Source: an uncultured Methanospirillum sp.
GTDB taxonomy: Archaea > Halobacteriota > Methanomicrobia > Methanomicrobiales > Methanospirillaceae
Length of the DNA: 33,080 bases
Assembly (NCBI GenBank): GCA_964637135.1
Contig: CAZWTX010000029.1
Location: 1 to 33,080, forward strand
Direction of reading: 5' to 3'
Shown here: piece by piece, positions 1-33,080 of the stretch
How positions within the stretch are numbered: the first letter of the stretch is position 1
Layout of the letters: every line of letters starts with the position of its first letter
The notes under the pieces: generated by a model
Seen by the model: only the letters and a program-made list of their open reading frames with translations
Told to the model about the DNA's origin: nothing
Database searches by the model: none
Translations under genes and position numbers: made by a program

Positions 1-538
1 TAAGGAACCTGCCTGGATCAACGATACCGACACATACCACGTTCACCAGGGGATTTCCATCATAACTGCTGTCAAAAACAGCCTCCCCCCTGACAACCGG
101 AACGCCGATACAGTTTCCATACCCCCCGATACCGGAGACGACATGCTCCATGAGATACCGGTTCTTCTCTTTGTCGAGTGTCCCGAAGTAGAGCGGATCC
201 ATCAGGGCAACCGGCCGGGCCCCCATCGAGATGACATCCCTGACAATCCCGCCGACCCCGGTTGCTGCTCCGTCGTGGGGATCGACGTAACTCGGATGGT
301 TATGGCTCTCCATCCCGATCGCGATGGCAGTCGTCTCAGAAAATCTCACTATTGCCGCATCGTCGCCCGGGCCGAGGATGACGTCCTCCCCGGTTGTCGG
401 GAGGGTTTTGAGGAGCCTTCTCGTGGACCGGTAACTGCAGTGTTCGCTCCACAGATTATCAAAACAGGCCAGCTCCAGCTGAGTGGGGCTGCGGCCGAGC
501 GCCTCCTCAATCGAGCGGAGATCCTCTGGTGAGACCAT
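1..538 (-). CDS. purL: Phosphoribosylformylglycinamidine synthase subunit PurL (5' part; runs off the window start)
   Basis: Not in the ORF track. Manual translation from ATG at 538 gives [38 protein letters not shown]..., with [23 protein letters not shown] and [12 protein letters not shown] motifs. Confidence 0.95.
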
Positions 539-630
539 ATGCCGGATATTTACGCTTTCATAAGGCAAAAACCATGCATATCCCGTGGGGGACAGGTATT
601 TGCCCGACAGGATGCAATATATAGACCATT

Positions 631-1242
631 ATGTCAGAGTCGTATGAGACCCTGCTCAATAAGGCATATGAGGAGGTCACCGAACCGTCCGAGGACGGAG
701 AGCGGTGGTCGTATCCTGAGCCACGGGTAAACATAGAAGGGAAGACGACTATCCTCGAAAACTTCGTGGATATTGCATCTGCCCTGCGTCGTGACGAGGA
801 TCACCTGATGAAATACCTCCTTGGTGAGCTTGGAACGGCAGGAAAAGTTGACGGAAACCGCGCTATCTTTAATGGCAAGTTTGAGGATTCCCTGTTTGGT
901 GCGATGATCCGCGGGTATGTCGATGACTATGTTATCTGTTCTGAATGCGGAAAACCGGACACCAAGCTGATGAAAGATGACCGGATCCTCATGCTCAAGT
1001 GTGAGGCCTGCGGAAGCCACCGGCCTGTACGGAAGCGGAAAGGCCGTGCAGAATCAGGAAGTACCGGACTTGAAGCCGGAAATATCATCGAAGTGAACAT
1101 TGAATCCACTTCCCGCAGAGGAGACGGAGTCGCCAAAATCGGCAAGTACATCGTTTATGTCGCCGGCGGGCGCCCGGGTCAGAAGATCAAGGTCAGGATC
1201 TCGAAGATATCAGGTTCGATTATCTTCACCGAACGGCCCTGA
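631..1242 (+). CDS. eif2b: Translation initiation factor aIF-2 beta subunit with C-terminal TRAM domain
   Basis: [10 protein letters not shown]...[20 protein letters not shown] core, [14 protein letters not shown] zinc ribbon, and a TRAM-like tail ([27 protein letters not shown]). Confidence 0.95.
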
Positions 1243-1267
1243 AAAAAATTGGATTATTTCTTTTTTG
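1242..1267. terminator. A-tract/T-tract, probable bidirectional terminator between convergent aIF-2beta and rpoL
   Basis: AAAAAAATT...TTTCTTTTTTT at the junction of the two convergent stop codons. Archaeal termination uses oligo-U tracts. Confidence 0.5.
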
Positions 1268-1532
1268 CTTCGGCGAGTGAAGCAGTCAGGTCAGAACAGT
1301 GCGCAGAGAGCCGCTTGCAGGCCTCTACAATTGGTCCGATGGGATCCTTCTTCTCCCGTGTGGTTACGGTAAGGACGGGGTCTGAGAACTGAAACTCGAT
1401 CACGTAGGTAGCGACATCAACAACCGGATCCTTGAGGATCTCGGTAGTAAGCGCATTCATGAAGGTGTGCCCCTGACCCGGAAGCGCTATTTTGACCATG
1501 TCATCTTCGAGTTCAAGAACGGTAATATTCAT
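1254..1532 (-). CDS. rpoL: DNA-directed RNA polymerase subunit L (Rpo11)
   Basis: MNITVLEL...GQGHTFMNALTTEILKDPVVDVATYVIEFQFSDPVLTV matches the RpoL/Rpb11 pattern. Start moved to ATG 1532 (92 aa). Confidence 0.92.
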   Translation of the reverse strand: MNITVLELEDDMVKIALPGQGHTFMNALTTEILKDPVVDVATYVIEFQFSDPVLTVTTREKKDPIGPIVEACKRLSAHCSDLTASLAEAKKK

Positions 1533-1576
1533 TCGTATCCTGTTGGGGCTGCGATCTGATAAACGTAGATCTGATC

Positions 1577-2299
1577 TCAAAACCGGAATGTTTCCCCGTC
1601 TGTTCCGGCATGAGGAAGGTCAAAGGGGAGAATGTGGCTCATGTGCACCACCCGGAAATCGCGTGCCCCGAGTTCACCGGCCATGGCAACTGCTTCCTCG
1701 TAGTTCAGGTGTTTCTCGACTTTTTTAAACGAAGCTGGGAAGAGTCCGTCGATGAGGAGGAGATCCAGCCCGGTAAGAAGGCGGCGTGTAGCTTCAGGAA
1801 AAAATTCGTTGGTATCAGAGGTATACCCGATCCTGACCCTGCCGTCGGTGAAAACCACGCCGGTGGTATAGACATTCGGGTGTATCACCTCGACCAGGGT
1901 GAATTCAAGTCCGCAAAGCTGGAAAGGAGTATATGCCGCGACAGCATGGTGCTCCCGAATCAAAAAATGGAACACCCCGCTGCAGTATTCCATGACCGGT
2001 GGTGCCGCATACACGGGGGGGATCCGCTGAACCCGATAGAATTCCCCGAATCCCATGAAGTGATCATAATGCCCGTGAGTCCAGATAACGGCGTCAATAT
2101 GCGGTGAACCATGGTACAGGAGCTGCCGGCGGAGATCCGGCGTCGTGTCGATGAGGATGTGCTTTCCGTCGTGACTGATTAAAAGTGAGGTCCGGAGCCG
2201 CTCAATTCCATGTTCGATGGCATACCTGCACTGGTTACATGAGCAGCCGATATGCGGGGTTCCGACGGCATCCCCGGTCCCGAGCAGGGTGACCTGCAT
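1577..2299 (-). CDS. MBL-fold metallo-hydrolase, PhnP-like phosphodiesterase
   Basis: LLGTGDAVGTP, CxCxxC (CSCNQC), THGHYDH (HxHxDH), and HL/HMSH late metal ligands. Confidence 0.88.
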   Translation of the reverse strand: MQVTLLGTGDAVGTPHIGCSCNQCRYAIEHGIERLRTSLLISHDGKHILIDTTPDLRRQLLYHGSPHIDAVIWTHGHYDHFMGFGEFYRVQRIPPVYAAPPVMEYCSGVFHFLIREHHAVAAYTPFQLCGLEFTLVEVIHPNVYTTGVVFTDGRVRIGYTSDTNEFFPEATRRLLTGLDLLLIDGLFPASFKKVEKHLNYEEAVAMAGELGARDFRVVHMSHILPFDLPHAGTDGETFRF

Positions 2300-3576
2300 C
2301 AGTACCAGGTCCTGCTCCGGTTCGCATCGCGGTTCGTGATCAGACCTTCTCCCCGGAGAAGATCCTCACAGGTGAGGTCTTTTCTGCCGTCCATCAGCGC
2401 GCTCAGGATCGCCTCGCGGACCACCATCTTCAGATCAGCTCCAGAAAACCCGGCAGTTTCCGTGGCAACCTTTTCCACATCGCAATCACATGAAAATCCG
2501 GTGATCAGCCGGGAGAGGATCTTCAGACGGGTCTGTTCGTCAGGCAGGTCGAACGGAATAACCTCGTCAAAACGCCGCCAGGCTGCTTCGTCAAGGAGTT
2601 GGGGGTGGTTTGTCGCTCCGATAAGCAGCACCCGGTTCCGGACAAGGCTGATACGGTCAATATTTTTCAGCAGGGCGTTGACCGCCCGTTTCATAGCCCC
2701 GTGGTCATCGCCAATCCTGCTTTTGGCAAGAAAATCGAATTCATCGATAAAGAGGATACAGGGGGAGAGCCTTCGTGCCACCTCGAAGATGCGGTCGATA
2801 TTCTTTGACGTCTCCCCGAGGTACTGGGAGGTGACCATCGACAGCCTGACTTCGAGGACCGGCATGTGGAGCACCCGGGTGAGAGCAAAGGCCAGGGATG
2901 TTTTTCCGGTTCCCGGCGGCCCGATGAACAGCAGTTTGCCGATCTCATAGACCCGGTGCGACTTCAGAAATTCCAGGTTTTCAAGGGCAATCTTCAGCTT
3001 GACGATCCGGTGCATCTGGTCTGCCGTACAGATGATGTCGTCGATGGTCTGCTCGACCTCCTCCGGGGCACTGATGATGATGAGATCGAGACCTGACCTG
3101 AGTTTCTCATCCTCGGCCAGGATGCGTGAGACCCGCCGGTCAAGGTATACACGACTGTCCTCAAACCGGGGATTCTGATCCCTGACCCCGGCATGGGATA
3201 TCCCCGGAACCAGGTGCTGCTCTTCAGCGAACCAGGCAAGTACCGGATTGCGGCGGACGCGCTCTTCACCCCCGTTCTTCAGGAACCAGGTGAACCCTGC
3301 CGGTACCGAGGATATCCGAAGGCGATGGCCGAACTCCTCGTAGAGAACCAGGGGATGCTTCTCAAGCCTGACATGGGCATCCGGGATCCCGAGCACCCGC
3401 TGAAGGGCGCTCTCGGCAACCACCACCGGTGCCCGCTCTCCCTCCATCGACTGTGTCCCGTACACTTCACGGGACACCGGCGTGAGATCATTGATATCCA
3501 GCTGGGTTTGCTGATTGAAGATATCAGCGGTCAGAAGCAGTTCAATCAGATCCAGTATCTCTTCGTCTCTCGCCAT
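2299..3576 (-). CDS. AAA-family ATPase (single classic AAA domain, uncharacterised N-terminal domain)
   Basis: Walker A GPPGTGKT, pore loop SQYLGE, Walker B FIDEFD, SRH ATNHPQLLDEAAWRRFD, lid GFSGADL. Confidence 0.92.
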   Translation of the reverse strand: MARDEEILDLIELLLTADIFNQQTQLDINDLTPVSREVYGTQSMEGERAPVVVAESALQRVLGIPDAHVRLEKHPLVLYEEFGHRLRISSVPAGFTWFLKNGGEERVRRNPVLAWFAEEQHLVPGISHAGVRDQNPRFEDSRVYLDRRVSRILAEDEKLRSGLDLIIISAPEEVEQTIDDIICTADQMHRIVKLKIALENLEFLKSHRVYEIGKLLFIGPPGTGKTSLAFALTRVLHMPVLEVRLSMVTSQYLGETSKNIDRIFEVARRLSPCILFIDEFDFLAKSRIGDDHGAMKRAVNALLKNIDRISLVRNRVLLIGATNHPQLLDEAAWRRFDEVIPFDLPDEQTRLKILSRLITGFSCDCDVEKVATETAGFSGADLKMVVREAILSALMDGRKDLTCEDLLRGEGLITNRDANRSRTWY

Positions 3577-3627
3577 GTCGATAATCCTAATACTTTCTCG
3601 CTGGTTATTGAAGAATGTATCAAATTG

Positions 3628-4503
3628 TCATGCCGTCGTGACGATACACCCGTCGGCAGTGACAATCATGGTATGTTCCGCCTGTGACACTTTCGAGCCG
3701 GGGATATCGGCAAGAACCGGGTATGGGTGAAGTACCTGGTCAAGAACGAGCCTGTTTATGGCCAGGTCAGGTTTTGGTGTCTTCAGGTGCCGCCTTGCAA
3801 ACGGCATTCCCTTCCGCCCGTCAATCTCTGCAAGGATCTTCCTGGCAGAGGGCATCCTTACCGGGCGCCAGACCTGCTGTGAGTAGATCTCGACCCGCCG
3901 CTGGTCACTCACCAGCCCGGTTCCGGTGGATGCAAATGGTTCGATTGCGAGGACCATCCCTTCTTCGATGGCAGCTCCGCCGGTAACGGCAATATTGGGC
4001 ACGTTCGGGCCCATGTGCAGGCGGTACTGGTCAAGCCCGTGACCGGTGAGGTTTGCCACCGGGACGCATTCGCGTTTTTCAATTTCAGCAGCGATGATGG
4101 TGCCGAGTTCTCCGATGGTCACCCCCGGACGGACTGCCTGTATCGCCGCATCCCGTGCGGCAACGGATGCTTCTACCAGAAGAGGGCTGGTGCCAAGATC
4201 GATGGAACAGGCAGTATCGGCGATATAACCGTCAAGATGAATCCCGATATCGAGTTTCACCAGGTCTCCCGCTGCAAAAACCCGGGTATCTCCCGGAGAC
4301 GGGGTGTCATGGGCGGCCGCTTCGTTCAGGGAGATGTTCACGGGAAACGCGATCCCGCATCCCCGTGCCAAGGTCTCCTCCTCCACCCAGGCGGCAACCT
4401 CCAGAAGGGAGACACCGGGACGGATCATCCCTGCCCCTTTAGTCAGGATATCCTTTGCAACCGCTCCTGCCTGTTCGTATCGTTCCTGTATCTCCTCGTT
4501 CAT
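3628..4503 (-). CDS. map: Methionine aminopeptidase type II
   Basis: AFPVNISLNEAAAHDTP, DLVKLDIGIHLDGYIADTA, NLTGHGL, AIEPF and SQAEHT motifs. Confidence 0.95.
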   Translation of the reverse strand: MNEEIQERYEQAGAVAKDILTKGAGMIRPGVSLLEVAAWVEEETLARGCGIAFPVNISLNEAAAHDTPSPGDTRVFAAGDLVKLDIGIHLDGYIADTACSIDLGTSPLLVEASVAARDAAIQAVRPGVTIGELGTIIAAEIEKRECVPVANLTGHGLDQYRLHMGPNVPNIAVTGGAAIEEGMVLAIEPFASTGTGLVSDQRRVEIYSQQVWRPVRMPSARKILAEIDGRKGMPFARRHLKTPKPDLAINRLVLDQVLHPYPVLADIPGSKVSQAEHTMIVTADGCIVTTA

Positions 4504-5630
4504 AGTATCATATCCTCTGAAAACCGGGTCAGCCGGCGCGAACCGGTCCCGGTCACCTCAAGCAGGTTCTCGATCCTGACTCCGCCGATCCCCCGGTAGT
4601 AGAGACCGGGTTCTATCGTGACCACGTGGCCGGACTCAAGCGGTCCGCCCATGGGCGAGAGTGACGGCATCTCGTGGACCTCCAGCCCGACCCCGTGTCC
4701 GAGGCTGTGGGTAAACCCCTCGGTGTCAGTCTGGAATCCCTGGTCTGTGAAAAAATCCTTCACCCGGGTATAGAGGTCTGATCCTGCTGCACCTGCCTTC
4801 AGTCCCTCTTCTCCTATTCCGACTGCCTGCCTGACCGAATCGTACAGATCCCTGACCCGTGCAGAAGGCTCCCCCCTGCTCACGGTCCGGGTCATGTCGG
4901 CATGGTACCCGCTCTGTTCTGACCGTGGGAAGATGTCAATTACGATCGGTTCATGTGCCTTCAGCTGTCCGGCCCCGGTACAATGCGGCATTGCGGCTTC
5001 CTCCCCGCAGGCTACAATGGTGTCGCGCGCCATGCAGCCATGTGAGAGGAGTACAGCATGCATCTCGTACCGGATCAGATCAGACGTCAGTGATTTCTCA
5101 TCATGGTACAACAGCCCGTCCCGGACCGCTGCCTTCCTGATGAGGGTGATCGCTCTCTCCATGGCTCCCTCGGCAGCCTGCTGGACACGGGCAATCTCGT
5201 CGATCTCGACTCTGCTCTTTACGGCACGTTTTCCTGCGATCACCTGGGAATAGTCTATCTCAACCGGCTGATCTTCCTCGAGAATCCGCGCAAGTCCTGC
5301 AGGAAATCCGGGGGGCAAGAGGAGGGTTCCGTCTGCCACGTGGCGAATCATAGCGGCAGTGATCCTGAACGGATCGTGTTCTGTCCGGGCAATATCGTAG
5401 TATCCTGCCTGTGCGCGGGTTCTCACCTCGCAATATGATTCCCGTTCTGCCCGATCTGCTTCCATCTGGGGAACAATCAGCACCGGTTTCTCCCCTGGTC
5501 TGCAGATGACCGGAACGGGGTCATGAGTCACGAATCCGGTGATATATCGCATATCGGGATCATCAGAAGAGGCGAAGAGGCAGTATGCCGCTGCGTTCCG
5601 CTCCCTGATCAGGTCCCCCAGTGTATCCAT
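4500..5630 (-). CDS. Xaa-Pro aminopeptidase/dipeptidase (M24B family)
   Basis: IDIFP, GYHADMTRT, HSLGHGVGLEVHE and TIEPGLY...GGVRIEN motifs. Confidence 0.92.
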   Translation of the reverse strand: MDTLGDLIRERNAAAYCLFASSDDPDMRYITGFVTHDPVPVICRPGEKPVLIVPQMEADRAERESYCEVRTRAQAGYYDIARTEHDPFRITAAMIRHVADGTLLLPPGFPAGLARILEEDQPVEIDYSQVIAGKRAVKSRVEIDEIARVQQAAEGAMERAITLIRKAAVRDGLLYHDEKSLTSDLIRYEMHAVLLSHGCMARDTIVACGEEAAMPHCTGAGQLKAHEPIVIDIFPRSEQSGYHADMTRTVSRGEPSARVRDLYDSVRQAVGIGEEGLKAGAAGSDLYTRVKDFFTDQGFQTDTEGFTHSLGHGVGLEVHEMPSLSPMGGPLESGHVVTIEPGLYYRGIGGVRIENLLEVTGTGSRRLTRFSEDMIL

Positions 5631-5689
5631 CCCATACCGGTTATAGGTGAAACCACAAGTACTTTTATCCCCCGATTGATGTATGAATA

Positions 5690-5917
5690 ATGAATGAGTC
5701 TGCCAAAGAGCAGTTTAAATGGAAATTCTGGCACCTCGCAGTGATCCTGAACGGTGTGATCTTCTTCTCAGCCCTTTTTATCCTGTTCATGCTCCTGGAT
5801 TTTCTTCCGTTCAGGTACCCGGTGGCAGGTGTGAGCCTCGTTATCGCTGTTATTTTGGGCCTGGTCTTTTCCAGGCAGTATAAACAGACAAAAGCCTGGC
5901 TGGATACCCACGGATGA
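5690..5917 (+). CDS. Small hypothetical membrane protein (two TM helices)
   Basis: 75 aa with two hydrophobic segments. ATGA overlap with the next gene. Confidence 0.7.
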   Translation: MNESAKEQFKWKFWHLAVILNGVIFFSALFILFMLLDFLPFRYPVAGVSLVIAVILGLVFSRQYKQTKAWLDTHG

Positions 5918-6204
5918 TCAGGATGCTTGGGAAGATCAAGGAAGATATCAGTCTGGCAGAACGGCATATCGGTGTTCTCATCACCGTCAGGGAACACGGA
6001 CCGATTGGAATCATCAAACTCGCCGAACTGCTCCATCTTCCCCAGCACCGGATTCGGTACTCCCTCCGGGTACTGGAAGGATATGGGTATATCCGCGCAT
6101 CTCCGACCGGTGCGGTCATTACACCGGAAGGGGATGCCCTCTTTTCCCATCTCAACGATGACCTGGATGATCTGGTCGCGATTCTCTCCAGAATGAAGAT
6201 CTAA
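5914..6204 (+). CDS. Winged-HTH predicted transcriptional regulator
   Basis: PIGIIKLAELLHLPQHRIRYSLRVLEGYGYIRASPTGAVITPEG fits a wHTH pattern. Confidence 0.78.
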   Translation: MIRMLGKIKEDISLAERHIGVLITVREHGPIGIIKLAELLHLPQHRIRYSLRVLEGYGYIRASPTGAVITPEGDALFSHLNDDLDDLVAILSRMKI

Positions 6205-6225
6205 TCCCGGAAAACGGGAATCGAA

Positions 6226-6236
6226 TTTGTTAAATA
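6226..6236 (+). promoter_or_regulatory. TATA-box-like element for the tRNA-Asn/tRNA-Ile2 transcript
   Basis: TTGTTAAATA about 35-40 nt upstream of the mature tRNA-Asn. Confidence 0.5.
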
Positions 6237-6268
6237 CTACTGAGCTCTACGTAATAGAGCACATCTGA

Positions 6269-6341
6269 GCCGCCATAACTCAGTTGGTAGAGTGACTGGC
6301 TGTTAACCAGTATGTCACAGGTTCGAGTCCTGTTGGCGGCG
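6269..6341 (+). tRNA. tRNA-Asn (GTT)
   Basis: Acceptor GCCGCCA/TGGCGGC, anticodon arm ACTGG-CT-GTT-AA-CCAGT, T-loop TTCGAGT, discriminator G. Confidence 0.97.
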
Positions 6342-6354
6342 CTCATCTTTTTCT

Positions 6355-6428
6355 GGGCCTGTAGCTTAGTTGGTTAGAGCGCCCGGCTCATAACCGGGCG
6401 GTCATGCGTTCAAGTCGCATCAGGCCCA
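6355..6428 (+). tRNA. tRNA-Ile2 (CAT anticodon, agmatidine type; automated tools may call it Met)
   Basis: Acceptor GGGCCTG/CAGGCCC plus A. Anticodon arm CCCGG-CT-CAT-AA-CCGGG and T-stem ATGCG/CGCAT are identical to those of the tRNA-Ile(GAT) in this window. Confidence 0.9.
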
Positions 6429-6471
6429 TGACCCGTCAGGTATATACAGTCCGGTCTGTCACGTCAGATGA

Positions 6472-7500
6472 ATGCGATGTCCGGTCTGCGGGATGGATCA
6501 TCTCATCCCGATCTCAGCTATTCCCAGGCGATCAGCAATTTTCTATGCTCCCTGTAACAACTGCCAGGGAATACCCATGGATCACGCGGTCCCTCCCGAC
6601 CGCACTCCCCTGCCACCCTGCGGGTGCGGAAGGCGCTTTCTCGATGATCTTATGGCCGATCTCTACGGATGGTTCCACGGCGCCGGGATCTTCCAGGGTG
6701 ATGAACCCCTCTCGGCAGTTGGCACCCCCCTGATCTCCCCCGGAATATTCCTCCGATCTCCCCCGTTTCTCCCCACGCGATCCCTCCTCCTGATAACGGA
6801 TAAGCTCACCAGAGGGCAGGCAGAAGAGATCTTCGCATCGCGTGATCAGCTCCTCGGGATCCTTTCCGGTGGCGGGCGGCCGGGAGCAGGGGATCAGTTC
6901 GGTGATCCCTCCCCGGGATGTGAATCAGCCCTGTTTTGCGGTTGTGATGTCAGGGGGGATCTCTTTCTTACCCGGAACGGGCCGGTTCTCATCTACAAGA
7001 AACAGGGAGCGACACACCTTGAGTTTCCAAAGGGATCGGATCCCAAGATCCGTTCCCTTGAGGAGGCCGTACACCGGCTCAGGCCGGCTGTCTTTTTTGA
7101 TGCATGCTGCGGAGCGGGAACCCTCGGGCTGGCGGCAGTTCGGCTCGGGGTCAGAGAGATAATCCTCGTTGATATCTGGTATGCTGCCGCCTATTTTGCG
7201 GCGTTCAATCTCCACATCAACCGAGAGGCCCTCGGGCTTGAGGAAATTGTCCTCCACCATGATTTCCAGCGTCTCGCAGACAAACCGGTCAGACATGAGC
7301 CGGTTCTTGTCGGAGAAGGAAGAGGGCCGGGATGCAGGATAACCGTATGGCACGGTGATCTCAGGCGGTGTATCCCTGATGGCGGTCATGGCCCGGTCCT
7401 GACGGCGTTCGATCCCTTTGACAAGCAGGACCATGTCCGTAATTCCCGCATCATGGAGGAGATCCGCGCAATGGCCGGAGGGGAAGTTTTTATTCCGTAG
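6472..7500 (+). CDS. Putative class I SAM-dependent methyltransferase with Cys-rich (Zn-binding) N-terminus
   Basis: CPVCG, CNNC, CGCG and CGCDVRGD cysteine clusters. Motif I FFDACCGAGTLG followed by ILVD (motif II). Confidence 0.75.
   Translation: MRCPVCGMDHLIPISAIPRRSAIFYAPCNNCQGIPMDHAVPPDRTPLPPCGCGRRFLDDLMADLYGWFHGAGIFQGDEPLSAVGTPLISPGIFLRSPPFLPTRSLLLITDKLTRGQAEEIFASRDQLLGILSGGGRPGAGDQFGDPSPGCESALFCGCDVRGDLFLTRNGPVLIYKKQGATHLEFPKGSDPKIRSLEEAVHRLRPAVFFDACCGAGTLGLAAVRLGVREIILVDIWYAAAYFAAFNLHINREALGLEEIVLHHDFQRLADKPVRHEPVLVGEGRGPGCRITVWHGDLRRCIPDGGHGPVLTAFDPFDKQDHVRNSRIMEEIRAMAGGEVFIP
7481..7493 (+). promoter_or_regulatory. Probable BRE/TATA of the SRP RNA, embedded in the 3' end of the methyltransferase gene
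   Basis: GGGAAG-TTTTTAT about 25 nt upstream of the SRP RNA 5' end. Confidence 0.5.
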
Positions 7501-7515
7501 GTTTCGCATTATAAT

Positions 7516-7825
7516 GGGGACTAGCCCGGGTGGATCGGCGTCACTTGTAACCTGAAACCGTCGGTATGCAGGGGGCGAAGTTTGAGGAAGGCTGGAACGT
7601 ACCTACCTGATACTTCCACACGCCTGACGAAGAAACCCTGTCCTGTGAGGTCGATGGCCAGGTATCACACCTTCGGAGGAAGGGACGACCTGTTGTCGCG
7701 GGGACCGGTCCAGGCCCGGAAGGGAGCAGACTTACCGTGAACATTCGGCGCCCACGGGGTTGCGGGGCGGAGAAGGGCATATGGAAGGATGGAAGCGGCG
7801 GCCAGTCGACCGATAACGTGTCCCT
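7516..7825 (+). ncRNA. ffs: Archaeal signal recognition particle (7S) RNA
   Basis: About 310 nt. 5' GGGGACTAG, Alu-domain TGTAACC, helix-8 signature CAGGCCCGGAAGGGAGCAG, and 3' GTCCC pairing with the 5' GGGAC. Confidence 0.93.
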
Positions 7826-7842
7826 AACGATCGCTGGTTTTT

Positions 7843-8808
7843 ATGGCCAAAGTCGCAATTATCGGCGCGACCGGACGGGTTGGCCAGTATGCTGCCCTTT
7901 CGATATCGCGAATACCGTACATCCATTCCATTGTGCTGTATGGCAGATCAGGCTCCGAAACGATGCTTGAAGGCATATCCCAGGATCTCATTGACTCTTT
8001 TGCTGCAACCGGGACTGCAATCCAGGTATCGTGGACCTGTACGCTTGAAGATCTCCACGATGCCGATGTCATCGTGATCACGGCCGGTGTCTCGAGAAAA
8101 CCGGATCAGTCACGGATTGATCTCGCCTATGCAAATGCATCAATTATTGCCGATCTATCGAGCAGAATCGGTCAGATCGCCCCTGATGCCCTGCTCATGA
8201 TGATCACCAATCCGGTCGATATCATGACGCATGTCGCCCTGAAATATTCGGGAAAACAGCCAAACATGGTCTTCGGGCTTGGAACCCACCTGGATTCGAT
8301 GCGCCTGAAATCGCTGATTGCCGGTTTCTTCGGGGTTCACGTCAGCGAGGTGCATACCCGTATCATCGGGGAACACGGGGACAGCATGGTTCCGCTCTGG
8401 TCTGCGACGACCATCGGAGGCATTCAGATCTCGAACCTGCCCAGTTTTGCAAACCTGCCGATTGATCAGATCATGGATACAGTGAAATCTTCCGGCCAGC
8501 GGATCATCTCTGCCAAGGGAGCAACGGTATGGGGCCCGGGAGAAGCAATCGCCACGATTATTCGGACGATACTGGGGAACGAAAACCGGATACTGACCCT
8601 CTCTGCATATGTCAAGTCAGAAGTGCACGGGATCGGTGATGTCTGTGTCGGCGTTCCGGTCAGGATCTCACGCCAGGGAGTATGTCCCGTTCCGATCCGC
8701 ATCGATCCCCTCGAAGTTCATGCATACCAGGCATCGGTCGAGAAGATCAGAAGAATCACCGGCGAGGTCTTTGCCCATCTTGAGAACGGTGCGAAAGACC
8801 CGCAGTAA
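7843..8808 (+). CDS. mdh: LDH-like malate dehydrogenase
   Basis: IIGATGRVG Rossmann motif, TAGVSRKPDQSR loop, TNPVD, HLDSMR, GEHGDS. Confidence 0.92.
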   Translation: MAKVAIIGATGRVGQYAALSISRIPYIHSIVLYGRSGSETMLEGISQDLIDSFAATGTAIQVSWTCTLEDLHDADVIVITAGVSRKPDQSRIDLAYANASIIADLSSRIGQIAPDALLMMITNPVDIMTHVALKYSGKQPNMVFGLGTHLDSMRLKSLIAGFFGVHVSEVHTRIIGEHGDSMVPLWSATTIGGIQISNLPSFANLPIDQIMDTVKSSGQRIISAKGATVWGPGEAIATIIRTILGNENRILTLSAYVKSEVHGIGDVCVGVPVRISRQGVCPVPIRIDPLEVHAYQASVEKIRRITGEVFAHLENGAKDPQ

Positions 8809-8825
8809 AAAAGTATTCTATTTTC

Positions 8826-9083
8826 TTATACCAGCGTTGACCCGATGATCTCGGCACGCTCAACGCCTTCGATTCCGTTCAGGGTGTTCTCGACGATCTC
8901 GGTCTGACCCTCTGCGTCCGGAACCACCACTGCCACCTTCAGCGAGACCAGCCCGAAGCCAATAGGCTCCTCGCGAATCTCCTGAACACGGGGAAGTGCT
9001 GCCTTGATTTGCTCCTTGATCTTCTCTCGGTTGATTTCCGGGGACTCAGGCATCACCTTGATGATAAGGGCGACGTCTCCCAT
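8826..9083 (-). CDS. ef1b: Translation elongation factor aEF-1 beta
   Basis: MGDVALIIKVMPESPE...EEPIGFGLVSL signature. Confidence 0.96.
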   Translation of the reverse strand: MGDVALIIKVMPESPEINREKIKEQIKAALPRVQEIREEPIGFGLVSLKVAVVVPDAEGQTEIVENTLNGIEGVERAEIIGSTLV

Positions 9084-9086
9084 GGT

Positions 9087-9248
9087 TCAGGGTCCCTCGA
9101 ATCCACAGGTCGTGCAGACATAACTGATGCTCTGTTCCCTGCACCGGAAGCACCGGTGGATCTTGGTACCGCAGGCCGGGCAACCGAACTCAACTGAGCC
9201 CTGTTCTGCCATCGGGCCATTGCATGATGTGCATTTCTCTTCGCTCAT
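9087..9248 (-). CDS. Small double Zn-ribbon protein (DUF1610/HVO_2753-like), 53 aa
   Basis: Below the ORF-track cutoff. Manual translation MSEEKCTSCNGPMAEQGSVEFGCPACGTKIHRCFRCREQSISYVCTTCGFEGP has four CxxC and terminal GFEGP. Typical position upstream of aEF-1beta. Confidence 0.93.
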   Translation of the reverse strand: MSEEKCTSCNGPMAEQGSVEFGCPACGTKIHRCFRCREQSISYVCTTCGFEGP

Positions 9249-9279
9249 ATGTGGATGTCTCCAGAGATGCTTACGTTAT

Positions 9280-9888
9280 TCAATCTGATGACGGATAAAG
9301 ACTGGTGCCAAACCGGGTACCGGAACCATCCATCCCCAGAAGATGGTCTGATACCCGCTTCTGGTCTGTTCCATTGATAATCCACCCGGAGACGTGGTGT
9401 TGCATAATAAACCTGAAGAACGCCGGGTCGAGATCCGCGGTTGCCCCGTCCCGGTCGAGGACCGGAACCGGAACACCATCCACCCTGACCTGATCGATGG
9501 ACTTGAGAATCAGGAGGGGCAGTCCGAGTTCGGCCGCCACCCAGGCGCTGATGGTGTCAGACGTGATGTCCCAGGAATGGGGCAGGGGATCCCGGTCACG
9601 CATGATCCCATACGGGAGGAGGATGACCGGCCCGGCAGGAACCGCCATCCGGGAGGTCACCGGGATACCGAACGACGAGAGGTACCACCCGAACTGGTCC
9701 ATCGCTGCGATGGCCATCCAGTGGGCAGGCGTTCCTTGTGTACCGGCAGCCCGGATGGTATCGGCGAACACCCCCCCGCCGGGGATGATAAGAAGATCCG
9801 GATTGATCCTCCGGATGGTAGCGATCACCGCGCCGGCATGCGGGAAAAGACTCCCACCCAGTTTCATCACGACTGGTCTCCTCGCCAT
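9280..9888 (-). CDS. Amino-acid-kinase family protein (MfnE-like, methanofuran pathway kinase; often annotated uridylate kinase-like)
   Basis: VVMKLGGSL, PGGGVFAD, AHWMAIAAMDQFG and PHSWDITSDTISA motifs. Start at MARRPVV (9888). Confidence 0.8.
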   Translation of the reverse strand: MARRPVVMKLGGSLFPHAGAVIATIRRINPDLLIIPGGGVFADTIRAAGTQGTPAHWMAIAAMDQFGWYLSSFGIPVTSRMAVPAGPVILLPYGIMRDRDPLPHSWDITSDTISAWVAAELGLPLLILKSIDQVRVDGVPVPVLDRDGATADLDPAFFRFIMQHHVSGWIINGTDQKRVSDHLLGMDGSGTRFGTSLYPSSD

Positions 9889-9934
9889 GTTCAGTTCAGC
9901 ATGTTCATGTGATGAACAGATAAACCATTGGAAT

Positions 9935-11602
9935 ATGCGTCTCCCGGTCCTCATCCTGCTCTTCTTCGTCCTTGTTCAGGCCGCGGGAGCAGTGATGATC
10001 ACTGAGATCTATCCGGACACCCTCCTCGACGGGGATCCCGATGAATTTGTCACCCTGAACGGGACCGGTTCCCTTGACGGGTTCGCCCTCTCGGACGGTG
10101 AGGGGGTGATCCGGTTTCCTTTGGGGACCGTCTCCCCGGGAAGGGTCGTGATCGCCCGGGAAGCAGCATCCTTCCAGCAGGTATGGAAAACCCGGCCAGA
10201 TTACGAATTGAAAGATACATCTCCTGATGTCCCGCAGCTCCCCGTTACCGGTTCATTCCAGCTTGCAAACAAGAAAGATGAACTTGTACTGACCAGGAAC
10301 GACCGGATAGTTCAGTCCGTCTCGTGGCCAGATGAGATCGCCTCTCGAAAGGGACAGGTACACCTGCTCGGTGCAGACGGGAAATGGGACGAACGGATCC
10401 TGATGGAAGGGGCAAGTCGCTTTGACCCTCTCACCGTGTCAAATGCCTCCGGGATCATGGCAGTCTCCCCTGACTGTGCCAGGGAACTTCTCGAGGAGAC
10501 GATCCTTTCTGCAGAGGAGGAGATCCTGCTTGACGTATATGAGTTCACTGATCCCGGTATTGCTGCACTCCTCTGTGAGAGAAAGGCAGCAGGTGTCAAT
10601 ATCACGGTACTGATGGAAGGGGGACCGGTCGGCGGGATCACGCCGGAAGAGAAGACTGTCGTCGCCCGGCTCTCATCAGCCGGGATACCAGTGTATCTCA
10701 TGTCAGGAACCGGCATGCGGGCACCGTACCGGTATACCCACGCAAAGTTTCTGGTCACCGACAGGAACGCGTTATTCCTGACTACTGAAAATGTCAAGCC
10801 ACACTCCTTTCCTCCCCCGGGCCGGTTCGGCAACCGCGGCTGGTCGGTTCTGGTGAGATCTGAACCGCTTGCCGCCTATTTTGCCCGGGTCTTCTTTGAA
10901 GATCTTGACGGACCGGGTGTTGCCATGTCGGCAGGATCTCCCGGGCCCGAGGATCCACTCCCGGCAGGATCCTATGCCCCGTCGTTTGCCTGCTATCCAT
11001 TCACCAATGCGACCGTTACCGCCGTGTTATCCCCTGACACGAGTTCACTCGTGTCGGAGATGATCAATCACGCAGAAAAGCGGGTCTGGGTCCAGCAGGC
11101 GTATATCAGGAAGTACCCGGAAGGAAAGGAACATCCGTATCTTGATGCGATCCTCTCGGCAGCACGGCGGGGCGTCGAGGTCAGGGTGCTTCTTGACGCC
11201 TACCCGTACAACGTTGAGGATGATGCTGACAACGACGAAATGGTAGACTACCTGAATGGATGTGCTGAGCGGGAAGGCCTGCCCCTTACGGCACGCCTGA
11301 TAGATCTTGCGGGAACCGGTCTCCTCAAGGTACATACCAAGGGTGTGATCGCGGACGGGTCGGCCCTGGTTTCCAGTATCAACTGGAACGAGAACTCTCC
11401 GACATTTAACCGGGAAGCCGGGCTCATCATCGATCATCCGGGCACGGCTTCCTACCTCGCCGCAGTGTATGAGAAGGACTGGCAGGGTGTTGGTGCTCCC
11501 CGGGAGGCCCCGATGCCGGGAAGTGGTTTTGAACCGGTAAAAATCGGATTACTGGCAGGTGTTATGGCCCTGCTGGTCCTGTTCCTGCTCAGAAAACGGT
11601 GA
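9935..11602 (+). CDS. Secreted, C-terminally anchored phospholipase D superfamily protein with N-terminal lamin-tail-like domain
   Basis: Signal peptide MRLPVLILLFFVLVQAAGA, VMITEIYPD...DEFVTL, two HKD motifs (HAKFLVTD, HTKGVIAD...SSINWN), and C-terminal TM plus RKR. The ORF-track start at 9497 is an artefactual extension. Confidence 0.87.
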   Translation: MRLPVLILLFFVLVQAAGAVMITEIYPDTLLDGDPDEFVTLNGTGSLDGFALSDGEGVIRFPLGTVSPGRVVIAREAASFQQVWKTRPDYELKDTSPDVPQLPVTGSFQLANKKDELVLTRNDRIVQSVSWPDEIASRKGQVHLLGADGKWDERILMEGASRFDPLTVSNASGIMAVSPDCARELLEETILSAEEEILLDVYEFTDPGIAALLCERKAAGVNITVLMEGGPVGGITPEEKTVVARLSSAGIPVYLMSGTGMRAPYRYTHAKFLVTDRNALFLTTENVKPHSFPPPGRFGNRGWSVLVRSEPLAAYFARVFFEDLDGPGVAMSAGSPGPEDPLPAGSYAPSFACYPFTNATVTAVLSPDTSSLVSEMINHAEKRVWVQQAYIRKYPEGKEHPYLDAILSAARRGVEVRVLLDAYPYNVEDDADNDEMVDYLNGCAEREGLPLTARLIDLAGTGLLKVHTKGVIADGSALVSSINWNENSPTFNREAGLIIDHPGTASYLAAVYEKDWQGVGAPREAPMPGSGFEPVKIGLLAGVMALLVLFLLRKR

Positions 11603-11604
11603 TA

Positions 11605-12285
11605 TCAGAGGTATTCCCTGAGAAACACGAAGATGAGATAGTAGAGGGAGACACCGAGCATCAGCACCCCGGCTGCCCGGTTGATGATCCCGTGCCGGTT
11701 TGTCAGGAACTCAATGATCCACCGGTTCTGTCGCATCGGCAGCGCCGAGAGGAGAAGGAGTGGTGTTGCCATCCCTACCCCGAAGAGGACAAAGTTCAGG
11801 AAGTTTGCCAGGAAGTCTGCTGTCGTCGTGGAGAGGGCAAAGAGCAGGATCACCGCGGCCGGGTTGCAGGGCATGGCGACCAGGCCGAAGAATGCCCCGA
11901 AGAGAAGTGCCGTGACATAGGGGGTTTTGCCGACCGGGGTATCGATGGTTGGGAAGAATCTCCCGATATCATACCCGATGATCATCCCGATACTCATGAG
12001 GGCAAGGAGGAGGTAGATGACCGGACCGAGGATCCCGATAACCACTGATGCAGAGACCTTCAGGATTGCCACAAAGAGAAGGCCGAAGCTGAACATGGCA
12101 AGGAGAACGCCCGCGGTGACGACAACTCCGAGCAGTACCGTTGAGATCTTCTCTTCTTTACCTGCCCTGCCTGCAAGAAAAGCAAGATACCCGGGATACA
12201 TCGGAAGCACACACACTGCTCCGAGCGGGGTATACAGGCCGGCAAGAAAAGAGAGAGCCCATATTTCAGGACTGAACGCTATCAT
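11605..12285 (-). CDS. ccdA: CcdA/DsbD-type transmembrane thiol-disulfide electron transporter
   Basis: About 6 TM helices. AG...CVLPMYPGY and GAFFGLVAMPC carry the two catalytic cysteines. Confidence 0.82.
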   Translation of the reverse strand: MIAFSPEIWALSFLAGLYTPLGAVCVLPMYPGYLAFLAGRAGKEEKISTVLLGVVVTAGVLLAMFSFGLLFVAILKVSASVVIGILGPVIYLLLALMSIGMIIGYDIGRFFPTIDTPVGKTPYVTALLFGAFFGLVAMPCNPAAVILLFALSTTTADFLANFLNFVLFGVGMATPLLLLSALPMRQNRWIIEFLTNRHGIINRAAGVLMLGVSLYYLIFVFLREYL

Positions 12286-12286
12286 C

Positions 12287-12871
12287 CTACACACAAAGTG
12301 AAGATGCTGCTTTTGTCAGGGTACCGGCGTCAAAGACCCCTGAACCAAGCCGGTTGGCCCCGTTTTCACAAGCAATAACCGTCTGTGGGATCTCAAGGAC
12401 GAAGTTCGGGCTGTACGCACCGATGAGTACCTTTGTCATCTCGGAGGGGGCGTTTGCATAGTACCCGGCAAACCGGTTCTTCTCGACATGTCGCTTCACG
12501 GTTGCGGTATCCTCGTTCGGATCAATGTCAAGTCCGACGACGATGTACTCATCCGGATGTTCTGCCATGAGTTTCGAGGATTCCTGGAGTTGCATGGAAC
12601 ATCCGGAACACCAGACCGCGAAGGTGTGGATGATCACCGGTTTCCCGGTGGCAAGGAGTTGCCTGATATTGAATCGTTCACCGGTGACGACATCGGTCAG
12701 GTTGGTCTCTGTCCAGCTGGGTCCCGATGTCGGGACTGATTCCTGAACCTTCGGGTCGGTGATTATGGTATCCGTGGTGGTGATCTGTTCTGATGCGAAG
12801 CATCCGGTGATCACCACGGACAGGAGCAGGGCTGTGAAGGCCACTGCTGCCTGATACCGGCTGACGTGCAT
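12287..12871 (-). CDS. Extracytoplasmic thioredoxin-like (TlpA/ResA-type) protein, probable lipoprotein
   Basis: Hydrophobic N-terminus ending in ITGC, GKPVIIHTFAVWCSGC active site, and IP cis-Pro motif. Start uncertain (12871, 12898 or 12907). Confidence 0.8.
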   Translation of the reverse strand: MHVSRYQAAVAFTALLLSVVITGCFASEQITTTDTIITDPKVQESVPTSGPSWTETNLTDVVTGERFNIRQLLATGKPVIIHTFAVWCSGCSMQLQESSKLMAEHPDEYIVVGLDIDPNEDTATVKRHVEKNRFAGYYANAPSEMTKVLIGAYSPNFVLEIPQTVIACENGANRLGSGVFDAGTLTKAASSLCV

Positions 12872-12939
12872 ATAGAAGGTTCGGATCTGCTGGTTCATAT
12901 AGTTCATAGTGTCCGCATACCGGAAATGGGGGTGTTTTG

Positions 12940-14292
12940 TCAGGGATAGAACCATTGAATTCCGAACGCGATAACAAAAGTGACCAGGCCGAAGATGATC
13001 TGGGGCAGGGTATACCACCTGAAGATCTTTTTCACCTCGTCACCGGTGGTCCGGTGAAGCAGCCAGAAGTAGGGATCGGTCACGAAACAGATCACCCCTG
13101 CCCCGGCAATGACCATGAGGATCAGGGCAAGCGGGTTCATCATGCTGGGCAGTGCCGTGGATGCAAGGAGCATGGCAGTGGTGGATGAGGTGACGATACG
13201 CGATCCCTGTGCCGTCTGGATGAGGGCAGCCAGGGCAAACGGGATGAAAATCAACGGAACATGGTTGGCAAGGAATTCGAGGGCATCGTTTGAGAAGGTG
13301 CTACCATACGTGATTACGTACCCGAGGGCTCCTGCACCGCAGATATCGAAGATTATCACCCCGGCATGTTTTGCCCCGAGCACAAACCCGGTCCATCGCC
13401 GTTCCGGTACTGCAATCAGGACCGAGGTGACCATTCCGGCGAACATGATGAACTGGAGGAGGCTCATGTGGCTGAGGCCCATGACAAAGAGGCCGAATGG
13501 TATGCCGGCAAAGATGACGATGAACGGGGCCCAGGCTTTCAGATGGAGCCGCCTGGGTGCGGTATCATGTTCAGTTTCTTCGTTGGCAGGATACCCGGCC
13601 GGTTCCACGGGTTCCTGTCCTGGTACGAGCGGATGGATGACGGTATCTTCGGGTTCCCGTGAAATTACTCCGGAAAATTCCGGCTCCTCCTCCCATGAGA
13701 ATGACCGCTTCACGATGATGATGAATGGGACAAGGAGAAGCAGGGAGAGCGGAATGATGAGGAGATCATACGTGAACGGAGAGAGCCGGTGGCCGAAGGA
13801 GTCAAAGAGTGAGAAGGTGACCGGAGTCGGATACACGTATGCTATTCCGACCGCACTTCCCAGTGCCACCAGGTAGAGCAGGGTGTTTCTCTTCTCCTGG
13901 TTCCCGGTGAGTCGTTCAAGGACCGGTGTTAAGACCATGTACGCGGTTATCGGGCAGGTTGACGGAATTGCAATAATGTACCCGGCGACCGCCGAGAGCG
14001 TGGGTGGTTTTCTCAATACCCTTTTTACGTCGTCAATCAGGCCCTGGATGAGTCCCTCCTCAACGAGATATTTCGCGATGACCGATCCTGCCAGGATCGG
14101 TATTCCCAGGCTGTTGAAGATGGCAGCACACCCCATTGCAACCTGTTGGAAAACGGTATCCGGGCTGGATCCGACAGCCAGGCCGAAGGCGATCGCTCCG
14201 CCTACGAGGGTGAAGAAGGGAGGGACCTTGTACCGGATCCCGATCACAGATATTGCGACGAGAACCAGAACAAAGATCAGAAGGGTATTCAT
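12940..14292 (-). CDS. GntP-family (gluconate permease-like) transporter
   Basis: Highly hydrophobic. AALIQTAQGSRIV and ICFVTDPYFWL resemble the GntP AQGS and NDSGFW motifs. Confidence 0.8.
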   Translation of the reverse strand: MNTLLIFVLVLVAISVIGIRYKVPPFFTLVGGAIAFGLAVGSSPDTVFQQVAMGCAAIFNSLGIPILAGSVIAKYLVEEGLIQGLIDDVKRVLRKPPTLSAVAGYIIAIPSTCPITAYMVLTPVLERLTGNQEKRNTLLYLVALGSAVGIAYVYPTPVTFSLFDSFGHRLSPFTYDLLIIPLSLLLLVPFIIIVKRSFSWEEEPEFSGVISREPEDTVIHPLVPGQEPVEPAGYPANEETEHDTAPRRLHLKAWAPFIVIFAGIPFGLFVMGLSHMSLLQFIMFAGMVTSVLIAVPERRWTGFVLGAKHAGVIIFDICGAGALGYVITYGSTFSNDALEFLANHVPLIFIPFALAALIQTAQGSRIVTSSTTAMLLASTALPSMMNPLALILMVIAGAGVICFVTDPYFWLLHRTTGDEVKKIFRWYTLPQIIFGLVTFVIAFGIQWFYP

Positions 14293-14392
14293 TCCTCAGG
14301 TCTTCTACCTGAGAATATATCAACATGAGAGAGTATTCCGTCCTGATTCCGAGAGATAATCTCCCGTTTTCCTCTGGTCGGGGGTGACGGAT

Positions 14393-14761
14393 ATGTTTCT
14401 CTCCCGGCAGGAGCGGACCGGGTTCATTCTCCTGATCCTGGTGACGGCCTCCTGTGCGGCCGGATCATATCTCCTTGATGGCATCGGCAAAGATCCATTT
14501 GCCGCCGGATATGCGCCCGATCTGCCGGAAGGAACCCTCGTCAGGCTTGACGGGCAGGTTGACGAGGTGACCCGGACAAGCCAGGGAGGCCATTATATCC
14601 TGAAAGTCCGTGGGATCCAGGTGTTCATACCGGAAGGTTCGATCCCTGATCCGGTCCCCGGGCAGGGTGATCAGATCAGGATTCTCGGCACGATACAGCA
14701 CTGGCAGGGGGCACCCGAGATCGTCGTGGAGAGCAGGAGTGACATCACGGTTTACCGGTGA
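14393..14761 (+). CDS. Membrane-anchored OB-fold protein, hypothetical
   Basis: N-terminal TM, then GTLVRLDGQV...GGHYIL...GDQIRILGTIQHWQGAPEI, an OB-fold pattern. Start GTG 14384 or ATG 14393. Confidence 0.7.
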   Translation: MFLSRQERTGFILLILVTASCAAGSYLLDGIGKDPFAAGYAPDLPEGTLVRLDGQVDEVTRTSQGGHYILKVRGIQVFIPEGSIPDPVPGQGDQIRILGTIQHWQGAPEIVVESRSDITVYR

Positions 14762-15602
14762 TCTCAAGAGAGAGGTCCGCGTTCCTGACCGAGTGGGTCA
14801 GGGATCCCATACTGATACGGTCGATGGGAAGAGCTGCATATGCCCCAATCTCATCTTCCTGTATCCCGCCTGAGATCTCGATCACTACTTTCTCCCTGAG
14901 ACCTGCCTGCCTGAGTGCCCGGATCGTCTCCTCTGCCTGTTTCACGCTCATGTTGTCAAGGAGAAGAATGTCTGCCCCTTCCACGGCAGCCACGATGGCA
15001 TCTTCAACAGATTCGACCTCTGCCTCAACCCGGTGGTATATTCCCGCTGCCTTCGCCCGTCTGACTGCTTCCTGTAAGGGAACGAGGGTCCGGTGGGTAT
15101 CCTTGATGAGGATTGCATCAGAGAGGCTGAACCGGTGGGGATCCGCACCCCCGATCATGGCAGCCTTCTTGTCCATGAGGCGAAGACCCGGTGCGGTTTT
15201 TCTCGTCGCTGCAATTCTGCAATCAGGGTTAACTGCCGCGATCCGGTCCCGGATCTGCCGTGTCCTGGTTGCAATTCCGCTCATCCGTCCCATGATATTC
15301 AGGGCAGTCCGTTCGATGAGAAGGATTGATCGGGCCGGTCCTGCAAGGTCTGCGACAATCGTTCCTGCGGCCGCCGCCTCCCCGTCACGCCCCGGAAATG
15401 AGGTTGCAATCCCGAAATGATCACAGAGAGCCCGCAGTTCGGCAAGTCCTGCGAGGATCAGATCCTCGCGTGCAATGATAACTGCCGTGCAGGAGATCTC
15501 ATCAAGCACGGCCATGCTCGTGATATCCCCGAACGGGGCATCTTCTTCGATGAATGCGAGAAGGTTCCGGAGCGGAATATCGGGTAATGCTGCCTGATTC
15601 AT
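14745..15602 (-). CDS. nadC: Nicotinate-nucleotide pyrophosphorylase (quinolinate phosphoribosyltransferase)
   Basis: EDAPFGDITS, ATRKTAPG, HRFSLSDAILIKD, LLDNM and EISGG motifs. Confidence 0.96.
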   Translation of the reverse strand: MNQAALPDIPLRNLLAFIEEDAPFGDITSMAVLDEISCTAVIIAREDLILAGLAELRALCDHFGIATSFPGRDGEAAAAGTIVADLAGPARSILLIERTALNIMGRMSGIATRTRQIRDRIAAVNPDCRIAATRKTAPGLRLMDKKAAMIGGADPHRFSLSDAILIKDTHRTLVPLQEAVRRAKAAGIYHRVEAEVESVEDAIVAAVEGADILLLDNMSVKQAEETIRALRQAGLREKVVIEISGGIQEDEIGAYAALPIDRISMGSLTHSVRNADLSLEITGKP

Positions 15603-16501
15603 GGTACTGCAAGCATCCGGTCAAGCGCCTGCCGTGCAGGAGCGAGGATCGCAGGATCGATGGTAACCTCCCCTGACAGATGCTCAAGACAGGAAAGAAG
15701 TTCCTGAAGGGTTATCTTCTTCATGTCTGCACAGATGGCATCCTCTTTCCCGAGGAACACCTGTTCAGGCAGGATCTCCTGGAGCCGGTCGACCATCCCT
15801 TTCTCGGTGAAGATATGCCAGGGTCCCGTGCCGGCTGCCACCTCAGCCATCTTTCCGGTGGAGATGACATGATCGGCCTGTTCCTGGATCGGTGCCGGGC
15901 ATTCGGGGTGGGCGATGATTTTTCCTCCCCTGGCCCGGACCGAACTGACATCGTCCAGAGTAAACCCGGTATGGACATAACAGTGTCCTTCTGGGGGGAG
16001 GGCAATGATCTCCTTGTCGGGGAGCTGGCGGCTGACATACCCGGCAAGGTTGGCATCAGGCCCGAAGAGGATCTGCCGGTTTGGAAGGGAACGCACGACC
16101 CTGACCGCATTACCCGAAGTACAGATGATATCTGCGACCGCCTTGCAGGAGGCGGTGCTGTTGATGTATACAACCACCGCCGCCCCGGGATAACGCTTCC
16201 GTGTATTCAGGATCAGTTCAGGGGTCAGGAAATCGGCAAGCGGACATCCTGCGTCAGGGGCCGGGATGAGCACGGTTCTTGTCGGATTAAGGATCCTGGC
16301 GGTCTCTGCCATGAACCTGACTCCGCAGACGACGAGGATATCTGCTGTCGTATCCCGGGCTTTCAGGGATAATTCGAGACTGTCCCCGATAACATCTGCA
16401 ACGTCGTGGATCTCAGGAACCTGGTAATTATGGGCAAGAATAACTGCATTTTTCTCCTTCTTGAGGAGGTGGATCCGGTGGGTAAGATCATCATCTTTCA
16501 T
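15599..16501 (-). CDS. nadA: Quinolinate synthase
   Basis: ILAHNYQ, GDSLEL, CGVRFMAE, GCPLAD, YINS, CTSGNA, AHPEC and CADMKK motifs. Confidence 0.96.
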   Translation of the reverse strand: MKDDDLTHRIHLLKKEKNAVILAHNYQVPEIHDVADVIGDSLELSLKARDTTADILVVCGVRFMAETARILNPTRTVLIPAPDAGCPLADFLTPELILNTRKRYPGAAVVVYINSTASCKAVADIICTSGNAVRVVRSLPNRQILFGPDANLAGYVSRQLPDKEIIALPPEGHCYVHTGFTLDDVSSVRARGGKIIAHPECPAPIQEQADHVISTGKMAEVAAGTGPWHIFTEKGMVDRLQEILPEQVFLGKEDAICADMKKITLQELLSCLEHLSGEVTIDPAILAPARQALDRMLAVP

Positions 16502-17256
16502 GCCCCGATCACCAGCGGATTGTCAAGGTTTCTGAGGAGCGAGAGGACGGAGAGTGCGGCAAGGTAACTGGTGGACGGGTTGTCAGGACTTGGAAGGTTG
16601 TTGACCTTGGTATAGATCTCTCCAAACTCTCCACTGACCCATATCTCGTGAATATTCCGATCCACTGCGGGATCAGCCCAGAGTTCCACGTCCACCTCGT
16701 GTTCGGTGGCAAGTGCGATTGCTACTGAGACGTTGATGTTCTTTGGAAACTGCCTGATACATTCGTTTGCCTTTCCACGAAATGCGAGGGTCCTCTCAGA
16801 CACATCCATGTTCAGGCTCTGCGGACTCTTCGTGGTCCTGAGCAGGACCCGGTCGATCTTGCTGATCTGCCCGATTTTCAGGTTATCGAGCCCGATGATG
16901 GCACCGCTCGGGATGTGTATCTTTCTTTTATGTGTTTTTGCTAGGGCCAGGACCTTCTCCCTGAAGTTCCGGTCTGAGAGTGCCCCGACAGAGAGGATGA
17001 GCATATCCTTCCCGTTTGTCAGAACATCGGGCACATATTCCCGGACTGCCATCACCGATGCAGCCTCGACACAGATGTCAAATGTGGCCTGGATAAACTC
17101 GGAAAAATCTGTATAATAGGGGGCTCCTGTACTTAAGGACAGGTCTTTTGCATGCTCGGGAATCCTGTCAAAGAGGGCGGTAATATCGAATCCCTCTGCA
17201 TGGGTAGCAATGATCTTACCGACATTGCCACACCCGAGGAGCCCGATTCTGACCAT
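16498..17256 (-). CDS. nadX: L-aspartate dehydrogenase
   Basis: GCGNVG, VEAAS, LSVGAL, PSGAIIGLD, FPKNINV and NPSTSYLAALS motifs. Operonic with nadA/nadC. Confidence 0.94.
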   Translation of the reverse strand: MVRIGLLGCGNVGKIIATHAEGFDITALFDRIPEHAKDLSLSTGAPYYTDFSEFIQATFDICVEAASVMAVREYVPDVLTNGKDMLILSVGALSDRNFREKVLALAKTHKRKIHIPSGAIIGLDNLKIGQISKIDRVLLRTTKSPQSLNMDVSERTLAFRGKANECIRQFPKNINVSVAIALATEHEVDVELWADPAVDRNIHEIWVSGEFGEIYTKVNNLPSPDNPSTSYLAALSVLSLLRNLDNPLVIGA

Positions 17257-17349
17257 TGCCTACATATATGCCGAATGCGTTTTAATCCCTTTGCTTTCAG
17301 ATACCTGCGTCGCTGTTGATATCCGGCGGAAAAACATACCTGTAATCAC

Positions 17350-18615
17350 GTGGACGAAGGAACGGCGATCAGATCCTCATACCCCTGGCTGGAGGCCTGC
17401 CGGGGCAGAAAGGTCAGTGTCGAGTATTATGGGTGTACCTACAATGAGGGGGATGCTTCTCTTCTCGGTGACATACTCCGCGTGGCAGGCTCCACAATGC
17501 TCCCGGACGCAACGGATGCGGATGTAGTCCTCCTCATCTCCTGTGTCGTTGTCGACCGTACCGAACGGAACATGCTCAGGCGTATCCACCAACTTGCCGG
17601 GAGGGAGGTATGGGTGACCGGGTGTCTCCCGGCGGCCCGTCCTGAGCTGCTTTGTGGTATCCCCCGGGTCAGAACCTTTCCCTCATGCGAAATCCAGGAA
17701 TGCTGGGATGAAATCAGGGTCGTATCACCCCGGGCCGTAGGGGTCGTACAGGTCGGTCCGGGATGTGTCGGATCATGTACGTATTGCATCACCCGGTGTG
17801 CCCGTGGACGGATCAGGAGCCGGGATCCCATGGATATCCTGGAGCATATCCGGCTGCTTTCCGCCTCGGGAACGGTTGAGATCCGGCTTACCGGCCAGGA
17901 TCTCTCTGCATACGGGCATGATCGCGGAGAGACCGCCCTCCCCCCGCTTCTTACCCGGATAAATATCATTCCCGGATCATTCAGGGTCAGGGTGGGTATG
18001 ATGAATCCGGCAACGCTCCTTCCGGTTGCCGATGCCGTTGCACAAGCCATCGGTGGTGACCGGTTCTTCAGGTTTATCCATCTCCCTGTGCAGTCCGGTT
18101 CCGATATCATCCTCTCCCGGATGGGCCGGGGGTATCGGGTCCGGGATGCAAAGGAGATTGTCAGGATCCTGAGATCCCGTCTCCCTGATCTTACCCTCGC
18201 AATCGATCTCATCTGTGGTTTTCCCGGAGAAACAGAAGAAGATCACCGGATGAACCTTCAGGTAATCTCTGATCTTATGCCCGACATGGTCAATATCACG
18301 AGATACTCATACCGCCCGGGGAGCGGATGTGATCGCCGGGACGAGCTTCCCGACCGGATCCGGAAAGAGCGTTCCCGTGAACTGGTAGCGGAGGCCTACC
18401 GCCTGATACTCGGGAAGCGTCTCCATTTCGTTGATTCGGAGGAGACGGTCGTCGTAACCGAGATCCTTCGGGACGGGACGGTAATGGGCCGGACCGCGAC
18501 CTATCAGGGGGTGGTAATCAGGTCAGATCTCTCCCCTGGATCGGTATGCCTGATCAGGATAACAGAGGCACGGACCCATTACCTGGTTGGTGAGCGGATA
18601 TCGGTGAGTGTCTGA
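17350..18615 (+). CDS. MiaB-like radical SAM tRNA methylthiotransferase (probably t6A37 MtaB/e-MtaB type)
   Basis: YGCTYN, SCVVV and VTGCL (UPF0004 cysteines), CVGSCTYC radical SAM motif, RVGMMNP, HLPVQSGSD, GFPGETEED, and a C-terminal TRAM-like region. Confidence 0.9.
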   Translation: MDEGTAIRSSYPWLEACRGRKVSVEYYGCTYNEGDASLLGDILRVAGSTMLPDATDADVVLLISCVVVDRTERNMLRRIHQLAGREVWVTGCLPAARPELLCGIPRVRTFPSCEIQECWDEIRVVSPRAVGVVQVGPGCVGSCTYCITRCARGRIRSRDPMDILEHIRLLSASGTVEIRLTGQDLSAYGHDRGETALPPLLTRINIIPGSFRVRVGMMNPATLLPVADAVAQAIGGDRFFRFIHLPVQSGSDIILSRMGRGYRVRDAKEIVRILRSRLPDLTLAIDLICGFPGETEEDHRMNLQVISDLMPDMVNITRYSYRPGSGCDRRDELPDRIRKERSRELVAEAYRLILGKRLHFVDSEETVVVTEILRDGTVMGRTATYQGVVIRSDLSPGSVCLIRITEARTHYLVGERISVSV

Positions 18616-18659
18616 TTCGCTGCATCTATCCGTCTGCCTGACAGAGATGTACCCGTATT

Positions 18660-19202
18660 ATGGACGAGACGATATCACACGGGTACCACCGGCTCATGGA
18701 TCTCATCAATACGAAGAGCGGGGAGATCGATGTATATACACAGGAGATCAGGGAGAAAGATGCCGACCTTCTCTCCCGGATGGGTGCCTCGACAAGCCCT
18801 GTTGTCTCCCGGATCGGGCTTGAGATGCTTGAGCGGGGGAAGAAGGGAAACCAGGATGATATCTATGATGCACGGCATTACGACCGGAAGATGATCATCC
18901 TGGGAAGATCCAGTGAACCCGTTGCATATCGCCCTGATAACATGAACAAAGCGGTATCAGATCAATTCTGCTGCCTTGGAGAGGACGGGAATTTCTACGA
19001 GATCATGTACAGCGACGACGGGCATGTCATCGATTCATACCGTGCAGAACTCTCTCCCGGGCAGGTTATTGATCTCTACGGATACGAAGTCATGTTCATG
19101 CTGTACAAGGCGATGCTCCAGTATCTTGAGAACCAGGAAGTCCTCCTTGCCGCCCTTGACAAGACCATCTCGTATATCAGAACCGGCTCAATCACCGGAT
19201 GA
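18660..19202 (+). CDS. Hypothetical protein
   Basis: 180-aa ORF with gene-like composition filling the gap, with helical N- and C-termini. No recognised motif. Confidence 0.75.
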   Translation: MDETISHGYHRLMDLINTKSGEIDVYTQEIREKDADLLSRMGASTSPVVSRIGLEMLERGKKGNQDDIYDARHYDRKMIILGRSSEPVAYRPDNMNKAVSDQFCCLGEDGNFYEIMYSDDGHVIDSYRAELSPGQVIDLYGYEVMFMLYKAMLQYLENQEVLLAALDKTISYIRTGSITG

Positions 19203-19691
19203 TCACTTTTTCCAGGAAAAGAGGGGAAAGGCAGGTTTCAGGGGATCGGTCTCCCCGGAAAGGTTGTTGATCGAACACTGCCGTTCGTGTTCCCTGCCGT
19301 TACCGTCTTTCCAGCTGATAAAGACCTTGCCCTGAAGGAGGACGGTGGGCAGGTTAATGGAAGCAGTTTTATCCGGACCGAGGGAGGGTAGTTCAAACCG
19401 GTGTTCACCGGGATGAATCTCGACCCGGATCCCGCGGGCAGTATCCATCCCGGTATTTTCTATCCTGACTGATCGGCCATCGCTGTTAAACTCCGCGATA
19501 AGAACCGGCTTTGCATTTCGTGATGCATCCTCGGAGATGAAGTATGAGAGAAGAAGGACTCCGCAGACGATGGCAGGAATGCCTGCCAGCAGGGGATCAA
19601 TGCCGGCAATGACAACGGTGAGAATTCCTGAGATGATAACCAGCGTTCTGAGCAGCCTGCGGTTACTTCCAGTGATATCGGATGATGACAT
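19203..19691 (-). CDS. Hypothetical membrane protein (2 TM plus beta-rich domain)
   Basis: Two N-terminal hydrophobic helices followed by an IENTGMDTARGIRV Ig/CARDB-like beta segment. Confidence 0.72.
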   Translation of the reverse strand: MSSSDITGSNRRLLRTLVIISGILTVVIAGIDPLLAGIPAIVCGVLLLSYFISEDASRNAKPVLIAEFNSDGRSVRIENTGMDTARGIRVEIHPGEHRFELPSLGPDKTASINLPTVLLQGKVFISWKDGNGREHERQCSINNLSGETDPLKPAFPLFSWKK

Positions 19692-19701
19692 AAAACAGTG
19701 A

Positions 19702-19775
19702 TGGGCCCGATGCGATTCGAACGCATGACCTCCCGGTTATCAGCCGGGTGCACCACCTGGCTATGCTACGGGCCC
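19702..19775 (-). tRNA. tRNA-Ile (GAT)
   Basis: Reverse complement GGGCCCGTAGCATAGCCAGGTGGTGCACCCGGCTGATAACCGGGAGGTCATGCGTTCGAATCGCATCGGGCCCA folds as a cloverleaf with GAT anticodon. Confidence 0.96.
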
Positions 19776-19908
19776 AGAGGCTCTAATTAGGTTATATGTA
19801 CCACCTATTAAATATTTGGAATCAGGATTCCGGGGAGGAAGGGATCATCTCTCATACCTGCAGATGAAACCAGATCCTCAGTTCTCCCAGATCTCCGGAT
19901 TGAACAGT

Positions 19909-21678
19909 ATGGTTGTCAGATATCTACTTGGGAATGAAGCAATAGCCCACGGCTGTCTGGAGGCAGCCCTGGATGTTGCCTGTGGTTATCCGGGGACACC
20001 ATCCTCGGAAGTAATTGACACGCTCCGCGCCCTGCCTGAACGGCATTATTACGTGGAGTGGTCGGTGAACGAGAAAGTTGCATTTGAAGAGGCCCTTGCG
20101 GCATCCTGGTGCGGAAAACGAAGCCTCTGCACGATGAAGCATGTCGGCCTGAACGTTGCGGCAGATCCTCTTATGACCTCTGCCTATACCGGGGTGAAAG
20201 GTGGGTTTGTCATCCTTTCTGCAGACGATCCCTTTGCCCATTCATCCCAGAACGAACAGGACAGCAGGCGGTACGCGCATTTTGCCAGAATCCCCTGCCT
20301 TGATCCCTCGTCTGTCCAGCAGGCCCATGACCTGATGCGGGACGCCTTTGCTCTCTCTGAAGAGTTCTCCCTTCCGGTACTGTACAGGCCCACGACGCGG
20401 ATCTGTCATTCAAAGAGTGATGTCTCTCTCGGAGAGACCGTGGTATCAGACCGGACGGCACATTTTGAGAAGGATCCCACGCAGTATGTGGTCATCCCTG
20501 CCCATACCCGGATTCTCCATACAAAACTCAACGAGAAACAGCCGGCACTCGCGAAAAAACTAATCGAACGCGGGTATAATCGTGGTGAGCGGAATGGAAA
20601 GACTGCGGTCATTTGTGGCGGGGTTGCGGCAGCGTATGTCAGGGAAGTGATCCCCCCTGATGTCTCGGTGGCGGTCATCAACGCATACCCGATCGACGAG
20701 GACTGGCTGAAAGCTTTCATCAACGGGCATGATCTCGTCGTCGTCGTTGAAGAACTCGCCCCGGTCATTGAGGAAGTATGCCGGCAGGTGGCCGGCACCG
20801 TGACCGTTCTTGGGAAGAAGACCGGCCATGTTCCCTACGAGGGTGAACTGGCACCTGACCGGGTGGCGTCCTGCCTTGAAAAGGCTGGTATCAGTCTGAA
20901 AGTGTCGTATCCTCCTGTAAAGGGGGCAGTAGGACTTCCGGTCAGGCCACCGATCCTCTGTGCAGGCTGCATGCATCGGACTGCCATGTATGCGATCAAA
21001 AAAGTATTCAAAGACGGGATATTCCCGAGCGATATCGGGTGTTACACCCTTGGACTGCAACTCGGGGTCGTGGATACGGTCATCTGCATGGGAGCCTCGA
21101 TAACAGTCGCGTCAGGCATGGCCCAGGCAGGCGAGGAGCGGGATATCGTCTGTACCATTGGTGACTCCACGTTCCTCCATACCGGGATCCAGGGCCTTTT
21201 AAACGCGGTGTATAACCGTGCCAGGATCACGGTTGTCATCCTTGACAACCGGATCACAGCCATGACCGGGCATCAGCCGAACCCGACGACCGGTGAGACC
21301 GCGTGCGGGGTAGTGACACCGGCAGTCTCCCTTGAGACGATCTGTCGTGCCTGCGGGGCATCATTTGTCGAAACGGTAAGTCCGAACGATCTCATCCAGT
21401 TCACCCGGGTTCTCCGGGAGGCAAAGGAACGGGACGGAGTGAAGGTGATTATCGCAAAGCAGCCCTGTGTTATCTCCGAACGGCGCCAGAAGATTTCACG
21501 GGGGCGGTATATGGTCAATACCACGGTATGTATCGGGTGCAAAGCGTGTATCCGGTTCGGGTGCCCGGCAATCGAGCTTGATGGCGGACTCGCCAGGATC
21601 AACGAACTCTGTTCCGGTTGCGGGGTCTGTCTCCAGATCTGCCCGGTCGGCGCTATCTCCCGGGAGGTGAGGGAATGA
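19909..21678 (+). CDS. iorA: Indolepyruvate:ferredoxin oxidoreductase alpha subunit
   Basis: LLGNEAIA, GYPGTPSSE, MKHVGLNVAADP, SSQNEQD, RPPILCAGC, SDIGCY, GDSTFLH and TAMTGHQP motifs, plus two C-terminal Fe-S motifs. Start ATG 19909. Confidence 0.96.
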   Translation: MVVRYLLGNEAIAHGCLEAALDVACGYPGTPSSEVIDTLRALPERHYYVEWSVNEKVAFEEALAASWCGKRSLCTMKHVGLNVAADPLMTSAYTGVKGGFVILSADDPFAHSSQNEQDSRRYAHFARIPCLDPSSVQQAHDLMRDAFALSEEFSLPVLYRPTTRICHSKSDVSLGETVVSDRTAHFEKDPTQYVVIPAHTRILHTKLNEKQPALAKKLIERGYNRGERNGKTAVICGGVAAAYVREVIPPDVSVAVINAYPIDEDWLKAFINGHDLVVVVEELAPVIEEVCRQVAGTVTVLGKKTGHVPYEGELAPDRVASCLEKAGISLKVSYPPVKGAVGLPVRPPILCAGCMHRTAMYAIKKVFKDGIFPSDIGCYTLGLQLGVVDTVICMGASITVASGMAQAGEERDIVCTIGDSTFLHTGIQGLLNAVYNRARITVVILDNRITAMTGHQPNPTTGETACGVVTPAVSLETICRACGASFVETVSPNDLIQFTRVLREAKERDGVKVIIAKQPCVISERRQKISRGRYMVNTTVCIGCKACIRFGCPAIELDGGLARINELCSGCGVCLQICPVGAISREVRE

Positions 21679-22253
21679 GTTTTGATCTCCTGATCGTAGG
21701 GATCGGTGGCCAGGGAACCATCCTGACATCGAACATCATCGGCGAAGCCTGTGTGATTGAGGGGATCGCTGTCCGGGGAGCGGAAACCCATGGCATGGCC
21801 CAGCGCGGGGGTTCGGTTGAGACCCAGATCCGGATCGGCCAGGAATGGGGTTCCCTGATTGCACCCGGCACGGCTGACATGATCATCTCCTTTGATCTCA
21901 TGGAAACCGTCAGGTATTCCCATTACCTCAATGCAGGAGGGAAGATTTTCACGAGCAATGAATACGTGATACCGACCACGGTCTTTATGCAGGACTTCCC
22001 CGCTCCTGATGAATCCTTCCTTCTGGCCTCCCTCGGGGAGTTTGACCTGGTGACGGTTGATGCCCGTCGGATCGCTGAAGAGGCAGGGAGCATCCTCACC
22101 CAGAACGTGGTGCTTCTCGGTGCTGCTTCGGTGCATCTTCCCCTGCAGGCTGCGTCTCTTGAGGAGGCGATCCGACGCTGTGTCCCCGGGAAGACGATCG
22201 ATCTGAACCTGAAGGCCTTCAGATCGGGGCAGATGGTAACCGGCAGGACCTGA
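21675..22253 (+). CDS. iorB: Indolepyruvate:ferredoxin oxidoreductase beta subunit
   Basis: GIGGQGTIL and ETHGMAQRGGSV motifs. GGAGGTGA SD and ATGA overlap with iorA. Confidence 0.95.
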   Translation: MSFDLLIVGIGGQGTILTSNIIGEACVIEGIAVRGAETHGMAQRGGSVETQIRIGQEWGSLIAPGTADMIISFDLMETVRYSHYLNAGGKIFTSNEYVIPTTVFMQDFPAPDESFLLASLGEFDLVTVDARRIAEEAGSILTQNVVLLGAASVHLPLQAASLEEAIRRCVPGKTIDLNLKAFRSGQMVTGRT

Positions 22254-22341
22254 TCGGCTGTCGTTCCCGATCTCCCCGACGGTCAGCCGGATTCATCAAA
22301 TGGTGCACCACGTGAAAAACCCTGCACCAACCCGGCGATCC

Positions 22342-22350
22342 TTTTTTATG
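22342..22350 (+). promoter_or_regulatory. TATA-like element of the leu operon
   Basis: TTTTTTATG positioned so that transcription would start near ATG 22368/22374. Confidence 0.5.
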
Positions 22351-22367
22351 TTCTACGGGTAACCTGT

Positions 22368-22448
22368 ATGATCATGTCTCAACACGTAACTGAGACCCGG
22401 AACGTCGCATCATCTCCCGATGCGGCAGGTCGCTTTCTCCAGCGATAA
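22368..22448 (+). other. Putative leader uORF (26 codons, [26 protein letters not shown]) overlapping the leuA start
   Basis: Manual translation from ATG 22368 (second ATG 22374) to TAA 22446-22448. leuA is in the +1 frame. Translation not demonstrated. Confidence 0.45.
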
Positions 22449-23952
22449 GCATAGCAAACGAAGAATTACTGTTTTCGATACCACGCTCCGTGACGGTGAA
22501 CAGACTCCCGGTGTGTCCTTCTCTCCTGCTGACAAGATCGAGATCGCCCGTCAGTTATCTGCTATAGGCGTGCATGTGATCGAGGCCGGATTTCCGGCGT
22601 CTTCTGAGGATGAATTCTCCATCGTCAGGTCTATTGCATCCCAGGGGTTTGATGCCACCATCTGTGGCCTGGCCCGGTCGGTCAGATCTGACGTGGACCG
22701 GTGCATCGATGCAGGAGTGGAGATGGTGCATGTCTTCATTCCCACCTCTGAAGTGCAGCGTGTTCATACGATCCGTAAGAGCCACGAGGAGGTCGTTGCA
22801 ATAACCGGGGATATCATTCGGTATGCCCGGGATCATGCAGACAAGGTTCTCTTCTCTGCAATGGATGCCACCCGTACCGGCATCCCCGAACTGATCGAGG
22901 TGTACCGGGCAGCCGTTGAGGCTGGTGCAACAGCGATCAATGTACCTGACACTGTTGGTGTTGCAACCCCGGCATCAATGCATCACCTCATCTCCTCCCT
23001 CCGGAAAGAGATATCCTGTACCATAGATGTCCACTGCCACAATGACTTCGGGATGGCAAATGCCAACACGGTCTCGGCAGTTGAGGCTGGTGCTGACCAG
23101 GTTCAGGTTACAGTGAACGGCATCGGGGAGCGGGCAGGAAATGCGGACATAGCCGCAACCGTGATGTCCATCGAGTCTATTCTCGGGTATACCACAGGGA
23201 TTGTGACCCCCCGGCTGGTCGAAACCTCCCGGATGGTCTCCCGGTTTTCAGGGATCATGGTCCCGCCGACCTACCCGGTCGTCGGTGAACATGCGTTCTC
23301 CCACGAGAGCGGGATCCATGCCCAGGGCGTACTGGAACATGCCGGCACCTTTGAACCCGGGATCATGACCCCTGAGATGGTCGGTCACCGCCGGCGGCTG
23401 AAACTGGGAAAACATGTCGGCAGGCATGCAATCAGGGAGATCCTCTCCCAGGTGCATATTGTGCCCGATGATACCCAGATGGATGAAATTATCGCCCGGG
23501 TCAAGCAGATTGCAGCGAGAGGCCGGCGTATCACCGAACATGACCTCTACGAGATCGCCGAGACGGTCATCGGTGCCTTGTCAACGGTCAGGTACATCGA
23601 TCTCGTGGATATCGCGATCATGACCGGGAACCACATGATCCCGACCGCGACCGTCAGGGCGAGGGTGAATGGGGTTGAACAGGTCTGTTGCAGTACCGGG
23701 AACGGTTCGGTCGATGCCGCGATCAGGGCATTGATTGGCACGGTTCCAAAAACGGCAACCTTAAAGGAGTTCAATATCTCTGCGATATCAGAGGGAAGCG
23801 ATGCCCTCGGGCAGGTAACCCTCGTTGTCGAGGATGAAAAAGGACGAATCTTCGATGCAGCTGCGTCAGGAGATGATATCGTACTGGCTTCCGTTGAAGC
23901 AATGGCGAACGCTTTGAATATGGTGTACCGCAATGGCACAAACGATAACTGA
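22420..23952 (+). CDS. leuA: 2-isopropylmalate synthase (LeuA/CimA family, with C-terminal regulatory domain)
   Basis: [41 protein letters not shown] and HESGIH motifs. Heads leuC-leuD-leuB. Citramalate synthase not fully excluded. Confidence 0.88.
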
Positions 23953-25183
23953 AAAGATCTTCTCCTCCCGGTCCGGGAGGACGGTAATGGCAGGAGACGT
24001 GGTCATGGCCCCGGTTGACGGGGCAATGATCCATGATATCACCGGACCTCTGGCTATCGATAAGTTCCGCGAGATGGGTGGGGTCAGGGTCTTCGATCCT
24101 GAGAAGATCATCATGCTCTTTGATCACCAGACCCCGGCCGACTCCCTGAATGCGGCTGAAAACCAGAAGATGATGCGTGAATTTGCCCGTGAACAGGGTA
24201 TTTTCAATTACGATATCCGTGAGGGGGTCTGTCACCAGGTGACTCTTGAAAAAGGACGGGTAAAACCCGGAGATATCATCATCGGTGCTGATTCTCACAC
24301 CTGTACGTATGGAGCGGTCGGGGCATTCGCGACCGGTGTCGGCTCGACAGATATGGGGTTTGCTATCCGGTATGGCTGTCTGTACTTCCGTGTTCCGGAG
24401 AGTATCCGTGCCAACGTGACCGGTTCATTCCCGTCCCGGGTAGGTCCCAAGGATCTGATCCTCAGCATCACGAAGGATATCGGGGTTGACGGGGCGACGT
24501 ACCGGGCGGTCGAGTTCACCGGTGAGACGATCGAAACGATGGGCATGCCTGGGCGGATGACCTGCTGCAATATGGCCATCGAGATGGGTGGAAAAGCCGG
24601 TATCGTCCCCCCCGATGCCACTACAGAAACATATCTCTCTGGTCGGGGACTGTTTGCAAACACGGATCTGAAGAGTGACGAGGGGGCATCCTATGTCTCA
24701 TGGCGCGATTACGATGTCACCGATCTCGCTCCCCAGGTTGCCGTGCCGCATAATGTGGACCAGGTCGTTGATGTTGGTGAGGTCGCCGGGACACCGGTTG
24801 ACCAGGTCTTCATCGGTTCCTGCACGAACGGGAGGTTCGAGGATCTCGCCGAGGCAGCAGACGTGCTCGGAAACCGGAAGTTTTCAGATACTGTCAGGGT
24901 TCTGATCATCCCGGCATCCCGTGCCGAGTACCTCAAGGCACTGCGTGCCGGCCTGATTGAACAGTTTGTCGAAGCGGGTGCACTTGTCGAGGCACCCTGC
25001 TGCGGGCCGTGCATGGGTGGATCCTTCGGCCTGATCGCAGGCGGGGAGGTCTGCTTTGCTACTTCGAACCGGAATTTCAAGGGACGACAGGGATCCCCGG
25101 ACGGAAAGGTGTATCTCGGCTCGGCAGCGACAGCAGCGGCTACCGCGATCACCGGCGAGATCACCGACCCGAGGGAGGTGTAA
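23933..25183 (+). CDS. leuC: 3-isopropylmalate dehydratase large subunit
   Basis: [41 protein letters not shown] and [11 protein letters not shown] motifs. Confidence 0.93.
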
Positions 25184-25674
25184 TGATGCGGGTCTGGAAG
25201 TTTGGCGATAACATCGATACCGATGCGATCATCCCGGGCCGGTTTCTGACAATCAACGATCCGAAGGAACTCGCCATGCATGCATTCGAAGGGATCCGGG
25301 ATGATTTTGCGAAGCAGGCCGGCGAAGGTGACATCATCGTCGGCGGAAAGAACTTCGGATGCGGTTCTTCCCGGGAACATGCCCCGCTTGCACTGAAGGG
25401 AGCCGGTGTCCGGATGGTTGTGGCTGAATCCTTTGCACGGATATTTTACCGGAACAGTATCAACGTCGGTCTTCTGCCGGTTATCTGTCCGGGGGCCGGT
25501 GAGATCACCGAACAGGACACGATCGTTCCCCATCCTGAAGAGGGATACCTTGAGGTTTCCGGGCGCCGGCTCCAGGTAGAACCGGTTCCGGAGTTCCTTC
25601 AGATGATAACGCAGGCCGGTGGTCTTGTCGGGTATGCAGCAACCATAACGGAGAAGGATCTATGCACAAAGTAG
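25183..25674 (+). CDS. leuD: 3-isopropylmalate dehydratase small subunit
   Basis: VWKFGDNIDTDAIIPG, NFGCGSSREHA and SFARIFYRN motifs. GGAGGTG SD and TAATG coupling. Confidence 0.93.
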   Translation: MMRVWKFGDNIDTDAIIPGRFLTINDPKELAMHAFEGIRDDFAKQAGEGDIIVGGKNFGCGSSREHAPLALKGAGVRMVVAESFARIFYRNSINVGLLPVICPGAGEITEQDTIVPHPEEGYLEVSGRRLQVEPVPEFLQMITQAGGLVGYAATITEKDLCTK

Positions 25675-26777
25675 CCGTCATCGGTGGGGACGGTATCGGG
25701 CCTGAGATCATCAGCGCCGGCCGGACTGTCATCGATGCCGCCGGGGAAAAGTTCGGGTTTGATATCGAATGGACCGACTTTGACATCGGGGCCGAGCGGT
25801 ACCTGAAGACGGGAGAACTTGTCAGCGAGGATGAGATCGACGAACTCGGTGCGTTTCCGGCGATCTACTTCGGAGCAATCGGTGATGACCGGGTCACCCC
25901 CGGTATCCTTGAGAAGGGGATCCTCCTGGCGATACGGTTTGCATTCGACCAGTATGTGAACCTCCGCCCGGTGAAAATGCTCCCCGGTGTCGAGACCCCG
26001 CTTGCAAACAAATCCCCGGAAGATATCGACTTTCTCGTGGTGAGGGAGAATACCGAGGACTTCTATGTCGGGATCGGATCACGCCTGAAAGGAAAAGAAC
26101 ACAAGGAACTCGAGGTGATCCGGGATCTCTATACTGTGAAATTCGGGGTGGACGTTGAGTCTGATGCCGAGGAACTGGCGTACCAGATCGGGGTCACCAC
26201 GAGGGAGGGATCCCGCCGGGTGATCACGTATGCATTTGAACAGGCAATGAAACGGGACAATAAAGTAAGTTCGGTTGATAAAGCAAATGTCCTCTCCGAT
26301 GTTTACGGCCTGTGGCGCGATGTCTTCCGGGACGTTGCTGCCGGGTACCCGTCGGTCACGACTGAGTTCACCTTTGTTGATGCGATCACGATGTGGTTCG
26401 TGAAAAACCCGGAGTGGTTTGACGTCGTGGTCAGTCCGAACATGTTCGGGGACATCATCACCGATCTCGGCGCTATGATCCAGGGCGGGCTCGGGCTTGC
26501 TCCCGGGGGGAATATCAACCCGATGGGAACTTCCATGTTTGAGCCGATCCATGGTTCTGCCCCGAAGTACAAGGGACTGAATGTTGCCAATCCGCTCGCA
26601 ACCATCTGGGCCGGATCCCTCCTGCTCGACCATCTGGGAGAACGCGATGCAGCGGCACGTATTCTTGACGGAATCGGAGCGTCCATCAATGCCGGTTATG
26701 TAACAAAAGACATGGGCGGCCAGGCTTCCACAAGCGGGGTCGGCGACTGGATCGCTGACTGGATCAGAAAGACCTGA
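25662..26777 (+). CDS. leuB: 3-isopropylmalate dehydrogenase
   Basis: GDGIGPEI, VNLRP, RENTED, DKANVL, NMFGDIITD and FEPIHGSAP motifs, plus operon context. Confidence 0.9.
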   Translation: MHKVAVIGGDGIGPEIISAGRTVIDAAGEKFGFDIEWTDFDIGAERYLKTGELVSEDEIDELGAFPAIYFGAIGDDRVTPGILEKGILLAIRFAFDQYVNLRPVKMLPGVETPLANKSPEDIDFLVVRENTEDFYVGIGSRLKGKEHKELEVIRDLYTVKFGVDVESDAEELAYQIGVTTREGSRRVITYAFEQAMKRDNKVSSVDKANVLSDVYGLWRDVFRDVAAGYPSVTTEFTFVDAITMWFVKNPEWFDVVVSPNMFGDIITDLGAMIQGGLGLAPGGNINPMGTSMFEPIHGSAPKYKGLNVANPLATIWAGSLLLDHLGERDAAARILDGIGASINAGYVTKDMGGQASTSGVGDWIADWIRKT

Positions 26778-26780
26778 ATC

Positions 26781-26789
26781 TTTTTTTTT
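26781..26789 (+). terminator. Oligo-T terminator of the leu operon
   Basis: Run of 9 T immediately after the leuB stop. Confidence 0.65.
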
Positions 26790-26830
26790 ATAAGTCCTGT
26801 CTGTAAATCCAGACATTAATCAAAATAAGA

Positions 26831-26915
26831 CGCTAAGGGGGAGAGTTGAACTCCCGAGGGGACAGGCCCCACAAGATTTCCAATCTTGCGCCTTACCAGG
26901 CTAGACTACCTCAGC
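26831..26915 (-). tRNA. tRNA-Ser (GGA)
   Basis: Reverse complement GCTGAGG...CAAGA-TT-GGA-AA-TCTTG, long variable arm GGGGCCTGTCCCC, T-arm GGGAG-TTCAACT-CTCCC, then CCTTAGC-G. Confidence 0.96.
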
Positions 26916-26952
26916 AGAAAAGATTGCCTTATTCTATTGGATGAATTCAGGT

Positions 26953-27891
26953 TTAAGGATTCCCTTTTCCTGATGGATGTTCGATCCCCTTCCAGATGGA
27001 CGGATAGGCATCTGTTTCCGGGAATACCAGCCGTGGAGAAAGGACAAGTGCCTTGTCTCCGGGTGAGAAGCGTGATGCACTCATCAGGGCCTCGCCAACC
27101 GCGATGAGATCCCCGCCCGTGGTCTTCACGACCACGAGTTCGTTCATCTGGAACGATCCCTTCTCAACAATTCCCCGGGCAGAAAGCCTGGCACCATGGC
27201 ATATTGCTCCTGCAGCGGTCTCTTTTATGGTAATCACCGGCATGTCGCTGATGGCATCAAGCGGGGGGAGAACCATGGCATCAAAACGCTCCCGGTCGCC
27301 TTCCCTGGCGGCTTCAGCGGCATCGCGCAGATCATGGAGGGTATGGCACTGTGTTTCTGTGAACGGGCCCGAACGGGAACGTCTCAGTTCTGCCATGTGC
27401 CCTCCGACCCCGAGTGCCATCCCGAGGTGAACACAGAGCGACCGGATGTACGTACCTGAATCGCACCTGACCCTGAGCAGGACATCCCGTTTCGTGCGGT
27501 CAAGCAGGCTTAGATCCAGGATTTCCCGGATACGAAGCGCCCTTTTTACAGCACTCCTTCTGGGCGGACGCTGGTATATCCTCCCGGTGAACCGGGAGAT
27601 GACTTCGGTGAGCTCCTTGTCAGTCACATCCCCGTGCAGCCTGAGCAGGGCAATGTATTCCTTCTCATCCTGATGCATGATCGTGGTCAGCCTGACGGCT
27701 TTCCCGAGCAGGATGACGAGAACACCGGAAACCTGGGGATCAAGCGTTCCGGTATGACCGACACTCGAAACGCCGGTCATCTCCCTGACCCATGCGGCAA
27801 CCTGGTGAGAGGTCGGTCCTCTCGGTTTATCGATCAGGATGATGGCTCCCGGGCTGTGCGGAATAAGGGGCTGTACAGATGGTGTTGTCAT
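26953..27891 (-). CDS. cbf5: H/ACA RNA-guided pseudouridine synthase Cbf5 (TruB family)
   Basis: DKPRGPTSHQV, GHTGTLDPQVSG (catalytic Asp), IYQRPPRRSAVKR, GTYIRSLC, and a PUA domain. Confidence 0.95.
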   Translation of the reverse strand: MTTPSVQPLIPHSPGAIILIDKPRGPTSHQVAAWVREMTGVSSVGHTGTLDPQVSGVLVILLGKAVRLTTIMHQDEKEYIALLRLHGDVTDKELTEVISRFTGRIYQRPPRRSAVKRALRIREILDLSLLDRTKRDVLLRVRCDSGTYIRSLCVHLGMALGVGGHMAELRRSRSGPFTETQCHTLHDLRDAAEAAREGDRERFDAMVLPPLDAISDMPVITIKETAAGAICHGARLSARGIVEKGSFQMNELVVVKTTGGDLIAVGEALMSASRFSPGDKALVLSPRLVFPETDAYPSIWKGIEHPSGKGNP

Positions 27892-28580
27892 CAGGAATTC
27901 ATGAGGAGGTAGAGATTGAGTTCGTCGAGGGTTCCTTCAAGGGATCCGTCCCCGATGACATCGGGAAATAGTCCGGCCAGTTCCATCACCTCTGCCGTCA
28001 CGTCTCCGATTGCCATCAGGACAAGATCTTCACGCCGTTTCCATATTGACGATTTGAACGAAAGAGCACTGGTAAAGAGGATCCCTTCTGCCCCGGTGAG
28101 GTCAAGCTCTTCGTATGTCGGGATGAGGGCATAAATCTGGAATTCTGTCGGCTCTCCCCCTGCGTCCCGTATCCCGTCAAGGAGTCTGTCGTTCGGGGCA
28201 TCGGAGCGTGGGATGCCTATCTTCTTCCCTGATATCCATTCTCCGAGATACGGAACAAATGCACGGGAGTAGAATTCAGGAAGAACTTCGCAGGGAACCC
28301 CGTACTCCCTGAGGGCCTTCGCGGTCTGCGGCCCGATGGCAATCACCCGCGGGAGCGGTGCATCATGGAGGAGGGGTCCGATCCTGGCTGCAGGCAGGGC
28401 ACTGGTGAAGAAAATACAATCGAATGCCTTTTCCCGGACCCTCTCCATGAAGGCATCAATCTGTTCCTGGTTCATATTTCCGCTCAGGGGAGAAACCGCG
28501 TAACAATCGTGCCCTCTTCTCAGACACCTCTCCCGGTCATCCTGTTCCTTTCCCGCAAGACGTGTTATCGCGATCTTCAT
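27891..28580 (-). CDS. hemD: Uroporphyrinogen-III synthase
   Basis: IAITR, IFFTSA, AIGPQTAKAL, LFTSA and AIGDVTA: the duplicated HemD motifs. Confidence 0.9.
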   Translation of the reverse strand: MKIAITRLAGKEQDDRERCLRRGHDCYAVSPLSGNMNQEQIDAFMERVREKAFDCIFFTSALPAARIGPLLHDAPLPRVIAIGPQTAKALREYGVPCEVLPEFYSRAFVPYLGEWISGKKIGIPRSDAPNDRLLDGIRDAGGEPTEFQIYALIPTYEELDLTGAEGILFTSALSFKSSIWKRREDLVLMAIGDVTAEVMELAGLFPDVIGDGSLEGTLDELNLYLLMNS

Positions 28581-28656
28581 TTCTCCCTCCAGGTGGCCTG
28601 CAGGCCGTATGCGGTTATTTTATGCTCTTCATACACTTAAATCCTTAAGAAAACTG

Positions 28657-29871
28657 GTGATTTCTGTAATGGTGGGAATGGGATTCGGGATACTGTGCGG
28701 ATTAGCCAGTGGTCTTCTCCCGGGTATTCATACCAATACCATGGCAGTTCTCCTGGCAGGATGGTCTTTCTGGCTTCTCCCGGTTATCGGACCGGCAGGG
28801 ATCGCTGCAGCCCTCGTATCCACCCTGATAACCCATTCGTTCATAGAGATCATCCCTGCGGCCTTCCTTGGTGTGCCGGAGGACGGGACTGCCCTTTCGG
28901 TCCTTCCTGCCCATGCACTGACTCTTGCCGGGAAGGGCGAAGAAGCAATCCGCATATCCGCTCTTGGAAGCCTGCTCGGGATCGTGGCAGGAATTCCCCT
29001 TTCCCTGGGTGCATATCTTCTTCTTCCCGGGATCCAGGGTCTGATCGACTGGTGGACCGGCCTGCTTCTGGTACTGATCCTTGGATTCTTTATTGTGTGT
29101 AGCGGGAGTCCCGGATGGTCACTCGGATTGTTTCTCGTATCAGGGATGCTCGGGCTCTTTGCGTTCCGGTATGAATACCTCGTCTGGCATGGAACCGGTG
29201 ACGGGGCCGTTCTTATGCCGCTCCTGACCGGAATGTTCGGGCTGCCGCTTCTCCTTCTCGCAACAGAGGGGGTGATCCCCCGCCAGCTCCATACCGTGCC
29301 TTCCCTTCATCTGAAGGATATTACCGCCGGAACCATCTCCGGTACCGCTGCAGGACTGATCGTCGGCTGGCTGCCCGGTCTCTCGAATGCCACAGCGAAC
29401 GGGGTCATTGCTTCCTTTATCCCGGAAGAAGACGGGGGAAGGCGGTTTCTTCTCGCAACGGGGGCAGCAGCCTCTGCCAATGCGGTGATGGGAATTGCTG
29501 CCCTGTATGGTATCGGCAGGATGCGGAGCGGAGTGATGGCAGCCCTCGCTGCTGTTGAACACCCCTCCCTTCTCCTGATCCTGACAATTCTTGCTGCATC
29601 CGGAGCGATAGCATACCTGTTGGCAGTCGGGCTGTCCCGGTATGCCTCCTGTCTCTCCGGGGTGAATGCCCGTCTGCTCAGTCATATTGTTTTCATCGCA
29701 CTCGTGGTGCTCTGCGGGGCCCTGACCGGTCCGTTCGGGGCAGGGATTCTCTTTCTCTCAATGCTGATCGGGCTGGTACCGGAACTGGTCCAGGTCTCCC
29801 GGGTGAGTTGTATCGGCGTGGTGACGATCCCGGTTATCCTGTATTCATTCGGGATTGGAGGAATTTCATGA
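28657..29871 (+). CDS. TctA-like/DUF112 polytopic membrane protein
   Basis: SGLLPGIHTN, IPAAFLGVP...LSVLPAH...G.G.EA, PLLTGMFG and GWLPGLS motifs. Start GTG 28657 or ATG 28669. Confidence 0.85.
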   Translation: MISVMVGMGFGILCGLASGLLPGIHTNTMAVLLAGWSFWLLPVIGPAGIAAALVSTLITHSFIEIIPAAFLGVPEDGTALSVLPAHALTLAGKGEEAIRISALGSLLGIVAGIPLSLGAYLLLPGIQGLIDWWTGLLLVLILGFFIVCSGSPGWSLGLFLVSGMLGLFAFRYEYLVWHGTGDGAVLMPLLTGMFGLPLLLLATEGVIPRQLHTVPSLHLKDITAGTISGTAAGLIVGWLPGLSNATANGVIASFIPEEDGGRRFLLATGAAASANAVMGIAALYGIGRMRSGVMAALAAVEHPSLLLILTILAASGAIAYLLAVGLSRYASCLSGVNARLLSHIVFIALVVLCGALTGPFGAGILFLSMLIGLVPELVQVSRVSCIGVVTIPVILYSFGIGGIS

Positions 29872-30731
29872 ACCCCGATCAACAGGATGAAACCCCGGAT
29901 TGCCGGTACTGGTTCGGCGATCTCACCGGTGGAGAGGTCATATCGGCCGGCCGGGATCCCGAGATTCTTGCAGAACGTGCCGGTGCGATTATCGATTCAA
30001 AGACGGGGAGTTCCCCTGACGGGAACTGTGCGATCCGATCAGGCCTGGTATCAGACCGTGCAGAATACCTCTCTCTCCTGAGAGATGTGTGTATTGCACA
30101 CGCCAAGAACCGGCTTGCCGTGATCGGCGATCCCCGGGAGCGTGAACTTATCCACCTGGTCAGAATCCTTGCGGATATTGATGATTTGACCGGAACCCTC
30201 CAGGATCACATTGCCGATTATTTCAGGGGATTTCATCACACCTCTCTTTCCCCGGGTGAACCCGGAGTGGGGATGCCGACAGAGCCGGCACCAGGGATAT
30301 CCTTTCTTACAACCGGAATTGAGAGGATGAAACAGGCCAGAAAAACGGTTTCTGAGGATATCCGTGTGAGAGCAGAGATTCTTCTCCCGAACACATCTGC
30401 ACTTGCCGGCCCCCTTGTTGCTGCCCGGATGCTGGAACGTTCCGGCAGCCTGATGCGTCTTTCCCGCCTTTCAGCATCATCCATCCAGGTTCTGGGTGCG
30501 GAAACGGCACTCTTCTCCCATCTGACCCGCAGTTCTCCATCTCCCAAACATGGAATCATATATCAGCATAAACGGATTCATGTAGCCCCGAAACGCCGGC
30601 GTGGACGGGTATCGCGGGTCTTTGCGTGCAGGATGGCCATTGCAGCACGGATTGACTATTATCGGAAAGAACGCGATGATGTCTTCATTGCTGATGCCGA
30701 TGCACGGATCCGCAGGGCTGGTGAGCGGTGA
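29868..30731 (+). CDS. nop5: Nop5 (Nop56/58 family) box C/D sRNP scaffold protein
   Basis: LPNTSALAGPLVAARM, ASSIQVLGAETALF, SPKHGIIY and RGRVSR...IAARID Nop-domain motifs. ATGA overlap with the upstream gene. Confidence 0.9.
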   Translation: MNPDQQDETPDCRYWFGDLTGGEVISAGRDPEILAERAGAIIDSKTGSSPDGNCAIRSGLVSDRAEYLSLLRDVCIAHAKNRLAVIGDPRERELIHLVRILADIDDLTGTLQDHIADYFRGFHHTSLSPGEPGVGMPTEPAPGISFLTTGIERMKQARKTVSEDIRVRAEILLPNTSALAGPLVAARMLERSGSLMRLSRLSASSIQVLGAETALFSHLTRSSPSPKHGIIYQHKRIHVAPKRRRGRVSRVFACRMAIAARIDYYRKERDDVFIADADARIRRAGER

Positions 30732-31348
30732 TGATCTGGAATGACGGGGTGCTGGTCACTCCCGGACGTGCGGACCGGCGGGATCACCTCGTCAGGGGGA
30801 TGCGGGTCTGGCCGCCGGAACGAAGTAAACTGGGTGCATTCTGCTACCTAGGGGGGGATCCCGGGCTCAGCCCCGGGATGAAGGTCCTGTATCTTGGTGC
30901 TGCTGCAGGAACAACCGTCTCCTATCTCGCCGATTACGTTGAAGTGGTATACGCGGTGGAGTTTGCTGCAGATCCCTTCAGGCAGATGATCAGGCTTGCC
31001 GAACGGAGGACGAATATCATTCCGTTTCTGGCCGATGCGAGGAGCCCGGAACAGTACGATATCTTCATTGAACCGGTGGATCTCATCTGCCAGGATATTG
31101 CCCAGCGTGACCAGGCCGCCATCCTGATCCGGAATCTTCACCTCCTCGTACCGGGAGGGCGGTTCATCCTGATGCTCAAGGTCAGGAGCATCTCGGCAAC
31201 CGCGACCCGTGAAGAAGTGGTCAGCGGGGTAACGGATATCCTCGCCGGCTGCGGGGTACCTGATATCACTACAACGATTCTGGAGCCGTATTATCCCCAG
31301 CACGTGGCAATATCCGGGGTTGTTTCTCCCGGGGGGGTCAAGCCATGA
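30728..31348 (+). CDS. flpA: Fibrillarin-like rRNA/tRNA 2'-O-methyltransferase
   Basis: RVWPPERSKL, VLYLGAAAGTTVSY, YAVEF, NIIPFLADA, QDIAQRDQA and LKVRSI motifs. Confidence 0.94.
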   Translation: MMIWNDGVLVTPGRADRRDHLVRGMRVWPPERSKLGAFCYLGGDPGLSPGMKVLYLGAAAGTTVSYLADYVEVVYAVEFAADPFRQMIRLAERRTNIIPFLADARSPEQYDIFIEPVDLICQDIAQRDQAAILIRNLHLLVPGGRFILMLKVRSISATATREEVVSGVTDILAGCGVPDITTTILEPYYPQHVAISGVVSPGGVKP

Positions 31349-31413
31349 ACCCGGTAGGTCATATGCTCCGGTAGAAAAGGTCCCCTGTTCTCCCCGTTTC
31401 ATGGAAAAAACGA

Positions 31414-31486
31414 TAGCCCGAAGCAGATTCGAACTGCTGTCACAAGGTCCAGAGCCTTGTATGATTGACCTCTACACTATCGGGCT
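31414..31486 (-). tRNA. tRNA-Gln (CTG)
   Basis: Reverse complement AGCCCGA...CAAGG-CT-CTG-GA-CCTTG...TTCGAAT...TCGGGCT-A, with the A1-U72 pair typical of archaeal tRNA-Gln. Confidence 0.96.
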
Positions 31487-31690
31487 GTGTGCCTCCATAT
31501 GTTGGCAACTTCAGTACATTAAGGTTACTCTTTCCCGGACTCCCGTGCCGGTTGCGCGATCCCCGGCCGGGAGGAACCCCTGTTCGGGACCGGTACCGGA
31601 TAGACATGGGGATGTGATCCCTCAAAGCTCATCATCTCCCATAAAATGAAAAAAAAGGCATGGTACACCATTTGTTTTTACCCTGCGCAA

Positions 31691-31707
31691 CCAAAAAGGA
31701 TATATTA
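31691..31707 (+). promoter_or_regulatory. BRE/TATA promoter of the S-layer-like gene
   Basis: CCAAAAAGGA-TATATTA about 20-25 nt upstream of the first UTR hairpin. Confidence 0.55.
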
Positions 31708-31727
31708 GGCATTTCACAAATATCTAG

Positions 31728-31841
31728 TCATACTTCGATTTCTCGGAGTATGATGCATGAATCCGGTGAGCAGTCGGAAAATAACAATCGACTGTCGGCG
31801 GACGCATGCAATTCGAACATGGATTGTTCGGAGGACATGTA
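31728..31841 (+). promoter_or_regulatory. Structured 5'UTR (three stem-loops plus GGAGG SD)
   Basis: Stems at 31728-31753, 31754-31810 (nested) and 31812-31832. SD GGAGG at 31830-31834. Confidence 0.65.
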
Positions 31842-33080
31842 ATGAACGCACGATTTGCAGTAGTCATGATGGTGCTCGTTGCACTTGCATTCATGGCCCT
31901 GCCGGCATCTGCCGCTATCAACAAGATCAACCAGGGTGGAGAAGTCTTCCTTGGTGAGAAGGATCTTGATATCAGTGCAGCAGCCGGTGGCGCTTCCCAG
32001 ATTGCATGGTGGCAGCCGGGTACCAACACAGAAACCGAGCAGCCGGCTGATATTCAGACGGTTACCAATGCCAAGGCATTCTACGTTTCACCTGACATCT
32101 TTGTCGGTAAGACCGGCAACTGGTATCAGTGGAACGGCAGTGTCAAGGGCGCAATTGTCTTCAACGTCAAGGAACCCTCCCTGAACCTCAAGATCTGGGA
32201 CGGATCCGTCAACGAGGACATTACCGGCAAGGCAATTCCGGTTGGTAACTATGCCAACTTCGTTGTCGAGACCAACATGCAGAGCATCGTTACCCGTCCG
32301 GGCTTCGTTGCATCTGATGCACCCTTCAAGATCAAGGTAAAAACCGCCGACGGTGGTGTCCTTGAGGGTCTTGTTGGTAACAACGGTAAAGAGTGGCCCC
32401 TGACCAATCTGAAGGTCAACGAGCAGCTCTGGTACTGGGTCGGTGTCGGAAACGACAACACCAAGCCGGCTAACAACGACGGATGGAACACTGCTGCCGA
32501 GGACAAGTACGGAAACCGTGTCTACAAGGCCGGTGTCTACACTGTCTGGGCAGAGTGTAATGCAAACGGAATGAAGGATCAGTATACCGCACCAGATGGT
32601 TCTGACTACACCGGGAAGACTATCTCTGCAGTCAAGAGTGTCACGATCGCCACCGACCAGGTGAAGATCGAAGCAAACAAAGACACTGTTGTCCGTGGCA
32701 ACCCCTTCTCTGTCACCGTCACTGGTGTACCAAATGCTGACTACTACCTCTGGATGAAAGGCACTGCCTCTATGTCAGGCCAGCCTGACGACCAGCCACC
32801 AATGATCCTGTCTGTTCAGGACAAGGTGAGCCAGGACGATCCAGCCGGTCCGTACGAGATCGGTAAGTACCAGTTTGAGGGTGGCGCAGGGAAGAGCATC
32901 AAGCAAGATGTCCCCGATGACCCTGATTACCATGGAACCAAGTTCTACGCAATGCTTACGCTGAGTTCCAGTGGTACCAGAACTGTTGAGTGGAAGACCT
33001 CCAAAGACACCAAGGACAAGAAGTACACGGTTCGTGTCGAGCGCAAGTCCGGCAACCAGTACAAGTCCGATGAAGTCGAT
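31842..33080 (+). CDS. S-layer/cell-surface glycoprotein with DUF3821-like N-terminal domain (partial, runs off the window end)
   Basis: Not in the ORF track because there is no stop in the window. MNARFAVVMMVLVALAFMALPASA signal peptide, then AINKINQGGEVFLGEKDLDIS...IAWW...FYVSPDIFVGKTGNWYQW...FNVKEPSLNLKIWD. Visibly biased, high-expression-type codon usage. Confidence 0.88.
   Translation, partial: MNARFAVVMMVLVALAFMALPASAAINKINQGGEVFLGEKDLDISAAAGGASQIAWWQPGTNTETEQPADIQTVTNAKAFYVSPDIFVGKTGNWYQWNGSVKGAIVFNVKEPSLNLKIWDGSVNEDITGKAIPVGNYANFVVETNMQSIVTRPGFVASDAPFKIKVKTADGGVLEGLVGNNGKEWPLTNLKVNEQLWYWVGVGNDNTKPANNDGWNTAAEDKYGNRVYKAGVYTVWAECNANGMKDQYTAPDGSDYTGKTISAVKSVTIATDQVKIEANKDTVVRGNPFSVTVTGVPNADYYLWMKGTASMSGQPDDQPPMILSVQDKVSQDDPAGPYEIGKYQFEGGAGKSIKQDVPDDPDYHGTKFYAMLTLSSSGTRTVEWKTSKDTKDKKYTVRVERKSGNQYKSDEVD

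Follow-up and report, generated by a model that had tools for sequence, protein, structure and literature searches.

A candidate leucine-sensing +1 frameshift cassette at the 5' end of archaeal leuA, with an isoleucine counterpart at cimA

Introduction

Bacterial leu and ilv attenuators use the codons of a leader ORF to report the supply of the pathway amino acid. In translation, according to the accessible portions of a 2016 review, no starvation-specific trans-frame protein was known from hungry-codon shifting (PMC5009743), and a 2021 review, in the portions available to us, lists one programmed -1 frameshift demonstrated in a cellular archaeal gene (PMC8211752).

The nearest described case is the start-codon problem of the Haloferax leuA2 gene, HVO_1510. 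In the accessible text of their article, Pfeiffer and Dyall-Smith (2021) speculate on slippage from an out-of-frame ATG and on leucine control, and consider an in-frame CTG start equally open (PMC8305020). The same text gives the transcript start 2-4 nt downstream of the out-of-frame ATG, with stated uncertainty, and reports that the 18-residue HVO_1510 peptide with Glu-45/Phe-46 is missing from ArcPP and that the next peptide is seen upstream of Met-93 (PMC8305020). Disruption of another Haloferax gene, HVO_0644, leads to isoleucine auxotrophy (PMC8305020, accessible part), and HVO_0644A, the uORF of Haloferax cimA, is listed as a leaderless small ORF (sORF) seen by Ribo-seq in the available part of PMC10117724. 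Here we compare with these systems the 5' end of leuA in a 33,080-nt stretch of DNA from an uncultured Methanospirillum sp. (the window, i.e. the whole stretch analysed).

Results

Layout of the leuA 5' end

In the window, a short upstream ORF (uORF) overlaps leuA in a different frame. The features of the region are:

22342..22350, + strand: TATA-like box, T-rich; best 8-mer at 22343, 31 nt before ATG 22374
22374..22448, + strand: uORF (24 codons) whose frame lies one base upstream of that of leuA (ORF reading and alignment)
22404..22426, + strand: predicted hairpin of 8 bp (22404-22411 with 22419-22426) within the uORF (predicted fold and covariation)
22420..22422, + strand: in-frame ATG chosen by gene callers, unconserved and inside the hairpin
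22424..22430, + strand: Shine-Dalgarno (SD)-like stretch ending 3 nt before the P-site codon (predicted 16S rRNA 3'-end pairing)
22434..22439, + strand: predicted +1 shift site, P-site TTT and A-site CTC (Leu), with re-pairing on TTC 22435-22437
22446..22448, + strand: uORF stop TAA, two sense codons past CTC
22435..23952, + strand: reading frame of leuA (2-isopropylmalate synthase) from the predicted point of entry (NCBIfam PRK00915.1-2 over cut-off)
23933..25183, 25183..25674 and 25662..26777, + strand: leuC-, leuD- and leuB-like genes, each overlapping the preceding gene

The leuA frame is shut by TAA 22387-22389 and open from 22390 onward, and Phe6 of the called LeuA is encoded by TTC 22435-22437. 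The only Leu codon of the uORF, CTC 22437-22439, directly follows TTT 22434-22436; the uORF contains no Lys codon. Counted from an extra ATG at 22368, the upstream ORF has 26 codons (22368-22448); ATG 22374 alone is invariant (19/19 aligned Methanomicrobiales loci) and is the more likely start from the alignment. This invariance, together with a TATA spacing of 31 nt as in most relatives (best 8-mer 29-33 nt before the site-nearest ATG in 88 of 131 leuA loci), makes ATG 22374 likely to be a leaderless start. The first-pass annotation had placed the ORF, the TATA run, the TAA, TTT-CTC, Phe6 and the stop at coordinates that all proved correct on re-reading.

The called leuA ORF has 510 codons, its relatives carry the name 2-isopropylmalate synthase, and the closest named loci show 80-83% protein identity. 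The leuC-, leuD- and leuB-like genes could inherit the switch through coupling. Directly upstream of the leu operon lies iorAB (indolepyruvate oxidoreductase, 19816-22253), and the window holds five tRNA genes (at 6269, 6354, 19700, 26829 and 31414). An inverted repeat, GGTGCA-N15-TGCACC, is found at 22302-22328 just upstream of the TATA box and may represent a regulator site or else terminate iorB; the genome has nine palindromes of this type, and GGTGCA-type half-sites occur upstream of 43/158 leuA and 14/55 cimA genes (25 and 4 in the gene-body control).

The cassette is conserved across leuA and cimA-type genes

LeuA-family loci were gathered from named genomes and from genomes of the genus, order and phylum; once duplicates and loci with <130 nt upstream or <250 aa were excluded, 226 genes were left. 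Their tree splits into three clades of 159 leuA, 55 cimA-type and 12 genes which we take to be aksA-type. NCBIfam does not separate leuA from cimA, and the cimA label is based on three things: the position in the tree, an ilvB gene immediately downstream in four genomes (leuA has leuCDB neighbours) and the link to HVO_0644. The family names used for loci below are in part our own putative assignments.

By a looser rule, the site is present at 132/159 leuA and 47/55 cimA loci. An ATG in the uORF frame reaches the site in all 132 leuA loci (37 and 29 for the other two frames), and the uORF stop falls 0-9 sense codons past the Leu codon in every one, at 2 codons in 83. At cimA, a uORF ATG reaches the site in 39 of 47 loci, and GTG or TTG does so in 6 more. 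Since the loci are related, these counts overstate independence; among representatives with <75% identity, the Leu pattern is found in 26/34 leuA and the Ile pattern in 12/15 cimA, the remainder being without the site bar one spurious match. The first-pass annotation had proposed that an upstream-frame ATG, the codon pair and a nearby stop would be conserved, in contrast to the in-frame ATG, and the alignment bears this out: the upstream-frame ATG, an NTT-Leu pair and the stop are kept in all site-bearing leuA loci, and the codon at the position of ATG 22420 is ATG in only 2/19 loci of the genus (the rest being ACT 7, GTA 6, GTG 3 and ACG 1).

Among the 27 leuA loci lacking the site, 5 are, by eye, variants that still keep Leu; they have a changed P-site codon (CAT-CTT-CTC, AAT-CTA, GTT-CTA; L026, L031, L037, L068 and L135). 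Whole families of the phylum (22 leuA loci within L131-L163, and several cimA) have no cassette and begin at an ordinary ATG near the catalytic domain, which would suggest repeated loss. In five cases (L071, L077, L102, L103, L108) leuA and cimA are transcribed in opposite directions out of a shared short intergenic region, and each gene has a uORF of its own. One Methanoregula-type leuA with the cassette (L080) sits on a contig labelled as a candidate bacterium, probably through binning contamination.

When the whole 2.8-Mb genome was scanned with a profile from which the window locus had been left out, 1609 motif matches were obtained, and the layout filters retained 4 of them. Two of these four are leuA and cimA, indicating that the window layout is more than chance. 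We rejected the other two, one as an ordinary SD-led start and one as likely spurious. A looser scan of the genome returned 216 candidates and no further clear case, and by these scans leuA and cimA appear to be the only convincing cassettes in this genome. The ilvB, trpE, hisG and aspartate kinase loci of five genomes, inspected by eye, have ordinary starts and no such layout.

The A-site codon is Leu in leuA and Ile in cimA

We built a 12-nt profile from the 9 nt preceding the site and the P-site codon, leaving the A-site codon out, with 101 Methanomicrobiales leuA loci for training. Because the seed sites were chosen using the Leu codon, weight is given to the held-out result alone. Held-out matches of at least 6 bits were obtained at 30/58 other leuA and 34/55 cimA loci, all 64 in the uORF frame, and the codon that follows is Leu in 30/30 leuA and Ile in 34/34 cimA matches. 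Among the 12 aksA-like controls, one has a profile match, in its own frame at its ATG.

With the looser rule, the A-site codon is Leu in 132/132 leuA loci (CTT 87, TTA 21, CTC 20, CTA 3, TTG 1) and Ile in 45/47 cimA loci, the other two being one Leu and one spurious Pro. Where the leuA frame encodes Phe before TTY or TCN, the codon is TTC in 107/107 sites vs 275/347 in gene bodies; it is TTT in 22/25 cases in which the uORF Leu is kept regardless. Since TTT would abolish the uORF Leu in those 107 sites, the codon choice points to selection acting on the uORF-frame codon.

The first-pass annotation had the P-site tRNA re-pairing perfectly after the shift. This is so at the window (TTT to TTC) and does not generalize: other P-site codons are GTT, ATT and GAA, for which about two of the three pairs would form. 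Re-pairing is full or wobble in 123/132 leuA loci and weaker in cimA, the imperfect cases including TTT to TTA (38) and ATT to TTA (6) in cimA and GTT to TTC (8) in leuA.

A cimA-clade gene divergent from leuA carries Leu at its site (L108), a possible retuning. In the window's own genome, the cimA-type gene (L259, G000:C2:24553-24579) is the first of a cimA-ilvB operon, and its uORF, 8 codons long, contains TTT-ATT. With a TATA box ~43-46 nt before the ATG, it seems leadered.

A hairpin and an SD-like stretch precede the site

The predicted hairpin ends 7 nt before the P-site codon and would bury ATG 22420. In the 19 aligned loci, 82.9% of the hairpin cells are paired, with the tested structure taken from the window sequence, which favours the fit there; 5/8 pairs have changed on both sides. 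None of 500 shuffles reached the hairpin's paired cells and covariation, and slid controls gave at most 50.5%. An anchored test scored high in 35/51 dereplicated Methanomicrobiales loci (mean 13.1; best swap control 11.1). In halobacterial leuA, 5/6 loci were high, yet not above the best control, and the test failed in the leuA of other families (0/22) and in methanogen-type cimA representatives (3/40). Whole-window folding z-scores are weak, and gapless consensus folding around the site found nothing, as loop lengths differ among loci; it was single folds and the anchored test that brought out the hairpin. No conserved structure was found 3' of the site.

The predicted duplex of the SD-like stretch with the 16S rRNA 3' end, taken from relatives since the window's own assembly gave none by pattern, amounts to -6.9 kcal/mol. 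Mean pairing peaks just 5' of the site at -7.0 (leuA) and -6.6 (cimA) kcal/mol, against a background of -2.7 +/- 2.0. This pairing would end 2-3 nt before the site and overlaps the hairpin; it is missing in some genera, as in Methanoculleus-type loci (-1.8). Both the hairpin and the SD-like stretch may have stimulatory roles.

Gene-frame starts and stops around the site

No in-frame ATG, GTG or TTG occurs within 150 nt at 52/132 leuA and 18/47 cimA site loci. All 35 site-free loci have an in-frame canonical start, which is ATG in 31. The distance from the site to the catalytic domain ranges from 34 to 55 nt and differs by whole codons only. Over this interval, the 1820 linker codons of 132 loci contain no leuA-frame stop (the third frame has stops in 88/132), and gene-frame stops come as near as three codons upstream of the site in 11 leuA and 34 cimA loci. 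With a stop-free stretch downstream and gene-frame stops close upstream, entry into the gene frame is confined to the site.

In a relative, RNA contigs break off 18-21 nt past the uORF ATG, and a run that is probably DNA continues beyond this point. A trimmed 5' end would fit these contig ends, and a transcript start past the ATG could also give them, which makes them a weak, two-sided hint.

Haloarchaeal counterparts

The Rfam cis-regulatory RNA RF03001 (leuA-Halobacteria) describes a hairpin closed alike (GUCG...CGGC), a 7-nt spacer and then GAA-AUU, and is present in 52/61 genomes of the class. From 52 input loci (7 outside the parse, one further id being a DUF7528 locus without the motif, duplicates dropped), we obtained 43 distinct parsed matches, of which 37 lie ahead of cimA-type synthase genes and 6 ahead of DUF7528 genes. 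Each of the 43 has the uORF ATG, the Ile codon and the gene in +1. The window locus gave no match to the RF03001 model, even with E allowed up to 10 (threshold 47.9 bits). Rfam returned nothing at the site for 11 loci when gathering cut-offs were applied, nor for 4 halobacterial leuA loci with E allowed up to 1. A snoRNA match in the window region (E 4.6) was discarded as chance.

The domain DUF7528 (PF24372) occurs in 43 genes of 29/81 genomes, and all 43 carry the cassette, 33 as parsed by script and 10 as read by eye (haloarchaeal loci L285, L306, L314-L323 and L334-L372). The Leu type (GTT-CTY) accounts for 23 of them and the Ile type (GAA-ATY) for 20; all 14 genomes with two copies hold one of each. 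An in-frame ATG is absent in 32/33 parsed genes. Leu-type copies tend to have a LEA_2-domain gene on one side and a PhoU/AbrB-type gene on the other; those of Ile type tend to occur near DUF7117 and DUF1028. No branched-chain gene was found among 27 neighbouring ORFs scanned, and an ESM Atlas search with DUF7528 returned only DUF7528 itself.

In Haloferax, the L310 uORF peptide is identical to HVO_0644A, and our alignment places the shift site at Glu-45/Phe-46 of HVO_1510, with Met-93 as the first firm start. Both the sORF and the ArcPP peptide pattern fit a shift. Read strictly, the mapped start of HVO_1510 and the contig ends of the relative would put the ATG off the transcript.

In the accessible part of PMC11456600, the M. 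mazei pair MM_0671 / MM_1284 appears: the cimA-type gene is given ATC as its start codon, positioned at the catalytic domain, and the leuA gene has an in-frame ATG upstream of the site; we regard the ATC start as a sign of a shared annotation problem. We found no matching sORF in the accessible part of the PMC11456600 supplement, no mention of these genes in the available text of PMC7261190, and no occurrence of 'leuA' in the accessible main text of PMC5737381. In a literature search that covered mostly non-subscription journals, no description of the site or of the Leu/Ile pair was found beyond the Haloferax speculation. The mechanism had been considered undescribed for archaeal leucine biosynthesis. 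As regards the site, this agrees with our search; slippage and leucine control as such had already been raised in the accessible text of PMC8305020.

Discussion

Sequence comparison establishes the layout and its conservation, the exchange of Leu for Ile, the covariation in the hairpin and the modular reuse. They make a +1 frameshift at the site, leaving aside what it senses, very probable in our judgement. The full model, an amino-acid-sensing programmed +1 frameshift that makes LeuA, we consider likely, with less assurance than the shift itself. The ribosome would load at ATG 22374 on a leaderless mRNA and read 20 codons, which would bring Phe-tRNA into the P site and CUC into the A site. 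With ample Leu-tRNA, it would read on and end at TAA 22446; when Leu-tRNA is scarce, it would pause at CUC, and the P-site tRNA would re-pair on UUC and continue in the leuA frame. The product would be LeuA with the uORF peptide as an N-terminal extension, 525 aa by arithmetic. The SD-like stretch and the hairpin, by then behind the ribosome, would favour slipping in the forward direction, and the hairpin would additionally hide leaky internal starts. An Ile-codon cassette would likewise gate cimA, and Leu and Ile versions would gate the haloarchaeal DUF7528 genes. The cassette would serve as bacterial attenuation does, without a terminator. Imperfect re-pairing in many loci and a canonical in-frame start of some kind in 80/132 leuA site loci, the window locus included, weigh against this model. 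So do the near-cognate ATC or ATT before the site, the mapped Haloferax start and the contig ends of the relative, the lack of SD-like pairing in Methanoculleus-type loci, the weak folding z-scores and the failure of the hairpin test in other-family leuA and methanogen-type cimA, the Leu of L108, and the absence of branched-chain genes among the 27 ORFs scanned near DUF7528.

One competitor keeps the shift and gives up the sensing: the +1 shift would be genuine but run at a fixed low level, or answer to a signal other than the charged A-site tRNA. The layout evidence speaks for a shift rather than for its regulation, the hairpin and the SD-like stretch could give a constant rate, and nothing visible connects DUF7528 with leucine or isoleucine. 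However, the A-site is kept as an amino acid over five Leu codons and matches the pathway product in both paralogues, and Leu is rare elsewhere in the uORFs (7/607 codons, the third frame being likewise low at 18/553), so that we regard this reading as unlikely. Just as improbable to us is an account with no shift at all, in which translation of the uORF, or stalling in it, opens the hairpin and LeuA is made from ATG 22420, from a near-cognate codon or by re-initiation past the uORF stop. ATG 22420 does lie in the hairpin, a canonical gene-frame start occupies its position, five codons before the site, in 40/132 leuA loci, the near-cognate ATC or ATT stands two codons before the site in 85/132 leuA and 40/46 cimA loci, and for HVO_1510 a CTG start has been offered as the alternative (PMC8305020, accessible text). 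But no near-cognate start codon is common to all loci at any gene-frame position (this genus has GTC at the ATC/ATT position), and 88/132 leuA loci have no canonical start between the site and the domain. A ribosome stalled at the Leu codon would presumably cover the upstream starts, and the Haloferax CTG start predicts the very peptide that is missing from ArcPP. One cimA locus with TTA-ATT (L206) has a gene-frame TAA exactly at the shifted P-site codon, which is tolerable only under a shift unless this single case is an assembly error.

Three further readings fare worse. Classical attenuation, with the uORF as leader peptide and stalling controlling transcription termination, would account for the leader ORF, the pathway-specific codon and the hairpin; we judge it quite improbable, for there is a single Leu codon and not a run (123/132 uORFs have no Leu before the P-site codon), 22200-22600 holds no terminator-like site on the + strand, the region 3' of the site shows no conserved structure, and leuA has no usable start in many loci. 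Polarity may nevertheless arise as a secondary effect of the shift. Correction of the frame in the RNA, by transcriptional slippage or editing, could draw on the T-rich site, which is TTTTTT in one locus group. Against it, two studies of a relative provide four RNA contigs that span the site with no indel, which argues against a dominant edited RNA, as contigs drop rare variants, and many sites have no long run (GTT-CTT, GAA-ATT); its chance of being right seems to us very slight. We give equally little credence to a chance overlap or an assembly error with leuA starting at 22420: a canonical in-frame ATG is indeed present in the window, but the phylum-wide conservation, and the scarcity of that ATG among congeners, refute this as a general account. 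Some leak from ATG 22420 in this strain is possible.

More broadly, we lean, less firmly than for the sensing model at leuA, towards the cassette being a portable gauge composed of a uORF, a hairpin and a two-codon site that turns a shortage of charged tRNA into a +1 shift. It would be older than the leuA/cimA duplication, be changed from Leu to Ile by one codon, and have been grafted in both versions onto DUF7528 as a pair induced by leucine and isoleucine starvation, making it the first natural, selected hungry-codon control. If this is true, a +1 recoding switch with direct amino-acid sensing would exist in hundreds of archaeal genomes, as the first case of selected natural hungry-codon frameshifting in biosynthetic control and an archaeal counterpart of attenuation. 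The HVO_1510 annotation problem would be settled and LeuA/CimA N-termini corrected in many databases; the RF03001 motif and the Ribo-seq small ORF would gain a function, and DUF7528 a first handle. The codon swap also suggests a tunable amino-acid reporter.

Among known systems, the window has in common with the HVO_1510 start-codon problem the gene family and the out-of-frame ATG, and slippage and leucine control were raised for HVO_1510 as a speculation; the account in the accessible text of PMC8305020 is without the shift site, the Leu codon, the Ile twin, the methanogen range, the hairpin and DUF7528. RF03001 shares the hairpin, the 7-nt spacer, the two site codons and the position at the 5' end of a LeuA/CimA-family gene, and differs in that its model represents the cassette with Ile (GAA-AUU), as it occurs at cimA-type genes of Halobacteria and at DUF7528 genes. 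Compared with the bacterial leu and ilv attenuators, the cassette has a single codon and no terminator, and its leader overlaps the enzyme and would fuse to it.

The likeness to prfB (RF2), as described in the available portions of PMC5009743, extends to a short zero-frame ORF with the gene in +1 and to a P-site codon able to re-pair, and would further extend to a slow A-site as sensor and to the feedback logic; a predicted SD-like stretch lies ~3 nt upstream in the window, at the RF2 spacing, and is missing in some genera. The A-site codon of prfB is UGA, with the release factor as sensor, whereas here it is a Leu or Ile sense codon and the aminoacyl-tRNA would sense; the cassette would therefore work like prfB without being a member of that class. 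Unlike prfB, it is also archaeal, has a 5' hairpin added and varies in its P-site codon. With hungry-codon and Ty1-type +1 shifts, as covered in the same portions of PMC5009743, it would share a slow A-site codon under limiting aminoacyl-tRNA; unlike in hungry-codon shifts, the hungry codon would be a selected regulator of the gene that relieves the hunger. Antizyme, in that account, is likewise a metabolite-responsive +1 shift with sensor and effector in one (PMC5009743), but it senses polyamine, shifts at a stop codon and in many cases has a pseudoknot on the 3' side, whereas here there is a sense codon and no conserved 3' structure. With a predicted working akin to prfB and antizyme, yet without the stop codon that defines them, the cassette would be a separate form of regulatory +1 frameshifting.
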